A stretch of 64,000 bases of DNA from Escherichia coli (GTDB taxonomy: Bacteria > Pseudomonadota > Gammaproteobacteria > Enterobacterales > Enterobacteriaceae), in NCBI RefSeq assembly GCF_016026235.1, contig NZ_CP065613.1, one strand, 5' to 3'. The notes beneath the pieces were generated by a model. It worked only from the letters and a program-made list of their open reading frames with translations. It made no database searches and had not been told where the DNA came from. Of the stretch, positions 1 to 64,000 are shown piece after piece. A program made the position numbers and the translations under genes. Numbering within the stretch: the first letter of the stretch is position 1; each line of letters starts with the position of its first letter.

Positions 1-47
<47 letters not shown>

Positions 48-48
48 C

Positions 49-515
<467 letters not shown>

Positions 516-556
516 TGACCTCTGTACTTATAACAACAACGTAAGGTTATTGCGCT

Positions 557-955
557 ATGCAAACACAAATCAAAGTTCGTGGATATCATCTCGACGTTTA
601 CCAGCACGTCAACAACGCCCGCTACCTTGAATTTCTCGAAGAAGCCCGCTGGGATGGGTTGGAAAATAGCGACAGTTTTCAGTGGATGACGGCCCATAAC
701 ATCGCCTTCGTCGTGGTCAATATCAATATTAACTATCGTCGCCCAGCGGTATTAAGCGACCTGTTAACTATTACCAGTCAGTTGCAGCAATTAAACGGTA
801 AAAGCGGCATCTTAAGCCAGGTCATTACACTGGAGCCGGAAGGGCAGGTGGTAGCGGATGCGCTTATTACGTTTGTTTGTATTGATCTTAAAACGCAGAA
901 AGCATTAGCTCTGGAAGGGGAATTGCGCGAAAAGCTGGAGCAGATGGTTAAGTAA
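557..955 (+). CDS. fadM: long-chain acyl-CoA thioesterase III
   Basis: ORF track 132 aa; hot-dog thioesterase; recognised as E. coli FadM (YbaW). Confidence 0.9.
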   Translation: MQTQIKVRGYHLDVYQHVNNARYLEFLEEARWDGLENSDSFQWMTAHNIAFVVVNININYRRPAVLSDLLTITSQLQQLNGKSGILSQVITLEPEGQVVADALITFVCIDLKTQKALALEGELREKLEQMVK

Positions 956-1006
956 ACGTTTTGTGGTGCCGGATGCTCAAGCCGCATCCGGCGACACCCG
1001 GAATAA

Positions 1007-1702
1007 TTACCTCAACCCGGTTTTCTGCTTCATCGCTGCCATCACCGTCGGTTTATCGGCCAGATAATGATTCAAACCGTTGGCGCGTAAATTACATGCC
1101 GCACAATGACCGCAACCGTCGCCTTTAATGCCGTTATAGCAGGTCAACGTTTCGTTACGGACTAAATCCAGTTTGCCGTAATAATCTGCCAGCGCCCAGG
1201 TTTCCGCTTTATCAATCCACATCAGCGGCGTTTCAAAACGAATATCTTTCGCCATGCCCAAACTGACGGCATGGTTTAGTGCTTTCACAAACTCATCGCG
1301 GCAATCCGGGTAGCCGGAGAAATCCGTTTCACAGACGCCGGTAATTACGGCTTCTGCTTTTACCTGATACGCATATATTGCCGCCAGCGTCAGGAACAAA
1401 ATATTACGCCCTGGGACAAACGTATTCGGGATGCCATCGGCTTCAGGTTCATAATCAGGCACCGGAATGCTGTCACGTGTCAGGCTGCTGACCGCCAGCT
1501 CGTTGAGCAGCGTTACATCAAGAACCTTATGCGCGCGTGCTCCCAGTTTCAGCGCCAGTTCGCGTGCCACGTCGATTTCTGCGCGATGTCGCTGACCGTA
1601 ATCGAACGTCACGCAATGGACTTCATCATATTGTTGTAATGCCTGCACCAGACAGGTGGTGGAATCCTGGCCTCCACTGAACACAACGACAGCACGTTTC
1701 AT
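1007..1702 (-). CDS. queC: 7-cyano-7-deazaguanine synthase (queuosine biosynthesis)
   Basis: ORF track 231 aa; SGGxDS PP-loop motif and C-terminal Cys cluster; recognised as E. coli QueC. Confidence 0.93.
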
Positions 1703-1766
1703 AGATAATCCTGCTTGAACAATAAAAGCGTTATGGTAACGCCTGCGATTAACCCGGACCAGCTAT

Positions 1767-3467
1767 TCATTGCGACGGCGCGGGAAGCCAGGCTTCGGTA
1801 AATTCAAACCAGCCGCGCGGTGTCAGTCGCACACCGTTCACGCCGGGAGGGGCACTAATGCGATAGTGATAGTTGAACAGCGGCGTCAGCGTCGCGTCTG
1901 CCATTAACTGGCTAAAAACCGCTTTCAGGGCATTAAATCGGTTTTCCTCATCAGGCATTACTTGCACCGCGTCCAGTGTCGATTGCAAATGGGCATATGC
2001 TGGAGCGTCGAAAACATGTGGCCACAGTGGATCGCAACGTAGCCATTGCTCCAGAGTATATTCCGGTGCTTCGCCAATTAATCTGTCGCCCATCATGAGG
2101 TCTGCGTGTGCCAGTAGGGTCGTGTCGTCCCAGTTTTTTGCGTTATGAAAAATAATTGTGAGTTCACAGCCTTCCGCTGCCAGTGTCGCCTGTAAGCGTT
2201 CTGCCATGGTATGAAGTTCTATCGGTAGGTGATAAACCAGCGTCAAGGTTTTCGGTAGTTTGACTTCATCCGGTACGTGCCAATGCGGAATAGTCCAGCC
2301 TGGCAGTAATGCATGACTGGCGGTGATCAGGTTTTCTCCGACTTCTAACGTTTGTAATAAACCGGATTGATGAATAATGGAGATCACTTTTCGCGCCTGC
2401 CAGAGGGAGAGTCGGGGACTTTTGCGCAACGTTAAATAGCAAAAACCTAAACTGATGCCACTACTGACCTGGCTGACCCGTTGCAGCTCCTCCGGTTTGC
2501 CGATGGTGATTTGCACGGGATGCCGACAACTGGTTCCCAAATCTTTTTCGAAAAGCGGCGGAGTTATCCAGTACTCAACCGCTTTAAGCAGCGGATGACG
2601 TAAATGGTAATAATCATGGCTTTCCAGGCGCACCAGCTCCGCTGTGAATTGTGTTAAGCGAAAAGGACCCGTGCCGATCAGTGGGAATTGCGGATGCGCC
2701 AGATGGCTGCAATAGCTCGCCAGCCGGTGCGCAAGCCAGTAATCAGGGCGATGTAAAAAGAAGGTCAGACACTGCGGATGGGTGACCTCAATACGCTTCA
2801 CGCTAATAAATAATTGATCCAGTGCTGGCAGTTGTAACAGCATCAATAATCGCTGGTGTAAGTGTGAGGCTTTTACTGCATCGCCGTTATGCCAGTGTAG
2901 GGTTGAACGAAGATAAAAGTCCCAGCGTAACCCGTCAGCAGAGGTTTCCCAGTGATGCGCTAAATCGCCAATCGGGCGCTGGGTATTATTATCGAAGCGG
3001 GTCAGGCCGGAAAATATCTGTCCGGCGAGATGCTGCTCGGCACGGCCGGGCAAAAAGCCCGGTTGTAGCGGTTCGAGCGGGCGATAGTAGGGAATACGCA
3101 ACGTGGGCGTATCGTTTTGCCATTGTCCGCCCATAAACGGCTGTAACAGAGTGCGCAGCTCACCTGGGGCCAGTTGCGCCAGCTCCAGCACATCTTGCTG
3201 CTTTCCGGTTTCCAGTGCCTGTTCCATCATCGCATTGCGTAGCGATTCTGGCGTGACCAGAAAGCGTAATTGTCCGCGCTTTCCGCGTCCTGACTGCGCC
3301 TGCCACTCCAGCCATCCCGCCTCTTGTGCCTGACGCAACAGCGTACGAACATGGCGTTCGCTGCAAAAACAGCGTTCGGCCAGTTCGCTGACGGTGACGG
3401 TTTGCGGCTTTCCGGCGGAAGGTTGCCACAGACGTTGATACTGGTTAAGACGGTTGAGCAGTCGCAT
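1767..3467 (-). CDS. ybaE: uncharacterized solute-binding-like protein YbaE
   Basis: ORF track 571 aa (1767..3482); start moved to the internal Met to give the 566 aa I recall for E. coli YbaE. Confidence 0.85.
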   Translation of the reverse strand: MRLLNRLNQYQRLWQPSAGKPQTVTVSELAERCFCSERHVRTLLRQAQEAGWLEWQAQSGRGKRGQLRFLVTPESLRNAMMEQALETGKQQDVLELAQLAPGELRTLLQPFMGGQWQNDTPTLRIPYYRPLEPLQPGFLPGRAEQHLAGQIFSGLTRFDNNTQRPIGDLAHHWETSADGLRWDFYLRSTLHWHNGDAVKASHLHQRLLMLLQLPALDQLFISVKRIEVTHPQCLTFFLHRPDYWLAHRLASYCSHLAHPQFPLIGTGPFRLTQFTAELVRLESHDYYHLRHPLLKAVEYWITPPLFEKDLGTSCRHPVQITIGKPEELQRVSQVSSGISLGFCYLTLRKSPRLSLWQARKVISIIHQSGLLQTLEVGENLITASHALLPGWTIPHWHVPDEVKLPKTLTLVYHLPIELHTMAERLQATLAAEGCELTIIFHNAKNWDDTTLLAHADLMMGDRLIGEAPEYTLEQWLRCDPLWPHVFDAPAYAHLQSTLDAVQVMPDEENRFNALKAVFSQLMADATLTPLFNYHYRISAPPGVNGVRLTPRGWFEFTEAWLPAPSQ

Positions 3468-3566
3468 ATAAACCCGGAACAATATTATTTAACTATTCAC
3501 TATTACTTCCGTATATATCAGGTGATACTCAATCACCATTAACCGTGTCACAGAGTGGAGAAAGAA

Positions 3567-4385
3567 ATGGCTCGTCTGGCAGCATTTGATATGGATGGCA
3601 CTTTATTGATGCCTGACCATCATTTAGGTGAGAAAACCCTCTCTACTTTGGCGCGACTGCGTGAACGCGACATTACCCTCACTTTTGCCACGGGGCGTCA
3701 TGCGCTGGAGATGCAGCATATTCTCGGGGCGCTATCGCTGGATGCATATTTGATTACCGGCAACGGAACGCGCGTGCATTCTCTGGAAGGTGAACTTTTA
3801 CATCGTGATGATTTACCTGCGGATGTCGCGGAGCTGGTGCTGTATCAGCAATGGGATACCCGAGCCAGCATGCATATCTTCAATGACGATGGTTGGTTTA
3901 CCGGGAAAGAGATCCCTGCGTTGTTGCAGGCATTTGTCTATAGCGGTTTTCGTTATCAGATAATCGATGTCAAAAAAATGCCACTCGGCAGCGTCACCAA
4001 GATCTGCTTCTGTGGCGATCACGACGATCTTACACGCTTGCAGATCCAGCTATACGAAGCATTAGCCGAGCGTGCACATTTGTGTTTTTCCGCCACGGAT
4101 TGCCTCGAAGTGCTGCCGGTGGGCTGCAATAAAGGCGCTGCACTGACGGTGCTGACCCAACATTTAGGTTTATCGTTGCGCGATTGCATGGCCTTTGGTG
4201 ATGCGATGAACGATCGCGAAATGTTAGGCAGCGTCGGTAGCGGATTTATTATGGGCAATGCGATGCCGCAACTGCGCGCGGAGCTCCCGCATTTACCGGT
4301 GATTGGACATTGCCGAAATCAGGCTGTCTCTCACTATTTGACGCACTGGCTGGACTATCCACATCTACCTTATTCCCCCGAATAA
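3567..4385 (+). CDS. cof: HMP-PP phosphatase Cof (HAD superfamily)
   Basis: ORF track 3555..4385; DMDGTLL HAD motif near N-terminus; start at [14 protein letters not shown] by recollection of Cof. Confidence 0.9.
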
Positions 4386-4537
4386 CGAGATCCCTTCCAG
4401 CACCGAGCAATTGCCCGGTTTTTTTTGCGTTGAATTTGTCATTTTGTGCCGTGGTGTTTAAACCGCACAGAATAAATTGTCGTGATTTCACCTTTAAAAT
4501 AAAATTAAAAGAGAAAAAAATTCTCTGTGGAAGGGCT

Positions 4538-4996
4538 ATGTTAGATAAAATTGACCGTAAGCTGCTGGCCTTACTGCAGCAGGATTGCACCCTCTCTTTG
4601 CAGGCACTGGCTGAAGCCGTTAATCTGACAACCACCCCTTGCTGGAAGCGCCTGAAACGGCTGGAGGACGACGGTATCCTTATCGGCAAAGTCGCCCTGC
4701 TGGATCCGGAAAAAATAGGCCTCGGCCTGACCGCCTTTGTGCTGATAAAAACGCAACATCACAGCAGCGAATGGTATTGCCGCTTTGTCACGGTGGTTAC
4801 CGAAATGCCAGAAGTGCTGGGGTTCTGGCGCATGGCTGGTGAATACGATTATCTGATGCGCGTCCAGGTTGCCGACATGAAACGCTACGACGAGTTTTAT
4901 AAGCGTCTGGTAAACAGCGTGCCGGGGCTGTCGGACGTCACTTCCAGCTTCGCGATGGAACAGATTAAATACACCACTTCTTTACCCATCGAATAA
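4538..4996 (+). CDS. decR: Lrp/AsnC-family transcriptional regulator DecR (YbaO)
   Basis: ORF track 4310..4996 contains the 152 aa Lrp/AsnC regulator starting [10 protein letters not shown]; upstream part of the ORF treated as non-coding extension. Confidence 0.88.
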
Positions 4997-5025
4997 ATAT
5001 CCAGAATCAGGTCAGGACACAACGC

Positions 5026-8572
<3,547 letters not shown>

Positions 8573-8684
8573 ATAGCGCAATATTTCATCGTTGGTGCAA
8601 AAATGTAACGCACTGTGCACTGTCATAGTGCGTTTTCATTTTCAATCTTCTTAACTTCCTGCTCTCTTTCTCGTTTTTCATTTC

Positions 8685-8700
8685 TGGCACACCGCTTGCA
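8685..8700 (+). promoter_or_regulatory. sigma54 (RpoN) -24/-12 promoter TGGCAC-N5-TTGCA for glnK-amtB, with NtrC-type palindromes upstream (about 8590-8632)
   Basis: Exact TGGCAC N5 TTGCA at 8685-8700, about 50 nt upstream of glnK ATG; TGCAC-N7-GTGC palindrome at about 8616-8632. Confidence 0.75.
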
Positions 8701-8752
8701 ATACCTTCTTCGTGTAGCAGAACCATTACCGAATTCTGACCGGAGGGGATCT

Positions 8753-9091
8753 ATGAAGCTGGTGACCGTGATAATCAAACCATTCAAGCTGGAAGACGTT
8801 CGTGAAGCGTTATCTTCCATTGGTATTCAGGGCCTGACCGTCACCGAAGTGAAAGGTTTCGGGCGTCAGAAAGGGCATGCCGAGCTGTACCGGGGGGCGG
8901 AATACAGCGTCAACTTCCTGCCAAAAGTAAAAATTGATGTGGCGATTGCTGATGACCAACTCGATGAAGTGATCGATATCGTCAGTAAGGCGGCTTACAC
9001 CGGAAAAATTGGCGACGGCAAAATCTTCGTCGCTGAATTGCAACGCGTCATTCGTATTCGTACCGGCGAAGCCGACGAAGCGGCGCTGTAA
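8753..9091 (+). CDS. glnK: nitrogen regulatory protein PII-2 GlnK
   Basis: 112 aa PII protein MKLVTVIIKPFKLEDVREAL inside ORF 8615..9091. Confidence 0.95.
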   Translation: MKLVTVIIKPFKLEDVREALSSIGIQGLTVTEVKGFGRQKGHAELYRGAEYSVNFLPKVKIDVAIADDQLDEVIDIVSKAAYTGKIGDGKIFVAELQRVIRIRTGEADEAAL

Positions 9092-9274
9092 TCTCTGGCA
9101 CACAGCAACAGGAACGAAAAATGAAGATAGCGACGATAAAAACTGGGCTTGCTTCACTGGCGATGCTGCCGGGACTGGTAATGGCTGCACCTGCGGTGGC
9201 CGATAAAGCCGACAATGCGTTTATGATGATTTGTACTGCGCTGGTGCTGTTTATGACTATTCCGGGGATTGCCC

Positions 9275-10567
9275 CTGAGGGATCCCCAGAAAATTTAGTA
9301 AACCATTATCATATTGGTATACCGTTGCTGTAGAACTTTCAGCCCTGCGTCAAGTGACAGTGTGTTTAGTATGAGTGGAGAATGTCGAATCACATTCTCC
9401 GCCAGTTTTAATAACGAGATGACTCGCCTGTGCTTCACTGTATTTGCCTGATATTTATGATGTATCCCTTTGTTTTCCAGGCTGAAACCGCTTAACCACA
9501 TAATGATACTGGCTAATGTTGCGATCAGACTCAATACCGTGACCCGCCCGGATGAATGACTGGCACCAAACCGTAGTCCAAATCCCCAGCGAGGATTTTT
9601 TCATCCCTGAAATTTTGCTCAATTTGCATTCTACGGCTGTATAATTTCATTACCTGTTTTGGCGAGAACTCAGTACTGTTTGTGAAAATAAACCATGGTG
9701 ATTTCCCGGCAGTACGAGCTTTAGCCGTCACCGATGGTCTGGTTGCTCTTTCCTTCGAGCGTTTAAATCTACGACCTTTAGGCTTACTTTTATAAAGATA
9801 AAAATGCCCTTCATGTTGTGCATTTTTATCTCGACCCAGCAGGCCTTCACCTAAATAAATTGCTGTCGTTGATGCTTTTGTGCCTGAGTCCGACACCTTT
9901 TCCCAGCCATTACCAACATTGTAATAATGATTGCCCAGTACCCGGCAAATATAGGTCCAGCCACGGGAGCGGAGCTGTTGGAACCATCGCCCCTGAAAAC
10001 CGGCATCTGTAATAACAATGACATCAGTCCCGGGGGAAAAGCACTCAGCAAGCGATTCCAGAAAACGCTCATGTACATCTGCATTCGCTGTCTGTGATGA
10101 TGGAACGACACAACTCATCAACGGTAAAGAACGCCCGTCACATGCCAGGCTTGCCCGCAAAAGCTGAAAACGAGAGGCATGATAAGCACTCCAGTCAATG
10201 AGTATCACAACACGAGACATTCCCCGCGTAATCTTTTGGGTAATTCGCTGAAAAATGGTGGAAACCTCATTTTGCAAATGTCGATTCCCCAACAGTCGAT
10301 CCACCCGCTTTATTTTGTTTTTAACTGATGCCGTACCGGTTAAATGACGCCCGATACTGGTAAGTGTGAGGGAAGCGCCATTTATTACAGCATTAGTTGC
10401 GTCAATCAGTGATTTTTGACGGTAAAGATGCAAAGGGGCCAGTATGTTGTTAAGGAAATTTTGGCATAATGAACGTGCAGGCATAGTGGTGATCTCCTTG
10501 AAATTGTTAGCACAATCAATTAGATCACATCTCACTATGCCTGTCTTGTTTTCTGGGGATTCCTCAG
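9275..10567 (-). mobile_element. IS10-like insertion sequence (IS4 family), about 1.29 kb, imperfect terminal inverted repeats CTGAGGGATCCCC / CTGAGGAATCCCC, flanked by direct repeat (G)GGATTGCCC
   Basis: Terminal IRs read directly; flanking duplication at 9265-9274 and 10568-10577; internal transposase with IS4-family Y-R-E-K signature. Confidence 0.88.
9295..10484 (-). CDS. IS4-family (IS10-like) DDE transposase, apparently frameshifted (N-terminal frame 9531..10484, C-terminal frame 9295..about 9579)
   Basis: ORF track 9531..10649 and 9295..9534 both transposase-like, in different frames; YSRRMQIEQNFRDEK signature; AAGGAG SD upstream of ATG at 10484. Confidence 0.8.
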
Positions 10568-11728
10568 GGGATTGCCCTGTTTTACGGTGGGTTGATTCGC
10601 GGCAAAAACGTGCTGTCGATGCTGACGCAGGTGACGGTGACATTTGCACTGGTCTGTATTCTCTGGGTGGTTTACGGTTACTCGCTGGCGTTTGGTGAGG
10701 GCAACAACTTCTTCGGCAACATTAACTGGTTGATGCTGAAAAACATCGAACTGACGGCGGTGATGGGCAGCATTTATCAGTATATCCACGTAGCGTTTCA
10801 GGGATCGTTTGCCTGCATTACCGTAGGCTTGATAGTTGGGGCGCTGGCGGAACGAATCCGCTTCTCAGCTGTGTTGATTTTCGTGGTGGTATGGCTGACG
10901 CTCTCTTACATTCCAATTGCGCATATGGTCTGGGGCGGTGGTTTGCTGGCTTCTCACGGTGCGCTGGATTTCGCGGGTGGCACGGTGGTGCACATTAACG
11001 CCGCAATCGCCGGTCTGGTGGGCGCGTATCTGATAGGAAAACGCGTGGGCTTCGGTAAAGAGGCGTTTAAACCGCACAACCTGCCGATGGTCTTCACCGG
11101 GACTGCCATTCTCTATATCGGTTGGTTTGGCTTTAACGCCGGGTCAGCGGGCACGGCGAATGAAATCGCGGCACTGGCATTTGTGAATACTGTGGTCGCA
11201 ACGGCGGCGGCAATTCTTGGCTGGATCTTCGGTGAATGGGCGCTGCGTGGTAAGCCTTCACTGCTGGGGGCGTGTTCTGGCGCGATTGCCGGTCTGGTCG
11301 GCGTGACGCCAGCCTGTGGCTACATTGGTGTTGGCGGCGCGTTGATTATCGGCGTGGTAGCTGGTCTGGCGGGCTTGTGGGGCGTTACCATGCTCAAACG
11401 CTTGCTGCGGGTGGATGATCCCTGCGATGTCTTCGGTGTGCACGGCGTTTGTGGCATTGTCGGCTGTATCATGACCGGGATTTTTGCCGCCAGCTCGCTG
11501 GGCGGCGTGGGCTTCGCTGAAGGTGTGACGATGGGCCATCAGTTGCTGGTACAGCTGGAAAGCATTGCCATTACGATCGTCTGGTCCGGTGTGGTGGCAT
11601 TTATTGGCTACAAACTGGCGGATCTGACGGTTGGCCTGCGTGTGCCGGAAGAACAAGAGCGAGAAGGGCTGGACGTCAACAGTCACGGCGAGAATGCCTA
11701 TAACGCGTAACAAGCACTGCAAAAAACA

Positions 11729-11760
11729 GCCGGACGGTTTTCACCTCCGGCTATTTTTTT
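11729..11760 (+). terminator. Rho-independent terminator after amtB (hairpin GCCGGA...TCCGGC plus T-tract)
   Basis: GC hairpin followed by 8 T directly after amtB stop; also lies at the tesB 3' end on the opposite strand. Confidence 0.6.
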
Positions 11761-12619
11761 AATTGTGATTACGCATCACCCCTTCCTGAACGGTCGAGGC
11801 AACCAGTACGCCGTCATGGGTATAAAACTCACCGCGCACAAAGCCACGTGCGCTGGACGCCGAGGTGCTCTCCACGCTATACAGCAGCCATTCATTCAAA
11901 TTAAACGGGCGATGGAACCACATGGAATGGTCAATGGTGGCAATCTGAATCCCCGGTTCGAGAAAACCGATGCCGTGCGGCTGTAGAGCTACCGGCAGGA
12001 AGTTAAGATCAGAAGCGTAACCGAGCAGATACTGATGAACGCGCAGGTCATCCGGCACGCTACCATTTGCGCGGATCCACACCTGACGATGTGGTTCTGC
12101 GACGTGACCTTTCAGTGGGTTATGAAACTCCACCGGACGGACTTCCAGCGGACGATCGCAGATGAATTTATCTTTCAGCACTGGCGGCAGCAGGTGCGCC
12201 AGCGACTGGGCGATTTGCGTTTCCGAAGGCAGGCCATCAGGCGCTGGCGCGGACGGCATTGTTTTTTGATGTTCGAAACCCGCTTCTGGTGCCTGGAAAG
12301 AGGCCGTCATATAAAAAATCGGTTTGCCGTTTTGAATAGCAGCAACCCGGCGGGCGCTGAAGCTGTTACCGTCACGCAGCGTTTCGACATCATAAATAAT
12401 CGGTTTCTTACTATCGCCTGGGCGAAGAAAGTAGCTGTGAAACGAATGTACCAGCCGCTCTTCCGGGACGGTCTCTTTTGCAGCATACAAGGCCTGACCC
12501 ACGACCTGGCCGCCAAACACCTGGCGTAAACCTAAATCTTCACTCTGGCCGCGAAAGAGTCCTTCCTCAATTTTTTCCAGATTTAACAATGTCAGTAAAT
12601 TTTTTAGCGCCTGACTCAT
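11759..12619 (-). CDS. tesB: acyl-CoA thioesterase II
   Basis: 286 aa starting [20 protein letters not shown] inside ORF 11759..12703. Confidence 0.93.
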
Positions 12620-12836
12620 ATAACTCTCCAGTAACAAAGCTGCCGCAGCAAGCCAAAGTGAGTTGAGTATAACGCAAATTTGCCACTGGTCCGATGGGTA
12701 CAATAGTCTGAATTACGGGCTAATTACAGGCAGAAATGCGTGATGTGTGCCACACTTGTTGACGTTACTATTTTGTTAACCACTCTTCCGGCGAGGAAAG
12801 TTAGCCCGCTGGTGCATTGATAATAAGGAGAAATGA

Positions 12837-13409
12837 ATGAAACTCGTGCACATGGCCAGTGGTTTAGCGGTTGCGATTGCGTTGGCGGCTTGCGCAGATA
12901 AAAGCGCGGATATTCAGACGCCAGCCCCGGCTGCAAATACGTCTATTTCAGCAACACAACAACCTGCTATCCAGCAACCGAATGTCTCCGGTACCGTCTG
13001 GATCCGTCAGAAAGTCGCACTGCCGCCTGATGCTGTGCTGACCGTGACACTTTCTGACGCGTCGTTAGCCGATGCACCGTCAAAAGTGCTGGCGCAGAAA
13101 GCGGTGCGTACTGAAGGTAAACAGTCACCATTCAGCTTTGTTCTGCCATTTAACCCGGCAGATGTTCAGCCGAACGCGCGTATTCTGTTGAGTGCGGCGA
13201 TTACCGTGAATGACAAACTGGTATTTATCACCGATACCGTTCAGCCGGTGATCAACCAGGGCGGAACTAAAGCCGACCTGACATTGGTGCCGGTACAGCA
13301 AACCGCCGTGCCGGTTCAGGCCAGCGGTGGCGCAACGACTACCGTACCTTCGACTTCACCAACTCAGGTGAATCCGTCTTCGGCAGTTCCAGCTCCTACG
13401 CAATATTAA
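12837..13409 (+). CDS. ybaY: outer-membrane lipoprotein YbaY
   Basis: ORF track 190 aa; lipobox LAAC after signal peptide. Confidence 0.88.
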   Translation: MKLVHMASGLAVAIALAACADKSADIQTPAPAANTSISATQQPAIQQPNVSGTVWIRQKVALPPDAVLTVTLSDASLADAPSKVLAQKAVRTEGKQSPFSFVLPFNPADVQPNARILLSAAITVNDKLVFITDTVQPVINQGGTKADLTLVPVQQTAVPVQASGGATTTVPSTSPTQVNPSSAVPAPTQY

Positions 13410-13439
13410 GCGACGTTAACCCTCTCCGCCCGGAGAGGG

Positions 13440-13829
13440 TTAGTAGTTCCAGCGATAACGCTGCAAGTCGATTTGCCCGCTTCCCGATACCATCACACCT
13501 TCTGCCAGTAATGCCTGTCGCTGACGCTGTAAATCCGGTCCGGTTAGCGAAATTGTGCCGTGGCGATTAACCACCCGGTGCCAGGGTAAGGTGCTGCCTT
13601 CAGGGAGACGCTTTAACACACCGCCCACCTGGCGCGCGGCGCGGGGCGATCCCGCCAGTTTCGCCACATCACCGTAAGTGGTGACATAGCCTTCGGGAAT
13701 AGCGGCGACGATTTGCCAGACGCGTTGGGGAAATGAATCTTCTTTTTCCATCTTTTCTTCCTGAGGTAATTTTTCAGCATAATCTGGAAAAACGCCCGAG
13801 TGAAGTCGCATTGCGCAAGAAACCAGCAT
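13440..13829 (-). CDS. atl: DNA base-flipping alkyltransferase-like protein Atl (YbaZ)
   Basis: 129 aa inside ORF 13440..13904; HRVVN motif of the AGT-like fold without the active-site Cys. Confidence 0.85.
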   Translation of the reverse strand: MLVSCAMRLHSGVFPDYAEKLPQEEKMEKEDSFPQRVWQIVAAIPEGYVTTYGDVAKLAGSPRAARQVGGVLKRLPEGSTLPWHRVVNRHGTISLTGPDLQRQRQALLAEGVMVSGSGQIDLQRYRWNY

Positions 13830-13905
13830 CTGGCACGCAATGGGTTGCAATTCGCCGGGGCAGCAGTGATAATGCGCCTGCGCGTTGGTTTTCAACGCTC
13901 TCAAT

Positions 13906-14019
13906 GGGGGCTCTGTTGGTTCTCCCGCAACGCTACTCTGTTTACCAGGTCAGGTCCGGAAGGAAGCAGCCAAGGCAGATGACGCGTGTGCCGGGATGTA
14001 GCTGGCAGGGCCCCCACCC
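13906..14019 (+). ncRNA. ffs: 4.5S RNA (signal recognition particle RNA)
   Basis: 114 nt GGGGGCUCUGUUGG...GGCAGGGCCCCCACCC read directly; matches the E. coli 4.5S RNA as I recall it. Confidence 0.93.
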
Positions 14020-14129
14020 ATTTCTGCCTCCCACCGTTTCGTCAAAAAATCCCAACATGGCTAAACTTTAACCACAACTGACGTCGCAAGAATTGTCTGG
14101 CTGCGCAGTACGCTTCGGAGGTATGTCTG

Positions 14130-14483
14130 ATGAAGTATGTTGATGGTTTTGTGGTTGCCGTTCCTGCCGATAAAAAGGATGCCTATCGGGAAATGGCCGC
14201 TAAGGCCGCGCCATTGTTTAAAGAGTTTGGCGCGCTTCGTATTGTCGAATGCTGGGCCAGCGATGTACCGGATGGCAAAGTGACCGATTTTCGTATGGCG
14301 GTGAAAGCGGAAGAGAATGAAGAGGTTGTCTTTAGCTGGATTGAATACCCTTCAAAAGAGGTCCGCGACGCAGCTAATCAAAAGATGATGTCGGACCCAC
14401 GGATGAAAGAGTTCGGCGAGTCCATGCCGTTTGACGGCAAGCGAATGATCTATGGCGGATTCGAGTCAATCATCGACGAATAG
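14130..14483 (+). CDS. ybaA: DUF1428 protein YbaA
   Basis: ORF track 117 aa; recognised as E. coli YbaA. Confidence 0.88.
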   Translation: MKYVDGFVVAVPADKKDAYREMAAKAAPLFKEFGALRIVECWASDVPDGKVTDFRMAVKAEENEEVVFSWIEYPSKEVRDAANQKMMSDPRMKEFGESMPFDGKRMIYGGFESIIDE

Positions 14484-14524
14484 GTAGCGTGACGGGCTGT
14501 GCGGCGTGCCGTCAGCCCAAAAAT

Positions 14525-16081
14525 TCACAAATGTTGCTCGGCCCAGCGTAAGAAATCTTCTTTCGGTAATGCCTTGCTGTAGAGCCAGCCCTGACCGTAG
14601 TGCACGCCATGCTGGCGTAGCCACTCTTCTTGTTTACTGGTTTCGATTCCCTCCGCTACCATTTTCAGTTTCAGTGTTTTTGCCATTTCGATGATATGCG
14701 GCGTGACATTTTTATATTCCAGCGCATCAACGAAAGATTTATCGATCTTCAGAATGTCGACATCCAGATCCTGTAAATAACTTAAACTTGAATACCCCGT
14801 ACCAAAATCATCAAGATAAATTTCATGGCCCGCCTCCCGGTAGCGAGAAATTATCGGGGCGCTGGTTTTCGGATCGGCAAACTCGCGTTCAGTGAGTTCA
14901 AGCGCGATCTGTCTGGGATTAACCTGATAGTGATTGATCATTTCACGCAGCAATTGCGGGATTTTTTCCGAGGTGAGCACGGTGGATTCAAGATTGATCG
15001 AAATATGCTGCTGTGGATGCTGACGCAAGCAGTCGCCCATATCTTCAAAGACGCTTCTTATAATCAGTAGCGTCAATGGCTCAGAAAGGCCCGTTTGCTG
15101 TGCCAGCGGAATAAAACTATCTGGTGACAACCAACTACCGTCTGTCTGCGGCCAGCGCGCCAGTGCCTCAGCACCGACAATTTTGCCATTGGCTAAGGAG
15201 ACAATCGGCTGATAGTGCACGCAAATATCACGATTTTCGATAGCATCCTGCAGCCGATGATGCGGTGACTGGATACGGCGCAAAATACGCAGCACAAACA
15301 TCGCTGCCAGCAGGCCAATCACCAACCCGAGCGGTAACCAAATAAAGACTTGCCGATGCCAGCCTTTCTGCAACATTTTCGTTGAAGCCCAGGTGATGAT
15401 CGAAATATTCATCTCCGGGAAGGGCAGGATATCGTAAATGATCCCATTATTTTCGATATGCTCACCGGGTGTTTTTTGTAGCCTGGTAATAATTCCCTGA
15501 GCAATTTCATCGCTGCTGGTTATGACAACGTTATGGGCATTGCCAATAATGGCGGCATCAATTTGCCATGAGCTATAGGGAATGACATCAATAAAGGAAG
15601 CGGGGTCGATCATGACGACATAATGTGCCGTTCCCATGGCGACCATGTAACGGATAATGCCTAAATCGTTATGCGATGTTAACCAGACACGATAACCATC
15701 TTTCGAAATTTTACCTGGCTCGGGAAAGGTATCGGGCGGACTTTCATGCTCCAGAGACGAACACTGGGGAACGTTGTTATCGATATAAACCACTTCCTGA
15801 ATATAGCGATAACTGTAAGATACCCGACGCATTTCCATGAGATGGGCTTCGCTACAGTCAGCGCCTTGCCATCTTTCCAGCTCTTGCAGCGCATCTTTCC
15901 CTTGTGTCGCCACCTTATTGGCCCGAATAGCGACGCGGGAGGAATAGGTATCCAGCTCTTCAATAAACGATGTTTCTACCTGCTGATGGGCCAGCCAGAT
16001 GCTTAAGCCGACAGGCAGCAATACTGAAAGAATCAGTACTCCCGAAATAAGGCCGACCAGATGTCGTGTTCTCACCAGCAT
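14525..16081 (-). CDS. pdeB: c-di-GMP phosphodiesterase PdeB (YlaB), CSS-EAL domain protein
   Basis: ORF track 518 aa; N-terminal TM and periplasmic CSS domain, C-terminal EAL domain (EALARW...). Confidence 0.9.
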   Translation of the reverse strand: MLVRTRHLVGLISGVLILSVLLPVGLSIWLAHQQVETSFIEELDTYSSRVAIRANKVATQGKDALQELERWQGADCSEAHLMEMRRVSYSYRYIQEVVYIDNNVPQCSSLEHESPPDTFPEPGKISKDGYRVWLTSHNDLGIIRYMVAMGTAHYVVMIDPASFIDVIPYSSWQIDAAIIGNAHNVVITSSDEIAQGIITRLQKTPGEHIENNGIIYDILPFPEMNISIITWASTKMLQKGWHRQVFIWLPLGLVIGLLAAMFVLRILRRIQSPHHRLQDAIENRDICVHYQPIVSLANGKIVGAEALARWPQTDGSWLSPDSFIPLAQQTGLSEPLTLLIIRSVFEDMGDCLRQHPQQHISINLESTVLTSEKIPQLLREMINHYQVNPRQIALELTEREFADPKTSAPIISRYREAGHEIYLDDFGTGYSSLSYLQDLDVDILKIDKSFVDALEYKNVTPHIIEMAKTLKLKMVAEGIETSKQEEWLRQHGVHYGQGWLYSKALPKEDFLRWAEQHL

Positions 16082-16238
16082 ATCCTTATTAACACAGTGT
16101 AGGGAAAGTATATCTGATTGTGGAAAAAGGCTGGCAGGAGATAAGGAGGTAGAGCTGGTATTTCATGAAGTGATGGGTGGAAACGATCGTTGTCATTTGA
16201 CCAGGCGCAGAGCTTTACGCCTGGTATGTAATCCTAAC

Positions 16239-16709
16239 TTAAGATGTTGATTCGGCGCGAGCGAGGGTAAAAATATCGTAAAAAGACAGTTCACCTTTAC
16301 GGACGATCATTTTTTGCAGTTGTTCCTTATGAACATCCGCGACACGCGGAGAGTTCAAGATGGCTTCAACCAGCGCGGCAGGTACAAAGCGCGTGTTGTA
16401 CCATTCGCCGTTATAGCAAACGCGGAAATCCAGCACGTCGATATCTTCATAGCGGTAGCGTGGGTAAACATCGAAAAAGAAGAAACCATTAAGCAGGATA
16501 AATAATACAACCAGTAGCCAGACAGAGCCTGAAAGCGTTTCGGATTGCAACATCACCGCCAGGGTGGCAAAAAAAGCGACGTACATACCGATAAACAGCC
16601 CCGGATGTTTACGGATAAAACTGATACTAAAGCGGGGTTTGTTGTCGCGTTTTTCGCGGGTATTCAGAGACTCAATCGTTTCGGTCAGCAGGCGTTGTAT
16701 TTCGGTCAT
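16239..16709 (-). CDS. ylaC: inner membrane protein YlaC
   Basis: 156 aa starting [16 protein letters not shown] inside ORF 16239..16748. Confidence 0.85.
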
Positions 16710-16824
16710 CGTTTGCCTTCGTGGTATCTGCAACTTTCCAGGGAACACCCTATTTTAACGTGGGAATAGTAGAGGGAAAGTAACAGATTTACCACAATTT
16801 TGCATAACAGTTGCGAAAAACCGA

Positions 16825-17376
16825 TTACAATTTTTTGATTATTCTGGCTGGATTACCGCCCACGACAACGTTGTCCGGGACATCTTTTGTGACAACTGCA
16901 CCTGAGGCTACCACGACGTTATCACCAATGGTCACACCAGGGTTAATGACCGCGCGTCCGCCAATCCAGACGTTATTACCGATGGTGACGGGTTTCCCCA
17001 GTTCAGCACCGCTATTACGTGCTACAGGGTCGATGGGATGTGTTGCCGTGTAGATATGAACGCCTGGTGCCAACATACAGTTATCACCGATGCGAATAGG
17101 GCAGACATCAAGCATCACGCAATCGAAGTTGGCGAAAAAATTATTACCGAGAAAAATGTTATAGCCATAGTCACAGCGAAACGTTGGCTCAATATAAGCC
17201 TCTGTCACCTGACCGAATAGATCAGCGAGAATTTGCTGGCGTAATGTGTGCTCTTCCGCCAGGGAATGATTGTATCGGTGAATAAGCTGACGAGCACGCA
17301 GGCGATCGCGAGATAACGTCTCATCTGCCGAGCGATACAACTCACCAGCAATCATCTTTTCTTTTTCTGTGCTCAT
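16825..17376 (-). CDS. maa: maltose O-acetyltransferase (hexapeptide-repeat)
   Basis: ORF track 183 aa; left-handed beta-helix hexapeptide repeats. Confidence 0.92.
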
Positions 17377-17547
17377 TACTGACCTCCGGTTGCTGAAAAT
17401 GCGGCAACACAGTAAGACGAAAAGTCAGTGAAGAGAACGTTCCCATTACATCTGTGTGATAAAGATCACATAGGGTATGTCTTCATGGCGGAAAAGTATA
17501 AAATTCTTAATAAACAGCCAGTTATAGCTCCGAAAGCGAATTATTTA

Positions 17548-17766
17548 TTAGCGAATAAATTTCCATACTGAGGAAGGGATCTTGTCGTACAGTTTATTCA
17601 TGGTCAATTCGGCGAGGCGGTGATCTGCGGCTGAGTAAAATACCGCCAGTTCATTATCTGATAATTCGTATTTATTTTTCTCGATAACACGCTCCAGCGT
17701 GTCAATTGTCTGGCAACGACGTAAACGCATTAAATAATCGGTTTTCGTTAAAGGTTTTTCGGACAT
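17548..17766 (-). CDS. hha: haemolysin expression-modulating protein Hha
   Basis: 72 aa [27 protein letters not shown] inside ORF 17548..18012. Confidence 0.93.
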
Positions 17767-17791
17767 ACTTCTACCCATGGTTGTAATAATT

Positions 17792-18166
17792 CTAACAAGA
17801 TAAACTCGCAGGATTCTCTTTCGTCGCATTGACAAAACAACGGAATAGTCGATTACCTGATTTCCGCCATTTCTGAAGATCCTGCATATTAATACCATAA
17901 CTACTGAACAACATAAAGGTGTCATCCAGATATTCGTCGATCTGCTCAATGAGCTTATTGTCTTCATTATACTTAATTTTGTAATTAAGTGCGAAGGTCG
18001 CAATATGCTCAATCAGTTCATTCAACTGGAGGTTGATCGCCGAGGTTGGGTCGTTAACCCAGCCATGATTGCTTTCTTCAAGGTTTGCAAGGCAGTCATG
18101 ATACAGGGTTTCACAGAGAAACTTAAGCTGTGCGATATCATGTCTTTTGGGTGAGTATTCATCCAT
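17792..18166 (-). CDS. tomB: Hha toxicity modulator TomB (YbaJ)
   Basis: ORF track 124 aa immediately upstream of hha. Confidence 0.9.
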
Positions 18167-18670
18167 AACGCGTCCCCTTCTTAGCGGTTGAACTAACGGA
18201 CACCTTTCGGGATGGAAAAAACTTACTGACCTGGACTTGCCCTCTCGTTTGTTAGCTTAACTATAAGCCACTCTTTGCAGGTTTTCATCGCATTATTACG
18301 AAAAATTACAATTAGGAAGGAATCGGGACAGGACTCACTTTTTCATACTAGCACTAACCCGCAGCAGGTAAAAGCAGTTTGCTCGAACTGTTCATAACAT
18401 TTCAGGATTATCGCCAGATGAAATTGGTGACACTAATACCAGGATTGCTCTGAATATGACGTAATAACCGAGGAATGAATAAAGAATTACCGCAAATAAT
18501 TAAGAATAGCCTCTAAATGATTATGGATTATTAAATCTATTAGCGCTACTTAATATAAATTAACTAACAATCAGTATTTTTTATGAATTTTATCCGTGGT
18601 TAATACTGGTTTTCGTATGAGATCCTGAGTTGGTGGTTCAATTACTCCTTAATGTTCGTAGGTTATGCAT

Positions 18671-18692
18671 AAAAAAGGCCGCTTGCGCGGCC
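18671..18692 (-). terminator. Rho-independent terminator of acrB (GGCCGC-TTGC-GCGGCC with U-tract on minus strand)
   Basis: Perfect GC hairpin preceded on plus strand by AAAAAA, immediately 3' of acrB. Confidence 0.65.
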
Positions 18693-18711
18693 TTAGTGAT
18701 TACACGTTGTA

Positions 18712-21864
<3,153 letters not shown>

Positions 21865-21883
21865 TTAACGGCTCCTGTTTAAG

Positions 21884-23077
21884 TTAAGACTTGGACTGTT
21901 CAGGCTGAGCACCGCTTGCGGCTTGCTGGTTATTATCAGCGGTAACTTCTTGTGCTTTTACCTGGACACCAGGACGCACTTTCTGCAGCCCACTTATTAC
22001 TACGCGATCGCCTGCTTTCAGACCTTCTGTCACCAGCCACTTATCGCCAATAGCCTGGCTTGCAACGATCGGACGGGTTTCCACTTTGTCATCCGCGCCA
22101 ACCACCAGTACGGTGGCATCGCCACGCGGCGTACGGGTTACGCCCTGTTGCGGGACTAAAATAGCGTTTGGATTAAGCCCTTCTTCCAGACGTGCGCGCA
22201 CGAACATACCCGGCAGCAGAGTGTGATCCGGGTTCGGGAAGATAGCGCGTAGGGTGATAGACCCAGTGGTCTGATCAACGGTAACGTCAGAGAATTCCAG
22301 CGTACCGTCCTGCGGGAACTTAATGCCGTCACTGGTGATCAGCGACACTTTGGCTTTGCCGTTCTCTTGTTTCAGCGTGCCATTCGCCAGTTCCTGTTTC
22401 AGGCGCAGGAAGTCGTTGCTGGACTGGGTCACATCAACGTAGATCGGATCAAGTTGCTGCACGGTTGCCAGCGCAGTCGCCTGACCGTTCTGTACCAATG
22501 CGCCTTCCGTCACGTTCGACTTACCAATGCGACCGCTAATCGGAGAGGTGACTTTGGTGTAAGCCAGATTGATCCGCGCAGTTTCAACAGCAGCTTTCGC
22601 CGCAGTTACCGCAGCATTCGCCTGTTGCGCATCAGCCAGAGCCTGATCGTACTCTTGCTTACTGATGTACTGAGTACCGAGCAGTTTCTGATAACGATTC
22701 ACCGTCAATTGCGCGATATTGGCTGCAGCCTGGGCTTTCGCCAGATCACCTTTCGCACTGTCGTATGTCGCCTGATAGGTCGCAGGATCAATCTGATAGA
22801 GAGAGACACCTGCTTCGATGTCGCTACCTTCTTTGAAATTACGCTTCAGGATAATCCCGCTAACTTGAGGACGAACTTCTGCGATCCGGTAGGCACTGGT
22901 GCGACCCGGAAGCTCGGTTGTGATCTGCAGAGGTTCAGTTTTGACTGTTACTACGCCAACGGCGGGCATCTGCTGGCCACCTTGTTGGGCCTGTTTGTCG
23001 TCACATCCTGTTAGGGCTAAGCTGCCTGAGAGCATCAGAACGACCGCCAGAGGCGTAAACCCTCTGTTTTTGTTCAT
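21884..23077 (-). CDS. acrA: RND efflux periplasmic adaptor AcrA
   Basis: 397 aa starting MNKNRGFTPLAVVLMLSGSLALTGC (lipobox) inside ORF 21884..23113. Confidence 0.95.
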   Translation of the reverse strand: MNKNRGFTPLAVVLMLSGSLALTGCDDKQAQQGGQQMPAVGVVTVKTEPLQITTELPGRTSAYRIAEVRPQVSGIILKRNFKEGSDIEAGVSLYQIDPATYQATYDSAKGDLAKAQAAANIAQLTVNRYQKLLGTQYISKQEYDQALADAQQANAAVTAAKAAVETARINLAYTKVTSPISGRIGKSNVTEGALVQNGQATALATVQQLDPIYVDVTQSSNDFLRLKQELANGTLKQENGKAKVSLITSDGIKFPQDGTLEFSDVTVDQTTGSITLRAIFPNPDHTLLPGMFVRARLEEGLNPNAILVPQQGVTRTPRGDATVLVVGADDKVETRPIVASQAIGDKWLVTEGLKAGDRVVISGLQKVRPGVQVKAQEVTADNNQQAASGAQPEQSKS

Positions 23078-23166
23078 ATGTAAACCTCGAGTGTCCGATT
23101 TCAAATTGGTCAATGGTCAAAAGTTAATAAACCCATTGCTGCGTTTATATTATCGTCGTGCTATGG

Positions 23167-23190
23167 TACATACATTCACAAATGTATGTA
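23167..23190. promoter_or_regulatory. AcrR operator, 24 bp inverted repeat TACATACATTCACAAATGTATGTA in the acrR/acrAB divergent promoter region
   Basis: Near-perfect palindrome read directly between acrA and acrR starts. Confidence 0.8.
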
Positions 23191-23218
23191 AATCTAACGC
23201 CTGTAAATTCACGAACAT

Positions 23219-23866
23219 ATGGCACGAAAAACCAAACAAGAAGCGCAAGAAACGCGCCAACACATCCTCGATGTGGCTCTACGTCTTTTCTCACAGCAGG
23301 GGGTATCATCCACCTCGCTGGGCGAGATTGCAAAAGCAGCTGGCGTTACGCGCGGTGCAATCTACTGGCATTTTAAAGACAAGTCGGATTTGTTCAGTGA
23401 GATCTGGGAACTGTCAGAATCCAATATTGGTGAACTAGAGCTTGAGTATCAGGCAAAATTCCCTGGCGATCCACTCTCAGTATTAAGAGAGATATTAATT
23501 CATGTTCTTGAATCCACGGTGACAGAAGAACGGCGTCGATTATTGATAGAGATTATATTCCACAAATGCGAATTTGTCGGAGAAATGGCTGTTGTGCAAC
23601 AGGCACAACGTAATCTCTGTCTGGAAAGTTATGACCGTATAGAACAAACGTTAAAACATTGTATTGAAGCGAAAATGTTGCCTGCGGATTTAATGACGCG
23701 TCGCGCAGCAATTATTATGCGCGGCTATATTTCCGGCCTGATGGAAAACTGGCTCTTTGCCCCGCAATCTTTTGATCTTAAAAAAGAAGCCCGCGATTAC
23801 GTTGCCATCTTACTGGAGATGTATCTCCTGTGCCCCACGCTTCGTAATCCTGCCATTACCGAATAA
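23219..23866 (+). CDS. acrR: TetR-family repressor AcrR
   Basis: ORF track 215 aa; N-terminal TetR HTH. Confidence 0.95.
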
Positions 23867-23993
23867 CCCTGAATCTGACTCCAGGATTTTTCCTGGACAT
23901 TTTCGTCGTTGCTATTCTGGTTCACTGCGCCGTGATATTCTTGCGGTTTGACTTTTTCAGGTCGTTCTTCAGGTTCAGAAACCTTCATTCATC

Positions 23994-26900
23994 ATGACTA
24001 TGTTCCAGTATTACAAACGATCACGGCATTTTGTTTTTTCAGCATTTATTGCTTTTGTTTTTGTCTTGTTATGCCAGAACACGGCGTTTGCGCGGGCGTC
24101 ATCGAATGGTGATTTACCGACAAAAGCGGACCTGCAGGCGCAACTTGACTCACTAAATAAACAAAAAGATCTTTCTGCTCAGGACAAACTGGTGCAGCAG
24201 GATCTGACAGATACATTAGCCACCCTCGATAAAATCGATCGCGTAAAAGAAGAGACCGTTCAGCTACGGCAAAAAGTCGCTGAAGCGCCGGAAAAAATGC
24301 GCCAGGCGACCGCGGCGTTAACAGCACTTAGCGATGTCGATAACGACGAAGAAACGCGCAAAATTCTGAGCACGCTTTCGTTGCGCCAGCTGGAAACTCG
24401 CGTTGCCCAGGCGCTGGACGATTTGCAAAACGCACAAAACGATCTGGCGTCTTATAACAGCCAGCTGGTTTCGTTACAGACGCAGCCCGAACGCGTGCAA
24501 AATGCGATGTATAACGCTTCGCAGCAGCTGCAACAAATTCGCAGTCGTCTGGATGGGACTGATGTCGGCGAGACTGCCTTACGTCCCAGCCAGAAAGTGT
24601 TAATGCAGGCTCAGCAGGCGTTGCTGAATGCGGAGATTGACCAGCAACGTAAAAGCCTGGAAGGGAATACCGTCTTGCAGGATACCTTGCAAAAGCAACG
24701 TGATTACGTGACGGCGAACAGCGCCCGTCTGGAGCACCAGTTGCAGCTGTTGCAAGAAGCGGTAAACAGCAAGCGCCTGACTTTAACCGAAAAAACGGCG
24801 CAGGAAGCCGTCTCCCCGGATGAAGCCGCGCGTATTCAGGCTAATCCGCTGGTGAAGCAGGAACTGGAAATTAACCAGCAGTTGAGTCAGCGTCTGATTA
24901 CCGCGACTGAAAACGGTAATCAGTTGATGCAGCAAAACATTAAAGTCAAAAACTGGCTGGAGCGGGCGCTGCAATCGGAACGCAATATTAAAGAGCAGAT
25001 TGCCGTCTTGAAGGGCAGCCTGCTGTTATCTCGTATCCTTTACCAGCAACAACAAACGCTGCCCTCGGCGGATGAACTGGAAAACATGACCAACCGCATC
25101 GCGGATTTGCGTCTCGAACAGTTTGAAGTTAACCAGCAGCGTGATGCACTCTTCCAGAGCGATGCGTTCGTCAACAAACTGGAAGAAGGTCACACCAACG
25201 AAGTCAACAGCGAAGTTCACGATGCGTTATTGCAAGTGGTTGATATGCGTCGCAAATTGCTGGATCAACTCAACAAACAGTTGGGTAACCAGCTGATGAT
25301 GGCCATTAACCTGCAAATCAACCAGCAGCAGTTAATGAGCGTATCGAAAAACCTGAAATCCATCCTGACTCAGCAAATCTTTTGGGTGAACAGTAACCGT
25401 CCAATGGACTGGGACTGGATCAAAGCGTTCCCGCAAAGCCTGAAAGATGAATTTAAGTCGATGAAAATTACGGTGAACTGGGAAAAAGCCTGGCCCGCCG
25501 TTTTTATCGCTTTCCTCGCCGGTTTGCCGCTGCTGTTGATTGCCGGGCTGATCCACTGGCGTCTGGGCTGGCTGAAAGCGTATCAACAGAAACTGGCTTC
25601 CGCTGTGGGTTCCCTGCGTAACGACAGTCAGCTCAACACACCAAAAGCGATCCTTATCGACCTGATCCGTGCGCTGCCGGTGTGCCTGATTATTCTCGCG
25701 GTTGGCCTGATTCTGTTGACCATGCAGCTCAACATCAGCGAACTGCTATGGTCGTTCAGTAAAAAACTGGCGATTTTCTGGCTGGTGTTTGGCCTGTGCT
25801 GGAAGGTACTGGAGAAAAATGGCGTTGCCGTGCGTCACTTCGGCATGCCGGAGCAGCAGACCAGCCACTGGCGTCGGCAAATTGTCCGCATCAGTCTCGC
25901 GTTGCTGCCTATCCATTTCTGGTCTGTGGTGGCAGAACTTTCCCCGCTGCATCTGATGGATGATGTGCTGGGGCAGGCGATGATTTTCTTCAACCTGCTG
26001 CTGATTGCCTTCCTGGTATGGCCAATGTGCCGCGAAAGCTGGCGTGATAAAGAGTCGCACACCATGCGACTGGTCACCATTACCGTGCTGTCGATTATCC
26101 CGATTGCATTGATGGTGCTGACTGCCACGGGTTATTTCTACACCACGCTGCGCCTCTCCGGGCGTTGGATTGAAACCGTTTATCTGGTGATCATCTGGAA
26201 CTTGCTCTACCAGACGGTATTGCGCGGCTTAAGCGTAGCGGCGCGGCGTATCGCCTGGCGTCGTGCGCTGGCGCGTCGGCAGAATCTGGTGAAAGAGGGC
26301 GCAGAAGGTGCCGAACCGCCGGAAGAACCCACCATTGCACTGGAACAGGTTAACCAGCAGACGCTGCGTATTACCATGTTGCTGATGTTTGCGCTGTTCG
26401 GTGTCATGTTCTGGGCAATTTGGTCCGATTTGATCACCGTGTTCAGCTATCTCGACAGCATTACGCTGTGGCATTACAACGGTACTGAAGCTGGTGCTGC
26501 GGTGGTGAAAAACGTCACCATGGGTAGTCTGTTGTTTGCGATTATCGCCTCAATGGTGGCCTGGGCGTTGATTCGCAACCTGCCTGGTTTGCTGGAAGTG
26601 CTGGTGCTCTCGCGACTGAATATGCGCTAGGGCGCGTCGTATGCCATTACTACCATCCTTAACTACATCATTATTGCTGTTGGTGCGATGACGGTGTTCG
26701 GATCGCTGGGCGTCTCTTGGGATAAACTCCAGTGGCTGGCAGCAGCATTATCCGTAGGTCTTGGTTTTGGTTTACAAGAAATTTTCGGTAACTTCGTCTC
26801 CGGTTTGATCATTCTATTCGAACGTCCGGTGCGTATTGGCGATACGGTAACCATTGGTAGCTTCTCGGGGACGGTAAGTAAGATCCGTATTCGTGCGACA

Positions 26901-27356
26901 ACGATTACCGATTTCGATCGCAAAGAAGTGATCATCCCGAACAAAGCGTTTGTTACCGAGCGTCTGATCAATTGGTCGTTGACTGACACTACTACGCGTC
27001 TGGTGATCCGTCTCGGCGTGGCCTATGGCTCCGATCTGGAAAAAGTGCGTAAAGTGTTACTGAAGGCGGCGACTGAGCACCCAAGGGTGATGCACGAACC
27101 AATGCCGGAAGTCTTCTTTACGGCGTTTGGTGCCAGCACGTTGGATCATGAGCTGCGTCTGTATGTGCGTGAACTGCGTGACCGTAGCCGTACTGTCGAT
27201 GAGCTAAACCGTACTATCGATCAGCTGTGCCGTGAAAACGACATCAACATTGCCTTTAACCAGCTTGAAGTGCATTTGCACAACGAGAAGGGCGATGAAG
27301 TGACGGAAGTCAAACGCGACTACAAAGGCGACGATCCGACGCCAGCGGTAGGGTAA
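23994..27356 (+). pseudogene. mscK: mechanosensitive channel MscK (KefA) with in-frame TAG stop at 26628-26630 (codon 879); C-terminal MscS-like domain continues in the same frame to 27356
   Basis: ORF track 23994..26630 (878 aa) and 26688..27356 (222 aa) are in the same frame, separated only by the TAG; together they give about 1120 aa. Confidence 0.8.
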
Positions 27357-27414
27357 TAACGAAAGGGGGCGACATTTTGTTGCCCCGAGATTGCTAACAA
27401 AGTGCGCGTTGTTC

Positions 27415-27520
27415 ATGCCGGATGCGGCGTGACTGCCTTATCCGGCCTACGAAACCGCAAAAATTCAATATATTGCAGGAGCGGTGTAGGCCTGATAAGC
27501 GTAGCGCATCAGGCAGTTTT
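27415..27520. repeat. REP (palindromic unit) elements downstream of mscK
   Basis: GCCGGATGCGGCGTGA / GCCTGATAAGCGTAGCGCATCAGGC type imperfect palindromes. Confidence 0.7.
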
Positions 27521-27567
27521 GCGTTTGCCCGCAACCTTAGGGGACATTTAGCCACCCCATTTATTTC

Positions 27568-27729
27568 TCACTTTTCCGCCTCATCATCGCGCGTTAATTT
27601 CTTTTCATAATCGCGTTTTACAATATCCAGCGCGCGCAGCACGGTGCGGGCTGGGATCTGATTTTCTTCCAGCAGCACAATTAAATCGACGGCCAGTTTG
27701 ACATCGTCGGGGGCATTTTCCAGTGACAT
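27568..27729 (-). CDS. ybaM: small protein YbaM (DUF2496), 53 aa
   Basis: Hand-translated minus-strand [56 protein letters not shown]; below the 60 aa cutoff of the ORF track. Confidence 0.75.
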
Positions 27730-27742
27730 ACTCTCTCCATTG

Positions 27743-28270
27743 CTAGCGGGTTAAACGCGCTAACCTGTTTTCGATTTTTTCCAGCGCATGGCGACACCGC
27801 GCCAGGCGCGCTTCATAGGCTTCCACTTCACGATGCAGCGTTTGCTGTTCCACGAGATCGGTCACCCGCGCCAGGCGGGCTCTGCGTTCGGCAACCATCT
27901 CACGTAGCCGCCGCTCAAAATCCTGATGCTGAATACGTTTACGCTGCCAGCGGGCAATTTTCGGTGGCGCACTGTCCCACTCGCGCAATGACCAGGCGGA
28001 GGCTTCACGCGCGATGGCTTCCAGTTGTGCCGCCAGATGTTCCGCCAGCCAGGCCACTTGCGGCAGCTGTTGCTGCTCAACTGCATGACGAAGCGCAGCC
28101 AGATTATCGCCCGCCTCGTCGAGACAAGCCTGTAGTGTTGTCGCACGAGTCTGAAAAAGATGCCTGTCGAAACGAGCACTTAGCGTGGCGAACTGTGACA
28201 CCGGGGCACAACGCTGACGCAGCGTAGCGAGCTGTCCTTCCAGTTTTTCCAGCAGCAGGGCGGTTTTCAC
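27743..28270 (-). CDS. priC: primosomal replication protein N'' PriC
   Basis: ORF track 175 aa; recognised as E. coli PriC. Confidence 0.9.
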
Positions 28271-28339
28271 GATAAGACCTCAATGAAAATGATAATTGTT
28301 ATGCTAAAGTAGCCACTCTGTAAGCTGACAACACTCAAT

Positions 28340-28717
28340 ATGCAACGAATCATTTTAATCATCATTGGCTGGCTGGCGGTAGTGCTGGGCACGCTGGGCG
28401 TGGTATTACCGGTATTACCGACGACGCCGTTTATCCTGCTGGCGGCCTGGTGCTTTGCCCGTTCTTCCCCGCGCTTTCACGCCTGGTTGCTGTACCGCTC
28501 ATGGTTTGGCAGCTATCTACGTTTCTGGCAGAAACATCATGCGATGCCGCGCGGCGTCAAACCGCGGGCGATTTTGCTTATTTTGCTCACGTTTGCCATT
28601 TCTCTGTGGTTCGTCCAGATGCCATGGGTGCGCATCATGTTGCTGGTAATTCTCGCCTGTTTGCTTTTCTATATGTGGCGAATTCCGGTGATTGATGAAA
28701 AGCAAGAAAAGCACTGA
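28340..28717 (+). CDS. ybaN: inner membrane protein YbaN (DUF454)
   Basis: ORF track 125 aa, hydrophobic. Confidence 0.88.
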
Positions 28718-28869
28718 AGCACAACAATCGCAGTTGCAATTATTGCGTACAGCCAGTACATTCTGGCGTTTTCGAGCACAGGCGCAGGCGGTCAAAGGTT
28801 AAACAACTGTTACTTTTGATACGTTTAAAACGCGCCGTGAGTACCACCGTAACAAGCAGGCATACACTT

Positions 28870-29421
28870 ATGACCGCGACTGCACAGCAGCTTGAGTATC
28901 TCAAAAATAGCATCAAAAGCATTCAGGACTACCCAAAACCCGGCATTCTTTTCCGCGATGTCACCAGCTTACTGGAAGACCCGAAAGCTTACGCTCTCAG
29001 CATCGACTTGCTGGTTGAGCGTTACAAAAATGCGGGCATTACCAAAGTTGTCGGCACCGAAGCGCGTGGCTTCTTGTTTGGCGCTCCGGTAGCTCTGGGT
29101 CTGGGCGTTGGCTTTGTACCGGTCCGTAAACCGGGCAAACTGCCGCGTGAAACCATCAGTGAAACTTACGACCTGGAATACGGCACCGATCAGCTGGAGA
29201 TCCACGTTGATGCCATCAAACCGGGCGACAAAGTTCTGGTGGTGGACGATCTGCTGGCAACCGGCGGCACTATCGAAGCGACCGTTAAACTGATCCGTCG
29301 TCTGGGTGGTGAAGTGGCTGACGCTGCGTTCATTATCAACCTGTTCGATCTCGGCGGCGAACAGCGTCTCGAAAAACAGGGCATTACCAGCTACAGCCTT
29401 GTCCCGTTCCCGGGCCATTAA
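28870..29421 (+). CDS. apt: adenine phosphoribosyltransferase
   Basis: 183 aa starting [30 protein letters not shown] inside ORF 28816..29421; PRPP-binding motif [13 protein letters not shown]. Confidence 0.95.
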
Positions 29422-29549
29422 TTATCGCCAGTCTTGTGCTGCCCACGCTACGGACAGCACAAGATGTGCATTCAGCCTCGCCGTTCTGACGGGGCTGTGT
29501 TAGCATTACCCCTTCGTGAATCCACCTTCCAGCGTTTCAGAGCCTGCCA

Positions 29550-31481
29550 ATGAGTTATCAGGTCTTAGCCCGAAAATGGCGCCCACAAACCTTTGCTGAC
29601 GTCGTCGGCCAGGAACATGTGCTGACCGCACTGGCGAACGGCTTGTCGTTAGGGCGTATTCATCATGCTTATCTTTTTTCCGGCACCCGTGGCGTCGGAA
29701 AAACCTCTATCGCCCGACTGCTGGCGAAGGGGCTAAACTGCGAAACCGGCATTACCGCGACGCCGTGCGGCGTGTGCGATAACTGTCGTGAAATCGAGCA
29801 GGGGCGCTTTGTCGATCTGATTGAAATCGACGCCGCCTCGCGCACCAAAGTTGAAGACACTCGCGACCTGCTGGATAACGTCCAGTACGCTCCGGCGCGT
29901 GGTCGTTTCAAAGTTTATCTGATCGACGAAGTGCATATGCTGTCGCGCCACAGCTTTAACGCATTGTTAAAAACCCTTGAAGAGCCGCCGGAGCACGTTA
30001 AGTTTCTGCTGGCGACGACCGATCCACAGAAATTGCCGGTGACGATTTTGTCACGCTGTCTGCAATTTCATCTCAAGGCGCTGGATGTCGAGCAAATTCG
30101 CCATCAGCTTGAGCACATCCTCAACGAAGAACATATCGCTCACGAGCCGCGGGCGTTGCAATTGCTGGCGCGCGCCGCTGAAGGCAGCCTGCGAGATGCC
30201 TTAAGTCTGACCGACCAGGCGATTGCCAGCGGTGACGGCCAGGTTTCAACCCAGGCGGTCAGTGCGATGCTGGGTACGCTTGACGACGATCAGGCGCTGT
30301 CGCTGGTTGAAGCGATGGTCGAGGCCAACGGCGAGCGCGTAATGGCGCTGATTAATGAAGCCGCTGCCCGTGGTATCGAGTGGGAAGCGTTGCTGGTGGA
30401 AATGCTCGGCCTGTTGCATCGTATTGCGATGGTACAACTTTCGCCTGCTGCACTTGGCAACGACATGGCCGCCATTGAGCTGCGGATGCGTGAACTGGCG
30501 CGCACCATACCGCCGACGGATATTCAGCTTTACTATCAGACGCTGTTGATTGGTCGCAAAGAATTACCGTATGCGCCGGACCGCCGCATGGGCGTTGAGA
30601 TGACGCTGCTGCGCGCGCTGGCGTTCCATCCACGTATGCCTCTGCCTGAGCCAGAAGTGCCACGCCAGTCCTTTGCGCCCGTCGCGCCAACGGCAGTAAT
30701 GACGCCAACCCAGGTGCCGCCGCAACCGCAATCAGCGCCGCAGCAGGCACCGACTGTACCGCTCCCGGAAACCACCAGCCAGGTGCTGGCGGCGCGCCAG
30801 CAGTTGCAGCGCGTGCAGGGAGCAACCAAAGCAAAAAAGAGTGAACCGGCAGCCGCTACCCGCGCGCGGCCGGTGAATAACGCTGCGCTGGAAAGACTGG
30901 CTTCGGTCACCGATCGCGTTCAGGCGCGTCCGGTGCCATCGGCGCTGGAAAAAGCGCCAGCCAAAAAAGAAGCGTATCGCTGGAAGGCTACCACTCCAGT
31001 GATGCAGCAAAAAGAAGTGGTCGCCACGCCGAAGGCGCTGAAAAAAGCGCTGGAACATGAAAAAACGCCGGAACTGGCGGCGAAGCTGGCGGCAGAAGCC
31101 ATTGAGCGCGACGCGTGGGCGGCACAGGTGAGTCAACTTTCGCTACCAAAACTGGTCGAACAGGTGGCCTTAAATGCCTGGAAAGAGGAGAGCGACAACG
31201 CAGTATGTCTGCATTTGCGCTCCTCTCAGCGGCATTTGAACAACCGCGGTGCACAGCAAAAACTGGCTGAAGCGTTGAGCATGTTAAAAGGTTCAACGGT
31301 TGAACTGACTATCGTTGAAGATGATAATCCCGCGGTGCGTACGCCGCTGGAGTGGCGTCAGGCGATATACGAAGAAAAACTTGCGCAGGCGCGCGAGTCC
31401 ATTATTGCGGATAATAATATTCAGACCCTGCGTCGGTTCTTCGATGCGGAGCTGGATGAAGAAAGTATCCGCCCCATTTGA
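29550..31481 (+). CDS. dnaX: DNA polymerase III subunits tau and gamma
   Basis: ORF track 643 aa; Walker A GTRGVGKTS. Confidence 0.97.
   Translation: MSYQVLARKWRPQTFADVVGQEHVLTALANGLSLGRIHHAYLFSGTRGVGKTSIARLLAKGLNCETGITATPCGVCDNCREIEQGRFVDLIEIDAASRTKVEDTRDLLDNVQYAPARGRFKVYLIDEVHMLSRHSFNALLKTLEEPPEHVKFLLATTDPQKLPVTILSRCLQFHLKALDVEQIRHQLEHILNEEHIAHEPRALQLLARAAEGSLRDALSLTDQAIASGDGQVSTQAVSAMLGTLDDDQALSLVEAMVEANGERVMALINEAAARGIEWEALLVEMLGLLHRIAMVQLSPAALGNDMAAIELRMRELARTIPPTDIQLYYQTLLIGRKELPYAPDRRMGVEMTLLRALAFHPRMPLPEPEVPRQSFAPVAPTAVMTPTQVPPQPQSAPQQAPTVPLPETTSQVLAARQQLQRVQGATKAKKSEPAAATRARPVNNAALERLASVTDRVQARPVPSALEKAPAKKEAYRWKATTPVMQQKEVVATPKALKKALEHEKTPELAAKLAAEAIERDAWAAQVSQLSLPKLVEQVALNAWKEESDNAVCLHLRSSQRHLNNRGAQQKLAEALSMLKGSTVELTIVEDDNPAVRTPLEWRQAIYEEKLAQARESIIADNNIQTLRRFFDAELDEESIRPI
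30833..30839 (+). other. dnaX: dnaX programmed -1 ribosomal frameshift heptamer A AAA AAG (yields gamma; -1 frame stops at TGA 30842-30844), followed by GC-rich stem-loop
   Basis: Slippery heptamer and downstream hairpin CCGGCAGCCGCTACCCGCGCGCGGCCGG read directly; mechanism is established for E. coli dnaX. Confidence 0.85.
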
Positions 31482-31518
31482 TCGTAAGCACAGCTTACGT
31501 TCGTCATCCTTAACGTGA

Positions 31519-31862
<344 letters not shown>

Positions 31863-31863
<1 letters not shown>

Positions 31864-32468
31864 TGCAAACCAGCCTGCTGTTAACACAGCTTATGGAAGC
31901 ACTGCGCTGTCTGCCGGGCGTTGGCCCGAAGTCGGCGCAGCGTATGGCGTTCACGCTGCTTCAGCGCGATCGTAGCGGCGGGATGCGTCTGGCGCAGGCG
32001 CTCACCCGGGCGATGTCGGAAATCGGCCACTGCGCCGATTGCCGCACTTTCACCGAACAGGAAGTCTGTAACATCTGTTCGAATCCGCGTCGTCAGGAAA
32101 ACGGTCAAATCTGTGTGGTGGAGAGTCCGGCGGACATCTACGCCATTGAGCAGACGGGGCAGTTTTCAGGCCGTTATTTTGTGTTGATGGGGCACCTGTC
32201 ACCGCTGGACGGCATCGGTCCGGATGATATCGGCCTTGATCGTCTGGAACAGCGTCTGGCAGAGGAAAAAATCACTGAAGTGATCCTCGCCACCAATCCC
32301 ACGGTTGAAGGTGAAGCTACCGCTAACTACATTGCCGAGCTTTGCGCGCAATATGACGTGGAAGCCAGCCGAATCGCTCATGGCGTACCGGTTGGCGGCG
32401 AACTGGAAATGGTCGATGGCACCACGCTGTCACACTCCCTTGCTGGGCGTCATAAGATTCGTTTTTAA
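31863..32468 (+). CDS. recR: recombination protein RecR
   Basis: ORF track 201 aa; C4 zinc finger and Toprim motifs. Confidence 0.96.
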
Positions 32469-32497
32469 GCAAACGAGAGCAGGATCACCTGCTCTCG

Positions 32498-32526
32498 CTT
32501 GAAATTATTCTCCCTTGTCCCCATCT
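32498..32526 (+). promoter_or_regulatory. sigma32 heat-shock promoter of htpG (CTTGAAA -35, 14 nt spacer, CCCCATCT -10)
   Basis: Both sigma32 consensus elements read directly about 50 nt upstream of htpG ATG. Confidence 0.75.
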
Positions 32527-32577
32527 CTCCCTCATCCTGTTTTTAACCTTAAAATGGCATTATTGAGGTAGACCTAC

Positions 32578-34452
32578 ATGAAAGGACAAGAAACTCGTGG
32601 TTTTCAGTCAGAAGTGAAACAGCTTCTGCACCTGATGATCCATTCTCTCTATTCCAATAAAGAAATCTTCCTGCGTGAGCTTATCTCTAACGCCTCCGAT
32701 GCGGCGGACAAGCTGCGTTTCCGTGCGCTATCTAACCCGGACCTGTACGAAGGTGATGGCGAACTGCGCGTTCGTGTCTCTTGCGATAAAGACAAGCGCA
32801 CGCTGACCATCTCCGATAACGGCGTGGGGATGACCCGCGACGAAGTGATTGACCATCTGGGGACTATCGCTAAATCCGGTACCAAATCATTCCTCGAATC
32901 CCTGGGTTCTGACCAGGCGAAAGACAGCCAGCTGATCGGTCAGTTTGGTGTTGGTTTCTACTCTGCGTTTATCGTGGCCGACAAAGTGACCGTGCGTACT
33001 CGCGCGGCAGGCGAAAAACCAGAAAACGGCGTCTTCTGGGAATCGGCTGGCGAAGGTGAATATACCGTTGCCGACATCACCAAAGAAGATCGTGGTACTG
33101 AAATCACCCTGCATCTGCGTGAAGGCGAAGACGAGTTCCTCGATGACTGGCGCGTGCGTTCCATCATCAGCAAATACTCCGACCATATCGCGCTGCCGGT
33201 AGAGATCGAAAAACGCGAAGAGAAAGACGGCGAAACCGTTATCTCCTGGGAGAAAATCAACAAAGCGCAGGCGCTGTGGACTCGTAACAAGTCGGAAATC
33301 ACCGATGAAGAGTACAAAGAGTTCTACAAACACATCGCCCACGACTTTAATGATCCGCTGACCTGGAGCCACAACCGCGTTGAAGGTAAGCAGGAGTACA
33401 CCAGCCTGCTGTACATCCCGTCCCAGGCTCCGTGGGATATGTGGAACCGTGATCATAAACACGGCCTGAAACTGTACGTCCAGCGTGTGTTCATCATGGA
33501 CGACGCAGAACAGTTCATGCCGAACTATCTGCGCTTCGTGCGTGGTCTGATTGACTCCAGCGATCTGCCGCTGAACGTTTCCCGTGAAATCCTCCAGGAC
33601 AGCACGGTAACGCGTAACCTGCGCAATGCGCTGACCAAGCGTGTGCTGCAAATGCTGGAAAAACTGGCGAAAGACGACGCGGAAAAATACCAGACCTTCT
33701 GGCAACAGTTTGGCCTGGTACTGAAAGAAGGTCCGGCGGAAGATTTCGCTAACCAGGAAGCGATCGCCAAACTGCTGCGTTTTGCTTCTACTTATACCGA
33801 TTCTTCTGCGCAGACCGTGTCTCTGGAAGACTACGTTTCCCGCATGAAAGAAGGGCAGGAGAAAATCTACTACATCACTGCAGACAGCTATGCGGCAGCG
33901 AAGAGCAGCCCGCACCTGGAACTGCTGCGTAAGAAAGGCATCGAAGTTCTGCTGCTTTCCGACCGCATCGATGAGTGGATGATGAACTATCTGACTGAGT
34001 TCGACGGTAAACCGTTCCAGTCGGTGTCTAAAGTTGACGAGTCGCTTGAAAAACTGGCTGACGAAGTTGATGAGAGCGCGAAAGAAGCGGAGAAAGCACT
34101 GACTCCGTTCATCGACCGTGTGAAAGCCCTGCTCGGCGAGCGCGTGAAAGATGTCCGTCTGACTCACCGTCTGACCGATACGCCAGCGATCGTTTCGACC
34201 GACGCGGACGAAATGAGCACTCAGATGGCGAAACTGTTCGCTGCGGCGGGCCAGAAAGTGCCAGAAGTGAAATACATCTTCGAACTGAACCCGGATCACG
34301 TACTGGTGAAACGTGCGGCAGATACTGAAGATGAAGCGAAGTTCAGCGAGTGGGTAGAACTGCTGCTGGATCAGGCGCTGCTGGCAGAACGCGGCACGCT
34401 GGAAGATCCGAACCTGTTTATTCGTCGTATGAACCAGCTGCTGGTTTCCTGA
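32578..34452 (+). CDS. htpG: chaperone HtpG (Hsp90)
   Basis: ORF track 624 aa; GHKL ATPase N-terminus. Confidence 0.97.
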
Positions 34453-34456
34453 TGTC

Positions 34457-34495
34457 ATGCCGGATGACCTTTGTGTCATCCGGCATTTTTCTTTT
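34457..34495 (+). terminator. Rho-independent terminator after htpG
   Basis: Inverted repeat ATGCCGGATGAC / GTCATCCGGCAT followed by TTTTTCTTTTC. Confidence 0.7.
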
Positions 34496-34560
34496 CATCA
34501 TCTGCACTTTCCGCAAATTATCTCGCCATTAACCGTTTCAGCCTCAGGTGCCTTTCTTGA

Positions 34561-35277
<717 letters not shown>

Positions 35278-35512
35278 TTCGAAAGCGCGCACGGACAGTC
35301 CCCTCGCCCCCTCGGGGAGAGGGTTAGGGTGAGGGGAACAGGCCCGCACAAGCAAACTTATCAGCAATCTCAGGCCGGATATTCATTCGGCCTTTTACAA
35401 AAACCTCAATCTGCGCTATTCCTTTTTCTGATTTGACCTCTCACAGCAATTAGTTCTTCTTCCTCACTTTTCCGCTACAATTATCAACAAGTTGAATCGA
35501 TAAGAGGCGGTA

Positions 35513-36475
35513 ATGCGTCAGACTAAAACCGGTATCCTGCTGGCAAACCTGGGTACGCCCGATGCCCCCACACCTGAAGCGGTAAAACGCTATCTGAAAC
35601 AATTTTTAAGCGACAGACGCGTGGTTGATACCCCACGGTTGTTATGGTGGCCGTTGCTGCGCGGCGTGATTTTGCCGCTGCGCTCGCCGCGTGTGGCGAA
35701 GCTGTACGCCTCGGTCTGGATGGAAGACGGCTCGCCGCTGATGGTTTACAGCCGCCAGCAACAGCAGGCGTTGGCACAACGTTTACCGGATACGCCCGTA
35801 GCGCTGGGCATGAGCTACGGCTCGCCATCACTGGAAAGCGCCGTCGATGAACTCCTGGCAGAGCATGTAGATCATATTGTGGTGCTGCCGCTTTATCCGC
35901 AATTCTCCTGTTCTACGGTCGGTGCGGTATGGGATGAACTGGCACGCATTCTGGCGCGCAAACGTAGCATTCCGGGGATATCGTTTATTCGTGATTACGC
36001 CGATAACCACGATTACATTAATGCACTGGCGAACAGCGTACGCGCTTCTTTTGCCAAACATGGCGAACCGGATCTGCTGCTGCTCTCTTATCATGGCATT
36101 CCCCAGCGTTATGCAGATGAAGGCGATGATTACCCGCAACGTTGCCGCACAACGACTCGTGAACTGGCTTCCGCATTGGGGATGGCACCGGAAAAAGTGA
36201 TGATGACCTTTCAGTCGCGCTTTGGTCGGGAACCCTGGCTGATGCCTTATACCGACGAAACGCTGAAAATGCTCGGAGAAAAAGGCGTAGGTCATATTCA
36301 GGTGATGTGCCCGGGCTTTGCTGCGGATTGTCTGGAGACGCTGGAAGAGATTGCCGAGCAAAACCGTGAGGTCTTCCTCGGTGCCGGCGGGAAAAAATAT
36401 GAATATATTCCGGCGCTTAATGCCACGCCGGAACATATCGAAATGATGGCTAATCTTGTTGCCGCGTATCGCTAA
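35513..36475 (+). CDS. hemH: ferrochelatase
   Basis: ORF track 320 aa. Confidence 0.95.
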
Positions 36476-37431
36476 AGCTGAGCGGTAAAGAACTGAGCGC
36501 CGTCGCGAAGAGCCTCGTCGGCGGTTTTCATCATCCGTGAATAATGCAAAAAGGCGTGCAGCGTGCCTGGGTAGAGTTTGAACTCACAGGGCTGCTGATG
36601 CGCCGCTAACGTCTGGTAAAGCAGACGGCTGTCATCCAGCAGCGGATCGAACTCCGCCCCGGCAATAAAACAGGGCGGAACTTCGCGAGTGAGATCATTA
36701 TTAAACAGACAGTAATACGGCGACTCGCGGTCCGCGTCGTTGCTTAAATACGCCTCTTCATACATCTGCAAATCCTGTTGCGTTAAGCCATCCCAGACAC
36801 CGCCCAACAGACGACGAGTCACGGAATCCCGTAATCCGTAAAGCCCATACCACAGCAAAACACCCGCAATTTTACCGCAATCGATCTGTTTATCACGCAA
36901 CCACAACGCACTGGCGAGCGCCAGCATGGCACCTGCGGAATCACCGGCAAAGCCAATGCGGGACATATTGATTTGATAATCCTCCGCCTGTTGGTGGAAA
37001 TGACAACAAGCAGCCACAATTTCCTCTATCGCTTGCGGAAAACGTGCTTCAGGTGAAAGGGTGTAATCAATACCAATCACCGTACATTGGCTGTAGCTTG
37101 CCAGCAGGCGCATGATGCGATCGTGGGTATCGAGATTGCCGAGAATAAAACCGCCTCCATGCAAATAAAATAGCGTCGCTGGGCTATCTGGCTGCGGACA
37201 AAAGAGACGTGTTTCCACCTGCCCATATTTTGTTGGAACCATGTAAGCTCTGGTTGCCATTTCTGGAGCGCCCGCATTCCAGAATCGGCGCTCAAGCGTG
37301 TAATACTGTCGTTGCTCAGCAATCGTTCCCGTTGCGGGCCAGGGCGGTAAATCAGGCTGAAGAGTATTCACAACGGTCTTCATTTCAGCAGAAATAAGGT
37401 CCAGAACAGGTAATTTGTTTTCCGGCTTCAT
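36472..37431 (-). CDS. aes: acetyl esterase Aes (alpha/beta hydrolase, HGGG motif)
   Basis: ORF track 319 aa; HGGGF and GDSAG motifs. Confidence 0.95.
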
Positions 37432-37582
37432 ACAAAAACTCCTTTCAAATTACGTCATTGTAAGGAACCACTGCCATGAAAATGCGATCCCGCCTGCTGA
37501 TATTGAAACTGGCTGCGTCTCGCGCGCTCCCGTCAGATTGTGTTAACATTCGCCGCTCAGTTAACCACCCGTAAAAACAACC

Positions 37583-38887
37583 ATGAAATTTCCCGGTAAA
37601 CGTAAATCCAAACATTACTTCCCCGTAAATGCACGCGATCCGCTGCTTCAGCAATTCCAGCCAGAAAACGAAACCAGCGCCGCCTGGGTCGTAGGTATTG
37701 ACCAGACGCTGGTCGATATTGAAGCGAAAGTGGATGATGAATTCATTGAGCGTTATGGATTAAGCGCCGGGCATTCACTGGTGATTGAGGATGACGTAGC
37801 CGAAGCGCTTTATCAGGAACTAAAACAGAAAAACCTGATTACCCATCAGTTTGCGGGTGGCACTATTGGTAACACCATGCACAACTACTCGGTGCTCGCG
37901 GACGACCGTTCGGTGCTGCTGGGCGTCATGTGCAGCAATATTGAAATTGGCAGCTATGCCTATCGTTACCTGTGTAACACCTCCAGCCGTACCGATCTTA
38001 ACTATCTACAAGGCGTGGATGGCCCGATTGGTCGTTGCTTTACGCTGATTGGCGAGTCCGGGGAACGTACCTTTGCTATCAGCCCTGGCCACATGAACCA
38101 GCTGCGGGCTGAAAGTATTCCGGAAGATGTGATTGCCGGAGCCTCGGCTCTGGTTCTCACCTCTTATCTGGTGCGTTGCAAGCCGGGTGAACCCATGCCG
38201 GAAGCAACCATGAAAGCCATTGAGTACGCGAAGAAATATAACGTACCGGTGGTGCTGACGCTGGGAACTAAGTTTGTCATTGCCGAGAATCCGCAGTGGT
38301 GGCAGCAATTCCTCAAAGACCACGTCTCTATCCTTGCGATGAACGAAGATGAAGCCGAAGCGTTGACCGGAGAAAGCGATCCGTTGTTAGCATCTGACAA
38401 GGCACTGGACTGGGTTGATCTGGTGCTGTGCACCGCAGGGCCAATCGGCTTGTATATGGCGGGCTTTACCGAAGACGAAGCGAAACGTAAAACCCAGCAT
38501 CCGCTGCTGCCGGGCGCTATAGCCGAATTCAACCAGTATGAGTTTAGCCGCGCCATGCGCCACAAGGATTGCCAGAATCCGCTGCGTGTCTATTCGCACA
38601 TTGCGCCGTACATGGGCGGGCCGGAAAAAATCATGAACACCAACGGAGCAGGGGATGGCGCACTGGCAGCGTTGCTGCATGACATTACCGCCAACAGCTA
38701 CCACCGTAGCAACGTACCAAACTCCAGCAAACATAAATTCACCTGGTTAACTTATTCATCGTTAGCCCAGGTATGTAAATATGCTAACCGTGTGAGCTAT
38801 CAGGTACTGAACCAGCATTCACCTCGTTTAACGCGCGGCTTGCCGGAGCGTGAAGACAGCCTGGAAGAGTCTTACTGGGATCGTTAA
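37583..38887 (+). CDS. gsk: inosine-guanosine kinase
   Basis: ORF track 434 aa. Confidence 0.95.
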   Translation: MKFPGKRKSKHYFPVNARDPLLQQFQPENETSAAWVVGIDQTLVDIEAKVDDEFIERYGLSAGHSLVIEDDVAEALYQELKQKNLITHQFAGGTIGNTMHNYSVLADDRSVLLGVMCSNIEIGSYAYRYLCNTSSRTDLNYLQGVDGPIGRCFTLIGESGERTFAISPGHMNQLRAESIPEDVIAGASALVLTSYLVRCKPGEPMPEATMKAIEYAKKYNVPVVLTLGTKFVIAENPQWWQQFLKDHVSILAMNEDEAEALTGESDPLLASDKALDWVDLVLCTAGPIGLYMAGFTEDEAKRKTQHPLLPGAIAEFNQYEFSRAMRHKDCQNPLRVYSHIAPYMGGPEKIMNTNGAGDGALAALLHDITANSYHRSNVPNSSKHKFTWLTYSSLAQVCKYANRVSYQVLNQHSPRLTRGLPEREDSLEESYWDR

Positions 38888-38900
38888 GTTATCGTCGGTT

Positions 38901-38985
38901 CGTAGGCCAGCTAAGGCGTTCACGCCGCATCTGGCATTTTGCTCTCAATGCCTGATGCGACGCTGGCGCGTCTTATCAGGCCTAC
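38901..38985. repeat. REP elements downstream of gsk
   Basis: GCCTGATGCGACGCTGGCGCGTCTTATCAGGCCTAC type palindromic units. Confidence 0.7.
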
Positions 38986-39016
38986 ATATCCGCGCCTATT
39001 ATCCGGCAACCACCGT

Positions 39017-40693
39017 TTACCCCGTCACCACTTCACCCGCCGGTGGCGTTTCCAGCAGTTCCAGCATAGTACGGGCAATTTCACGCTCGCCCATCACTAC
39101 CTGATTCGCACCACGTTCGGTGATATACGCCACTTCATCGTCATAATGGGCGCGGGCAATAATCTCAATATCCGGATTTTTCGCGCGGGCAGATGCCACA
39201 ATCTCACCCGCTTCATAACCGTTGGGGATCGTCAGGATCAGCCATTTTGCACATTCCAGATGCGCCAGTTGCATAATTTCTTCGTTCGCTGCATTGCCCA
39301 ATACTGCGCGGACCCCGCGCTCTCGCAGCTCATCAACACGGGTTCGTGACGTCTCAATCACCACCAGCGGAATATCAGAGGCGAGCAATTTCTCCCCCAG
39401 CAGGCTGCCTACACGACCGTAACCCACCAATAGCGCATGGTTGCAAATATCCACTGGGATCTGCTTCTCTTCTTCGATTGCCTCTTCCAGCGTCTGCTCT
39501 TCCAGCGTTTCGGTCTTCGCCAGATATTTCTCCAGCAGCGCAAACAGGACCGGATTGAGCATAATCGACAAAATCGCACCTGCCAGTACCAGGTTCTGCC
39601 CGGCTTGCGGCAACAGATCCAGCGCCATGCCCAGTCCCGCCAGGATAAACGCGAACTCACCAATTTGCGCCAGGCTGGCGGCGATAGTTAATGCCGTACG
39701 TTGGGAGTGACCAAACAGTCGCACCAGGAAAAATGCGGCTAACGACTTACCAAACAGAATAATCGCCAGCGTCGCCAGCACTGCCAGCGGTTGCTGAATC
39801 AGAATTAACGGATCAAACAACATCCCGACGGAGACAAAAAACAGCACCGCAAACGCGTCGCGCAATGGCAGCGTATCGTGGGCGGCACGGTGACTCAGTT
39901 CAGACTCGTTCAGTACCATCCCGGCAAAGAACGCACCGAGTGCAAAGGAGACATCAAACAGCTCTACCGCACCAAAGGCAATCCCTAACGCCAGCGCCAG
40001 CACCGACAGGGTAAACAGCTCGCGAGAACCGGTTGCCGCGCTGCGTGCCATAATCCACGGCACCAGACGGCGACCTACCAGCATCATAATGGCGATAAAC
40101 GCGATCACTTTGCCGATGGTGATCCCCATATCGACTGCAAGAGTGGCAAAGCCCACATCGCCCTGTTCCATCATTCCTGCCACTGCGGGCAGCAACACCA
40201 GCGTCAGAACCATTACCAGGTCTTCCACAATCAACCAACCGATGGCGATTTGCCCACGCTGACTGTCAATTAATTGCCGTTCTTCAAGTGCGCGCAGTAA
40301 CACCACGGTACTGGCGGTGGAAAGACATAAACCGAACACGATACCGGTCATTAACGACCAGCCCAGCACGGCAGAGAGCGCCATACCCAGCAGCGTCGCC
40401 ACGGCTATCTGGGCGATCGCACCGGGAATGGCGATGGCCTTTACCGCCATCAAATCCTTCAGCGAAAAGTGCAGACCCACGCCAAACATCAACAGAATGA
40501 CGCCCAGTTCAGCCAGTTCCGGCGCAAGCTTGGTATCGGCAACAAAGCCCGGAGTGAATGGTCCTGCCAGCACACCCGCTAACAGATATCCCACCAGAGG
40601 AGAAATACGTAGTTTATTGGCCAGCATGCCGAGGATAAAGGCGAGCACAAGGCCGCCAACAATGGTGGTGATAAGCGGGGTGGCGTGATGCAT
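39017..40693 (-). CDS. ybaL: CPA2-family cation:proton antiporter YbaL (KefB-like, with TrkA-N domain)
   Basis: ORF track 558 aa; polytopic membrane domain plus C-terminal Rossmann GYGRVG. Confidence 0.92.
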   Translation of the reverse strand: MHHATPLITTIVGGLVLAFILGMLANKLRISPLVGYLLAGVLAGPFTPGFVADTKLAPELAELGVILLMFGVGLHFSLKDLMAVKAIAIPGAIAQIAVATLLGMALSAVLGWSLMTGIVFGLCLSTASTVVLLRALEERQLIDSQRGQIAIGWLIVEDLVMVLTLVLLPAVAGMMEQGDVGFATLAVDMGITIGKVIAFIAIMMLVGRRLVPWIMARSAATGSRELFTLSVLALALGIAFGAVELFDVSFALGAFFAGMVLNESELSHRAAHDTLPLRDAFAVLFFVSVGMLFDPLILIQQPLAVLATLAIILFGKSLAAFFLVRLFGHSQRTALTIAASLAQIGEFAFILAGLGMALDLLPQAGQNLVLAGAILSIMLNPVLFALLEKYLAKTETLEEQTLEEAIEEEKQIPVDICNHALLVGYGRVGSLLGEKLLASDIPLVVIETSRTRVDELRERGVRAVLGNAANEEIMQLAHLECAKWLILTIPNGYEAGEIVASARAKNPDIEIIARAHYDDEVAYITERGANQVVMGEREIARTMLELLETPPAGEVVTG

Positions 40694-40931
40694 TCCGTCT
40701 CCTTTTCCTGGTGGTTATTGTCCATTTTTGGCCGGGGAAACCAAAATTACAGGTAATAGTTTATGACAATTTCATTGATGATGTTCATGAATAATTATTG
40801 AATTTTGCAGAAAAATGGAATTAGCTGCAAAAAAAAGCACGGATCGGAAAACAGAAGGCGGTTTAACAGAGGAAAGGCTTATGGCGACTGTAAAACGATG
40901 CAGCCAAAGTTTGCCTTTGGCTGCAATGAAA

Positions 40932-42152
40932 TCAGTCTTTATGCCGGTTATCAGGCAGGAATATGGTCAACATCCCCAATAGTGGCAGGAAAGCACAGAT
41001 TTTATAGACTAACTCGATGCTGGTGTGATCGGCGATAAGCCCCAGAACTGCCGCTCCCAGACCTCCCATGCCAAAAGCAAAACCGAAAAAGAGTCCAGAA
41101 ACCATACCGATACGTCCTGGAAGCAGCTCCTGAGCGTAGACTAGAATGGCAGAGAATGCCGAAGCGAGGATAAATCCAATAATCACCGTTAAAACCCCCG
41201 TCCAGTGCAGGCTGGCGTAGGGTAAAATCAGCGTAAACGGCGCAACGCCGAGGATAGAGCCCCAAATCACATATTTCCGCCCAATTTTATCCCCTACAGG
41301 CCCGCCGATCACCGTACCTGCCGCAACGGCAAACAGGAAGGCAAACAGATGAAGCTGAGCATTCTGGATAGATAATCCGAATTTTTGCATCAGATAAAAG
41401 GTGTAATAGCTGCTGATGCTCGCCATATAGAAATATTTCGAGAAAATGAGGATTAACAGAATGCTGACCGCCAGTACAACTTTATTGCGCGGCAGTGGAT
41501 TGATAATCGTCGCTTTGGGTTTTCCTTTATTCATTCGGTGCTGTGCCGAGTACCAACGGCTGATTTGCGCCAACACCACGATCGCCAGCAGTGCCGCAAG
41601 CACAAACCAGGCAACGTTGCCTTTGCCATAAGGCGCGATAATCACCGCCGCCAGCAAGGGTCCCAGGGAACTGCCAAAGTTGCCGCCGACCTGAAAGATT
41701 GATTGCGCCAGGCCATGCCGCCCGCCGGACGCCATACGGGCCACGCGAGAAGATTCCGGATGAAAGACCGATGAACCGGTACCGACCAGCGCCGCCGCCA
41801 GCAGAACTGCGCCAAAACTGCCTGCCAGCGCAAGCAGCACCAGACCACTTAAGGTAAAGCACATGCCAATTGGCAACGACCACGGCATCGGATATTTATC
41901 GGTCCAGTAGCCGACCACTGGTTGCAGTAGCGAAGAGGCGAGCTGGAAGGTGAGGGTTATCATGCCAATCTGCATAAATGTCAGAGAAAATTCTGACTGA
42001 AGCAGCGGATAAATCGCCAGAATCAGCGATTGGATCATATCGTTCAGCAGATGTGAGAGGCTGATAGCACCTAAAATACCAAACGATGTTCGGGCCTTGG
42101 TCGTTGACGCAGCCGCGCCCGCCACAGGCTGGGTTTGTTCACTCATTGCCAT
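40932..42152 (-). CDS. fsr: fosmidomycin resistance MFS transporter Fsr
   Basis: ORF track 406 aa. Confidence 0.9.
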   Translation of the reverse strand: MAMSEQTQPVAGAAASTTKARTSFGILGAISLSHLLNDMIQSLILAIYPLLQSEFSLTFMQIGMITLTFQLASSLLQPVVGYWTDKYPMPWSLPIGMCFTLSGLVLLALAGSFGAVLLAAALVGTGSSVFHPESSRVARMASGGRHGLAQSIFQVGGNFGSSLGPLLAAVIIAPYGKGNVAWFVLAALLAIVVLAQISRWYSAQHRMNKGKPKATIINPLPRNKVVLAVSILLILIFSKYFYMASISSYYTFYLMQKFGLSIQNAQLHLFAFLFAVAAGTVIGGPVGDKIGRKYVIWGSILGVAPFTLILPYASLHWTGVLTVIIGFILASAFSAILVYAQELLPGRIGMVSGLFFGFAFGMGGLGAAVLGLIADHTSIELVYKICAFLPLLGMLTIFLPDNRHKD

Positions 42153-42369
42153 AGGAAAGTCACTTTTTCAGGGTTGCGATGTAAAGAATGATCTTATTTG
42201 TGATTATTACCCGACTAACATACCTGTATGCGCCGCCTGAAGGAAGTCTCAACGCTGAATACAGAATTTCTAATCTGGATGCAGATTTATCTTCACCGGA
42301 CGCAGACTTGTCTATGATGTCGCGTCATACTATTTTTCAACACGTTGAAATCAGGTCAGGGAGAGAAGT

Positions 42370-44022
42370 ATGAAATTATTGCAGCGGGGCGTGGCGTTAG
42401 CACTGTTAACCACATTTACACTGGCGAGTGAAGCTGCTCTGGCGTATGAGCAGGATAAAACCTACAAAATTACAGTTCTGCATACCAATGATCATCATGG
42501 GCATTTTTGGCGCAATGAATATGGCGAATATGGTCTGGCGGCGCAAAAAACGCTGGTGGATGGTATCCGCAAAGAGGTTGCGGCTGAAGGCGGTAGCGTG
42601 CTGCTACTTTCCGGTGGCGACATTAACACTGGCGTGCCCGAGTCTGACTTACAGGATGCCGAACCTGATTTTCGCGGTATGAATCTGGTGGGCTATGACG
42701 CGATGGCGATCGGTAATCATGAATTTGATAATCCGCTCACCGTATTACGCCAGCAGGAAAAGTGGGCCAAGTTCCCGTTGCTTTCCGCGAATATCTACCA
42801 GAAAAGTACTGGCGAGCGCCTGTTTAAACCGTGGGCGCTGTTTAAGCGTCAGGATCTGAAAATTGCCGTTATTGGTCTGACGACGGATGACACAGCGAAG
42901 TTAGGCAATCCAGAAAACTTCACCGATATTGAGTTCCGTAAGCCCGCCGATGAAGCGAAGCTGGTGATTCAGGAGCTGCAACAGACAGAAAAGCCAGACA
43001 TTATTATCGCGGCGACACATATGGGGCATTACGATAACGGCGATCACGGTTCTAACGCACCGGGCGATGTGGAGATGGCACGCGCGTTGCCTGCCGGATC
43101 GCTGGCGATGATTGTCGGCGGTCACTCGCAAGATCCAGTCTGTATGGCAGCGGAAAATAAAAAGCAGGTAGATTACGTTCCGGGTACGCCATGCAAACCG
43201 GATCAACAAAACGGCATCTGGATTGTACAGGCGCATGAGTGGGGCAAGTACGTTGGTCGGGCCGACTTTGAGTTTCGCAACGGCGAAATGAAAATGGTTA
43301 ACTACCAGCTGATTCCGGTGAACCTGAAGAAGAAAGTGACCTGGGAAGACGGGAAAAGCGAGCGCGTGCTGTACACCCCGGAAATCGCTGAAAACCAGCA
43401 AATGATCTCGCTGTTATCACCGTTCCAGAACAAAGGCAAAGCGCAGCTGGAAGTGAAAATAGGCGAAACCAATGGTCGTCTGGAAGGCGATCGTGACAAA
43501 GTGCGTTTTGTACAGACCAATATGGGGCGGTTGATTCTGGCAGCACAAATGGATCGCACTGGTGCCGACTTTGCGGTGATGAGCGGAGGAGGAATTCGTG
43601 ATTCTATCGAAGCTGGCGATATCAGCTATAAAAACGTGCTGAAAGTGCAGCCATTCGGCAATGTGGTGGTGTATGCCGACATGACCGGTAAAGAGGTGAT
43701 TGATTACCTGACAGCCGTCGCACAAATGAAGCCAGATTCAGGTGCCTACCCGCAATTTGCCAACGTTAGCTTTGTGGCGAAAGACGGCAAACTGAACGAC
43801 CTGAAAATCAAAGGCGAACCGGTCGATCCGGCGAAAACTTACCGTATGGCGACATTAAATTTCAATGCCACCGGCGGTGATGGCTATCCGCGCCTTGATA
43901 ACAAACCGGGCTATGTGAATACCGGCTTTATTGATGCCGAAGTGCTGAAAGCGTATATCCAGAAAAGCTCGCCGCTGGATGTGAGTATTTATGAACCGAA
44001 AGGTGAGGTGAGCTGGCAGTAA
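42370..44022 (+). CDS. ushA: periplasmic UDP-sugar hydrolase / 5'-nucleotidase UshA
   Basis: ORF track 550 aa with signal peptide. Confidence 0.96.
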   Translation: MKLLQRGVALALLTTFTLASEAALAYEQDKTYKITVLHTNDHHGHFWRNEYGEYGLAAQKTLVDGIRKEVAAEGGSVLLLSGGDINTGVPESDLQDAEPDFRGMNLVGYDAMAIGNHEFDNPLTVLRQQEKWAKFPLLSANIYQKSTGERLFKPWALFKRQDLKIAVIGLTTDDTAKLGNPENFTDIEFRKPADEAKLVIQELQQTEKPDIIIAATHMGHYDNGDHGSNAPGDVEMARALPAGSLAMIVGGHSQDPVCMAAENKKQVDYVPGTPCKPDQQNGIWIVQAHEWGKYVGRADFEFRNGEMKMVNYQLIPVNLKKKVTWEDGKSERVLYTPEIAENQQMISLLSPFQNKGKAQLEVKIGETNGRLEGDRDKVRFVQTNMGRLILAAQMDRTGADFAVMSGGGIRDSIEAGDISYKNVLKVQPFGNVVVYADMTGKEVIDYLTAVAQMKPDSGAYPQFANVSFVAKDGKLNDLKIKGEPVDPAKTYRMATLNFNATGGDGYPRLDNKPGYVNTGFIDAEVLKAYIQKSSPLDVSIYEPKGEVSWQ

Positions 44023-44058
44023 TCCGAAAGTGCCGGATATTTGCATCCGGCACAATGC

Positions 44059-44553
<495 letters not shown>

Positions 44554-44659
44554 TTAAACAAAAAAACGAAGCAAGCATACGCCTGATGGCGGTCCAAAAA
44601 AAAGAGTCATCTTGCCTAAGAGTATTGGCAGGATGGTGAGATTGAGCGACAATCGAGTT

Positions 44660-44743
44660 ACACCGTCGCTTAAAGTGACGGCATAATAATAAAAAAATGA
44701 AATTCCTCTTTGACGGGCCAATAGCGATATTGGCCATTTTTTT
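44660..44743 (+). ncRNA. chiX: ChiX (MicM/SroB) small RNA
   Basis: About 84 nt ACACCGUCGCUUAAAGUGACGGCAUAAUAAUAAAAAAAUGAAAUUCCUCUUUGACGGGCCAAUAGCGAUAUUGGCCAUUUUUUU in the ybaK-ybaP intergenic region, ending in a terminator hairpin plus U-tract; recognised from memory. Confidence 0.88.
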
Positions 44744-45536
44744 AGCGCAACATTTGCGGTAAATTCCCTTCTCCATACAGGTGTAGTGCACCGACCGCGA
44801 CCACATATCGCCCCGGCGGCATGGCGCGTAATTTATCCCGCCAGGTGAGATTTCGCTGATGCATCAGCACATCGTACAGCGACTGACTGAACGTATTGGG
44901 CAGCGTTATTTCATTATTTTGCGGCGGCGCATTCAGCCACCAGCTCATCATTTGTTGCAGCAACCGTGCGTTGGTATGCCAGTGGGTCAGCGTATCGTCC
45001 AGCAGCGCCAGTCCTTTGTCAGGGAGCTGGAGCAACATGGCAATCTGGTTTTCAGCCCCTTCCAGTTCAATCACGGGTTTATGTTGTTGCTTCGCCGCCT
45101 GCAATAGCTGGTAATCGATACCGTATTCTGCCCGCAGCCCCAGTTTTTGCGCCTGCGTCGCCTGAAGAACCATCGCGATTTGCCACAGCGGTTGGGTAGA
45201 AAAGAGTGAGGGAGAAATGCCCATCTCCTGGCTAATGTGCTGCAGATTTTGGAGTTGCTCCTCGCTAATGCGCTCTTCCAGCGCCTCGCAGGCAGGCAAA
45301 TTAGCAAAAGGCGTATCGCTGGTGGAAACATCCGCCTCGACGATCAGCGCATCGGCGTTTTTGAGCTTTTTGAGCAAACGGGTGGGCAGGGGAGCCATAT
45401 CGTGGCTACCCATATGAATACTGCCAATCAGATGAAAATGGCGATTGCCGGGAAGGGTGATATCGATGGCAGGCCAGGTGTAATGATTACCGCGCAGCGC
45501 GGCCCAAAGCGTTTTTACCCGGTACAACAGATCCAT
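44742..45536 (-). CDS. ybaP: TraB-family protein YbaP
   Basis: ORF track 264 aa. Confidence 0.9.
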   Translation of the reverse strand: MDLLYRVKTLWAALRGNHYTWPAIDITLPGNRHFHLIGSIHMGSHDMAPLPTRLLKKLKNADALIVEADVSTSDTPFANLPACEALEERISEEQLQNLQHISQEMGISPSLFSTQPLWQIAMVLQATQAQKLGLRAEYGIDYQLLQAAKQQHKPVIELEGAENQIAMLLQLPDKGLALLDDTLTHWHTNARLLQQMMSWWLNAPPQNNEITLPNTFSQSLYDVLMHQRNLTWRDKLRAMPPGRYVVAVGALHLYGEGNLPQMLR

Positions 45537-45673
45537 ACGACCTCCCTTTGTGAAATATCATGCTAGCGCGCGGTGAGGGATGGCGCAAATGGAGTTGGGG
45601 ACTTGTTTAATGTGTTTGTATGATTCAGTATGTTCTTGTATCGCTATTCACAGGGAAGCAACAGTTAAAAACT

Positions 45674-46015
45674 ATGAAACAGGCAACAAGAAAACCGACG
45701 ACACCCGGAGATATTCTTCTCTATGAATATCTGGAACCGCTCGCTTTGAAAATCAATGAGTTAGCAGAGTTGCTGCATGTTCATCGTAATAGCGTCAGTA
45801 CACTGATCAATAATAATCGTAAACTCACCACTGAAATGGCATTCCGTCTGGCGAAAGTTTTTGATACCACAGTCGATTTTTGGCTAAACCTTCAGGCGGC
45901 AGTTGATCTTTGGGAAGTTGAAAACAACATGCGCACCCAGGAAGAATTGGGACGGATTGAAACAGTGGCTGAATATTTGGCACGCCGTGAAGAGCGTGCA
46001 AAAAAGGTCGCGTAA
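45674..46015 (+). CDS. ybaQ: XRE-family HTH protein YbaQ (HigA-like)
   Basis: 113 aa starting MKQATRKPTTPGDILLYEYLEPL inside ORF 45620..46015. Confidence 0.88.
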   Translation: MKQATRKPTTPGDILLYEYLEPLALKINELAELLHVHRNSVSTLINNNRKLTTEMAFRLAKVFDTTVDFWLNLQAAVDLWEVENNMRTQEELGRIETVAEYLARREERAKKVA

Positions 46016-46037
46016 GGCCAAAACATCGCTTCATCTC

Positions 46038-46275
<238 letters not shown>

Positions 46276-46330
46276 TCATGCGTCGATGCCAAATGCGCCA
46301 CCCTAAAGCAGCGCATCCGCAATGACATAC

Positions 46331-48835
46331 TTATTCCTTCGGTTTAAACCGCAGCAACCGGTTGGCGTTACTCACTACGGTAATCGACGAGAGCGCCATT
46401 GCCGCTCCGGCAACTACCGGGTTAAGCAGTGTTCCAGTAAACGGCCACAAAATACCGGCGGCGACCGGAATACCGATACTGTTGTAGATAAACGCGCCGA
46501 GCAGGTTCTGCTTCATGTTGCGCAGCGTTGCGCGGGAAATAGCGAGCGCATCCGCAACGCCCATCAGGCTATGGCGCATCAGGGTAATCGCCGCGGTTTC
46601 AATAGCAACATCACTGCCGCCACCCATCGCAATGCCGACATCCGCCTGAGCCAGCGCTGGCGCGTCGTTAATGCCGTCGCCCACCATTGCCACCTGACGT
46701 CCTTCACTTTGCAGGCGTTTAATCGCTTCGGCTTTACCGTCCGGCAGCACCCCGGCTATCACCTCATCAATCCCTGCTTCTTTGGCGATTGCATTGGCGG
46801 TGGTTGGGTTATCCCCGGTCAACATCACCAGACGATATCCCGCTTTATGCAGGCGTTGCAGCGCCGCCACGCTATCACTACGCAATGGATCGCGTACAGC
46901 CAGCAGGGCTACCGCTTTCCCGTCAACCGCCAGCAGCACAGGCGTTGCCCCTTGCGATGCCTGAGCAGTAATCTCCGCTTCGATAGCTTTGGTATCAACC
47001 TGTTGCTCATTTAACAACGCCTGATTACCCAGCAATAACGCATGACCTTCTGCTTCACCGCTCACGCCCAGCCCGCGCAATGTGCGGAAATCGTTGACCT
47101 GCGGCAGCTGCATATCGCCTGCTTTATCGAGGATCGCTCGTGCCAGCGGATGGCTGGAACCTTGCTCCAGCGCCGCCGCCAGACGCAATGCTTGCGCTTC
47201 ATCAACATCAGCAAATGTTTTTACTGCGACAACCTGCGGCTTCCCTTCGGTCAGCGTCCCGGTTTTATCGAACACTACGGTATCGAGTGTACTGGCGCGT
47301 TGCAGCGCGTCGGCGTCCCGCACCAGCACGCCAAACTCAGCCGCCCGCCCGACGCCGGAAATAATCGACATTGGCGTCGCCAGCCCCAGCGCACACGGAC
47401 AGGCAATAATCAGCACCGTGGTGGCTATCACCAGGGTATAGACAATCTGCGGTGCCGGACCAAAGAAATACCAGATTGCTGCACTGATCAGCGCAATCAC
47501 CACTACTACCGGCACAAATACGGCTGAGATTTTATCCGCCAGCTGACCGATTTCTGGCTTGCTGCTCTGGGCCTGGCGCACCATGCGAATGATCCGTGAC
47601 AGCGTGGTATGGCTGCCAACCGCACTGGCACGAAACAGCACACTGCCGTCCTGTACCACTGTCCCGGCATGGACGCTATCGCCTTCGCCTTTTTGCTGCG
47701 GGATTGGTTCGCCCGTCAGCATCGCTTCATCCAGCCATGCTTCGCCCTGGGTAATCTCACCATCTACCGGCACGCGATCGCCGGTCGTCAGGCGCAGTAA
47801 CATCCCAGGCTGAACTTCCGCCAGCGGCACGCTTTTTTCACCCTCTGCGGTGACCACTCGCGCCGTCGGTGGGGTTAAATCGAGTAATTTCTCCAGCGCC
47901 TTAGAAGAACGCTGACGCGCGCGCGCTTCCAGCATATGGCCGAGATTAATCAGACCGATAATCATCGCACTGGCTTCATAGTAAAGATGCCGCGCTTCCA
48001 TCGGGAACCACTGCGGCCACAGGTTGACGCTCATCGAATAGAGCCACGCCACACCCGTACCCAGCGCCACCAGCGTATCCATCGTCGCCGCACCGTTCAG
48101 CAGGCTTTTCCACGCGCTGCGGTAAAAATGGCCGCCGGCGAAAACCATTACCGCCAGGGTTATCAGGCCGATAACTAACCACAAGCTGCGGTTGTCAGCG
48201 GTGACCATCATGTTATCGCCGATCATCCCCCAGACCATTACCGGGATACCCACAGCCAGTGCAACAATTGCCTGCCAGCGGAAGCGCTTCATCGTAGCTA
48301 CGGCGGTTTCTTGCTGGCGCTCGCGGCGTTTAGCGTCATCTTCAATCGCTTCCGCACCGTAGCCCGCTTTTTCCACCGCCTGCACTAAATCTTGTGGGGA
48401 GGCACTGCCCATCACCAGCGCAGTACGCTCCGCCAGGTTTACCCGTGCCTGAGTGACGCCCGGTACGCTTTGCAGCGCATTTTGTACGCGGGTGACACAG
48501 CTGGCGCAGCTCATGCCGCTCAGCAGCAACTGCTGGCTGTCATCGTCATCGGCGGTCGCTGCCGGAAGCGCCTCAGAAACCGCTGTCAGTGCTTCCGACG
48601 GGATTGATGACTCCGCCAGCGGTTTAGCCTTTGGGTGGCTTACAGATGCGTCATAACCCGCTTGTTTGATGGTTTCGATCAGCTGTTCTGCACTGGCAGT
48701 CCCGGTAACGTGCGCTTCAGTGATAGACACATCCGCTTGTTCCACATCCGGGCGCTGTTCGAGACTTTCTTTCACGCGTTTAACGCAGTGACCGCAGGAC
48801 AGGCCGTCCAGGGTCAGGTCGATAGTTTGTGACAT
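46331..48835 (-). CDS. copA: Cu(I)-exporting P-type ATPase CopA
   Basis: ORF track 834 aa; two N-terminal GxxCxxC metal-binding domains, CPC motif, DKTGT phosphorylation site. Confidence 0.97.
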
Positions 48836-48882
48836 AAAACACTCCTTTAAGACAGTTTTGACTGGCTGTGATAAAGGTTAAA

Positions 48883-48901
48883 CCTTCCAGCAAGGGGAAG
48901 G
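48883..48901 (-). promoter_or_regulatory. CueR operator in the copA promoter (CCTTCC-N7-GGAAGG dyad between -35 TTGACC and -10 TAACCT, 19 bp spacer)
   Basis: Dyad and MerR-type long-spacer promoter read directly upstream of copA. Confidence 0.8.
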
Positions 48902-49096
48902 TCAAGAAATTAATAAACCAGGCGAGTAAAAGTCCGTAAAGATTAAAAAATTGGCTCAATTTGCATCAGGATTAGACATTTATCTCTTTGTTTTCCTGTA
49001 GTTAAGTTGCGGGTGCTAAGTTAAATCAGGATGCCTGAAAATCGGCACCGGGGTGAGGAATTACCTCCCGCATCTATAAAAAGGAGTTAACAAAAG

Positions 49097-50029
49097 ATGT
49101 TAGATGCAAACAAATTACAGCAGGCAGTGGATCAGGCTCACACCCAATTTCACTCACTTAACGGCGGACAAAATGCCGATTACATTCCCTTTCTGGCGAA
49201 TGTGCCTGGTCAACTGGCAGCAGTGGCTATCGTGACCAGCGATGGCAACGTCTATAGTGCGGGTGACAGTGATTACCGCTTTGCGCTGGAATCCATCTCG
49301 AAAGTCTGTACGTTAGCCCTTGCGTTAGAAGATGTCGGCCCGCAGGCGGTACAGGACAAAATTGGCGCTGACCCGACCGGATTGCCCTTTAACTCAGTTA
49401 TCGCCTTAGAGTTGCATGGCGGCAAACCGCTGTCGCCACTGGTAAATGCTGGCGCTATTGCCACCACCAGCCTGATTAACGCTGAAAATGCCGAACAACG
49501 CTGGCAGCGAATTTTACATATCCAACAGCAACTGGCTGGTGAGCTGGTAGCGCTCTCTGACGAAGTCAACCAGTCGGAACAAACAACCAACTTCCATAAC
49601 CGGGCCATTGCCTGGCTGCTGTACTCCGCCGGATATCTCTATTGTGATGCAATGGAAGCCTGTGACGTGTACACCCGTCAGTGCTCCACGCTCATCAATA
49701 CTGTTGAACTGGCAACGCTTGGCGCGACGCTGGCGGCGGGTGGTGTGAATCCGTTGACGCATAAACGCGTTCTTCAGGCCGACAACGTGCCGTACATTCT
49801 GGCCGAAATGATGATGGAAGGGCTGTATGGTCGCTCCGGTGACTGGGCGTATCGTGTTGGTTTACCGGGCAAAAGCGGTGTAGGTGGCGGTATTCTGGCG
49901 GTCGTCCCTGGAGTGATGGGAATTGCCGCGTTCTCACCACCGCTGGACGAAGAAGGCAACAGTGTTCGCGGTCAAAAAATGGTGGCATCGGTCGCTAAGC
50001 AACTCGGCTATAACGTGTTTAAGGGCTGA
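49097..50029 (+). CDS. glsA: glutaminase 1
   Basis: ORF track 310 aa. Confidence 0.93.
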   Translation: MLDANKLQQAVDQAHTQFHSLNGGQNADYIPFLANVPGQLAAVAIVTSDGNVYSAGDSDYRFALESISKVCTLALALEDVGPQAVQDKIGADPTGLPFNSVIALELHGGKPLSPLVNAGAIATTSLINAENAEQRWQRILHIQQQLAGELVALSDEVNQSEQTTNFHNRAIAWLLYSAGYLYCDAMEACDVYTRQCSTLINTVELATLGATLAAGGVNPLTHKRVLQADNVPYILAEMMMEGLYGRSGDWAYRVGLPGKSGVGGGILAVVPGVMGIAAFSPPLDEEGNSVRGQKMVASVAKQLGYNVFKG

Positions 50030-50031
50030 TC

Positions 50032-51324
50032 ATGATGAACACGGAAGGTAATAACGGTAACAAACCCCTCGGTCTATGGAATGTCGTTTCCATCGGTATT
50101 GGGGCAATGGTGGGGGCGGGGATCTTCGCGCTGCTGGGGCAGGCTGCGTTGCTAATGGAAGCCTCGACCTGGGTCGCCTTTGCTTTTGGCGGTATTGTGG
50201 CGATGTTTTCCGGTTATGCCTATGCGCGTCTGGGGGCGAGCTATCCCAGCAATGGCGGCATTATCGACTTCTTTCGTCGCGGATTAGGCAACGGCGTCTT
50301 TTCGCTGGCGCTCTCGTTACTGTACCTGTTGACGCTGGCGGTGAGCATCGCCATGGTCGCCCGTGCTTTTGGCGCTTATGCCGTGCAGTTTTTGCATGAA
50401 GGCAGCCAGGAGGAGCACCTTATTTTGCTCTACGCGTTGGGGATCATTGCGGTGATGACGCTTTTCAACTCCTTAAGCAACCATGCGGTAGGGCGGCTGG
50501 AAGTGATCCTCGTCGGCATTAAAATGATGATCCTGTTATTGCTGATTATTGCCGGTGTCTGGTCGCTGCAACCGGCGCATATTTCCGTCTCTGCGCCCCC
50601 CAGCTCCGGTGCGTTCTTCTCCTGTATCGGGATAACCTTCCTTGCCTATGCGGGCTTTGGCATGATGGCGAACGCGGCGGATAAAGTGAAAGATCCGCAG
50701 GTCATTATGCCACGGGCGTTTCTGGTGGCGATTGGCGTTACCACGTTGCTTTACATCTCGCTGGCGCTGGTTTTGCTTAGCGATGTATCGGCATTAGAGT
50801 TAGAAAAATATGCCGATACCGCCGTAGCGCAGGCAGCTTCTCCGCTGCTCGGGCATGTGGGTTATGTGATCGTCGTCATCGGCGCTTTACTGGCGACGGC
50901 TTCAGCCATCAACGCGAACCTGTTCGCCGTGTTTAACATCATGGACAACATGGGCAGCGAACGCGAACTGCCGAAGCTAATGAATAAATCCCTGTGGCGG
51001 CAGAGTACCTGGGGCAACATCATTGTCGTGGTGTTGATTATGCTGATGACGGCGGCATTAAATTTAGGCTCACTCGCCAGCGTTGCCAGCGCCACCTTTT
51101 TGATTTGCTATCTGGCGGTGTTTGTGGTGGCGATCCGCCTGCGTCATGATATTCACGCCTCGTTGCCGATTCTTATCGTAGGTACGTTGGTGATGTTGTT
51201 GGTGATCGTTGGCTTTATCTACAGCCTGTGGTCCCAGGGCAGCCGTGCGTTGATATGGATTATTGGCGCAATCTTACTCAGCCTTATTGTGGCAATGGTC
51301 ATGAAGCGCAATAAAACCGTATAA
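50032..51324 (+). CDS. ybaT: APC-family amino acid transporter YbaT
   Basis: ORF track 430 aa, polytopic. Confidence 0.9.
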   Translation: MMNTEGNNGNKPLGLWNVVSIGIGAMVGAGIFALLGQAALLMEASTWVAFAFGGIVAMFSGYAYARLGASYPSNGGIIDFFRRGLGNGVFSLALSLLYLLTLAVSIAMVARAFGAYAVQFLHEGSQEEHLILLYALGIIAVMTLFNSLSNHAVGRLEVILVGIKMMILLLLIIAGVWSLQPAHISVSAPPSSGAFFSCIGITFLAYAGFGMMANAADKVKDPQVIMPRAFLVAIGVTTLLYISLALVLLSDVSALELEKYADTAVAQAASPLLGHVGYVIVVIGALLATASAINANLFAVFNIMDNMGSERELPKLMNKSLWRQSTWGNIIVVVLIMLMTAALNLGSLASVASATFLICYLAVFVVAIRLRHDIHASLPILIVGTLVMLLVIVGFIYSLWSQGSRALIWIIGAILLSLIVAMVMKRNKTV

Positions 51325-51448
51325 CATCTCTCTGTGCGCAGTACTTCCTGTATTATTGTGGTGGCGGTCGATATTCGCACTGGCAAAAAAACGTGCTTGA
51401 ATATCTGTTGAAACCCTTTAACAAAGCACAGGAGGCGTTGCGCGAACG

Positions 51449-51856
51449 ATGAACATCAGCGATGTAGCAAAAATTACCGGCCTGACCAGCAAAGCCATTC
51501 GCTTCTATGAAGAGAAGGGGCTGGTGACGCCGCCGATGCGCAGCGAAAACGGTTATCGCACCTACACGCAGCAGCATCTCAACGAACTGACCTTACTGCG
51601 CCAGGCACGGCAGGTGGGCTTTAACCTGGAAGAGAGCGGCGAGCTGGTGAATCTGTTTAACGACCCGCAGCGGCACAGCGCCGACGTCAAACGGCGCACG
51701 CTGGAGAAGGTGGCGGAGATCGAACGACACATTGAGGAGCTGCAATCCATGCGCGACCAGCTGCTGGCACTGGCGAATGCCTGCCCTGGCGATGACAGCG
51801 CCGACTGCCCGATTATCGAAAATCTCTCCGGCTGCTGTCATCATCGGGCAGGGTGA
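51449..51856 (+). CDS. cueR: MerR-family copper-responsive regulator CueR
   Basis: ORF track 135 aa; C-terminal CPGDDSADC metal-binding loop. Confidence 0.95.
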
Positions 51857-52315
51857 TTAAGACGAGACGGCTCGGATATGTAGGGTTATCCCTTCTATCG
51901 CAATGACTTCAACATGCGTACCTGCACCGAGATCCTCGCTGGCGCTGACAGGCCATGAACTGTCACCGACGCGCATATGACCGCGCCCGTTGACCAGCGG
52001 AGATTCCAGCACAAAACGTCGGCCAATCAGCTGCTGCCCGCGCTGGTTTAAATGACTGTCGCTGTGCTTTTGTTCGCGCACCCGCCGCGACAACCATTTC
52101 CACCACAGCCAGGCGGCGAGCAGCGTCAGGACGGCAAACATCACCCCTTGCCACTCCCAACCCAGCGGCACCAGCCAGACCACCAGGCCGGTAATCACCG
52201 CTGCCACGCCACTCCACAACAAATAACCATTTCCGCCCAGCATCTCGGCTGCCAGCAGCAAACCGCCGAGACTGAGCCAGAAAATATGTGGATGAACGAC
52301 CATTAACTCCATCAT
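51857..52315 (-). CDS. ybbJ: NfeD-like inner membrane protein YbbJ
   Basis: ORF track 152 aa; overlaps the start of qmcA, operon-like. Confidence 0.88.
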
Positions 52316-53229
52316 GGCTGAGTCCGTTTGTTGGCGCTGTCTTTCACCAGCTCAGCAATCCCGGCAATCGACCCCATCAGGCTGCTGGCCTCTAATGGCA
52401 TCATCACCACTTTGCTGTTACTGGACGAACCGATCTGCTGTAACGCTTCGGTGTATTTCTGCGCTACGAAGTAGTTCACCGCCTGAATATCACCGGAGGC
52501 GATGGCTTCAGACACCATTTTGGTGGCGCGGGCTTCTGCTTCAGCGGAACGTTCACGCGCTTCAGCCTGTAAAAACGCCGACTGACGTTCGCCTTCCGCT
52601 TTCAGGATTTGCGACTGTTTTTCACCTTCGGCTTTGAGGATTTCCGCCTGACGGATCCCTTCCGCTTCAAGAATGTAAGCGCGTTTGGTACGTTCCGCTT
52701 TCATCTGCGCGTTCATTGAAGAGATAAGCTCTGCCGGTGGGCGCACGTCGCGAATTTCAATACGGGTGACTTTAATCCCCCACGGGTTAGTGGCTTCATC
52801 GACAATACGCAGCAGGCGTGAGTTGATGCTGTCGCGCTGAGAGAGCATTTCGTCAAGTTCCATTGAACCCAGCACGGTACGGATGTTAGTCATGGTCAGG
52901 TTGATGATCGCCAGCTCCAGATTGCTGACTTCATAAGCCGCGCGCGGCGCATCAATCACCTGAATAAAGCACACGGCGTCGATGGTAACGTTGGCGTTAT
53001 CTTTCGAGATAACTTCCTGGGAAGGGATATCGAGCACTTGCTCCATCATATTGATCTTGCGACCAATGCGATCCATAAACGGCACCACCAGACTGAGCCC
53101 CGGCTGTAACGTTTTGGTATAGCGACCAAAACGTTCTACCGTCCATTGATAGCCCTGCGGCACGATTTTGACGCCCGCGCCGACAATGACCAGCGCGACA
53201 AAAATGAGAATCGGGATAAAGATAAGCAT
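52312..53229 (-). CDS. qmcA: SPFH/stomatin-family protein QmcA (YbbK)
   Basis: ORF track 305 aa. Confidence 0.92.
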
Positions 53230-53374
53230 CGGAAAAACCTCCTGTTGTACCGTCCATAATCAGCAAAATTGCTGCTTGATTAAACAAATTATACCTGATT
53301 ACTGAAAGAGAGTTCCCCCTTATTCCTGCGAAGGATAAACTGTTTTTAGTAAAAATCAGAAAAAGGGAACAGCG

Positions 53375-54052
53375 ATGCAGGAAAATAGTCCTTTGCTTCA
53401 GCTACAAAACGTAGGATATCTGGCGGGTGATGCGAAGATTCTTAATAACATCAATTTTTCGCTGCGTGCTGGCGAATTTAAGTTAATTACCGGTCCTTCT
53501 GGTTGTGGCAAAAGTACGTTGCTAAAAATAGTTGCTTCATTGATCAGCCCAACCAGCGGAACGTTACTGTTTGAAGGTGAGGATGTCAGCACACTAAAGC
53601 CAGAAATCTACCGCCAGCAAGTTTCTTACTGCGCCCAGACGCCGACGCTGTTTGGCGATACGGTATACGATAACCTGATTTTTCCCTGGCAGATCCGTAA
53701 CCAGCAGCCTGACCCGGCCATTTTTCTCGATTTTCTCGAACGCTTCGCTTTGCCGGACAGCGTTTTGACGAAGAATATCGCCGAGCTATCTGGTGGTGAA
53801 AAACAACGCATCTCATTGATTCGTAACCTGCAATTTATGCCGAAGGTTTTATTGCTGGATGAAATAACCAGTGCGCTGGATGAAAGTAATAAACATAACG
53901 TCAATGAGATGATCCATCGTTATGTGCGCGAGCAAAATATTGCCGTGCTGTGGGTGACACACGATAAAGACGAAATTAATCATGCGGATAAAGTGATTAC
54001 ACTGCAACCGCATGCCGGAGAAATGCAGGAAGCACGCTATGAACTCGCATAA
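53375..54052 (+). CDS. fetA: ABC transporter ATP-binding protein FetA (YbbL)
   Basis: ORF track 225 aa; Walker A GPSGCGKST, signature LSGGEKQR. Confidence 0.92.
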   Translation: MQENSPLLQLQNVGYLAGDAKILNNINFSLRAGEFKLITGPSGCGKSTLLKIVASLISPTSGTLLFEGEDVSTLKPEIYRQQVSYCAQTPTLFGDTVYDNLIFPWQIRNQQPDPAIFLDFLERFALPDSVLTKNIAELSGGEKQRISLIRNLQFMPKVLLLDEITSALDESNKHNVNEMIHRYVREQNIAVLWVTHDKDEINHADKVITLQPHAGEMQEARYELA

Positions 54053-54818
54053 TATTACTAACGAATCATTAGCACTGGCATTAATGCTGGTGGTGGTGGC
54101 AATCTTAATTAGCCATAAAGAAAAACTGGCGCTGGAGAAAGATATTCTCTGGAGCGTCGGGCGAGCGATAATTCAGCTGATTATTGTCGGCTATGTGCTG
54201 AAGTATATTTTCAGCGTGGATGATGCCTGCCTGACATTATTGATGGTGTTATTTATCTGCTTTAATGCGGCGTGGAACGCGCAAAAACGCAGTAAATATA
54301 TTGCTAAAGCTTTTATCTCATCGTTTATTGCCATTACGGTCGGGGCGGGAATTACCCTGGCGGTGCTGATTCTCTCTGGGTCGATTGAATTTATCCCGAT
54401 GCAGGTGATCCCTATCGCCGGGATGATTGCCGGTAACGCCATGGTAGCGGTGGGGTTGTGTTACAACAATTTAGGGCAACGGGTCATTAGCGAACAGCAA
54501 CAGATTCAGGAGAAACTGAGTCTTGGTGCGACGCCGAAGCAGGCTTCAGCGATATTGATTCGCGACAGTATTCGCGCGGCTTTAATTCCGACGGTCGATT
54601 CAGCAAAAACGGTTGGCTTAGTGAGTTTACCTGGAATGATGTCCGGGCTGATATTTGCCGGGATTGATCCGGTGAAGGCGATTAAATATCAGATTATGGT
54701 GACCTTTATGCTGCTCTCAACCGCCAGCTTGTCGACCATTATTGCCTGCTATTTAACCTATCGTAAGTTTTATAATTCGCGCCACCAGTTGGTGGTGACG
54801 CAATTGAAGAAGAAATGA
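54039..54818 (+). CDS. fetB: ABC transporter permease FetB (YbbM)
   Basis: 259 aa starting MNSHNITNESLALALMLVVVAIL inside ORF 54012..54818; overlaps fetA stop. Confidence 0.9.
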   Translation: MNSHNITNESLALALMLVVVAILISHKEKLALEKDILWSVGRAIIQLIIVGYVLKYIFSVDDACLTLLMVLFICFNAAWNAQKRSKYIAKAFISSFIAITVGAGITLAVLILSGSIEFIPMQVIPIAGMIAGNAMVAVGLCYNNLGQRVISEQQQIQEKLSLGATPKQASAILIRDSIRAALIPTVDSAKTVGLVSLPGMMSGLIFAGIDPVKAIKYQIMVTFMLLSTASLSTIIACYLTYRKFYNSRHQLVVTQLKKK

Positions 54819-54880
54819 TGCGATGCCGGATGCGCAGCATCGCATCCGGCGTTGTGGTTCATGTGCCGATCAACGGAATA

Positions 54881-55777
<897 letters not shown>

Positions 55778-55795
55778 TTAAGCGCGCGCTTCAAC

Positions 55796-56605
55796 TCACC
55801 CCTGCAATATTTTGTCCATCACGCGCCCCGGCAGCAGGCGCTTAAGCACCATTACCGCCCAGGTCACCAGCGTCACCGGATAGCGCATCTTCGGCTTCTC
55901 GCTAATAAAAGCATGGCGTACTTTGTCCACCACCGCTTCCGGTCCCAACGTAAAGCGGGCGGCGATGCCGGGATTTTCGACTGGTTTATCACTTTGCGTC
56001 TGGTTGACGTTGTCGGTGAAGCGAGTACGAATGGGACCGGGTTCGATCAGGCTGACTTTAATTCCGCTGTGGCGCAGCTCCATGCGCAGTGCGTCTGACC
56101 ACGCCTCCAGCGCATATTTACTGGCCGCGTAAGCGCCACGACCCGGCGTGGAGATTAATCCCATCACCGATGATGTCATCACAATACGCCCTTCACCGTG
56201 CGGTAACATCGCGGGTAACAGGCGCATGGTGAGCTGGTGTGCGCCGAAAAAGTTGGCGGAAAACTGCTGTTCCATCTGCGCACGGCTGATGGTGGAAAGG
56301 GGGCCATACATGCCGAATCCGGCATTGTTAAAGATCCCATACAGACAATTATCGGTCAGGGCGATCACCTCGTCGGCTGCGCGATCAACACTTTCTGGTG
56401 AATCCAGATCGATCAACACGCCGGTAAATCCCATGCTGTTCATGCGCTCAACATCATCCGGTTTCCGGCAACCTGCCAGCACATGAAAACCCTGGCGTTT
56501 TAATTCGAGCGCGCTTTCCAGGCCAATTCCACTGGAACATCCGGTAATTAAGACCGATTTTTGCATAACTTTACCTGTCAGGATCTCCGTTGCTTTATGA
56601 GTCAT
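55796..56605 (-). CDS. ybbO: short-chain dehydrogenase/reductase YbbO
   Basis: ORF track 269 aa; TGCSSGIG Rossmann motif, YxxxK active site. Confidence 0.9.
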   Translation of the reverse strand: MTHKATEILTGKVMQKSVLITGCSSGIGLESALELKRQGFHVLAGCRKPDDVERMNSMGFTGVLIDLDSPESVDRAADEVIALTDNCLYGIFNNAGFGMYGPLSTISRAQMEQQFSANFFGAHQLTMRLLPAMLPHGEGRIVMTSSVMGLISTPGRGAYAASKYALEAWSDALRMELRHSGIKVSLIEPGPIRTRFTDNVNQTQSDKPVENPGIAARFTLGPEAVVDKVRHAFISEKPKMRYPVTLVTWAVMVLKRLLPGRVMDKILQG

Positions 56606-57221
56606 GATTTACTAAAGGCTGCAACTGCTTCGCCATCCAGTCGGCAATAAACGGCTGGGCGTCGTGGTTGGGATGAATACCGTCATCCTGCATCCATTGT
56701 GGCTTGAGGTAGACCTCTTCCATAAAAAAGGGCAGCAGCGGAACATCAAACTCTTTGGCGAGTTTGGGGTAAATGGCGCTAAAGGCTTCATTATAACGGC
56801 GACCATAGTTTGCAGGCAGACGTATTTGCATTAACAATGGTTCAGCGTTGGCGGCTTTGACATCCTGCAAAATCTGGCGCAGCGTTTGCTCGGTTTGCTG
56901 TGGCTGAAAACCACGCAAACCGTCATTGCCGCCCAGTTCAACCAGCACCCAGCGCGGCTGATGCTGTTTCAGCAGAGCCGGAAGGCGCGCCAGCCCTTGT
57001 TGCGAAGTGTCGCCGCTGATGCTGGCATTAACTACCGACGTTTTACTCTGCCACTTATCATTCAACAAGGCAGGCCAGGCCGCGCTGGCAGACATTCGAT
57101 ACCCAGCGCTCAGGCTATCACCCAGAATCAATAACGTGTCCGCTGCGGCGGCACGGAAGGTTAACAGGACCAGGAACAGGAAGGGCAAATGCCAGCGGAA
57201 AACATTGTTGAAGTTCATCAT
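56595..57221 (-). CDS. tesA: multifunctional acyl-CoA thioesterase I / protease I / lysophospholipase L1 TesA
   Basis: 208 aa starting MMNFNNVFRWHLPFLFL inside ORF 56595..57251; GDSLS SGNH-hydrolase motif. Confidence 0.93.
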   Translation of the reverse strand: MMNFNNVFRWHLPFLFLVLLTFRAAAADTLLILGDSLSAGYRMSASAAWPALLNDKWQSKTSVVNASISGDTSQQGLARLPALLKQHQPRWVLVELGGNDGLRGFQPQQTEQTLRQILQDVKAANAEPLLMQIRLPANYGRRYNEAFSAIYPKLAKEFDVPLLPFFMEEVYLKPQWMQDDGIHPNHDAQPFIADWMAKQLQPLVNHDS

Positions 57222-57875
57222 CTTAAGAAGTCCGTCGGTCAGGGGGAGCATGAACTCTCCATCCTCACCGGAGTTGAGCTGGTTGTCAAACGTGGCGAGA
57301 CCATCGCACTGGTGGGCGAGTCGGGATCGGGTAAGTCAACCTTGCTGGCGATCCTCGCCGGGCTGGATGACGGCAGCAGTGGCGAAGTGAGTCTGGTGGG
57401 ACAACCGCTACATAATATGGACGAAGAAGCGCGGGCAAAGTTGCGCGCGAAGCACGTAGGCTTTGTTTTTCAGTCATTTATGTTAATTCCTACCCTTAAC
57501 GCGCTGGAAAACGTCGAGCTTCCGGCGCTGCTGCGCGGTGAGAGTAGCGCGGAAAGTCGTAACGGAGCGAAAGCGTTGCTCGAACAGTTAGGTCTGGGTA
57601 AACGTCTGGATCATCTTCCGGCACAGCTTTCCGGCGGTGAACAGCAACGAGTGGCGCTGGCACGAGCCTTTAACGGTCGACCTGATGTGCTGTTTGCCGA
57701 CGAACCCACCGGCAACCTTGACCGCCATACCGGCGATAAAATTGCCGACCTGCTGTTTTCCCTCAACCGTGAGCATGGCACCACGTTGATTATGGTGACC
57801 CACGACCTGCAACTGGCGGCACGCTGCGACCGCTGCTTACGGCTGGTGAACGGGCAGTTGCAGGAGGAAGCATGA
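57189..57875 (+). CDS. ybbA: ABC transporter ATP-binding protein YbbA
   Basis: ORF track 228 aa; Walker A GESGSGKST. Confidence 0.92.
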   Translation: MPAENIVEVHHLKKSVGQGEHELSILTGVELVVKRGETIALVGESGSGKSTLLAILAGLDDGSSGEVSLVGQPLHNMDEEARAKLRAKHVGFVFQSFMLIPTLNALENVELPALLRGESSAESRNGAKALLEQLGLGKRLDHLPAQLSGGEQQRVALARAFNGRPDVLFADEPTGNLDRHTGDKIADLLFSLNREHGTTLIMVTHDLQLAARCDRCLRLVNGQLQEEA

Positions 57876-60286
57876 TTGCACGTTGGTTCTGGCGCGAATG
57901 GCGTTCGCCGTCGCTATTAATTGTCTGGCTGGCGCTAAGCCTGGCGGTGGCCTGCGTGCTGGCGCTGGGCAATATCAGCGATCGCATGGAGAAGGGCTTA
58001 AGCCAGCAAAGCCGTGAGTTTATGGCGGGCGATCGGGCGCTGCGCAGTTCGCGCGAAGTGCCGCAAGCGTGGCTGGAGGAAGCGCAAAAGCGCGGCCTGA
58101 AAGTCGGCAAGCAGCTGACTTTCGCCACCATGACATTTGCAGGCGACACACCGCAGCTGGCGAACGTTAAAGCGGTGGATGATATCTACCCGATGTATGG
58201 CGATCTGCAAACCAATCCCCCTGGCCTGAAACCGCAGGCGGGCAGCGTATTGCTGGCCCCACGCCTGATGGCACTGCTTAACCTGAAAACGGGCGACACC
58301 ATTGACGTGGGCGATGCCACCTTGCGGATTGCCGGAGAAGTGATTCAGGAACCGGATTCCGGTTTTAACCCCTTCCAGATGGCTCCGCGTCTGATGATGA
58401 ATCTGGCGGATGTCGATAAAACCGGAGCCGTGCAGCCGGGGAGTCGGGTCACCTGGCGCTATAAATTCGGCGGCAGCGAGAACCAGCTCGACAGCTATGA
58501 GAAATGGTTGTTACCTCAGCTTAAACCCGAACAACGCTGGTACGGTCTGGAACAGGACGAAGGCGCGCTGGGGCGATCGATGGAACGCTCGCAACAGTTC
58601 CTGCTGCTTTCGGCGCTTCTGACCTTGCTGCTGGCAGTGGCAGCGGTGGCGGTAGCGATGAATCATTACTGTCGCAGTCGCTACGATCTGGTGGCGATCC
58701 TCAAAACACTGGGGGCAGGGCGAGCGCAACTGCGTAAGCTAATCGTCGGTCAGTGGTTGATGGTGCTGACGCTTTCAGCCGTTACCGGTGGGGCGATAGG
58801 CCTGTTGTTCGAAAACGTGTTGATGGTGCTGCTCAAGCCCGTTCTGCCTGCTGCACTACCGCCAGCCAGCCTCTGGCCGTGGCTGTGGGCGCTTGGCACC
58901 ATGACGGTCATCTCGCTGCTGGTGGGGCTACGACCATACCGCTTGTTGCTGGCAACGCAGCCTTTACGCGTATTACGTAATGATGTGGTAGCGAACGTCT
59001 GGCCGCTGAAGTTTTATCTGCCGATTGTCAGTGTGGTGGTTGTGCTGCTGCTCGCCGGATTAATGGGTGGCAGCATGCTGCTTTGGGCGGTGCTGGCGGG
59101 CGCGGTAGTACTGGCTTTGCTGTGCGGTGTGCTGGGCTGGATGCAGCTGAATGTACTTCGCCGCATGACGCTGAAATCGCTACCTCTGCGCCTGGCGGTT
59201 AGCCGCCTGTTACGTCAGCCGTGGTCAACGTTAAGCCAGCTTTCGGCATTTTCGCTCTCCTTTATGCTGCTGGCGCTGTTGCTGGTATTGCGTGGCGATC
59301 TGCTCGACCGCTGGCAGCAGCAGCTACCGCCAGAAAGCCCGAACTACTTTTTAATTAACATCGCCACAGAACAGGTAGCACCGCTAAAAGCGTTCCTCGC
59401 GGAACATCATATAGTCCCGGAATCGTTTTATCCGGTGGTGCGGGCGAGACTGACGGCGATTAACGGCAAGCCGACAGAAGGCAATGAAGATGAGGCGCTC
59501 AATCGCGAACTCAATCTTACCTGGCAAAATACGCGGCCCGATCATAATCCGATTGTCGCCGGTAACTGGCCGCCAAAAGCCGATGAAGTATCGATGGAAG
59601 AGGGGCTGGCGAAACGCTTAAACGTTGCCCTCGGTGATACCGTGACTTTTATGGGCGATACCCAGGAGTTCCGCGCTAAAGTGACCAGCCTGCGCAAAGT
59701 GGACTGGGAAAGTCTGCGGCCTAATTTCTATTTTATTTTCCCTGAAGGGGCATTAGACGGGCAACCGCAGAGCTGGCTTACCAGTTTCCGCTGGGAGAAT
59801 GGCAACGGCATGTTGACGCAACTCAACCGCCAGTTCCCGACCATTAGCCTGTTAGACATTGGCGCGATTTTAAAACAGGTCGGCCAGGTGCTGGAGCAGG
59901 TAAGTCGGGCGCTGGAGGTGATGGTGGTGCTGGTCACCGCCTGCGGTATGTTGCTGTTGCTGGCACAGGTGCAGGTGGGAATGCGTCAGCGTCATCAGGA
60001 GCTGGTGGTGTGGCGCACACTCGGTGCGGGGAAAAAACTGCTGCGTACCACGTTGTGGTGTGAGTTCGCCATGCTTGGGTTTGTTTCTGGCCTGGTGGCC
60101 GCAATTGGTGCGGAAACGGCACTGGCAGTGTTGCAGGCGAAAGTGTTTGATTTTCCGTGGGAGCCAGACTGGCGATTGTGGATTGTTCTGCCGTGCAGCG
60201 GTGCGCTGCTGCTGTCGCTTTTCGGCGGCTGGCTGGGCGCGAGACTGGTTAAGGGTAAGGCGCTGTTCAGGCAGTTTGCGGGGTGA
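57872..60286 (+). CDS. ybbP: ABC transporter permease YbbP (FtsX-like, duplicated)
   Basis: ORF track 804 aa; overlaps ybbA stop. Confidence 0.92.
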   Translation: MIARWFWREWRSPSLLIVWLALSLAVACVLALGNISDRMEKGLSQQSREFMAGDRALRSSREVPQAWLEEAQKRGLKVGKQLTFATMTFAGDTPQLANVKAVDDIYPMYGDLQTNPPGLKPQAGSVLLAPRLMALLNLKTGDTIDVGDATLRIAGEVIQEPDSGFNPFQMAPRLMMNLADVDKTGAVQPGSRVTWRYKFGGSENQLDSYEKWLLPQLKPEQRWYGLEQDEGALGRSMERSQQFLLLSALLTLLLAVAAVAVAMNHYCRSRYDLVAILKTLGAGRAQLRKLIVGQWLMVLTLSAVTGGAIGLLFENVLMVLLKPVLPAALPPASLWPWLWALGTMTVISLLVGLRPYRLLLATQPLRVLRNDVVANVWPLKFYLPIVSVVVVLLLAGLMGGSMLLWAVLAGAVVLALLCGVLGWMQLNVLRRMTLKSLPLRLAVSRLLRQPWSTLSQLSAFSLSFMLLALLLVLRGDLLDRWQQQLPPESPNYFLINIATEQVAPLKAFLAEHHIVPESFYPVVRARLTAINGKPTEGNEDEALNRELNLTWQNTRPDHNPIVAGNWPPKADEVSMEEGLAKRLNVALGDTVTFMGDTQEFRAKVTSLRKVDWESLRPNFYFIFPEGALDGQPQSWLTSFRWENGNGMLTQLNRQFPTISLLDIGAILKQVGQVLEQVSRALEVMVVLVTACGMLLLLAQVQVGMRQRHQELVVWRTLGAGKKLLRTTLWCEFAMLGFVSGLVAAIGAETALAVLQAKVFDFPWEPDWRLWIVLPCSGALLLSLFGGWLGARLVKGKALFRQFAG

Positions 60287-60302
60287 TGACTGGTGTTAGA
60301 TT

Positions 60303-60602
<300 letters not shown>

Positions 60603-60703
60603 TGAACAGTGTGCATTTTGGCAATAAATCTGAAACCAACTGTCATGTCGGTTTTTTAAAGGCCGAAGGTGGTAAACCTTCGGCCTTAGCTACGTTTCCT
60701 CAG

Positions 60704-60787
60704 TTATTCAATAAACTGACGGATCAGTTCCAGCAGCGCGATTAGCGCCTTAAGCACGATGAGAACTTTATCGAGAAAAGTTTTCAT
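60704..60787 (-). CDS. candidate type I toxin: 27 aa hydrophobic/amphipathic peptide MKTFLDKVLIVLKALIALLELIRQFIE (DinQ/TisB-like)
   Basis: Hand-translated ORF with strong SD AAGGGAG 6 nt upstream of ATG, SD embedded in perfect palindrome CTCCCTTAAGGGAG; central ALIALLELIR segment resembles DinQ as I recall it; not in the ORF track (under 60 aa). Confidence 0.45.
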   Translation of the reverse strand: MKTFLDKVLIVLKALIALLELIRQFIE

Positions 60788-61046
60788 CCGTTGCTCCCTT
60801 AAGGGAGAAAGACAATCACAGCTTACCCTTACGTTGCCTGTAACTATGATTTTCTTCATGTGCTAGATGAGGACTGCCTCTCTCCAAATTAGAGCACCAG
60901 AATCAGCACCACCTGTATCCTGACCAGGACTTAAAAGTACTTTTCCGCACTGCGGTAATCCCTTGAGGCAGTATCACTACTAGCGTCGGGATTGTATCGC
61001 CAACATAGCTGTTTGAATATGTAGGCATCCTGACTTATAATTCACT

Positions 61047-61137
61047 TGCTAGATGAGGACTGTTTCATTTCTGCCCGGAACCACCAAGTCTTGGGCGGAA
61101 AAAATAAAAAAACCGACTGTCATGTCGGTTTTTTTAT
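61047..61137 (+). ncRNA. candidate antitoxin sRNA (about 90 nt), divergent from the toxin ORF; its 5' end carries a 16 nt box identical to 60861-60876 and hence complementary to the minus-strand toxin leader
   Basis: Near-consensus sigma70 promoter TTGAAT (61013-18), 17 nt spacer, TATAAT (61036-41); transcript would start about 61044-61048 and end at hairpin AACCGAC-TGTCAT-GTCGGTT plus 7 T (61111-61137). Confidence 0.45.
61111..61137. terminator. bidirectional Rho-independent terminator (A-tract, hairpin, T-tract) shared by selU (minus) and the candidate sRNA (plus)
   Basis: AAAAAAACCGAC TGTCAT GTCGGTTTTTTT read directly. Confidence 0.75.
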
Positions 61138-61198
61138 ATCTGTATTCTGGTGCAACCATTCTGTTCTCACGACAATCGCCGTTTCAGAATACCGCCCA

Positions 61199-62308
<1,110 letters not shown>

Positions 62309-62361
62309 TCAAATCAGCTTGCGCGCTATTTTACGCGCCAACGCGCAAGGAAACTTGATTT

Positions 62362-63288
62362 TTAACTGCGTGGGTTGCCGAAAATTTCTAAAAATCCGCT
62401 GATTTCCGGCCTGCGCTGGGTAAACAAGGTCACAATATCTTCTACCGCTTTGCCGCTGCCAAATTTGCGCCATGCCAGACTCAATGGCGAAGGAGGGCGC
62501 ATCGTTGGGATTACCCGGCTGACCAGTTGTTGATTATCGATCATTGACTGGCAAAGCGATTTTGGCAAAAAACCAATGCCAACGCCCGCCAGATGGGCGG
62601 CGATTTTCGTTTCCATATCGGGAACAATAATCTCTTTTTGACCCGGCAATCGCCAGGCGACGCGTTTGGTTAAGGTGCGGGCGCTGTCTTCAATATTGAC
62701 CGCCGGAAAGCGCCGCAACTGCGCTTCTGTTAACGGCTCTTCAACGTTCGCCAGCGGATGATCCGCCGCCATGACAAATCGCCATTGCACCGATCCTAAG
62801 GGATCAAGACTAAAGGTATTTGCCAGCGCCTCAGTTCCCGTGACGCCGATAGCCAGCGAAAAACCTTCGTACAATAGCGAGTCCCAGACTCCCATATAGA
62901 TTTGTCGAGAGATGTGAAACTGGGTAAAGGGGTAACGTTCATTCAGCCACGCCAGCAACTGGGCGACGGCCTGGGGGTTGTAGAGCAGGTTGTTGATGAC
63001 AATATTCACCTGGCGTTCCACGCCATCATTCACCTGTTGCAGCTCGCTTGGCATACTTTCCAGCCAGCTCAGCCAGTCTCTGGCCTGGGAAAGTAGATGC
63101 TCGCCAGCCGCTGTCAACGTCACGCTACGAGTCGTGCGGAAAAACAGCGCTACTCCGGTATTCTCTTCCAGAAGTTTAATGCGATAACTGATCGTCGCCG
63201 TGGTTTTACATAATCGTTCTGCCGCTTTTGAAAAACTTCCTGTTTCAGCAACCGCAATGAAAGTCCGCAAGGTTTCTGGATCGAACAT
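62362..63288 (-). CDS. allS: LysR-family activator AllS of the allantoin regulon
   Basis: ORF track 308 aa; N-terminal LysR HTH. Confidence 0.92.
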
Positions 63289-63517
63289 CTTCAGGTATCC
63301 CCTTTTAAATCCGCAAGTTGCGTGATTTTCTTATCCTCTGATTTATCAGTATTTTTACATGATAACCCTGTTCAATTTGTGGACTAAATCTAGTTTTGGA
63401 AAAATATTCCAACTTTTGTATTGATGTTGTTCTCTTAAGGTTTTAGATTGCCTGTTATTGAAACCAAGCTGACCGGTCGGCGGTGGTTGAACGGAATTAT
63501 GTTACAAGGACAAAAAG

Positions 63518-64000
63518 ATGAAACTTCAGGTATTACCGTTAAGTCAGGAAGCCTTTAGTGCTTATGGCGACGTAATCGAAACGCAGCAACGGGATTTTTT
63601 CCATATTAACAATGGCCTGGTGGAGCGTTACCACGATTTGGCGCTGGTTGAGATTCTTGAGCAAGACCGTACGCTTATCAGCATTAACCGCGCGCAACCG
63701 GCGAATCTGCCGCTGACCATTCACGAACTCGAACGTCATCCGCTGGGTACTCAGGCCTTTATCCCGATGAAAGGTGAGGTGTTTGTGGTGGTCGTGGCGT
63801 TAGGTGACGACAAACCAGACCTGTCAACCCTGCGGGCGTTTATTACCAACGGCGAACAGGGAGTGAATTACCATCGTAACGTCTGGCATCACCCACTTTT
63901 CGCCTGGCAGCGTGTCACCGATTTTCTGACCATCGATCGCGGCGGCAGTGACAACTGTGATGTTGAAAGTATTCCTGAACAGGAACTCTGTTTTGCGTGA
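63518..64000 (+). CDS. allA: ureidoglycolate lyase AllA
   Basis: ORF track 160 aa ending with TGA at the window edge. Confidence 0.92.

What the first reader, a model, noticed from the sequence alone, without database searches (positions are those of the whole stretch)
44660..44743. ChiX sRNA terminator overlaps the stop codon of convergent ybaP
The ChiX 3' hairpin and U-tract extend to 44743 while ybaP (minus strand) ends at 44742-44744, so the sRNA terminator and the ybaP 3' end share sequence. This is a compact convergent arrangement, and the sRNA is invisible to ORF-based annotation.
Basis: partly seen in the sequence, partly recalled or inferred. Interest (0 to 1): 0.3.

Follow-up and report, generated by a model that had tools for sequence, protein, structure and literature searches.

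The report
ChiX sRNA gene abutting ybaP
This is the well-known E. coli small regulatory RNA ChiX, whose last two terminator bases are also part of the stop codon of the oppositely oriented gene ybaP; the layout is real, already annotated and experimentally mapped, so it is ordinary.

Summary
Rfam's sroB/ChiX model matches window 44660-44743 (+) full length at 82.1 bits (threshold 44). The ybaP ORF (44742-45536, minus) ends in a TAA at 44742-44744, so it shares exactly two bases (44742-44743) with ChiX's seven-U tail.

The sequence is identical to E. coli K-12 chiX. The K-12 record annotates the same 2-nt overlap: chiX 507204..507287, ybaP 507286..508080. Published Term-seq places the dominant ChiX 3' end on that last U in three growth conditions and already labels it "primary chiX / antisense ybaP".

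ChiX is a trans-acting, Hfq-dependent class II sRNA. Its seed is a perfect 12-nt complement of the chiP ribosome-binding region and of the chbB-chbC decoy.

The 2-nt stop/U-tract overlap occurs in 87 of 116 species-level loci, in 23 of 31 named genera (including Salmonella, Serratia, Yersinia and Pantoea). I read this as an ancestral zero-spacer junction held in place because both the stop codon and the U-tail are under selection. I did not find evidence for regulatory coupling. The hairpin is not a bidirectional terminator.

Novelty: already known. Interest: low.

The parts
44625..44653 (+). chiX sigma-70-type promoter: -35 TTGGCA (44625-44630), 17-nt spacer, -10 GACAAT (44648-44653). The annotated +1 is 6 nt downstream.
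   Evidence: Promoter scan. TTGGCA-17/18-GACAAT recurs in 53 related loci of Enterobacteriaceae; TTGCCA-18-TACCCT takes its place in Serratia, Yersinia and Rahnella. The region is identical to K-12.
44660..44743 (+). chiX (sroB/MicM/RybC) small RNA, 84 nt
   Evidence: Rfam RF00368, 82.1 bits, full length. It corresponds to K-12 chiX 507204..507287 and is 100% identical. Term-seq 3' end at 507287.
44663..44681 (+). 5' stem-loop of ChiX (CCGUCGCU/AGUGACGG)
   Evidence: MFE and centroid fold. A 5' hairpin is predicted in 98 of 107 distinct homologues although the sequence differs almost completely between genera.
44682..44703 (+). A/U-rich single-stranded linker (CAUAAUAAUAAAAAAAUGAAAU) with consecutive A-A/R-N triplets. 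Presumed Hfq distal-face site of a class II sRNA.
   Evidence: The sequence shows it directly. ChiX is described as a class II sRNA that binds the proximal and distal faces of Hfq (PMC9068810). Binding was not tested here.
44704..44717 (+). Seed region UCCUCUUUGACGGG
   Evidence: ChiX nt 45-56 form a perfect 12-nt complement to CGUCAAAGAGGA at the chiP Shine-Dalgarno region. ChiX nt 47-58 form a perfect 12-nt complement to CCCGUCAAAGAG in the chbB-chbC spacer (K-12 targets). AAATTCCTCTTTGAC is invariant by construction in the 120 loci retrieved.
44716..44735 (+). Intrinsic terminator hairpin GGCCAAUA-GCGA-UAUUGGCC
   Evidence: Terminator scan and fold. Present in 107 of 107 distinct homologues, with A-U to G-C compensatory changes and G-U intermediates.
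44737..44743 (+). U7 tail of ChiX (terminator U-tract and Hfq proximal-face 3' tail)
   Evidence: Sequence. The Term-seq 3' end is the last U. T-run length is 7 in 85 and 6 in 21 of 119 loci. The ChiX-delta-tail construct (nt 1-79) was used as the tail-less variant in PMC9068810.
44742..44744 (-). ybaP stop codon TAA. Bases 44742-44743 are shared with the ChiX U-tail.
   Evidence: ORF list and K-12 annotation. The same TAA/T-tract overlap occurs in 87 of 116 related loci.
44742..45536 (-). ybaP CDS (264 aa, TraB/PrgY/GumN family), convergent with chiX
   Evidence: ORF. Pfam PF01963, 150.5 bits, covering residues 30-264, i.e. up to the last residue. K-12 b0482.
44059..44538 (-). ybaK CDS (Cys-tRNA(Pro) deacylase), divergent from chiX. 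Its start lies 121 nt upstream of chiX +1.
   Evidence: ORF, Pfam PF04073, K-12 b0481. ybaK lies upstream on the opposite strand in 110 of 121 loci, with a median spacing of 119 nt.
44900..44950 (+). Approximate position (about 44924) of a Rho-dependent termination region for transcripts that read through the ChiX terminator, antisense to ybaP
   Evidence: Adams et al. 2021 Supplementary file 2 lists K-12 507468 (+), antisense to ybaP, Rho score 3.7, significance 4e-10. I mapped it to the window using the constant offset of 462544. This is literature-derived and was not tested here.

Best explanation
The feature is the chiX gene, an 84-nt, constitutively transcribed, Hfq-dependent class II small RNA.

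How it works:
- It is transcribed from its own sigma-70-type promoter, divergently from ybaK.
- It ends at an intrinsic terminator whose U7 tail doubles as the Hfq proximal-face binding site.
- Its single-stranded seed (UCCUCUUUGACGGG) pairs with the ribosome-binding region of the chitoporin mRNA chiP and silences it.
- When chitosugars induce the chb operon, the chbB-chbC spacer pairs with the same seed as a decoy and ChiX is destroyed. The chiP 5'-UTR fragment ChiZ also sponges ChiX.

The junction with ybaP:
- The last two U residues are the complement of the AA of ybaP's TAA stop codon.
- I read this 2-nt overlap as an ancestral zero-length intergenic junction. It persists because both partners are separately under purifying selection: the stop codon, and a U-tail long enough for termination and Hfq binding. 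A junction with no spacer also has no neutral DNA in which indels could accumulate.
- It does not appear to be a device that couples the two genes.
- Transcripts that escape the ChiX terminator run antisense into ybaP and are stopped by Rho about 180 nt further on.

Basis of each step:
- Shown here: identity, coordinates, structure, seed complementarity, conservation of the junction.
- Taken from the literature: expression, 3' end, Hfq class, target regulation, Rho termination.
- Inferred: that the overlap has no regulatory role.
For: Identity and coordinates:
- Rfam sroB, 82.1 bits, full length, at 44660-44743, and the only hit in the neighbourhood.
- 100% identity to K-12 chiX, with identical annotated geometry.
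- The region is present in 5422 of 5426 complete E. coli genomes.

Anatomy:
- Promoter and terminator.
- Fold with a 5' hairpin, an open linker and a terminator hairpin, z = -3.88.

Mechanism:
- Perfect 12-nt complementarity to the chiP SD region and to the chbB-chbC spacer.
- Published compensatory-mutation evidence and ChiZ sponge, as summarised in PMC7815308.
- Class II Hfq binding (PMC9068810).

3' end:
- Term-seq peak at 507287 in three conditions, with scores of 445279, 552306 and 955394.
- Rho termination region at 507468 (+).

Junction conservation:
- 87 of 116 loci have exactly a 2-nt TAA/T-tract overlap, in 23 of 31 named genera, down to 54% YbaP identity.
- 7 distant genera were confirmed as sroB members at 61-81 bits.
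- The YbaP tail after the conserved NLP motif varies from 4 to 8 residues while the stop stays on the T-tract. In-frame indels explain this without special selection.
- The upstream ybaK-chiX spacer varies from 79 to 337 nt.
- Where the A after the T-run is lost, the ORF simply extends 5 codons to a TAA in the hairpin loop (4 loci with a 17-nt overlap). This shows the exact position is tolerated rather than required.
Against: - Nothing contradicts the identity.
- The claim that the overlap has no regulatory role rests only on the absence of evidence.
- The 3' end of the ybaP mRNA is unmapped. No minus-strand 3' end between 507000 and 507299 appears in the curated Term-seq lists. Any ybaP 3' UTR would be perfectly complementary to ChiX, so an antisense interaction cannot be excluded.
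- 75% retention of the junction across three families is high. I did not model how much retention phylogenetic inertia alone predicts.
- The comparative sample is biased.
- Target pairing was computed with K-12 chiP and chb sequences, because those loci lie outside the window.
Confidence: 0.88

Rival explanations
1. The overlap is functional. Strong constitutive chiX transcription interferes with convergent ybaP transcription through RNA polymerase collision. Alternatively, or in addition, ybaP mRNA extends past its stop codon, so its 3' UTR is a perfect antisense partner of ChiX and the two RNAs regulate each other, as a cis-encoded sponge or an RNase III substrate.
For: - The junction is retained in 87 of 116 species-level loci across Enterobacteriaceae, Yersiniaceae and Erwiniaceae.
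- No U-tract follows the hairpin on the minus strand, so ybaP transcription probably reads into antisense ChiX.
- Read-through from chiX into antisense ybaP exists and needs Rho to stop it.
- A RIL-seq study had to relabel a feature called ybaP.EST3UTR as ChiX. This at least shows the two features get confused in transcript-level data.
Against: - No minus-strand 3' end or antisense-ChiX transcript is reported in the curated Term-seq lists.
- 20 loci have spacers of 3-230 nt, and in Proteus ybaP is not adjacent at all, yet ChiX is intact there.
- Variants with 1-nt and 17-nt overlaps exist.
- Dual purifying selection on a spacer-less junction explains the retention without any coupling.
- No functional link between YbaP (TraB/GumN family) and chitosugar use is known to me.
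Confidence: 0.08
2. The ChiX terminator is a bidirectional intrinsic terminator that also ends ybaP transcription. The shared sequence would then be one device serving both genes.
For: - The hairpin is a perfect palindromic stem and forms equally well on the minus-strand RNA.
- It begins 7 nt after the ybaP stop codon.
- Bidirectional terminators between convergent genes are described as widespread in E. coli (bioRxiv 10.1101/2022.10.23.513370, listed).
Against: - On the minus strand the hairpin is followed by CGUCAAAGAGGAAUUUC, not a U-run.
- The terminator scan reports this hairpin only on the + strand.
- That flanking sequence is the ChiX seed and is invariant, so it cannot evolve into a U-tract.
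- No minus-strand Term-seq 3' end is listed nearby.
Confidence: 0.03
3. The overlap is only an annotation convention. Real ChiX molecules would end upstream of 44742, so no base is shared in vivo.
For: - Intrinsic terminators usually release RNAs with heterogeneous U-tails.
- 3' exonucleases can trim such tails.
Against: Term-seq places the dominant 3' end on the last U (507287 = window 44743) in LB at OD 0.4, LB at OD 2.0 and M63 glucose. At the DNA level the T-tract needed for termination includes those two bases regardless.
Confidence: 0.01

Closest known systems
ChiX (MicM / SroB / RybC), Rfam RF00368, E. coli K-12 b4585
   Same: - 84/84 nt identical.
- Same promoter.
- Same flanking genes (ybaK divergent, ybaP convergent).
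- Same 2-nt overlap with the ybaP stop codon.
- Same seed complementarity to chiP and chbBC.
   Different: Nothing in the sRNA differs. The window comes from a non-K-12 E. coli: there is one synonymous-region SNP in ybaP within the 271 nt compared, and the content near ybbP differs.
Class II Hfq-dependent sRNAs (e.g. ChiX, MgrR, CyaR)
   Same: - An A-rich (ARN-like) linker plus a 3' U-tail after a terminator hairpin.
- This is the layout described for binding the distal and proximal faces of Hfq (PMC9068810).
   Different: Hfq binding of this copy was not measured here. It follows only from sequence identity with the studied RNA.
Bidirectional intrinsic terminators shared by convergent genes
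   Same: - Convergent genes with no spacer.
- A single palindromic hairpin sits at the junction.
   Different: The hairpin has a U-tract on one side only. The other side is the conserved ChiX seed, so the defining two-sided A-tract/U-tract symmetry is absent.
Neighbouring ushA/ybaK junction in the same window
   Same: - A compact convergent pair.
- The ushA Term-seq 3' end (K-12 506602) abuts the ybaK stop codon (506603).
- It is also classed 'primary, antisense'.
   Different: A 36-nt spacer separates the two CDSs, and no base is shared between a U-tract and a stop codon.

Membership tests
Rfam RF00368 sroB / ChiX | Covariance-model score at or above the curated gathering score (44 bits) over the full model | tested here: met
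   82.1 bits, model positions 1-83 of 83, E = 1.8e-10. It is the only family at E <= 1 in 44400-45000.
Rfam RF00368 sroB / ChiX | Genomic context: between ybaK (divergent) and ybaP (convergent) | tested here: met
   ORFs and Pfam assignments. Same order as K-12. Described as ybaK/ybaP-flanked in PMC3384567.
Rfam RF00368 sroB / ChiX | Seed complementary to the chiP (ybfM) ribosome-binding region and to the chbB-chbC decoy | tested here: met
   Perfect 12-nt complements to each target, using K-12 target sequences.
Rfam RF00368 sroB / ChiX | Expressed as a discrete ~84-nt RNA ending at the terminator | not testable with these tools
   No expression data exist for this strain. For the identical K-12 sequence, the Term-seq 3' end is at 507287.
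Class II Hfq-dependent sRNA | Rho-independent terminator with a 3' oligo-U tail, plus an internal ARN-type A-rich motif | tested here: met
   Hairpin plus U7. The linker AAUAAUAAAAAAAUGAAA is single-stranded in the centroid fold.
Class II Hfq-dependent sRNA | Physical binding to the Hfq proximal and distal faces; stability dependent on those faces | not testable with these tools
   Taken from the literature for the identical RNA (PMC9068810).
Bidirectional intrinsic terminator | GC-rich hairpin flanked by an A-tract upstream and a T-tract downstream, so each strand's transcript sees hairpin plus U-run | tested here: not met
   The + strand upstream flank is CTCTTTGACG, so the minus-strand RNA has CGUCAAAGAG after the hairpin. 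The scan reports this terminator on the + strand only.
cis-antisense RNA of ybaP | Substantial overlap with the opposite-strand transcript, giving an extended duplex | tested here: inconclusive
   The overlap with the ybaP CDS is only 2 nt. Overlap with a ybaP 3' UTR is possible, but that 3' end is unmapped.

The most novel reading that the evidence does not exclude
The stop-codon/U-tail overlap, retained in about three quarters of sampled Enterobacterales species, is selected because it couples the two genes. ybaP transcripts necessarily run antisense across chiX, because there is no minus-strand terminator. The ybaP 3' UTR would then act as a cis-encoded perfect-match sponge or RNase III partner for ChiX. 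Conversely, the very strong chiX promoter would throttle ybaP by head-on polymerase collision.
Probability: 0.08. Interest if true: 0.35.

Novelty: already known. Interest (0 to 1): 0.1.

Why it matters
As a finding it matters little. chiX, its coordinates and its overlap with ybaP are in the curated K-12 annotation and in published 3'-end maps.

The practical points are minor:
- Automated (PGAP-type) annotation of other E. coli genomes can omit the sRNA.
- Anyone deleting chiX or ybaP must keep the shared two bases and the terminator, or the neighbouring gene is damaged.
- Transcript-level pipelines can mislabel ChiX reads as a ybaP 3' UTR.

The comparative result gives a tidy example of a spacer-less convergent junction. 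The same TAA-in-U-tract arrangement runs from Escherichia to Serratia, Yersinia and Pantoea. In a few lineages the ybaP ORF instead extends into the terminator hairpin. This does not open a new question.

Tried and rejected
- **Other RNA families.** I looked for any other RNA family or feature on either strand around the site with a permissive Rfam scan. Only sroB was found.
- **Bidirectional terminator.** Rejected, because the minus-strand flank is the ChiX seed and not a U-run.
- **ybaP 3' end.** I searched the curated Term-seq tables for a minus-strand ybaP 3' end at 5070xx-5072xx. None is listed, so the ybaP terminator remains unknown. A weak minus-strand terminator-like site at 44585-44572 (5-bp stem with a G-U pair, and a 5-nt gap before the U-run) was not pursued. 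It is weak and sits in the ybaK upstream region.
- **Literature on the junction.** Searches for papers discussing ChiX with ybaP, or with bidirectional terminators, returned only table entries and the RIL-seq relabelling note. I did not find any paper that discusses the overlap itself.
- **Duplex prediction.** RNA.duplexfold on full-length ChiX against its targets gave long, partly spurious duplexes with modest z-scores (-2.3 and -3.6). I therefore rely only on the perfect 12-nt cores.
- **Variable YbaP tail as evidence for selection.** I considered whether the variable tail length with a fixed stop position argues for selection on the junction. Rejected, because in-frame indels keep the same stop codon trivially.
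- **L060.** This 'Candidatus Lindowbacteria' MAG matched the 19-nt pattern but has no T-tract. I treated it as a chance match.
- **L026.** In Phytobacter massiliensis the ORF runs 87 nt through antisense ChiX. This may be a homopolymer-length error and was not followed up.

Full report
**1. What the sequence shows**

On the + strand, 44716-44735 reads GGCCAATAGCGATATTGGCC. This is an 8-bp stem with a 4-nt loop. It is followed by A, then seven T (44737-44743), then A at 44744. The consensus terminator scan reports exactly this hairpin and tail, on the + strand only.

The ORF list gives a 264-aa minus-strand ORF at 44742..45536. Its stop codon occupies 44742-44744: TTA on the + strand, TAA on the minus strand. 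Two bases, 44742 and 44743, therefore belong both to the T-tract and to the stop codon. The hairpin itself lies just outside the CDS.

**2. Identity of the RNA**

A gathering-threshold Rfam scan of the whole window places RF00368 (sroB, the Rfam name for ChiX/MicM/RybC) at 44660-44743 (+). The score is 82.1 bits against a cut-off of 44, E = 1.8e-10, covering model positions 1-83 of 83. A permissive scan of 44400-45000 finds no other family on either strand.

The 84-nt RNA folds into three parts: a 5' hairpin (44663-44681), an open A/U-rich linker, and the terminator hairpin. The energy is -24.1 kcal/mol, z = -3.88.

A sigma-70-type promoter lies 6 nt upstream of 44660: TTGGCA, 17-nt spacer, GACAAT, at 44625-44653.

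**3. Comparison with annotation**

The curated K-12 MG1655 record annotates:
- chiX (b4585) at 507204..507287 (+)
- ybaP (b0482) at 507286..508080 (-)
- ybaK at 506603..507082 (-)

This is the same order, the same lengths and the same 2-nt overlap as in the window, at a constant offset of 462544. Over 271 nt spanning the ybaK start, chiX and the ybaP end, the window differs from K-12 at one base inside ybaP. It is identical throughout the promoter and sRNA.

The 601-nt neighbourhood is present in 5422 of 5426 complete E. coli genomes at 95% identity or more.

One PGAP-annotated record I inspected lists ybaK and ybaP but no chiX.

Pfam confirms the neighbours:
- YbaP is a TraB/PrgY/GumN protein. 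The domain match runs to its last residue, so the ORF end is credible.
- YbaK carries the tRNA-editing domain.

**4. Experimental 3' end (literature)**

Adams et al. 2021 (eLife, PMC7815308) list a dominant Term-seq 3' end at 507287 (+) in all three conditions, with very high scores (445279, 552306 and 955394). The printed flanking sequence puts the end on the last U of the U7 run. The authors' own classification is "primary: chiX; antisense: ybaP".

The overlap is therefore real at the RNA level and already on record.

The same paper's Rho table lists a Rho termination region at 507468 (+), antisense to ybaP (Rho score 3.7, significance 4e-10). This corresponds to about window 44924. Transcripts that escape the ChiX terminator are stopped by Rho about 180 nt into antisense ybaP.

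No minus-strand 3' end between 507000 and 507299 is in the curated lists. Where ybaP mRNA ends is unknown.

In that study 99 Term-seq 3' ends are both "primary" and "antisense" under a +/-50 bp rule. The neighbouring ushA 3' end (506602) abuts the ybaK stop codon. Tight convergent junctions are therefore common.

**5. How it works**

ChiX nt 45-56 (UCCUCUUUGACG, window 44704-44715) are a perfect complement of CGUCAAAGAGGA at the chiP Shine-Dalgarno region. ChiX nt 47-58 (CUCUUUGACGGG) are a perfect complement of CCCGUCAAAGAG in the chbB-chbC spacer (targets taken from K-12).

These are the pairings established by compensatory mutations in the work summarised by Adams et al.:
- ChiX silences chiP and promotes Rho termination within chiPQ.
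- The chbBC spacer acts as a decoy that leads to ChiX decay.
- The chiP 5' fragment ChiZ is a second sponge.

ChiX is a class II sRNA that binds the proximal and distal faces of Hfq and competes strongly for it. A construct ending at nt 79 served as the tail-less variant in PMC9068810. The two bases shared with the ybaP stop codon are thus part of the U-tail, which serves both intrinsic termination and Hfq binding.

Basis of these steps:
- Shown here: sequence, structure and complementarity.
- Taken from the literature for the identical K-12 RNA: expression, Hfq binding and regulation.

**6. Comparative analysis (the only new element)**

Seven distant ones were confirmed as full-length sroB members at 61-81 bits: Serratia, Yersinia, Rahnella, Pantoea, Hafnia, Proteus and Buttiauxella.

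Structure conservation:
- All 107 distinct homologues keep the terminator hairpin, with A-U to G-C compensatory changes.
- 98 of 107 keep a 5' hairpin, although its sequence is almost entirely different between genera.

The promoter is conserved in two forms. TTGGCA-17/18-GACAAT occurs in Enterobacteriaceae, and TTGCCA-18-TACCCT occurs in Serratia, Yersinia and Rahnella.

A YbaP homologue lies convergent and adjacent in 116 loci. The junction is distributed as follows:

| Junction between ybaP stop and T-tract | Loci |
|---|---|
| TAA sharing exactly 2 nt with the T-tract | 87 |
| TGA sharing 1 nt (Pantoea) | 4 |
| A after the T-run lost; ORF extends 5 codons (…QKNGQ) to a TAA in the hairpin loop, a 17-nt overlap (Kosakonia, a Phytobacter, two unnamed Enterobacteriaceae) | 4 |
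| ORF runs 87 nt through antisense ChiX | 1 |
| Spacer of 3-230 nt | 20 |

The 2-nt form occurs in 23 of 31 named genera, including Salmonella, Klebsiella, Serratia, Yersinia, Rahnella, Pantoea and Mixta. YbaP identity in these loci goes down to 54%. In Proteus ybaP is not adjacent.

The ybaK-chiX spacer, by contrast, varies from 79 to 337 nt.

**7. Interpretation of the conservation**

The simplest account is an ancestral spacer-less junction that is hard to change. Three points support it:
- The stop codon and the U-tail are each under purifying selection.
- There is no neutral DNA between them.
- In-frame indels in the variable YbaP tail (4-8 residues after the conserved NLP motif) leave the stop where it is.

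The exceptions show the exact geometry is tolerated rather than required. These are the loci with spacers, the 1-nt and 17-nt overlaps, and Proteus.

I considered a bidirectional terminator and reject it. The minus-strand RNA has CGUCAAAGAGGAAUUUC after the hairpin, which is the invariant ChiX seed and not a U-run.

A functional antisense or collision coupling between chiX and ybaP cannot be excluded, because the ybaP 3' end is unmapped. Nothing positive supports it either. The nearest hint is a RIL-seq paper that relabelled "ybaP.EST3UTR" as ChiX, which I cannot interpret further.

**8. Verdict**

The feature is the known chiX gene in its known position, with a known and experimentally mapped 2-nt overlap with ybaP.

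- Novelty: already known.
- Interest: low (0.1).
- Most novel reading not excluded: the conserved overlap mediates chiX-ybaP cross-regulation. I put this at about 8% probability, with moderate interest if true.

Noticed in passing
window 61049-61137 (+), with 60324-60366 (-) and 60370-60548 (+): There is an Rfam AgrB hit (53.6 bits, gathering score 40), next to an ES036 hit and two naRNA4/REP hits. In other E. coli genomes this ybbP-mnmH intergenic stretch is annotated as 'dinQ: damage-inducible type I toxin DinQ'. It looks like a second dinQ/agrB-like type I toxin-antitoxin locus. It is covered at 80% or more in only 1124 of 5426 complete genomes. This also suggests the window is not from K-12, where from memory rhsD follows ybbP (not checked here).
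   Followed up: partly
window 44023-44058 (ushA/ybaK junction): ushA (+, ends 44022) and ybaK (-, stop codon 44059-44061) are separated by 36 nt containing the hairpin GTGCCGGATATTTGCATCCGGCAC. Term-seq in K-12 puts the ushA 3' end at 506602, directly abutting the ybaK stop codon. This is a second compact convergent junction next door.
   Followed up: partly
window about 44924 (+), inside ybaP antisense: A published Rho-dependent termination region (K-12 507468 +, Rho score 3.7) lies about 180 nt downstream of the ChiX terminator. It implies measurable read-through of ChiX into antisense ybaP.
   Followed up: partly
L041, L048, L094 and one further locus; L026: In a few species (Kosakonia, Phytobacter and unnamed Enterobacteriaceae) the base after the ChiX T-run is G rather than A. 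The ybaP ORF then continues through the U-tract and the 3' arm of the terminator to a TAA in the hairpin loop, a 17-nt dual-use stretch with tail …QKNGQ. In Phytobacter massiliensis (L026) the ORF runs 87 nt through antisense ChiX, which may be a homopolymer-length error.
   Followed up: partly
window 46041-46118 and 46142-46219 (both strands); also 38905-38982: There are tandem REP/BIME-type elements, scored as naRNA4 at 62-87 bits, between ybaQ and copA. A Term-seq 'orphan' 3' end at K-12 508673 falls in this repeat region.
   Followed up: no
window 45620-46015 (+): The ybaQ ORF (HTH_3 domain) is open here from an upstream ATG (131 aa), against the 113 aa annotated in K-12. In E. coli O145 RM9872 the gene is flagged as a pseudogene with an internal stop and named a HigA-family antitoxin.
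   Followed up: no
window 30814-30878 (+) and 13914-14010 (+): These are expected housekeeping RNA elements: the dnaX programmed frameshift element (96.8 bits) and 4.5S/SRP RNA (68.1 bits).
   Followed up: no
window 44585-44572 (-): A weak terminator-like site lies on the minus strand between the chiX promoter and the ybaK start: CAGGCGTATGCTTG followed by CTTCGTTTTTTTG. It could mark where ybaP read-through ends, or it could be chance. No Term-seq 3' end is listed there.
   Followed up: partly
L123 3237-3334 (K-12 708236..708333): The current K-12 record annotates ChiZ (b4808), the chiP 5'-UTR-derived sponge of ChiX, immediately upstream of chiP. It contains the 12-nt ChiX pairing site used.
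   Followed up: yes

Follow-up and report, generated by a model that had tools for sequence, protein, structure and literature searches.

The minus-strand sequence around codons 68 and 69 of copA is a programmed -1 ribosomal frameshift cassette of enterobacterial copA, a reading to which a probability of about 0.95 is assigned. It lies in a 64,000-nucleotide stretch of Escherichia coli DNA (contig NZ_CP065613.1), which was analysed as a whole and is referred to below as the window. The site is not new, as it is the E. coli copA/CopA(Z) frameshift cassette that has already been described. The first-pass annotation had noticed a match to this reported programmed frameshift, and the attribution holds, since the K-12 cassette is identical, the 70-aa product agrees with the published one (PMC5009743) and RefSeq carries a two-piece CDS for it. 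The features of the gene and of the cassette are as follows, in positions of the window.

46331-48835, minus strand: copA CDS, zero frame, 834 aa, Cu(I)-exporting P1B-type ATPase (ORF list, Pfam and annotation)
48875-48905, minus strand: copA promoter region, with TTGACC at 48905-48900, a 19-nt spacer and TAACCT at 48880-48875 (read from the sequence)
48624-48835, minus strand: CopA(Z) reading frame, codons 1-69 in the zero frame, followed by GGC and TAA (translation)
48650-48814, minus strand: first metal-binding domain (HMA), residues 8-62, the body of CopA(Z) (Pfam PF00403)
48629-48635, minus strand: slippery heptamer C_CCA_AAG at Pro68-Lys69 (sequence; invariant in orthologues)
48624-48626, minus strand: -1-frame stop codon TAA, one codon beyond the slip (translation)
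48623-48628, minus strand: spacer GCUAAA, 6 nt, from the heptamer to stem 1 (sequence)
48613-48622, minus strand: predicted stem 1, 5' arm, CCGCUG-g-CGG (stem enumeration and RNAalifold)
48580-48589, minus strand: predicted stem 1, 3' arm, CUG-a-CAGCGG (stem enumeration and RNAalifold)
48591-48599, minus strand: predicted stem 2, 5' arm, GUCGGAAGC, within the stem 1 loop (stem enumeration and MFE fold)
48561-48569, minus strand: predicted stem 2, 3' arm, GCUUCCGGC (stem enumeration and MFE fold)

The copA gene and its surroundings

The Pfam domains of CopA comprise two N-terminal HMA domains followed by E1-E2_ATPase and Hydrolase (HAD) domains, and the matching gene is named copA in 5422 of 5426 complete E. 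coli genomes. The allele found in the window has a 100% match in a single one of the 5426 E. coli genomes, that of strain FDAARGOS_943, and the gene order in this identical strain is ybaQ-copA-glsA-ybaT-cueR, which places cueR three genes from copA. When compared to MG1655 copA, the window gene is 96.9% identical, with 78 of 2505 nt differing and 7 amino acid changes, all of which fall after residue 326, and nucleotides 100-400 of the coding sequence, cassette included, are identical to E. coli K-12. Synteny and the identity to K-12 indicate that the gene is orthologous, and the site falls in the linker that follows the first metal-binding domain.

Upstream of the gene, a dyad (CCTTCC-N7-GGAAGG) sits within the 19-nt spacer of the promoter region. 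This layout is that of a putative MerR/CueR-type copper-responsive promoter, which may be regulated by CueR. A sigma-70 promoter scan with 16-18-nt spacers found no match upstream of copA, which is consistent with the spacer of 19 nt.

The slippery heptamer and the short product

The heptamer CCCAAAG is the reverse complement of positions 48629-48635 and starts at nucleotide 201 of the copA coding sequence, which is the third base of codon 67. The zero-frame codons at the site are CAC (His67), CCA (Pro68), AAG (Lys69) and GCT (Ala70), so the phase and the codon numbers given in the first-pass annotation are exact. The heptamer thus has the X_XXY_YYZ phase relative to the copA frame, and it is the only in-frame heptamer of this form across the 2505 nt of the gene.

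The product of a -1 slip on copA is 70 aa long (MSQT...SHPKG), consisting of codons 1-69 and an added glycine. PF00403 covers residues 8-62 of this product with an E-value of 1.2e-13, corresponding to a complete single HMA domain, and a CxxC motif is present as C14-G-H-C17. Its sequence matches in the PDB are CopZ-type chaperones and ATPase N-terminal domains. The complete domain and its CxxC motif in the 70-aa frame bear out the earlier proposal of a short metallochaperone-like product made from the first metal-binding domain.

The same product is present in the reference annotation of MG1655, where RefSeq lists a second copA CDS (511168..511379) joined from two pieces and described as 'soluble Cu(+) chaperone' (YP_009518752.1). 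This CDS spans 212 nt and, with one base read twice, gives 71 codons, that is 70 aa and a stop; its frame is the same as the -1 frame computed for the window copA. The PGAP annotation of the genome identical to the window contains full-length copA only, and the 212-nt two-piece CopA(Z) CDS should be annotated in this strain.

Experimental work on the site is also available. Efficient -1 frameshifting in E. coli copA has been reported to yield a 70-aa putative chaperone as opposed to the 834-aa product, and C_CCA_AAG is rated as highly shift-prone in E. coli (Atkins et al. 2016, PMC5009743). Loughran et al. 2022 regard the copA finding of Meydan 2017 as well supported by ribosome profiling, with independent confirmation by Drees 2017, and what they retract is the human ATP7B extension only (PMC9548414). 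The -1 shift in copA is stimulated by the slippery sequence, a pseudoknot and the nascent chain alike (PMC7558416), and the copA pseudoknot has been assayed together with S1/S2 variants by single-molecule methods (Wu et al. 2018, PMC6182138).

Conservation of the site in orthologues

Orthologues were collected in two ways. A scan of genome contigs with the full protein was dominated by the universal MVGDGIND motif and had three Enterobacterales among its matches; of these three, Citrobacter werkmanii and an Enterobacter retain the whole cassette. The one Morganellaceae orthologue examined, from Photorhabdus, has neither the linker nor the site. Metagenome contigs were scanned with a degenerate DNA pattern for a 10-residue CopA motif encoded by nucleotides 34-62 of the coding sequence. 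This pattern lies more than 135 nt upstream of the slip site and is blind to synonymous positions, and the sampling is limited to copA genes that carry the motif. The scan gave at least 100 distinct 420-nt 5' ends, composed of 94 intact copA sequences, 5 with frame-breaking assembly errors and 1 unrelated gene. Among the matches listed, the nucleotide identity of the intact sequences to the window is as low as 58%, and exact-protein look-up identified the divergent group as Pantoea, Erwinia and Duffyella (Erwiniaceae).

The absence of the site from orthologues had been named at the outset as an observation that would speak against a frameshift; an in-phase C_CCA_AAG is present in all 94 distinct intact copA 5' ends among the matches listed. 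In the same set, the codon before the heptamer is CAC, TCC, CGC, AGC, TTC, CTC, AAC, CCC or TAC and is therefore always NNC, while the encoded residue varies between His, Ser, Arg, Phe, Leu, Asn, Pro and Tyr. Similarly, the first codon after the heptamer is GCT, CCT, TCT or CTT (always NNT, encoding Ala, Pro, Ser or Leu), and the second, whose residue also varies, starts with AA or GA in every copA orthologue among the matches listed. As a consequence of these two codons, the -1 frame reads TAA or TGA, and all 72 distinct cassettes have such a stop one codon past the slip (among the matches listed). The -1 products of these orthologues are 70-74 aa long. Judged from these sequences, the cassette is common to the Enterobacteriaceae and the Erwiniaceae.

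Synonymous constraint

Synonymous variation was measured as the fraction of sequence pairs with the same amino acid that use different codons, in 67 representatives less than 97% identical to each other (among the matches listed). The synonymous difference amounts to 0.4-0.6 through MBD1 and to about 0.5 in MBD2 in these representatives, and it drops to 0.12-0.2 at codons 66-95, in 9-codon windows centred on codons 68-92. Synonymous sites are therefore conserved in excess over the signals of the cassette. When degenerate codons with at least 90% amino acid conservation are counted, zero synonymous variation is seen in 5 of 8 columns inside the cassette and in 0 of 56 outside it (among the matches listed). 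The invariant codons of the cassette are P68 CCA, K69 AAG, P72 CCG, L83 CTG and P91 CCG. As for the three columns that vary, L73 (CTG/TTG) is the covarying S1 position, E81 (GAA/GAG) corresponds to an A-U to G-U switch in S2, and A82 is a single unpaired junction base. Within the species, 5404 of 5422 E. coli genomes carry the 100-nt cassette with an identity of 99% or more, a level that the 100 nt directly upstream of it reach in only 1894 of 5422.

The downstream pseudoknot

The 6-nt spacer of copA falls inside the range of 5-8 nt that is quoted for stimulators of -1 programmed ribosomal frameshifting (PRF) (PMC6182138), and it is followed by a structure that is predicted to be stable. The predicted arms follow each other in the order S1-5', S2-5', S1-3' and S2-3', which is the arrangement of an H-type pseudoknot. 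S1 comprises 9 bp and S2 comprises 9 bp with -14.4 kcal/mol in the stem enumeration; S2 is also found in the MFE fold, and the RNAalifold consensus recovers S1 without prior input. The fold of a 99-nt segment has a z-score of -2.6 against shuffles. In the single-sequence MFE fold, long-range outer helices extend into the variable acidic linker. A search of positions 48300-49000 against Rfam at a permissive E-value returned no family.

The conservation of the pseudoknot-forming sequence, which the first-pass annotation had suggested as a check, was assessed by a pairing test on an 88-nt alignment with 68 distinct rows (among the matches listed). In this alignment 96.6% of the predicted pairing cells are kept, compared to 18-46% in controls with the partners shifted by 1-3 columns. 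All cells of S1 (100%) are paired; at its fourth pair, 49 sequences have C-G, 18 have U-A and 1 has U-G (68 sequences, among the matches listed). In the U-A state, CTG is replaced synonymously by TTG, and a second substitution, located 36 nt from it, turns Ala into Thr. S2 is paired in 93% of its cells, with an essentially invariant GYCGG/CCGGC core (same 68 sequences, among the matches listed), and some of the Erwiniaceae lack its distal three or four pairs. The cassette of Pantoea has CCGUUG/CAACGG as stem 1, a shortened stem 2 and a -1 product of 73-74 aa. The other changes in the pseudoknot include several G-U/G-C or A-U/G-U switches.

The covariation is made up of one compensatory pair, and 9 of the 18 pairs never vary (among the matches listed). 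The double change from C-G to U-A probably arose once, on the branch leading to the Erwiniaceae. Because this change is probably a single event and half of the pairs are invariant, the formal covariation evidence is modest; pairs that never vary do not separate RNA structure from other nucleotide-level constraint. Synonymous-site conservation is the stronger argument. Two further helices were considered and rejected: an AAA/UUU extension of S1 by 3 bp pairs in E. coli and is not conserved, and a local hairpin (CUGGCGG/CCGUCGG, columns 20-26/38-44) is 83% paired, shows no covariation and is not above shuffles.

Alternative explanations

The constraint described above could also reflect another RNA role of the conserved nucleotides, such as processing or termination, with a short transcript of the copA 5' region as the chief source of the short protein. 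A contribution of such a transcript is proposed in the title of Drees et al. 2017, and the strong synonymous constraint runs about 25 codons past the heptamer, which would be in line with this explanation. However, a truncated transcript has no in-frame stop, and it therefore fails to account for the heptamer, the NNC codon and the -1 stop; the invariance of the heptamer and of the preceding NNC, as well as the retention of the -1 stop through amino acid changes, are left unexplained. In addition, no intrinsic-terminator-like site was found on the copA strand between 48300 and 48835. A short transcript is also compatible with frameshifting, which Drees et al. name as well. That such a transcript is the chief source of the short protein is very unlikely.

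The heptamer might also be a chance in-frame X_XXY_YYZ motif without a recoding role, as most of them are in bacterial genes. Synonymous-codon shuffles of copA contain 1.3 in-frame heptamers per gene on average, the probability that His-Pro-Lys is written as C_CCA_AAG in such shuffles is 0.0135, and 31 in-frame heptamers occur in the window within stop-free frames that are 200 codons or longer. A lone heptamer in one sequence is thus not beyond chance, but its context and its conservation are: a -1 stop lies one codon on, a structure lies 6 nt downstream, and orthologues keep the site without any nucleotide change. The heptamer stays unchanged down to 58% nucleotide identity while every other conserved codon outside the cassette varies synonymously (among the matches listed), and the flanking third positions that make the slip site and the -1 stop are retained despite amino acid changes. 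Furthermore, the reference annotation and the published experiments cover the identical sequence. The conservation data refute a chance origin, which is left with almost no probability. In-frame heptamers also occur in distant CopA genes, close to where the first HMA domain ends; most of them are A-runs from AT-rich genomes, and they were not counted as evidence.

RNA polymerase slippage on C3A3, which would generate mRNAs one base longer or shorter, has a hardly measurable chance of being correct, given that each run is just three bases long, that productive transcriptional slippage generally requires much longer homopolymers, and that conservation of the X_XXY_YYZ phase together with a structure 6 nt downstream is what characterises slippage by ribosomes. 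No support for it was found in this analysis; it was considered because homopolymer runs can cause slippage of this kind (PMC5009743).

Proposed mechanism

The general model of -1 PRF and the published work on the identical K-12 sequence suggest how ribosomal frameshifting would proceed on copA. With tRNA-Pro in the P site, paired to CCA, and tRNA-Lys in the A site, paired to AAG, the pseudoknot would stand at the mRNA entrance, where it would resist unwinding and slow down translocation. In a fraction of the ribosomes, both tRNAs may then re-pair one base back, on CCC and AAA. These slipped ribosomes would read GGC (Gly) and stop at UAA, so that the first metal-binding domain is released as the 70-aa CopA(Z). 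This product would act as a soluble Cu(I) chaperone, for which binding of Cu(I) and its transfer to the pump are described in the literature, whereas ribosomes that do not slip would continue to the 834-aa pump. One gene, behind a promoter of putative CueR type, would thus yield pump and chaperone in a ratio set by the RNA signals. Recoding of copA explains how a copper chaperone is supplied in step with the pump in E. coli, which is without a copZ gene.

The position of the -1 stop deserves consideration as well, since it lies inside the 6-nt spacer in every lineage examined (among the matches listed). Ribosomes that have shifted would thus stop at a point where the pseudoknot is near the mRNA entrance, and perhaps before it is fully unwound. 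It is conceivable, though we regard it as rather doubtful, that the cassette is older and more rigid than a strain-level feature of E. coli and that the placement of the stop within the spacer has itself been selected. If so, the stimulator could stay folded for the next ribosome, and termination could be coupled to reduced translation of the pump downstream. Alternatively, the placement of the stop in the spacer may serve merely to trim the chaperone.

The conserved elements also offer a sequence-only diagnostic for other Enterobacterales, consisting of NNC CCA AAG NNT RAN with a -1 stop one codon after the slip, together with CCGYUG...CARCGG and GYCGG...CCGGC. The reach of the cassette to the Erwiniaceae, with the compensatory stem change and the fixed stop position, is added here and may have been described in the primary paper on the site. 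The comparative data provide independent support for the programmed frameshift and leave the known biology unchanged.

Comparison with known systems

The closest system is copA/CopA(Z) of E. coli K-12 (Meydan et al. 2017 Mol Cell 65:207; Drees et al. 2017 Mol Microbiol 106:635), which involves the same gene, heptamer and codons, the same -1 stop and the same 70-aa product, with no difference from the window in the cassette. Well-characterised programmed frameshifts in non-mobile chromosomal genes of E. coli are limited to copA, dnaX and prfB.

The frameshift in E. coli dnaX (tau/gamma, A_AAA_AAG) resembles that of copA, as both are chromosomal cases of -1 PRF outside mobile elements that use X_XXA_AAG, and in both a -1 stop located one codon after the slip leads to a truncated N-terminal module. 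The dnaX frameshift site is also present in the window, at 30833-30839 on the plus strand. The stimulators of dnaX are an upstream Shine-Dalgarno-like sequence and a downstream stem-loop. In copA, by contrast, a downstream pseudoknot and the nascent chain take part (PMC7558416), and the P-site codon is CCA and not AAA.

With respect to its product, CopA(Z) is similar to the stand-alone CopZ/Atx1-type chaperones, such as CopZ of B. subtilis and E. hirae, which are single HMA domains of about 70 aa with a CxxC motif. Solved chaperones among its sequence matches are 6ff2 and 1cpz. The reported role of CopZ-type chaperones is the delivery of Cu(I) to CopA (PMC7558416). They are encoded by genes of their own, whereas CopA(Z) is the first domain of the pump released by recoding.

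Human ATP7B is an orthologous Cu-ATPase for which a -1 frameshift was claimed in the same 2017 paper as for copA. Loughran et al. 2022 attribute the ATP7B signal to a reporter artefact and find no synonymous-site conservation there (PMC9548414). In this respect the copA cassette is unlike ATP7B, as its synonymous sites are strongly conserved.

The copA allele and its flanking sequences

The Cu(I)-exporting ATPase gene copA of the window, judged by sequence comparison, is an unusual allele: a 100% match occurs in only 1 of the 5426 complete E. coli genomes compared (FDAARGOS_943), while identity to the copA of 5401 others is 95-99%. It carries 78 differences from K-12, 20 of which fall within cds nt 900-1100 (~47736-47936), in contrast to cds nt 100-400, where there are none; this clustering suggests that cds nt 900-1100 may represent a recombined segment. 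The gene and its flanking elements are located as follows:

46331-48835, minus strand: copA
48875-48905, minus strand: TTGACC, a 19-nt spacer with the dyad CCTTCC-N7-GGAAGG, and TAACCT, read from the sequence upstream of copA
46037-46297: three tandem REP/BIME-like units with a 101-nt period, between ybaQ and the copA 3' end

The upstream element is a putative promoter with the layout of the copper-responsive MerR/CueR type, and cueR lies three genes from copA in the gene order of the annotated strain identical to the window (L001). The element was undetected by a standard promoter scan, which admits spacers of 16-18 nt only, the spacer here being 19 nt. At the other end of the gene, the repeat unit reads CGTAGGCCGGATAAGGCGTT[C/T]ACGCCGCATCCGGCA..., and this tandem array gives rise to the repeated entries at 45892-46328 in the ORF list, which are spurious.

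Annotation of the recoded product

The PGAP annotation of L001 (NZ_CP065615.1, 4126-6630) holds full-length copA only, without a ribosomal-slippage CDS for the chaperone at this gene, while the curated MG1655 record does have one. The recoded product is probably absent from most automated E. coli annotations.

Distribution of the frameshift cassette

A variant of the cassette, the copA -1 frameshift site with its downstream pseudoknot, was found in Erwiniaceae (L084, L097, L106, L117, L127, L131, L135, L158 and others among the matches listed), on metagenome contigs that were assigned to Pantoea, Erwinia or Duffyella by exact-protein look-up. Its codons are NNC CCA AAG (C/T)CT GA(N), and the predicted short product has 73-74 aa, with Ala or Val as its last residue. 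The arms of stem 1 are CCGUUG/CAACGG, stem 2 is shorter (~5-8 bp), and loop 3 is either shorter or longer. Five low-coverage metagenome contigs with frame-breaking indels in copA nt 1-420 (L109, L118, L119, L133 and L141) were left out; the frame change in L119 lies two codons past the heptamer, and the indels in all five most likely stem from faulty assembly or sequencing. The 90%-identity cluster of the 836-aa Pantoea ananatis CopA also includes several 267-aa TraB/GumN (YbaP-like) proteins, which has the look of an artefact of the database or of the clustering; the distance from copA to ybaP is two genes.

The Photorhabdus caribbeanensis orthologue (L004:601-1050; 71% aa identity) has two nearly abutting HMA metal-binding domains, and neither a Pro-Lys linker, nor a heptamer at the matching place, nor the pseudoknot sequence was found in it, therefore the cassette is not universal in Enterobacterales. 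Several CopA genes from remote lineages (among them Clostridia and Bacteroidota) carry an in-frame A_AAA_AAG, A_AAA_AAA or C_CCA_AAA near the end of the first HMA domain, at these positions counted from the match start at 601:

L025: nt 165
L081: nt 195
L033: nt 216
L026: nt 195
L052: nt 198
L064: nt 180

These heptamers may reflect nothing but AT-rich composition.

Comparison with dnaX

A further slippery heptamer is present in the window:

30833-30839, plus strand: A_AAA_AAG, in frame at codons Lys429-Lys430, in an ORF of ~643 codons that ends at 31481

Read in the -1 frame, it is followed by Glu and then a stop, with a GC-rich hairpin (CCGGCAGCCGCUACCCGCGCGCGGCCGG) downstream. These features identify it as the well-known programmed -1 frameshift site of dnaX (tau/gamma), so that the window, with dnaX and copA, holds two of the three well-characterised frameshift sites of E. 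coli chromosomal genes outside mobile elements.

What the first reader, a model, noticed from the sequence alone, without database searches (positions are those of the whole stretch)
57189..57221. Divergent genes tesA and ybbA overlap at their 5' ends
tesA starts at 57221 (minus) and ybbA at 57189 (plus), so the first 11 codons of each are encoded on opposite strands of the same 33 bp. Their promoters must therefore lie inside each other's coding sequence, implying coupled regulation or constraint.
Basis: seen in the sequence. Interest (0 to 1): 0.2.

Follow-up and report, generated by a model that had tools for sequence, protein, structure and literature searches.

The report
tesA–ybbA head-to-head overlapping genes
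Two E. coli genes on opposite strands, whose proteins work together as one complex, really do share their first 30-33 bases, and each gene's promoter lies inside the other gene; this was already annotated and published, so it is real but ordinary.

Summary
The window carries the E. coli ybbO-tesA <> ybbA-ybbP locus. ybbA starts at 57189 (+), and no other start is usable. tesA starts at 57221 or 57218 (-). The coding sequences therefore share 33 or 30 bp, paired codon against codon.

This is the K-12 reference annotation. A 2025 paper on the YbbAP-TesA complex notes the overlap, and a 2025 excludon survey lists the pair.

A published TSS puts tesA transcription at 57253 (45 reads). That is 32 nt upstream of its ATG, inside ybbA codon 22. 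It fits a promoter TTGACA-17-GAGGAT inside ybbA codons 25-34. The ybbA TSSs (57034, 56847, 56802) are weak and disagree between datasets, but all lie inside tesA.

Synonymous codons of ybbA codons 1-35 are far more conserved than in the rest of the gene (15/24 vs 8/133, p=1e-9).

In 78 analysed loci, mostly gammaproteobacterial, 59 keep the two start codons within 30 nt of each other or overlapping, often as a shared CATG. The enterobacterial overlap looks like a derived extension of the TesA signal peptide.

Regulatory coupling by transcriptional interference or antisense pairing is plausible but untested.

Verdict: real, explained, already known, low interest.

The parts
56595..57221 (-). 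tesA CDS, 208 aa. It encodes the periplasmic SGNH/GDSL hydrolase known as thioesterase I, protease I or lysophospholipase L1. Residues 1-26 are the signal peptide.
   Evidence: ORF and translation. The mature region is essentially identical to PDB TesA chains that begin at ADTLL. K-12 annotation.
57216..57221 (-). The tandem ATG ATG start codons of tesA (57221 and 57218). They lie opposite ybbA codons His11 and His10.
   Evidence: At least one ATG is kept in 15 of 15 Enterobacterales: ACG ATG in L007 and L008, ATG CTG in Photorhabdus. PGAP uses 57218; K-12 uses 57221.
57189..57875 (+). ybbA CDS, 228 aa. It encodes the MacB-type ABC ATPase of the YbbAP-TesA complex.
   Evidence: PDB 9GE6/9GE8 YbbA, E = 1.5e-144. 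It is the only canonical start upstream of codon 42.
57189..57221 (.). The 33-bp stretch (30 bp if tesA starts at 57218) that codes on both strands, with the codons aligned antisense to each other.
   Evidence: It is nearly invariant at the DNA level in 10 Enterobacteriaceae.
57284..57289 (-). tesA promoter -35 hexamer, TTGACA, inside ybbA codons 32-34.
   Evidence: It is the best PWM hit on the minus strand of 56500-57600 (score 10.0; background 0.09 per kb per strand). It lies in the published -50..+1 sequence of the TSS. It is invariant in 12 of 15 Enterobacterales and is TCGACA in the other 3.
57261..57266 (-). tesA promoter -10 hexamer, GAGGAT, 17 nt downstream of the -35, inside ybbA codons 25-26.
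   Evidence: The pattern nAGGAT or CAATAT, always with A2 and T6, is kept in all 15 sequences, and the spacer is always 17 nt.
57253..57253 (-). Experimentally mapped tesA transcription start. It is NC_000913.2 position 519021, with 45 reads and a 32-nt 5'UTR.
   Evidence: Kim et al. 2012, Table S1. The coordinate was converted through the tesA start and checked against the published 51-nt sequence.
57222..57253 (-). tesA 5'UTR, 32 nt, antisense to ybbA codons 12-22. It has only a weak Shine-Dalgarno-like GGA.
   Evidence: SD duplex -3.2 kcal/mol. The core CCCTGACCGACGGAyTTCTTAAG is highly conserved.
57249..57251 (-). An upstream in-frame ATG that would give a 218-aa TesA and a 63-bp overlap. 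It is not the main start.
   Evidence: It lies only 2 nt from the mapped 5' end, so its apparent GGAG Shine-Dalgarno is not in the mRNA. The ATG is absent in L003, L005 and L009, and a stop codon lies directly upstream of the conserved start in L012.
57178..57185 (+). ybbA Shine-Dalgarno sequence AGGAAGGG. It is the reverse complement of the Pro-Phe-Leu codons in the hydrophobic core of the TesA signal peptide.
   Evidence: Sequence; duplex energy -7.0 kcal/mol.
57034..57034 (+). Candidate ybbA TSS (2 reads, 155-nt 5'UTR) inside the tesA CDS. The weak promoter match is TTGCGA-17-TGGCAT.
   Evidence: Low support.
56847..56847 (+). Candidate ybbA TSS from Cappable-seq (U00096.2 position 518615, RRS 2.45) inside the tesA CDS. 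The weak promoter match is TTGCAG-17-AACAAT.
   Evidence: Low support.
56802..56802 (+). Candidate ybbA TSS (2 reads, 387-nt 5'UTR) inside the tesA CDS. The -10 is TATAAC.
   Evidence: Low support.
57872..60286 (+). ybbP CDS, the permease partner. Its start overlaps the ybbA stop by 4 nt (ATGA).
55796..56605 (-). ybbO CDS, downstream of tesA in the same transcription direction. It overlaps the end of tesA by 11 nt.

Best explanation
**What it is (shown).** This is a genuine head-to-head overlap of two real genes. tesA encodes a periplasmic lipid hydrolase. ybbA encodes the ATPase of the YbbAP ABC transporter that binds TesA. The two coding sequences share 30-33 bp, read codon against codon. 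The tesA promoter (-35 TTGACA, 17-nt spacer, -10 GAGGAT) and its 32-nt leader lie entirely inside the first 34 codons of ybbA. ybbA is transcribed from weak, heterogeneous starts 155-390 nt upstream, inside tesA. The first 35 or so codons of ybbA are under strong extra constraint at synonymous sites.

**Evolution (inferred from comparison).** Back-to-back start codons with essentially no intergenic DNA are widespread in Gammaproteobacteria and probably ancestral. They are often a shared CATG. Enterobacterales lengthened the n-region of the TesA signal peptide (MMNFNNVFRW) by about 8-9 codons into the ybbA N-terminus.

**Mechanistic consequence (inferred, not tested).** The two transcription units converge over at least 220 bp (57034-57253). 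RNA polymerase at the stronger tesA promoter sits in the path of ybbA transcription. The two mRNA 5' regions, ribosome-binding sites included, are perfectly complementary. Transcriptional interference or antisense pairing could therefore link the output of the two partner genes.
For: - **Sequence and frames:**
- **Annotation and prevalence:**
- **Protein identities:** (TesA structures begin at the mature ADTLL; YbbA, PDB 9GE6/9GE8; NBD homology starts at residues 4-9).
- **Published statement of the overlap and of the physical complex:**
- **tesA-ybbA among the 16 divergent excludons of MG1655:**
- **tesA TSS:** 45 reads, 32-nt UTR. It agrees to within 1 nt with the PWM-predicted promoter, the best hit in 1.1 kb.
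- **Promoter hexamers and 17-nt spacer conserved in 15 Enterobacterales:**
- **Synonymous invariance:** 15/24 vs 8/133, Fisher p = 1.2e-9.
- **Conserved geometry:** tesA sits divergently beside ybbA in 79 of the 80 loci fetched; in 78 the distance between landmarks could be measured. The GDS-to-Walker-A distance is 230 nt or less in 58 of 78. Start codons are 30 nt or less apart, or overlapping, in 59 of 78 even with the shortest ATG call.
- **Junctions in other taxa:** CATG, CATATG and CATnATG junctions are shown.
- **Pseudomonas start:** consistent with the published 21-residue signal peptide.
Against: - The tesA start codon has not been mapped directly here. Its Shine-Dalgarno is weak (-3.2 kcal/mol). 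No translation-initiation profiling data were found.
- The ybbA TSSs have minimal read support and differ between the two datasets, so the ybbA promoter is not defined.
- Conservation of the TesA N-terminal residues is confounded by the constraint from ybbA on the other strand.
- Some 5'-end synonymous constraint occurs in many genes for translation-initiation reasons.
- No expression data were analysed that show either anticorrelation or coupling. Interference is inferred from geometry alone.
- The 80 loci are the best matches to E. coli TesA. They are taxonomically biased and phylogenetically non-independent.
Confidence: 0.85

Rival explanations
1. The overlap is an annotation artefact. On this view tesA really starts at the TTG at 57188-57186, directly abutting the ybbA ATG. 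That gives a 197-aa protein, and the two coding sequences do not overlap.
For: Several public gene calls use this kind of start: 194- and 197-aa proteins beginning MPFLFL or MAFLFL, and K. pneumoniae KPN_00472 at 594 nt. In many other Gammaproteobacteria the two starts simply abut.
Against: - The TTG has no Shine-Dalgarno (-0.9 kcal/mol).
- It would leave a 15-residue signal peptide with no charged n-region.
- The mRNA starts 65 nt upstream of the TTG, and two ATGs come first.
- At least one of those ATGs is kept in 15 of 15 Enterobacterales. In L007 and L008 and in Photorhabdus the opposing YbbA His codon changes (His to Arg, His to Gln), yet one ATG always survives.
Confidence: 0.04
2. tesA starts further upstream, at ATG 57251. 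That gives a 218-aa precursor and a 63-bp overlap.
For: The ATG is in frame and is preceded by GGAG at ideal spacing (-8.4 kcal/mol). Some databases hold 218- to 220-aa calls.
Against: The mapped TSS (57253) is 2 nt upstream of this ATG, so the GGAG is not transcribed from this promoter. The ATG is missing in Citrobacter sp. L003 (CTG), L005 (CTG) and L009 (GTG). In Rahnella a stop codon lies immediately upstream of MMNF. A near-leaderless initiation could still give a minor isoform.
Confidence: 0.06
3. The arrangement is a selected regulatory device, a divergent excludon. Antisense pairing of the two 5' regions, RNase III cleavage or polymerase collision would set the TesA:YbbAP ratio or make their expression mutually exclusive.
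For: - Overlapping transcription was detected in at least 50% of 58 RNA-seq samples.
- The promoters face each other with at least 220 bp of convergent transcription.
- The near-zero spacing persists across Gammaproteobacteria although separation is possible, as the 50-400 nt gaps in Halomonas and Marinobacter show.
- The gene products form one complex.
Against: - No expression anticorrelation, dsRNA or RNase III data for this pair were seen.
- Partners of one complex would be expected to be co-expressed, not mutually excluded.
- Persistence of the arrangement may only reflect the difficulty of moving promoters that are embedded in coding sequence.
- The lineages with real intergenic gaps show the tight spacing is not essential.
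Confidence: 0.25
4. The overlap is a neutral by-product of genome compaction and start-codon drift. It has no function beyond the sequence constraint it creates.
For: The amount of overlap varies between lineages: +33, +2, 0, -1, -10, and -50 to -400 nt. The extra TesA residues lie in the loosely constrained n-region of a cleaved signal peptide. The antisense of a purine-rich Shine-Dalgarno naturally encodes Pro, Phe and Leu, which suit a signal peptide.
Against: The tight spacing is retained in 59 of 78 loci over long evolutionary distances. The embedded promoter is strongly conserved.
Confidence: 0.5

Closest known systems
The annotated tesA/ybbA (b0494/b0495) overlap of E. coli K-12 and the YbbAP-TesA type VII ABC transporter-hydrolase locus (PLoS Biol 2025, PMC12646458)
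   Same: It is the same locus. The gene order ybbO-tesA <> ybbA-ybbP is identical, the 33-nt overlap is identical, and the DNA from 57105 to 57365 is identical to K-12. [quoted passage not shown]
   Different: The window strain differs only by TesA R186H, YbbA Q180H and 12 other substitutions across the two genes. The paper does not analyse start codons, promoters or the spacing in other taxa.
Divergent excludons (ExcludonFinder, NAR 2025, PMC12288877)
   Same: tesA-ybbA is one of the 16 divergent excludons listed for MG1655. The criterion is overlapping transcription of neighbouring divergent genes. The TSS data agree.
   Different: The functional hallmarks of an excludon are mutually exclusive expression and RNase III processing. 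Neither has been shown for this pair. Here the coding sequences overlap as well as the UTRs, so transcript overlap is unavoidable rather than regulated.
Face-to-face (convergent) promoter pairs that cause transcriptional interference, as in phage 186 pR/pL and similar systems (general knowledge)
   Same: A strong promoter (tesA, 45 reads) and a weak one (ybbA, 2 reads) fire towards each other across 220-450 bp.
   Different: Interference has not been measured here. Both promoters lie inside coding sequence rather than in a dedicated switch region.
Shared-palindrome start codons (CATG) of divergent genes
   Same: In Vibrio, Psychromonas, Rheinheimera, Dokdonella, Cycloclasticus, Marinobacterium and others, the tesA and ybbA start codons share the central AT of CATG.
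   Different: E. coli does not have this form. Its tesA start is displaced about 31 nt into ybbA, in a different relative frame.

Membership tests
Divergent (5'-5') overlapping protein-coding gene pair | Both ORFs are real, expressed protein-coding genes. | tested here: met
   TesA and YbbA both match solved structures from E. coli. Both are conserved across Gammaproteobacteria.
Divergent (5'-5') overlapping protein-coding gene pair | The start codons actually used place nucleotides in both coding sequences. | tested here: inconclusive
   The ybbA start is effectively unambiguous. The tesA start at 57221 or 57218 is supported by the TSS, by ATG conservation and by signal-peptide logic. No direct initiation or N-terminal data for the precursor were available.
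Divergent (5'-5') overlapping protein-coding gene pair | The dual-coding stretch shows extra sequence constraint. | tested here: met
   Synonymous invariance is 6/6 in ybbA codons 1-11 and 15/24 in codons 1-35, against 8/133 elsewhere.
Excludon (divergent) | Transcripts of neighbouring opposite-strand genes overlap. | tested here: met
   TSS at 57253 (-) against 57034, 56847 and 56802 (+). The pair is listed as a divergent excludon from RNA-seq.
Excludon (divergent) | Expression of the two units is reciprocal or mutually exclusive. | not testable with these tools
   No expression matrices were available. The read counts of 45 vs 2 in one condition show asymmetry only.
Excludon (divergent) | dsRNA forms and RNase III processes the overlap. 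| not tested
   The paper's p19 dsRNA validation was not reported per pair in the text that is held. Its supplements are not held.
YbbAP-TesA type VII ABC transporter-hydrolase gene cluster | A MacB-type ATPase gene plus a large permease gene lie adjacent and divergent to an SGNH hydrolase gene that carries a signal peptide. | tested here: met
   The same arrangement occurs in 79 of the 80 related loci.
Sigma-70 promoter (tesA P) | -35 and -10 hexamers at 17 +/- 1 nt spacing, with a mapped TSS 6-9 nt downstream of the -10. | tested here: met
   TTGACA-17-GAGGAT, with the TSS 8 nt after the -10. The strict consensus scan missed it because the -10 matches only 3 of 6 positions. Sigma-factor dependence itself was not tested.

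The most novel reading that the evidence does not exclude
The near-zero spacing of the tesA and ybbA start codons is conserved across Gammaproteobacteria as a shared CATG, as abutting codons, or as the 30-33-nt enterobacterial overlap. It could be a selected antisense and transcriptional-interference device. Such a device would tie the output of the periplasmic hydrolase TesA to that of its membrane partner YbbAP, for example by keeping the transporter scarce whenever the strong tesA promoter fires. That would make it a conserved, protein-complex-specific excludon.
Probability: 0.2. Interest if true: 0.45.

Novelty: already known. Interest (0 to 1): 0.15.

Why it matters
It matters only modestly.

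- **Annotation.** The locus is a clean, well-supported example of a divergent coding overlap. Gene callers handle it inconsistently: public tesA calls range from 194 to more than 400 aa.
- **Engineering.** tesA is one of the most heavily engineered genes in fatty-acid biotechnology. Deleting or recoding its 5' end also alters the ybbA N-terminus, the ybbA ribosome-binding site and probably the ybbA promoter(s). Conversely, edits in the first 35 codons of ybbA hit the tesA promoter and leader.
- **Biology.** The two products have now been shown to form one complex. The deeply conserved back-to-back arrangement is therefore a reasonable place to test whether antisense or interference coupling sets subunit ratios. 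That idea is untested.

Tried and rejected
- **Strict consensus promoter scan** of 56500-57900 found no sigma-70 site, because the real -10 (GAGGAT) matches only 3 of 6 positions. A PWM scan recovered it.
- **Rfam search** of 56300-57700 at E <= 1 found nothing, so no known sRNA or leader explains the conservation.
- **Direct start-codon evidence:** the supplements of the tetracycline initiation-profiling paper hold no tesA or ybbA entry.
- **More TSS evidence:**
  - The Thomason 2015 dRNA-seq paper is not held.
  - The Conway 2014 supplements are not held.
  - The SMRT-Cappable-seq supplements have no entry for these genes.
  - The minus-strand part of the Cappable-seq table and the K. pneumoniae sheet of Kim 2012 were cut when stored.
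  - The 1993 apeA cloning paper is not held under the PMC id I tried, which was a guess from memory.
  - The ExcludonFinder supplements are not held.
- **A compensating -10 in Photorhabdus and Providencia (TATAGT):** considered and rejected. At the homologous 17-nt spacing the hexamer is CAATAT.
- **Synonymous-site statistics for tesA beyond about codon 57:** discarded, because indels shift the ungapped comparison.
- **Terminator-like hairpin inside ybbA (57447-57466):** within chance expectation (1 found, 1.4 expected).

Full report
**1. What is in the sequence.**
Window 55796-60286 carries four genes: ybbO (-), tesA (-), ybbA (+) and ybbP (+). The stretch 56500-58000 is 98-99.9% identical to a single place in 5415 of 5426 complete E. 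coli genomes, annotated ybbO, tesA, ybbA and ybbP.

On the + strand, ATG at 57189 opens the 228-aa ybbA ORF. On the - strand, the tesA ORF runs 57251..56595 and has in-frame ATGs at 57251, 57221 and 57218.

The two frames are codon-on-codon antisense. ybbA Met1 (ATG) lies opposite tesA His11 (CAT). tesA Met1-Met2 (ATG ATG) lie opposite ybbA His11-His10 (CAT CAT).

The K-12 reference record annotates the same 33-nt overlap (519733..519765). A PGAP-annotated strain starts tesA at the second Met, giving 30 nt. The window is identical to K-12 from 57105 to 57365.

**2. Are the start codons right?**

*ybbA.* The ATG at 57189 is the first start after an upstream stop. The only other canonical in-frame start is a GTG one codon before the Walker A glycine, which would delete the N-terminal strands of the ATPase. 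A good Shine-Dalgarno, AGGAAGGG, sits 3-10 nt upstream (-7.0 kcal/mol). Homology to solved MacB, LolD, BceA and MJ0796 nucleotide-binding domains begins at YbbA residues 4-9, opposite residues 2-8 of several of those proteins. The N-terminus is therefore in register.

*tesA.* Solved TesA structures begin at the mature ADTLL (residue 27), so residues 1-26 form a cleaved signal peptide. Three alternatives were examined.

- **The upstream ATG at 57251.** It has an apparently strong GGAG (-8.4 kcal/mol). However, it is not conserved: it is CTG in L003 and L005 and GTG in L009, and in Rahnella a stop codon directly precedes MMNF. The mapped mRNA 5' end is also only 2 nt upstream of it, so the GGAG is not in the transcript.
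- **The downstream TTG at 57188.** It would abolish the overlap, and some pipelines use it (194- and 197-aa calls). It has no Shine-Dalgarno (-0.9 kcal/mol) and would leave a 15-residue signal peptide without a charged n-region.
- **The ATG pair at 57221 and 57218.** At least one ATG is kept in all 15 Enterobacterales compared. In some lineages the opposing YbbA residue changes yet one ATG always survives: L007 and L008 have ACG ATG with YbbA H11R, and Photorhabdus has ATG CTG with YbbA H10Q.

I conclude that the start is 57221 or 57218 and the overlap is 33 or 30 nt. The start is not directly mapped, because the initiation-profiling supplements I could read contain no entry for these genes.

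**3. Where transcription starts.**

*tesA.* Kim et al. 2012 (PLoS Genet, Table S1) sequenced 5' ends of primary mRNA. They list one tesA TSS at NC_000913.2 position 519021 (-), with 45 reads, a 32-nt 5'UTR and the upstream sequence TGGTCTCGCCACGTTTGACAACCAGCTCAACTCCGGTGAGGATGGAGAGTT. This maps to window T57253.

I had identified the promoter TTGACA (57289..57284), 17 nt, GAGGAT (57266..57261) from the sequence before reading that table. In a PWM scan it is the best minus-strand hit in 56500-57600. Its score is 10.0, a level seen 0.09 times per kb per strand across the window, and its predicted TSS is 57254. The tesA promoter therefore occupies ybbA codons 25-34, and the tesA leader is antisense to ybbA codons 12-22.

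*ybbA.* The same table gives two TSSs with 2 reads each: 518802 (window 57034, 155-nt UTR) and 518570 (window 56802, 387-nt UTR). Cappable-seq (Ettwiller 2016) lists + strand TSSs at 518615 (window 56847, RRS 2.45), 518388 and 518168, and none at 5187xx-5189xx. Weak PWM matches precede 57034 and 56847.

All candidates lie inside tesA (or ybbO), none is strong, and the two datasets disagree. The ybbA promoter is therefore embedded in tesA as logic requires, but it is not yet defined.

RNA-seq analysis of 58 MG1655 samples lists tesA-ybbA among the 16 divergent excludons of E. coli, meaning overlapping transcription in at least 50% of samples.

**4. Constraint.**
I compared 10 Enterobacteriaceae (window plus L002-L010). 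Among codons whose amino acid is invariant and degenerate, the codon itself is invariant as follows:

| Region | Invariant codons |
|---|---|
| ybbA codons 1-11 | 6/6 |
| ybbA codons 1-35 | 15/24 |
| ybbA codons 36-228 | 8/133 |

The difference between codons 1-35 and 36-228 has an odds ratio of 26 and Fisher p = 1.2e-9.

The constrained block covers three things: the dual-coding 33 bp, the tesA leader (CCCTGACCGACGGAyTTCTTAAG) and the promoter. TTGACA is invariant in 12 of 15 Enterobacterales and is TCGACA in Photorhabdus and Providencia. The -10 is nAGGAT or CAATAT, always with A2 and T6. The spacer is always 17 nt.

Some 5'-end synonymous constraint is common in genes generally. It does not usually extend over 35 codons or coincide with a mapped antisense promoter.

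**5. Comparative picture.**
A profile of diverse TesA homologues retrieved 80 loci from one-genome-per-species contigs. They are mostly Gammaproteobacteria, with Massilia and Janthinobacterium as betaproteobacterial examples. In 79 of them a ybbA homologue lies divergently beside tesA, nearly always followed by ybbP; in 78 the distance between landmarks could be measured (the 77 fetched loci that have both motifs, plus the window itself).

I used two landmarks, the GDS catalytic motif of TesA and the Walker A glycine of YbbA. The distance between them is:

| Taxon | Landmark distance (nt) |
|---|---|
| Enterobacterales | 193-196 |
| Vibrio | 194-198 |
| Pseudomonas | 215 |
| Median of all loci | 215 |
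| Halomonas, Marinobacter and a few others | 250-416 |

The distance is 230 nt or less in 58 of 78 loci.

With start codons called by simple rules, 59 of 78 loci have starts that overlap or lie 30 nt or less apart, even when the shortest ATG option is taken for tesA. The junctions are striking:

- **CATG**, with the two start codons sharing AT, in four Vibrio species, Psychromonas, Rheinheimera, Oceanisphaera, Dokdonella, Cycloclasticus, Marinobacterium, Nitrincola and others.
- **CATATG** in Pseudoalteromonas and Aliidiomarina.
- **CATnATG** in Methylococcaceae.
- **CAT-GGAGAATCCG-ATG** in Pseudomonas. There the second ATG matches the published 21-residue TesA signal peptide, and the tesA Shine-Dalgarno abuts the ybbA start codon.

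The lack of intergenic DNA is therefore old and widespread. The enterobacterial 30-33-nt overlap is a derived form. Here TesA has 33 codons before the GDS glycine against about 25 in Vibrio. The extra n-region, MMNFNNVFRW, is written on the antisense of the YbbA N-terminus. This evolutionary reading is an inference. The loci are not phylogenetically independent, and they are the best matches to the E. coli protein.

**6. How it most likely works.**

*Shown.* Two real genes, overlapping coding sequences (with the caveat on the tesA start), the tesA promoter and leader inside ybbA, weak ybbA starts inside tesA, overlapping transcripts, and strong extra sequence constraint.

*Established elsewhere.* TesA binds YbbP, and the three proteins form a type VII ABC transporter-lipid hydrolase complex. 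The authors note the partial operon overlap and suggest co-regulation.

*Inferred.* The two units are transcribed towards each other over at least 220 bp (57034 to 57253), and perhaps about 450 bp. RNA polymerase at the stronger tesA promoter sits 64-100 nt inside ybbA, where it can occlude or collide with polymerases transcribing ybbA. The two mRNA 5' regions, both ribosome-binding sites included, are perfectly complementary. This geometry predicts that tesA promoter activity damps ybbAP expression, and that duplex formation could affect both messages. No data seen here test that.

Neutral persistence is an equally tenable reading. A cleaved signal-peptide n-region tolerates almost any sequence. 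The antisense of a purine-rich Shine-Dalgarno encodes Pro, Phe and Leu, which suit a signal peptide. Some lineages have opened a 50-400-nt gap.

**7. Comparison with what is known, and novelty.**
The overlap is in the reference annotation, is described in the 2025 YbbAP-TesA paper and is catalogued as a divergent excludon. The tesA TSS has been public since 2012. The finding is therefore already known.

- the mapped TSS matched to a conserved embedded promoter;
- the upstream ATG and the downstream TTG both rejected as main starts;
- the synonymous-site constraint quantified;
- the near-zero start-codon spacing, often a shared CATG, shown to be general in Gammaproteobacteria.

None of this would surprise a specialist. 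Interest is low (0.15).

The most novel reading left open is that the conserved spacing is a selected coupling device for the subunits of one complex. I give that about 0.2 probability.

Noticed in passing
window 56595-56605 and 57872-57875: Both flanking gene junctions are also overlaps. The end of tesA and the start of ybbO share 11 nt on the same strand. The ybbA stop and ybbP start share ATGA (4 nt). The whole four-gene cluster has no intergenic DNA.
   Followed up: partly
window 56665 (tesA codon 186) and 57728 (ybbA codon 180): The window strain differs from K-12 by TesA R186H and by YbbA Q180H. The TesA change is mature residue 160, three residues after the catalytic His, in a column that varies among homologues. 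Twelve further substitutions across the two genes change no amino acid.
   Followed up: partly
Public protein clusters for tesA (P0001-P0270); loci L008, L071, L076: Gene calls for tesA orthologues are very inconsistent: 194, 197, 204-210, 218-220 and 286-402 aa. The short calls dodge the overlap by using a TTG. The long calls arise because the frame antisense to ybbA, and in high-GC Pseudomonas even to ybbP, stays open for 160 to more than 480 codons upstream.
   Followed up: partly
window 57178-57185: The ybbA Shine-Dalgarno AGGAAGGG is the reverse complement of the Pro-Phe-Leu codons (CCC TTC CTG) in the hydrophobic core of the TesA signal peptide. A purine-rich ribosome-binding site and a Leu/Phe-rich signal peptide are naturally compatible on opposite strands. 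Vibrio shows the same pattern (AAGGGA opposite TCC CTT).
   Followed up: no
L019, L023, L024, L035 (Vibrio) and L017, L021, L031, L044, L048, L069, L062, around locus position 4000: The tesA and ybbA start codons share the palindrome CATG (2-nt overlap). Pseudoalteromonas and Aliidiomarina have CATATG, and Methylococcaceae have CATnATG.
   Followed up: yes
L011 (Pectobacterium betavasculorum), around locus positions 3900-4150: This locus has a 48-nt longer landmark distance (241 vs 193-196). It has extra residues in both N-termini: TesA MMNFKNVFYVRSFAWRSTRWAGLRKHVFVLLLL... and YbbA MFAKTSPASATPSKTAHVENILEV.... This suggests an insertion inside the dual-coding stretch that lengthened both proteins at once.
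   Followed up: no
window 57447-57466 (+): A terminator-like hairpin followed by a T run lies inside the ybbA coding sequence. The count is within chance expectation (1 found, 1.4 expected).
   Followed up: no
NC_000913.2 position 519490 (about window 57722, +): Kim et al. 2012 list a 3-read TSS inside ybbA, 150 nt upstream of ybbP. It is a possible weak internal promoter for ybbP.
   Followed up: no

What the first reader, a model, noticed from the sequence alone, without database searches (positions are those of the whole stretch)
60634..61137. The same terminator hairpin appears twice, about 470 bp apart, bracketing the candidate module
AACCAACTGTCATGTCGGTTTTTT (about 60634-60657, one stem mismatch) and AACCGACTGTCATGTCGGTTTTTTT (61111-61137) share an identical loop and 3' arm. 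This may reflect duplication or recombination that generated or mobilised the module, or two paralogous sRNA 3' ends of which the first has decayed.
Basis: seen in the sequence. Interest (0 to 1): 0.3.

Follow-up and report, generated by a model that had tools for sequence, protein, structure and literature searches.

The report
Duplicated antitoxin-RNA terminator flanking toxin module
The two matching hairpins are the transcription terminator of a small antitoxin RNA in a known kind of toxin-antitoxin pair (DinQ/AgrB family) and a stray 25-base copy of it behind the toxin gene: real, but mostly ordinary, and not a sign of mobility.

Summary
A 25-nt direct repeat (24/25 identical) lies at 60633-60657 and 61110-61134, 477 nt apart, and occurs nowhere else in the window.

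Copy 2 is the intrinsic terminator of an AgrB-family antitoxin sRNA (Rfam RF02891, 61049-61137). That sRNA is transcribed divergently from a 27-aa DinQ-family toxin gene (60787..60704, minus strand).

The module is a 569-bp presence/absence segment (60616-61184) between ybbP and mnmH. About 1,330 of 5,426 complete E. coli genomes carry it.

Both hairpins lie inside that segment, and empty alleles have neither. They are therefore not a target-site duplication or a recombination scar. No genome shows a change in unit copy number.

Copy 1 is a hairpin-only copy. Similarity stops at the 25 nt. No relative in Serratia, Pantoea, plasmids or K-12 dinQ has it. In a diverged Escherichia lineage, removing it restores the family's conserved terminator tail, AATGTTAAAGG.

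Copy 1 diverges faster than the rest of the module (3/26 changes against 0/34 for copy 2). It is most likely a relic of a local duplication.

A functional reading is not excluded. In toxin-sense RNA copy 1 forms a clean hairpin (G.U in both lineages) that is fully complementary to the antitoxin terminator.

The parts
60616..61184 (.). The 569-bp presence/absence segment (the whole module) between ybbP (+, ends 60286, followed by a REP array) and mnmH (-, 61199..62293).
   Evidence: Occupied alleles (window, L001, L004-L006, L039) compared with empty alleles L002 and L003. The boundaries are ambiguous by the dinucleotide CA. There is no target-site duplication and there are no terminal inverted repeats.
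60633..60657 (.). Hairpin copy 1, a 25-nt hairpin-only copy of the sRNA terminator. It is weak on the + strand (A.C mismatch). On the - strand (toxin sense) it is a clean 8-bp hairpin with one G.U, followed by CAGAUUUAUU.
   Evidence: It is present in every module-bearing genome and in a diverged lineage. It is absent from all other family members examined.
60659..60687 (.). GC-rich hairpin (12-bp arms, 5-nt loop), homologous to the dinQ terminator SL9 / gor terminator of K-12. It is the toxin mRNA terminator and is bidirectional.
   Evidence: (I12), alignments, and the fold. It shows 0/33 changes in the diverged lineage.
60704..60787 (-). DinQ-family type I toxin ORF, MKTFLDKVLIVLKALIALLELIRQFIE (27 aa plus stop).
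   Evidence: PGAP annotates dinQ at this position in the 99.8%-identical genome. NCBIfam NF041472 scores 40.9 bits against a cutoff of 30. The peptide is identical in the diverged lineage despite 3 synonymous changes.
60791..60810 (-). Palindrome CTCCCTTAAGGGAG that contains the Shine-Dalgarno sequence (closed-SD hairpin), as in dinQ.
   Evidence: I13. It aligns with the ctccat..atggag element of K-12 and other dql loci. The mechanism is inferred from PMC5066626.
60862..60885 (-). Antitoxin target in the toxin 5' UTR. It has 15-16 contiguous Watson-Crick pairs with the sRNA 5' end, followed by 9 positions that are mostly G.U.
   Evidence: Direct repeat D5. Duplex energy is -42 to -48 kcal/mol. 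The 16-nt core is unchanged in the diverged lineage.
60991..60996 (-). Inferred -10 box (TACAAT) of the toxin promoter. No LexA box is present.
   Evidence: It aligns in the same column as TATAAT/TATCAT/TATAGT of other dql loci and the dinQ -10. No CTG-N10-CAG occurs between the ORF and the sRNA, whereas the K-12 control is found. This part is an inference.
61013..61041 (+). Promoter of the antitoxin sRNA (TTGAAT-17-TATAAT).
   Evidence: 10 of 12 matches. It lies 7-8 nt upstream of the start of the Rfam AgrB match.
61049..61137 (+). AgrB-family antitoxin sRNA.
   Evidence: Rfam RF02891: 53.6 bits against a gathering score of 40, full model 1-84. It folds at -33.9 kcal/mol, z = -5.3.
61104..61137 (.). 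Hairpin copy 2 (repeat core 61110-61134), the intrinsic terminator of the sRNA. It is symmetric (A7...T7), so it also looks like a terminator for mnmH on the - strand.
   Evidence: (I9). The stem is the same as in the K-12 agrA/agrB terminators. It shows 0/34 changes in the diverged lineage and is identical in 1,211 of 1,330 genomes.

Best explanation
The interval is a chromosomal DinQ/AgrB-family (dinQ-like, 'dql') type I toxin-antitoxin module inserted between the convergent genes ybbP and mnmH. Hairpin copy 2 is the Rho-independent terminator of the AgrB-like antitoxin sRNA. Because it is symmetric, it probably also stops mnmH read-through. Hairpin copy 1 is a 25-nt copy of that terminator alone. 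It sits in the U-rich tail of the toxin gene's own GC-rich terminator. It arose by a local duplication within the module, either a tandem duplication of the 477-nt unit followed by deletion of all but its last 25 nt, or a template switch between A/T runs. This happened before the Escherichia lineages that carry the module diverged. Since then it has been inherited passively as part of the 569-bp module. It is most likely a relic under little sequence constraint. At most it serves as an auxiliary 3' hairpin or terminator of the toxin mRNA. Shown here: the identity of both genes, the indel boundaries, the confinement of the repeat to 25 nt, its absence from relatives, and its faster divergence. 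Inferred: the duplication mechanism and the lack of function.
For: Copy 2 lies inside a full-length Rfam AgrB match above the gathering score. The toxin passes the NCBIfam DinQ cutoff and is annotated as dinQ in RefSeq. The module is collinear with K-12 gor-dinQ-agrA, and the terminator stem AAAAAACCGAC/GTCGGTTTTTTT is the same. The sRNA 5' end pairs with the toxin 5' UTR. Empty alleles lack both hairpins. The hairpin occurs only in module-bearing genomes. The TGTCAT loop is unique to this module. There is no similarity upstream of the 25-nt core and no partial AgrB hit at copy 1. All other family members have AAAT[G/A]TTAAAGG directly abutting the GC hairpin. In the diverged lineage L080/L081/L083, deleting the 25 nt CTGAAACCGACTGTCATGCCGGTTT restores AATGTTAAAGG exactly. 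Plasmid dqlB loci show that tandem unit duplication, and leftover 3' parts of agr genes, are common in this family. Between lineages copy 1 has 3-4/26 changes and the adjacent tail 3/17. This compares with 0/34 for copy 2, 0/33 for the GC hairpin and about 3.5% for the whole module.
Against: Copy 1 is retained in all roughly 1,330 module-bearing E. coli genomes and in a lineage with about 6% divergence in mnmH. Its 6-nt loop is unchanged. The one stem substitution in each lineage (G->A in E. coli, T->C in the other, both on the + strand) gives a G.U pair in toxin-sense RNA rather than a mismatch. This would fit selection for a minus-strand hairpin. However, two such events have a chance probability of about 0.25. 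The rate contrast of 3/26 against 0/34 is itself only marginal (about p = 0.08 by my estimate). No transcript data were available.
Confidence: 0.55

Rival explanations
1. Copy 1 is a functional 3' element of the toxin mRNA. It would act as a second stem-loop that completes termination or protects the 3' end, because the GC hairpin is followed only by UUUAAAAAA. It might also help block ybbP read-through on the + strand.
For: The terminator scan flags copy 1 only on the minus strand: 8 pairs including one G.U, with tail CAGATTTATT. The minus-strand fold is -8.5 kcal/mol against -6.3 on the plus strand. In the diverged lineage the values are -9.9 against -6.6. Independent substitutions in two lineages both keep the minus-strand stem paired. 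Copy 1 is fixed in all module carriers. The old U-rich tail (AUUUAUU) now follows copy 1.
Against: The first U residues after the GC hairpin (UUUAA) are the same as in K-12 dinQ, whose 331-nt transcript ends there (PMC5066626). Termination may therefore occur before copy 1. Copy 1 diverges as fast as the flanking sequence. No relative needs such an element. The hairpin's stability is not significant against shuffles (z about -1.9).
Confidence: 0.22
2. Copy 1 gives the toxin mRNA a second target for the antitoxin. The toxin-sense hairpin (loop AUGACA) would kiss the sRNA terminator hairpin (loop UGUCAU) and could extend to a 25-bp duplex. This would supplement an unusually short 5' pairing, as in the two-site RNA I/RNA II interaction of the pAD1 par locus.
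For: There is full 25-nt complementarity (24 Watson-Crick pairs plus 1 G.U), with a duplex energy of -43.7 kcal/mol. The cofold of the two hairpins is -39.0 against -21.8 for the two hairpins folded separately. The cognate 5' duplex here is only -48 kcal/mol. That is close to the non-protective agrA-dinQ pair (-46.6) and weaker than -58 to -68 for agrB-dinQ and other cognate pairs. The loops of both copies are conserved in two lineages, and both substitutions are wobble-compatible with the sRNA.
Against: It requires read-through of the GC hairpin, which is untested. Copy 1 evolves faster than the module average. No other family member has such a site. Complementarity follows automatically from any direct duplication between divergent genes. 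In the family the 5' site alone is sufficient (compensatory mutations in DqlB-agrB, PMC12365149).
Confidence: 0.12
3. Copy 1 is what remains of a once complete second sRNA gene (an agrA-like paralogue) that decayed in place.
For: K-12 has two agr genes with identical terminators. Plasmid loci carry truncated agr copies.
Against: In all relatives the extra agr copies lie on the promoter side of the toxin, not behind its 3' end. Only 17 module bases lie upstream of copy 1, and they match the toxin-terminator tail rather than an sRNA body. There is no partial AgrB match.
Confidence: 0.07
4. The two hairpins are the ends of a mobile or recombining unit (a target-site duplication, an attachment-like site or a recombination substrate) that inserted or can excise the module.
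For: They are direct repeats near both ends of a presence/absence segment. The module is nearly identical (2 differences in 569 nt) between E. coli and Escherichia sp. E1V33 while the flanks differ by 3-6%, which suggests the segment moves between lineages.
Against: Empty sites contain no copy of the hairpin, and the junctions lie 17 and about 50 nt outside the repeats. There are no alleles with one hairpin, and no tandem junction exists in 5,426 genomes. The module is absent from true plasmids and from phages. Spread between lineages is explained by homologous recombination in ybbP and mnmH.
Confidence: 0.03

Closest known systems
dinQ-agrA/agrB locus of E. coli K-12 (gor-arsR intergenic region; Weel-Sneve et al. 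2013, PMC3567139; Kristiansen et al. 2016, PMC5066626)
   Same: A 27-aa hydrophobic toxin of the same HMM family. The order is collinear: GC hairpin, toxin, long 5' UTR with SD hairpin, divergent promoter, sRNA. The sRNA matches Rfam AgrB. The terminator stem is identical. The same terminator also occurs twice in direct orientation (agrA and agrB, 231 nt apart).
   Different: Here there is only one complete sRNA. The second terminator copy is hairpin-only and lies on the other side, behind the toxin's 3' end. The loop is TGTCAT instead of GCAAA. No LexA box is present. The 5' complementarity is shorter. The chromosomal site is different (ybbP-mnmH), and the module is present in only about a quarter of E. 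coli genomes.
dql (dinQ-like) genes of Enterobacteriaceae, including the experimentally validated DqlB-agrB addiction module of pOXA-48 (PMC5066626; PMC12365149)
   Same: The family, with sRNA pairing to the toxin 5' UTR. The loci are chromosomal or plasmid-borne and lack the K-12 context. Tandem duplication of units and of agr 3' parts is seen in plasmid L008.
   Different: The toxin scores as DinQ (40.9 bits), not DqlB (24.5 bits, below the cutoff of 35). None of the dql loci examined (Serratia, Pantoea, IncX7, IncFII, two metagenomic plasmids-like contigs) has a hairpin copy behind the toxin terminator.
par (fst) RNA I / RNA II of Enterococcus faecalis plasmid pAD1 (from my own knowledge of the literature; not checked here)
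   Same: At the sequence level, the antitoxin RNA is complementary to the toxin mRNA at two separate places, a 5' repeat region and the terminator stem-loop.
   Different: In par the genes are convergent and physically share the terminator, and the two-site interaction has been shown experimentally. Here the genes are divergent, the 3' complementarity comes from a dispersed 25-nt duplicate, and whether it is even transcribed is unknown. The families are unrelated.

Membership tests
DinQ/AgrB (dinQ-like) type I toxin-antitoxin | Small hydrophobic single-helix toxin that matches the DinQ profile | tested here: met
   NCBIfam NF041472 toxin_DinQ scores 40.9 bits against a cutoff of 30. PGAP calls dinQ at the same position.
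DinQ/AgrB (dinQ-like) type I toxin-antitoxin | Divergently transcribed AgrB-type sRNA with its own promoter and intrinsic terminator | tested here: met
   Rfam RF02891 scores 53.6 bits against a gathering score of 40, covering model positions 1-84. The promoter is TTGAAT-17-TATAAT. The terminator fold is -16 kcal/mol.
DinQ/AgrB (dinQ-like) type I toxin-antitoxin | The sRNA 5' region is complementary to the toxin 5' UTR upstream of the SD, specifically to its own partner | tested here: met
   A 16-nt perfect core plus G.U pairs. The cognate pair is the best in the cross-matrix, but only marginally: -48.2 against -47.5 for the Serratia oryzae UTR. It is weaker than the other cognate pairs.
DinQ/AgrB (dinQ-like) type I toxin-antitoxin | Conserved 5' UTR architecture with an SD-sequestering hairpin | tested here: met
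   The palindrome CTCCCTTAAGGGAG lies over the SD (I13). The UTR aligns with K-12 and four dql loci. The structural switch itself was not tested.
dinQ proper (SOS regulon member) | LexA box overlapping the toxin promoter | tested here: not met
   No CTG-N10-CAG occurs between the ORF and the sRNA gene. The K-12 control, CTGGATAATCATACAG, was found.
DinQ/AgrB (dinQ-like) type I toxin-antitoxin | Toxicity of the peptide and rescue by the sRNA | not testable with these tools
   Only indirect evidence is available. The peptide is identical across lineages with 3 synonymous changes. Natural alleles also exist in which the toxin start is deleted.
Intrinsic (Rho-independent) terminator | Stable GC-containing hairpin followed directly by a U tract | tested here: met
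   This verdict is for copy 2, which qualifies on both strands. Copy 1 does not qualify on the + strand, and it qualifies only weakly on the - strand.
Mobile-element boundary / target-site duplication | The repeat lies at the exact ends of the inserted segment, and one copy is present in the empty site | tested here: not met
   The empty alleles L002 and L003 have no copy. The junctions lie outside both repeats.
Two-site antisense control (par-like) | The second complementary region is present in both RNAs and is used for binding | tested here: inconclusive
   The complementarity exists in the DNA. Whether copy 1 is included in the toxin transcript, and whether any binding occurs, could not be tested.

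The most novel reading that the evidence does not exclude
A trans-encoded type I antitoxin may have acquired a second contact with its toxin mRNA by duplicating its own terminator behind the toxin gene. The toxin 3' hairpin (loop AUGACA) and the AgrB-like terminator (loop UGUCAU) would form a kissing complex. That complex would compensate for a 5' duplex as short as that of the non-protective agrA. If so, a par-like two-site mechanism would have evolved de novo in the DinQ/AgrB family.
Probability: 0.12. Interest if true: 0.55.

Novelty: new member of a known kind. Interest (0 to 1): 0.22.

Why it matters
The main value is clarification. The repeated hairpin is not evidence of mobility, and it is not a new RNA class. 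It marks the 3' end of the antitoxin sRNA of a DinQ/AgrB-family type I toxin-antitoxin module that about a quarter of E. coli strains carry between ybbP and mnmH. There are two smaller points of interest. First, the hairpin-only copy is a datable example of how terminator hairpins are duplicated within such modules, and it automatically creates a second region of sRNA-mRNA complementarity that could be tested. Second, the locus has no LexA box, so the automatic 'damage-inducible' product name is probably misleading for this paralogue.

Tried and rejected
- **Target-site duplication or recombination scar: rejected.** Empty alleles lack both copies.
- **Generic terminator found throughout the genome: rejected.** The hairpin occurs only in module carriers, about twice per genome.
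- **Variation in unit copy number: none found.** There is one place per genome. No contiguous match to a synthetic tandem junction exists in 5,426 genomes. The few genomes with two places are consistent with IS-split modules such as EPEC E2348/69.
- **Extension of the repeat into the sRNA body: not found.** Local alignment of the 40 nt upstream of each copy gave only AATAAA, with p about 0.1-0.5. An Rfam E-value search over copy 1 gave no AgrB hit.
- **Plasmid or phage origin of this sRNA or hairpin: not found.** The three 'plasmid' hits are records longer than 1 Mb (mislabelled chromosomes), and there was no phage hit.
- **Search for a pre-duplication allele (family tail abutting this GC hairpin): unexpected outcome.** The metagenome scan did not find such an allele. 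It found a diverged lineage that still carries copy 1, which proved more informative.
- **Literature: nothing on this locus.** No paper mentions this locus or the hairpin duplicate. The supplements of PMC5066626, which list the dql genes, are not held.
- **Genome-collection scan with the toxin 20-mer: mostly chance hits.** Most hits fell in GC-rich genomes, and only 8 loci were relevant.

Full report
**1. The observation**

The window between ybbP (+ strand, stop at 60286) and mnmH (- strand, 61199..62293) contains a 25-nt direct repeat. The copies are AAACCAACTGTCATGTCGGTTTTTT (60633-60657) and AAACCGACTGTCATGTCGGTTTTTT (61110-61134). They share 24/25 positions and lie 477 nt apart.

The shared 18-mer occurs nowhere else in the 64-kb window, even with two mismatches allowed; 0.00 matches are expected by chance.

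Copy 2 is the centre of a perfect hairpin with 14-nt arms, flanked by A7 and T7 (-16 kcal/mol, z = -7.5). Copy 1 carries one A.C mismatch on the + strand and is weak there (-6.3 kcal/mol, z = -1.5).

**2. What the surroundings are**

- **The sRNA.** Rfam places a full-length AgrB match (RF02891, 53.6 bits against a gathering score of 40) at 61049-61137 on the + strand, and copy 2 is its terminator. A TTGAAT-17-TATAAT promoter ends 7-8 nt upstream.
- **The toxin.** On the minus strand, 60787..60704 encodes MKTFLDKVLIVLKALIALLELIRQFIE. This passes the NCBIfam DinQ toxin model (40.9 bits, cutoff 30). PGAP annotates it as dinQ in the 99.8%-identical genome FDAARGOS_943.
- **Comparison with K-12.** The interval is collinear with the K-12 gor-dinQ-agrA-agrB locus. 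The shared order is GC-rich terminator hairpin, toxin, long 5' UTR, divergent promoters, sRNA. The K-12 agrA and agrB terminators have the same stem (AAAAAACCGAC...GTCGGTTTTTTT) but a different loop (GCAAA).
- **The pairing site.** A second direct repeat, TGCTAGATGAGGACTG at 60861-60876 and 61047-62, is the sRNA-target complementarity expected of this family.
- **The SD hairpin.** A palindrome over the Shine-Dalgarno sequence (60791-60810) matches the closed-SD hairpin of dinQ (mechanism from PMC5066626).

The family is published: dinQ/agrAB (PMC3567139), the dinQ-like 'dql' genes (PMC5066626) and the validated DqlB-agrB addiction module of pOXA-48 (PMC12365149). I found no paper that describes this particular locus or the hairpin duplicate.

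**3. Is the hairpin generic, and does the unit vary in copy number?**

It is not generic. Among 5,426 complete E. coli genomes, 1,332 hold the module and 1,313 hold it nearly complete, always at ybbP-mnmH. 51-mers centred on copy 1 or on copy 2 match the same 1,330 genomes and nothing else, typically at two places per genome.

The unit does not vary in copy number. A synthetic tandem junction (sRNA 3' end followed directly by the GC hairpin) has no contiguous match in any genome.

The sRNA with its TGTCAT loop is absent from true plasmids and from phages. Plasmids carry only the more distant dqlB/dinQ-like modules.

**4. Are the repeats the ends of a mobile unit?**

They are not. The empty alleles (CFT073 and 21AR0173) read ...gaacagCgtgca|cagaatcccccatcac.... 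The presence/absence segment is therefore 60616-61184 (569 bp). It contains both hairpins, and the empty site has none. There is no target-site duplication and there are no terminal inverted repeats.

**5. What is copy 1?**

Its loop is specific to this module's sRNA. Relatives have GCAAA, TTCACCA, TACACCC or CTCACCA. Copy 1 is therefore derived from copy 2.

Similarity does not extend beyond the 25 nt, and Rfam finds no partial AgrB there.

No other family member has a hairpin at this position. This holds for K-12 and other Escherichia dinQ loci, for Serratia oryzae, Serratia sp. H1w and Pantoea stewartii, and for IncFII and IncX7 plasmids. In all of them the GC hairpin is directly preceded by AAAT[G/A]TTAAAGG.

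A metagenome scan recovered three contigs (L080, L081, L083) of a diverged lineage. Their mnmH is 93-94% identical to the window and the module 96.3-96.6% identical. This allele is absent from E. coli complete genomes. In these contigs the region reads caacAAT|CTGAAACCGACTGTCATGCCGGTTT|GTTAAAGG. Removing the 25 nt restores the family tail AATGTTAAAGG exactly.

Copy 1 is therefore a hairpin-only insertion into the tail of the toxin terminator, and it is older than the split between these lineages.

Plasmid L008 shows that whole-unit tandem duplication, and leftover 3' parts of agr genes, are common in the family. A tandem duplication followed by deletion is thus a plausible route. A template switch between the A and T runs is the alternative. 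I cannot tell the two apart.

**6. Constraint on copy 1**

| Region (window vs diverged lineage) | Changes |
|---|---|
| Copy 1 | 3-4/26 |
| Adjacent tail | 3/17 |
| Copy 2 | 0/34 |
| GC hairpin | 0/33 |
| 5' UTR | 3-4/201 |
| Toxin ORF | 3/84, all synonymous |

Copy 1 therefore evolves like unconstrained flanking DNA.

Some evidence points the other way. The loop is unchanged. The single stem substitution in each lineage (G->A in one, T->C in the other, + strand) is a mismatch in plus-sense RNA but a G.U pair in toxin-sense RNA. There the hairpin folds at -8.5 and -9.9 kcal/mol, and the simple scan calls it terminator-like. Two such events have a chance probability of about 0.25, so this is a hint rather than evidence.

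**7. Mechanistic reading**

- **Copy 2.** It terminates the antitoxin sRNA. Being symmetric, it probably also stops mnmH transcription from running into the module in toxin sense.
- **Copy 1.** Most likely (about 0.55) it is a relic carried along with the module. Less likely (about 0.22) it acts as an extra 3' stem-loop or terminator of the toxin mRNA.
- **The most novel reading (about 0.12).** The toxin 3' hairpin is perfectly complementary to the antitoxin terminator (-43.7 kcal/mol; loops AUGACA and UGUCAU). It could provide a second, kissing-loop contact. This is made more attractive by the weak cognate 5' duplex here (-48 kcal/mol). That value is similar to the non-protective agrA-dinQ pair (-46.6) and weaker than -58 to -68 for other cognate pairs. 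The reading depends on read-through of the GC hairpin, which I could not test.

**8. Verdict**

The finding is real but largely explained by a known family. It is a DinQ/AgrB-type type I toxin-antitoxin module with a stray copy of its antitoxin terminator. The 'mobilisation' idea is not supported.

Noticed in passing
window 60300-60605: A REP/BIME array lies downstream of ybbP (two full Rfam naRNA4 matches plus a partial one, and ES036). The number of units differs between strains: 1 in CFT073 and Escherichia sp. E1V33, 2 in 21AR0173, 3 in the window.
   Followed up: partly
window 60758-60875 (alleles L004, L006; hits H64-H69): A common E. coli allele has lost 108 nt between the direct repeats GATGAGAACT (inside the toxin ORF) and GATGAGGACT (the antitoxin target). 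This removes the toxin start codon, the SD and the target, while keeping the sRNA and both hairpins. It appeared in roughly one in seven of the sampled rows.
   Followed up: partly
L005 (EPEC E2348/69) 2110-3215; corresponds to window ~61012: An IS481-family insertion sequence, with the duplication cagctgtt, sits between the toxin promoter and the -35 box of the sRNA promoter.
   Followed up: partly
window 60616-61184 vs L039 (Escherichia sp. E1V33): The module differs at only 2 positions from that of a different Escherichia lineage. The flanking ybbP shows 6-8 differences per 200 nt and mnmH shows 9-21 (mnmH 94% identical). This suggests recent transfer of the segment between lineages by homologous recombination, or unusually strong constraint.
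   Followed up: partly
window 60788-61048: No LexA box lies upstream of the toxin gene, unlike K-12 dinQ. The RefSeq product name 'damage-inducible type I toxin DinQ' is probably not accurate for this paralogue.
   Followed up: yes
window 60862-60885 / 61049-61073: The sRNA-to-5'-UTR complementarity is unusually short for the family: a 16-nt perfect core followed mostly by G.U pairs, at -48 kcal/mol. This is close to the agrA-dinQ pair, which does not protect in K-12. The window sRNA pairs almost as well with the Serratia oryzae toxin UTR (-47.5).
   Followed up: partly
L008 (Salmonella IncFII plasmid NZ_CP022492.1) 1200-2850: Two tandem dqlB units are each followed by one full agr-like sRNA and by one or two promoter-less agr 3' fragments with their own terminators. 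This illustrates how terminator-bearing fragments pile up in this family.
   Followed up: no
(E. coli genomes): At least one genome shows three places matching the copy 2 51-mer instead of two. I did not identify which genome, or why.
   Followed up: no

What the first reader, a model, noticed from the sequence alone, without database searches (positions are those of the whole stretch)
60704..61137. Candidate type I toxin-antitoxin module (27 aa DinQ/TisB-like peptide plus divergent sRNA) in the ybbP-selU gap
Between the REP cluster after ybbP and the selU terminator lies a 27-codon minus-strand ORF (MKTFLDKVLIVLKALIALLELIRQFIE) with a strong SD at ideal spacing. About 75-90 nt upstream in its leader is a 16 nt box (60861-60876) repeated exactly at the 5' end of a divergent plus-strand transcript (61047-61062) that has a near-perfect sigma70 promoter and an intrinsic terminator. 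This matches the architecture of tisB/istR-1, shoB/ohsC, zorO/orzO and dinQ/agrB, where a divergently encoded sRNA pairs with the toxin 5' UTR. The peptide core ALIALLELIR resembles E. coli DinQ as I recall it, but the locus is not at the dinQ position (arsR-gor in K-12), so it may be an unannotated paralogous module. Weaknesses: I could not find a convincing promoter for the toxin mRNA, and both elements are too small for the ORF track.
Basis: partly seen in the sequence, partly recalled or inferred. Interest (0 to 1): 0.85.

Follow-up and report, generated by a model that had tools for sequence, protein, structure and literature searches.

The report
Second DinQ/AgrB toxin-antitoxin copy
The ybbP-selU gap holds a real but already catalogued second copy of the E. 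coli DinQ/AgrB type I toxin-antitoxin module: a 27-residue membrane peptide gene plus a divergent small antisense RNA, carried by about a quarter of E. coli strains and apparently without SOS (LexA) control.

Summary
The 27-codon minus-strand ORF (60704-60787) passes NCBI's DinQ model: NF041472, 40.9 bits against a cut-off of 30. RefSeq already annotates it as "dinQ" at this locus. The locus occurs in 1332 of 5426 complete E. coli genomes. The plus-strand RNA (61047-61137) passes Rfam's AgrB model: 53.6 bits against a gathering score of 40. The toxin side of the locus (terminator, ORF, 5' UTR and promoter region) aligns with K-12 dinQ at 73% and the sRNA gene with agrA/agrB at 80%. The canonical gor-arsR copy is in 5422 of 5426 genomes, so this is an accessory paralogue. 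Its peptide type (..IVLKALIALLELIRQFI[DE]) also occurs in Serratia, on ICEs and on plasmids. Kristiansen et al. 2016 described such dinQ-like (dql) genes. Across seven loci, the 5' end of each sRNA co-varies with its own mRNA target. Three features are specific to this copy. It has no LexA box. Its exact complementarity is only 16 nt, or 20 nt with G-U pairs. About 15% of carrier genomes have lost the toxin start and Shine-Dalgarno sequence but kept the sRNA. Expression and toxicity are untested.

The parts
60704..60787 (-). Toxin ORF of 27 aa plus stop: MKTFLDKVLIVLKALIALLELIRQFIE, a DinQ-family (DqlA-type) peptide.
   Evidence: NF041472 toxin_DinQ scores 40.9 bits against a cut-off of 30. 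The peptide shares 15 of 19 residues with K-12 DinQ. PGAP annotates the same ORF. pN/pS is 0.14-0.31 against relatives.
60794..60798 (-). Shine-Dalgarno GGGAG (element 4), 6 nt upstream of the ATG.
   Evidence: Read directly from the sequence. It aligns with the K-12 dinQ GGAG.
60803..60811 (-). Element 3 (CUUUCUCCC). It can pair either with the Shine-Dalgarno sequence or with element 2.
   Evidence: Homologous to K-12 sequence 3. The pairings appear in the predicted folds.
60861..60880 (-). sRNA target in the toxin 5' UTR: the 16-nt exact box (60861-60876) plus 4 G-U or Watson-Crick pairs that reach into element 2 (GAGGCAGU, 60873-60880).
   Evidence: Cognate co-variation across loci.
60788..60984 (-). 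Predicted toxin 5' UTR of 197 nt. Its 5' leader (GCUAG at 60984-60980 and ACUGCCUC at 60972-60965) can pair with the same site that the sRNA targets.
   Evidence: Aligns with the K-12 dinQ +1 transcript, whose UTR is 194 nt. Full-length minimum-free-energy fold. The 5' end is inferred, not mapped.
60991..61017 (-). Candidate toxin promoter: -10 TACAAT (60996-60991) and -35 TTCAAA (61017-61012) with a 15-nt spacer. The -35 overlaps the sRNA's -35 back-to-back.
   Evidence: A -10 of the form TA(T/C)NAT sits in the same alignment columns in all six loci, 6 nt before G(T/C)TAG. The simple consensus scan did not call it.
60655..60687 (-). Toxin mRNA terminator: hairpin GGCCGAAGG / CCTTCGGCC followed by UUU.
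   Evidence: Inverted repeat I2. Homologous to the dinQ terminator region.
61013..61041 (+). sRNA promoter TTGAAT-17-TATAAT.
   Evidence: 10 of 12 consensus positions matched.
61047..61137 (+). AgrB-like antisense sRNA of about 90 nt: a 5' pairing tail, an internal stem-loop and an intrinsic terminator at 61104-61137.
   Evidence: Rfam RF02891 AgrB scores 53.6 bits against a gathering score of 40. Folding z-score is -4.7. Stems are kept with compensatory changes across 9 homologues.
60633..60657 (+). 25-nt direct repeat (24 of 25 identical) of the sRNA terminator, abutting the toxin terminator. It may be a vestige of a neighbouring agr copy, or it may be the ybbP terminator.
   Evidence: Repeat family D1. 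No further similarity lies upstream of it.

Best explanation
This is an accessory chromosomal paralogue of the E. coli dinQ/agrB type I toxin-antitoxin system. Its peptide is of the dinQ-like 'Dql' kind, closest to ..IVLKALIALLELIRQFI[DE].

Proposed mechanism, inferred by homology with dinQ:
1. A minus-strand mRNA of about 330 nt starts near 60984 and carries a 197-nt leader.
2. In the full-length transcript, the 5' leader (GCUAG...ACUGCCUC) pairs with GAGGCAGU...CUAGC. This leaves the Shine-Dalgarno GGGAG closed against CUUUCUCCC, so the mRNA is not translated.
3. Removing the 5' leader would free the middle element to pair with the anti-SD element, which opens the ribosome-binding site.
4. 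The divergent AgrB-like sRNA of about 90 nt (61047-61137) has the same 5' sequence as the leader. It pairs in trans with that same site (16 Watson-Crick pairs, 20 with G-U). This re-closes the Shine-Dalgarno sequence and probably triggers RNase III cleavage.
5. If the 27-residue hydrophobic peptide is made, it would insert into the inner membrane and depolarise it.

Unlike dinQ proper, this copy has no LexA operator, so its transcription is probably independent of the SOS response.

What is shown here: family membership of both genes, the locus architecture, cognate complementarity, and conservation of the peptide and of the sRNA fold. What is inferred: transcription, the 5' ends, processing, the structural switch and toxicity.
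For: - Toxin model: NCBIfam DinQ model passed. Relatives, including a 51-residue protein 98% identical to the extended window ORF (P0001), carry precomputed PF28061 DinQ.
- sRNA model: Rfam AgrB passed.
- Locus homology: the toxin side is 73% identical to K-12 dinQ and the sRNA 80% identical to agrA/agrB, with the same order and orientation.
- UTR length: 197 nt here against 194 nt in K-12. A conserved -10 sits at the homologous position.
- Duplex strength: the sRNA with its own mRNA gives -55.9 kcal/mol. 500 shuffled sRNAs give -26.3 +/- 3.2, with a best value of -39.6.
- Co-variation: across 7 loci each sRNA fits its own target best. Cognate pairs have 0-1 unpairable positions in 20, against 1-5 for non-cognate pairs. 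Contiguous-pairing lengths point the same way.
- Concerted change: the T-to-C change of GTTAG to GCTAG is present together in the window's sRNA, its target site and its mRNA 5' end.
- sRNA fold: stems are kept through compensatory changes.
- Peptide: under purifying selection, pN/pS 0.14-0.31.
- Experimental support for relatives: DinQ/AgrB in PMC3567139 and PMC5066626, and plasmid DqlB/agrB in PMC12365149 and PMC12317039.
Against: - There is no expression or toxicity evidence for this copy.
- Exact complementarity is 16 nt, against 24 contiguous in K-12.
- The candidate toxin promoter has a weak -35 and was not called by the consensus scan.
- Thermodynamic folding did not clearly reproduce an open Shine-Dalgarno sequence in truncated transcripts. 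The effect was also small in the K-12 positive control.
- 197 of 1332 carrier genomes lack the toxin start, Shine-Dalgarno sequence and box. The toxin is therefore dispensable and may be decaying.
- Compared with DinQ, the peptide has an extra Lys inside the hydrophobic stretch and lacks three C-terminal hydrophobic residues (FLL).
Confidence: 0.85

Rival explanations
1. The module is a decaying relic. The toxin gene is no longer expressed or no longer toxic, and what persists is mainly an orphan AgrB-like sRNA. That sRNA may have been recruited to other targets, including the canonical dinQ mRNA.
For: About 15% of carriers have deletions that remove the toxin start, Shine-Dalgarno sequence and box, or the toxin 3' end, while the sRNA gene stays intact. 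Complementarity is shortened to 16 nt. The toxin -35 is weak. Thanks to G-U wobble, the window sRNA can form 12 contiguous pairs with K-12 dinQ, at -47.3 kcal/mol. An orphan OrzP antitoxin precedent exists in MG1655 (PMC11264685).
Against: In 1135 genomes the ORF, Shine-Dalgarno sequence and box are intact at 95% identity or more. The ORF shows purifying selection against distant relatives. The concerted GCTAG change in the sRNA, the target and the leader argues that pairing has been maintained recently.
Confidence: 0.12
2. The real product is the 51-residue in-frame extension (ATG at 60859), not the 27-residue peptide.
For: An uninterrupted frame runs from 60859. Some assemblies annotate forms of 50-59 residues.
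Against: That ATG has no Shine-Dalgarno sequence. In the alignment the upstream ATG-to-start segment differs from the Serratia, ICE and K-12 loci by indels that are not multiples of three, so the extended frame cannot be conserved in them. This was read from the alignment, not translated. The DinQ model covers only residues 29-50. PGAP calls the 27-residue form. The conserved (M/V)K start with GGAG spacing is shared by all relatives.
Confidence: 0.02
3. The 16-nt box is a chance or generic repeat, and the two elements are unrelated.
For: None beyond its short length.
Against: None of 100 shuffles reached the observed count. The box lies at the homologous positions in both the AgrB and the dinQ alignments. 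It co-varies across loci.
Confidence: 0.01

Closest known systems
E. coli K-12 dinQ / agrB (with agrA), gor-arsR intergenic region (Weel-Sneve 2013, PMC3567139; Kristiansen 2016, PMC5066626)
   Same: Both have a 27-residue peptide with the core IVL.ALIALLELIR. Both have a 5' UTR of about 195 nt with the four pairing elements, and a divergent, non-overlapping sRNA whose 5' end pairs with the UTR across element 2. The sRNA fold and terminators are homologous, and the toxin terminator is homologous.
   Different: The locus is ybbP-selU, which K-12 fills with the RhsD element. There is one sRNA instead of two. There is no LexA operator. Exact pairing is 16 nt against 24. The peptide has 2 extra N-terminal residues, Lys in place of Gly in the hydrophobic stretch, and a 3-residue (FLL) deletion. 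The start codon is ATG instead of GTG.
dql (dinQ-like) genes of Kristiansen et al. 2016; DqlA-type peptides in Serratia chromosomes, Salmonella/Enterobacter ICEs and plasmids
   Same: The peptide type is the same (..DKVLIVLKAL[IV]ALLELIRQFI[DE]). The sRNA is AgrB-like at 46-74 bits. The promoter layout is the same back-to-back arrangement, and none has a promoter LexA box.
   Different: DNA identity is only about 70-73%. The window copy sits in a core-genome gap with no mobile-element genes. Its box sequence (GCTAGATGAGGACTG) is unique. I could not verify whether this exact locus is among the 14 dql sequences of the paper, because the figure and supplement are not held.
Plasmid DqlB / agrB (pOXA-48, IncX3 pOXA-484; PMC12365149, PMC12317039)
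   Same: It belongs to the same superfamily and has the same sRNA-on-5'-UTR logic. It has been shown experimentally to be toxic, to be rescued by agrB, and to stabilise plasmids.
   Different: The window peptide fails the DqlB model (24.5 bits against a cut-off of 35). DqlB has a 35-nt complementary region and acts as a plasmid-addiction module.
tisB/istR-1, zorO/orzO, shoB/ohsC
   Same: All share the general architecture: a small hydrophobic toxin, a long 5' UTR, and a divergent trans-encoded sRNA that pairs upstream of the ribosome-binding site.
   Different: There is no sequence-family match. OrzO-P scores 19-24 bits against a gathering score of 60, and only DinQ-type models hit the peptide.

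Membership tests
DinQ/AgrB type I TA family (including Dql) | The peptide matches the curated DinQ protein model. | tested here: met
   NF041472 scores 40.9 bits against a cut-off of 30. BLASTP against K-12 DinQ gives 15 of 19 identities. Relatives carry PF28061.
DinQ/AgrB type I TA family (including Dql) | The partner RNA matches the AgrB covariance model (sequence plus structure). | tested here: met
   RF02891 scores 53.6 bits against a gathering score of 40, over model positions 1-84. Stems are kept with compensatory changes.
DinQ/AgrB type I TA family (including Dql) | The sRNA is encoded divergently, 5' of the toxin mRNA and without overlapping it. | tested here: met
   The sRNA starts near 61047 (+) and the toxin +1 lies near 60984 (-), a gap of about 62 nt. 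Five other loci have the same layout.
DinQ/AgrB type I TA family (including Dql) | The sRNA 5' end is complementary to the 5' UTR upstream of the ribosome-binding site, covering sequence element 2. | tested here: met
   16 Watson-Crick pairs, or 20 with G-U, at mRNA nucleotides 105-124. Duplex energy is -55.9 kcal/mol against -26.3 +/- 3.2 for shuffles. Pairing is shorter than in K-12 (24 contiguous).
DinQ/AgrB type I TA family (including Dql) | Four UTR elements give mutually exclusive structures: Shine-Dalgarno closed in the full-length mRNA and open in the processed mRNA. | tested here: inconclusive
   Homologous elements with pairing potential are present, and the full-length fold closes the Shine-Dalgarno sequence (P unpaired 0.02). 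Truncated forms open it only slightly (0.09). The K-12 control also shifts weakly, from 0.11 to 0.21.
DinQ proper (damage-inducible orthologue) | A LexA operator overlaps the promoter. | tested here: not met
   There is no CTG-N10-CAG anywhere in 60600-61200. K-12 and E. albertii have CTGTATGATTATCCAG at -200, and the window has none.
DinQ proper (damage-inducible orthologue) | Located in the gor-arsR intergenic region. | tested here: not met
   The module lies between ybbP and selU/mnmH. The canonical copy is present separately in 5422 of 5426 genomes.
DinQ/AgrB type I TA family (including Dql) | Peptide overexpression is toxic or depolarising, and the sRNA rescues it. | not testable with these tools
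   Known for DinQ (PMC3567139) and DqlB (PMC12365149, PMC12317039), not for this copy.
DqlB subfamily | The peptide matches the NF041473 DqlB model. | tested here: not met
   24.5 bits against a cut-off of 35.
ZorO/OrzO and other E. coli type I families | The sRNA or peptide matches that family's models. | tested here: not met
   OrzO-P scores 24.1 and 19.5 bits against a gathering score of 60. The NCBIfam scan at E<=1 returned only the two DinQ-type families.

The most novel reading that the evidence does not exclude
The ybbP-selU copy is an SOS-independent DinQ-family module in which the sRNA is more important than the toxin. The toxin is being lost by deletion in some lineages, while the retained sRNA, whose A-to-G changes allow G-U wobble, cross-represses the canonical LexA-controlled dinQ mRNA. 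That would alter the SOS-linked DinQ response in a quarter of E. coli strains.
Probability: 0.12. Interest if true: 0.45.

Novelty: already known. Interest (0 to 1): 0.22.

Why it matters
The practical value is mainly for annotation. The toxin ORF is already named in RefSeq, but its partner sRNA is not annotated. The product name "damage-inducible" is probably wrong for this copy, because no LexA box is present. Biologically, the locus gives a natural comparison within one genome. One DinQ-family module is under SOS control and one is not, and each has a distinct cognate sRNA seed. Natural toxin-deletion alleles also exist. Together these could be used to study antitoxin specificity, cross-talk and the decay of chromosomal type I systems. 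None of this changes current understanding of the family.

Tried and rejected
Only E. albertii, Pantoea, Serratia and E. coli loci were relevant.
- The tool's Pfam-A copy found nothing for the 51-residue form, although related proteins in the collection, including one 98% identical to that form, carry precomputed PF28061 DinQ. The most likely reason, which I did not check, is that the tool's Pfam copy predates PF28061.
- Thermodynamic folding of full-length and 5'-truncated mRNA, with and without masking of the sRNA site, did not give a clean Shine-Dalgarno open/closed switch. The K-12 positive control was also weak, so I treat this as inconclusive.
- The supplement and Fig. 3 sequences of Kristiansen 2016 are not held. 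I therefore could not check whether this exact locus is one of their 14 dql genes.
- A LexA half-site-like sequence, CTGTTTGAATATGTAG at 61009-61024 (the 16-nt core of the 20-mer reported at 61007-61026), lacks the CAG arm and was rejected as an operator.
- I looked for a remnant of the module in K-12 and found none. Only the ybbP and selU ends match.
- I found no recent plasmid source. True plasmid relatives are only about 71-73% identical, and the three best hits in 'plasmids' are records of 1.2-4.9 Mb, that is, chromosome-sized.

Full report
**Observation.** On the minus strand, 60704-60787 encodes MKTFLDKVLIVLKALIALLELIRQFIE. A GGGAG Shine-Dalgarno sequence lies 6 nt upstream of the ATG. 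The 16-mer TGCTAGATGAGGACTG occurs exactly at 60861-60876 and at 61047-61062. In the whole 64-kb window only one further site exists, with 3 mismatches, and none of 100 dinucleotide shuffles reached three matches. The repeat extends to 22 nt at 91% identity. The second copy sits just downstream of a TTGAAT-17-TATAAT promoter at 61013-61041. It is followed by a 14-bp hairpin with a U-run at 61104-61137. Both copies are on the same DNA strand and the two transcripts are divergent, so the two RNAs are complementary at the box.

**What it is.** Both halves pass curated family models.
- The peptide scores 40.9 bits on NCBIfam NF041472 "damage-inducible type I toxin DinQ" (cut-off 30). It fails the sister model NF041473 DqlB, at 24.5 bits against 35.
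- It shares 15 of 19 residues with K-12 DinQ over the core.
- The plus-strand RNA at 61049-61137 scores 53.6 bits on Rfam RF02891 AgrB (gathering score 40), full length over model positions 1-84.
- It folds well, with a z-score of -4.7.
- Nine aligned homologues keep the internal stem and the terminator, with compensatory changes at 3 of 20 pairs.

Aligned with the K-12 gor-arsR locus (dinQ, agrA and agrB), the homology covers the whole toxin side: terminator, ORF, 5' UTR and promoter region, at 73% mean column identity. The sRNA gene with its promoter is 80% identical.

**Already annotated.** RefSeq/PGAP annotates this exact 84-nt ORF as "dinQ" (WP_349808740.1) between ybbP and mnmH/selU. No ncRNA feature is listed there for the sRNA.

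**Distribution.**
- The locus is found in 1332 of 5426 complete E. coli genomes, always on the chromosome and nearly always at 95% identity or more.
- The canonical gor-arsR dinQ-agr locus is in 5422 of 5426 genomes. The ybbP-selU module is therefore a second, accessory copy.
- In K-12 the whole ybbP-selU spacer is replaced by the RhsD element and IS remnants. BLAST finds only the ybbP and selU gene ends and no vestige of the module.
- Peptides of the same subtype (..IVLKAL[IV]ALLELIRQFI[DE]) occur in Serratia chromosomes, in integrative conjugative elements of Salmonella and Enterobacter, and on plasmids. Each has an AgrB-like RNA (46-74 bits) in the same divergent position.
- True plasmid relatives are only about 71-73% identical in DNA.

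**Literature.** Kristiansen et al. 2016 (PMC5066626) defined a family of dinQ-like (dql) genes on enterobacterial chromosomes and plasmids. They noted that some strains carry dql genes together with dinQ. T1TAdb later predicted antisense RNAs for those loci (PMC8594479). Two 2025 papers showed that plasmid DqlB/agrB is a functional type I toxin-antitoxin system (PMC12365149 and PMC12317039). I found no paper that mentions the ybbP-selU locus specifically. I could not see the dql sequences of the 2016 paper.

**How it most likely works.** In K-12 the GUG start is G195 of the mRNA. That places +1 at L002 position 1983, 6 nt downstream of a TATGAT -10.
- The window aligns TACAAT (60996-60991, minus strand) with that -10. 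All six aligned loci have TA(T/C)NAT there, followed 6 nt later by G(T/C)TAG. I therefore place the toxin +1 near 60984, which gives a 197-nt UTR against 194 nt in K-12.
- The best -35 is TTCAAA with a 15-nt spacer. It is the reverse complement of the sRNA's -35 region, so the two promoters sit back-to-back. The toxin promoter is weak, and the consensus scan did not call it.
- The homologues of Kristiansen's elements are present:
  - Element 1: ACUGCCUC, mRNA nucleotides 13-20.
  - Element 2: GAGGCAGU, nucleotides 105-112.
  - Element 3: CUUUCUCCC.
  - Element 4 (Shine-Dalgarno): GGGAG.
- The full-length minimum-free-energy fold pairs the 5' leader (GCUAG...ACUGCCUC) with GAGGCAGU...CUAGC and closes the Shine-Dalgarno sequence.
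- The sRNA 5' end resembles that leader and targets the same site. It forms 16 Watson-Crick pairs, or 20 contiguous pairs with G-U, at mRNA nucleotides 105-124. Duplex energy is -55.9 kcal/mol, against -26.3 +/- 3.2 (best -39.6) for 500 shuffled sRNAs.

By analogy with dinQ, the leader locks the primary transcript in cis. Processing would remove that lock. The sRNA would then restore closure of the Shine-Dalgarno sequence in trans and mark the duplex for RNase III. My folding of truncated and masked transcripts moved in the expected direction only weakly, as did the K-12 control. I therefore count the switch itself as untested.

**Evidence that the pairing is maintained.** Across seven loci the variable core of the box differs:

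| Locus | Box core |
|---|---|
| K-12 | AAGAACUC |
| Window | GAGGACUG |
| E. albertii | GACGACUA |
| Serratia | GUGGACUG |
| ICE sRNA (its target reads GUAAACCG, paired through two G-U) | GUGGACCG |
| Plasmid | GAGUGCUG |

Each sRNA matches its own target, with 0-1 unpairable positions in the first 20. Non-cognate combinations have 1-5, the lowest values lying between the two closely related Serratia loci and the ICE target. On the window's toxin mRNA the cognate sRNA gives the longest contiguous pairing: 16 Watson-Crick or 20 with G-U, against at most 7 or 10 for any other sRNA. The window is the only locus with GCUAG instead of GUUAG. The change is present together in the sRNA, in the target and at the mRNA 5' end. 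This is co-variation between partners, although gene conversion between the repeats could also produce it. The 27-codon ORF shows pN/pS of 0.14-0.31 against the distant relatives, which indicates a protein-coding constraint (only 26 codons).

**What differs from dinQ proper.**
1. There is no LexA operator. No CTG-N10-CAG exists anywhere in 60600-61200. K-12 and E. albertii have CTGTATGATTATCCAG at -200, and none of the DqlA-type loci has one at the promoter. PGAP's "damage-inducible" label is thus unsupported for this copy.
2. There is one sRNA rather than the agrA/agrB pair.
3. Exact complementarity is shorter.
4. Relative to DinQ, the peptide has two extra N-terminal residues, Lys in place of Gly in the hydrophobic stretch, and a 9-nt (FLL) deletion near the C terminus. 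This gives lower hydrophobicity and a larger helical hydrophobic moment.
5. Specificity looks asymmetric. AgrB and AgrA pair poorly with this toxin (7 contiguous Watson-Crick pairs). The window sRNA can form 12 contiguous pairs with canonical dinQ through G-U wobble, at -47.3 kcal/mol. This cross-talk is speculative.

**Population variants.** The segment 60750-60890, which holds the toxin start, the Shine-Dalgarno sequence and the box, is present in 1135 genomes against 1332 with the locus.
- EC488 and ECO_2_R carry a 108-nt deletion between GATGAG(A/G)AC microhomologies. It removes the first codons, the Shine-Dalgarno sequence and most of the box.
- GF43 lacks 70 nt covering the toxin 3' end and its terminator.
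- In all three strains the sRNA gene is intact.

This pattern fits a toxin that is dispensable or counter-selected, and it keeps the "decaying module with an orphan antitoxin" rival alive.

**Verdict.** However, the module belongs to a family that is already described and already modelled in NCBIfam and Rfam, and the toxin ORF is already annotated at this locus in RefSeq. The locus-specific details (no LexA box, short seed, deletion alleles, unannotated sRNA) are modest additions. Expression, processing and toxicity remain to be shown experimentally.

Noticed in passing
window 60633-60657 vs 61110-61134: A 25-nt direct repeat (24 of 25 identical) of the sRNA terminator lies on the other side of the toxin gene, 2 nt from the toxin's own terminator hairpin. 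The whole module is therefore bracketed by this repeat with a spacing of 477 bp. It could be a vestige of a neighbouring agr copy or tandem module, or it could be the ybbP terminator. No further similarity lies upstream of it.
   Followed up: partly
L011 / L012 (EC488, ECO_2_R) and L013 (GF43), aligned to window 60560-61200: Natural deletion alleles exist. A 108-nt deletion between GATGAG(A/G)AC microhomologies removes the toxin start, the Shine-Dalgarno sequence and most of the box. A 70-nt deletion removes the toxin 3' end and terminator. The sRNA gene is intact in all three. About 197 of 1332 carrier genomes lack the start/SD/box segment. PGAP still calls a 25-residue 'dinQ' in ECO_2_R.
   Followed up: partly
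L002 2064-2145 (K-12 agrA) vs L016 (E. albertii dinQ locus): K-12 AgrA does not repress K-12 dinQ, yet it has 0 unpairable positions in 20 against the E. albertii-type dinQ target. The E. albertii locus shows a single agr copy of that type within the about 700 nt examined upstream of the toxin (the K-12 agrB-equivalent position is inside that range). AgrA may be the cognate antitoxin of another dinQ allele.
   Followed up: no
window 61012-61018: The -35 hexamers of the sRNA promoter (TTGAAT, + strand) and of the candidate toxin promoter (TTCAAA, - strand) overlap back-to-back. The TTTGAA core is conserved in the DqlA-type loci. This suggests the two promoters could compete for RNA polymerase.
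   Followed up: no
window 60290-60610: A cluster of REP/BIME-type repeats lies between the ybbP stop and the module. It matches Rfam naRNA4 (RF02564, 77-79 bits at 60370-60447 and 60470-60548) and ES036 (60324-60366). The number of REP units differs between strains.
   Followed up: no
window 60704-60859 (-): An in-frame upstream ATG gives a 51-residue ORF. Some assemblies and metagenome gene calls use such 46-59-residue forms (P0001-P0007). The extension lies over the structured 5' UTR. By the alignment its frame is not kept in the Serratia, ICE or K-12 loci, although a few Salmonella and metagenome gene calls (P0005-P0007) keep a similar extension.
   Followed up: partly
L007-L010 (Salmonella, Enterobacter): The related toxin/sRNA module sits inside an integrative conjugative element, between RAQPRD/DUF3262/DUF2976-family genes and a TraG/TraD-like coupling-protein gene. 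In L134-L137 it lies on plasmid-like contigs of about 36-42 kb.
   Followed up: no
window 13914-14010, 30814-30878, 44660-44743: Other Rfam gathering-level hits in the window are SRP RNA (ffs), the dnaX frameshift element and sroB. Further naRNA4/REP units lie at 38905 and at 46041-46219. All are ordinary E. coli features.
   Followed up: no
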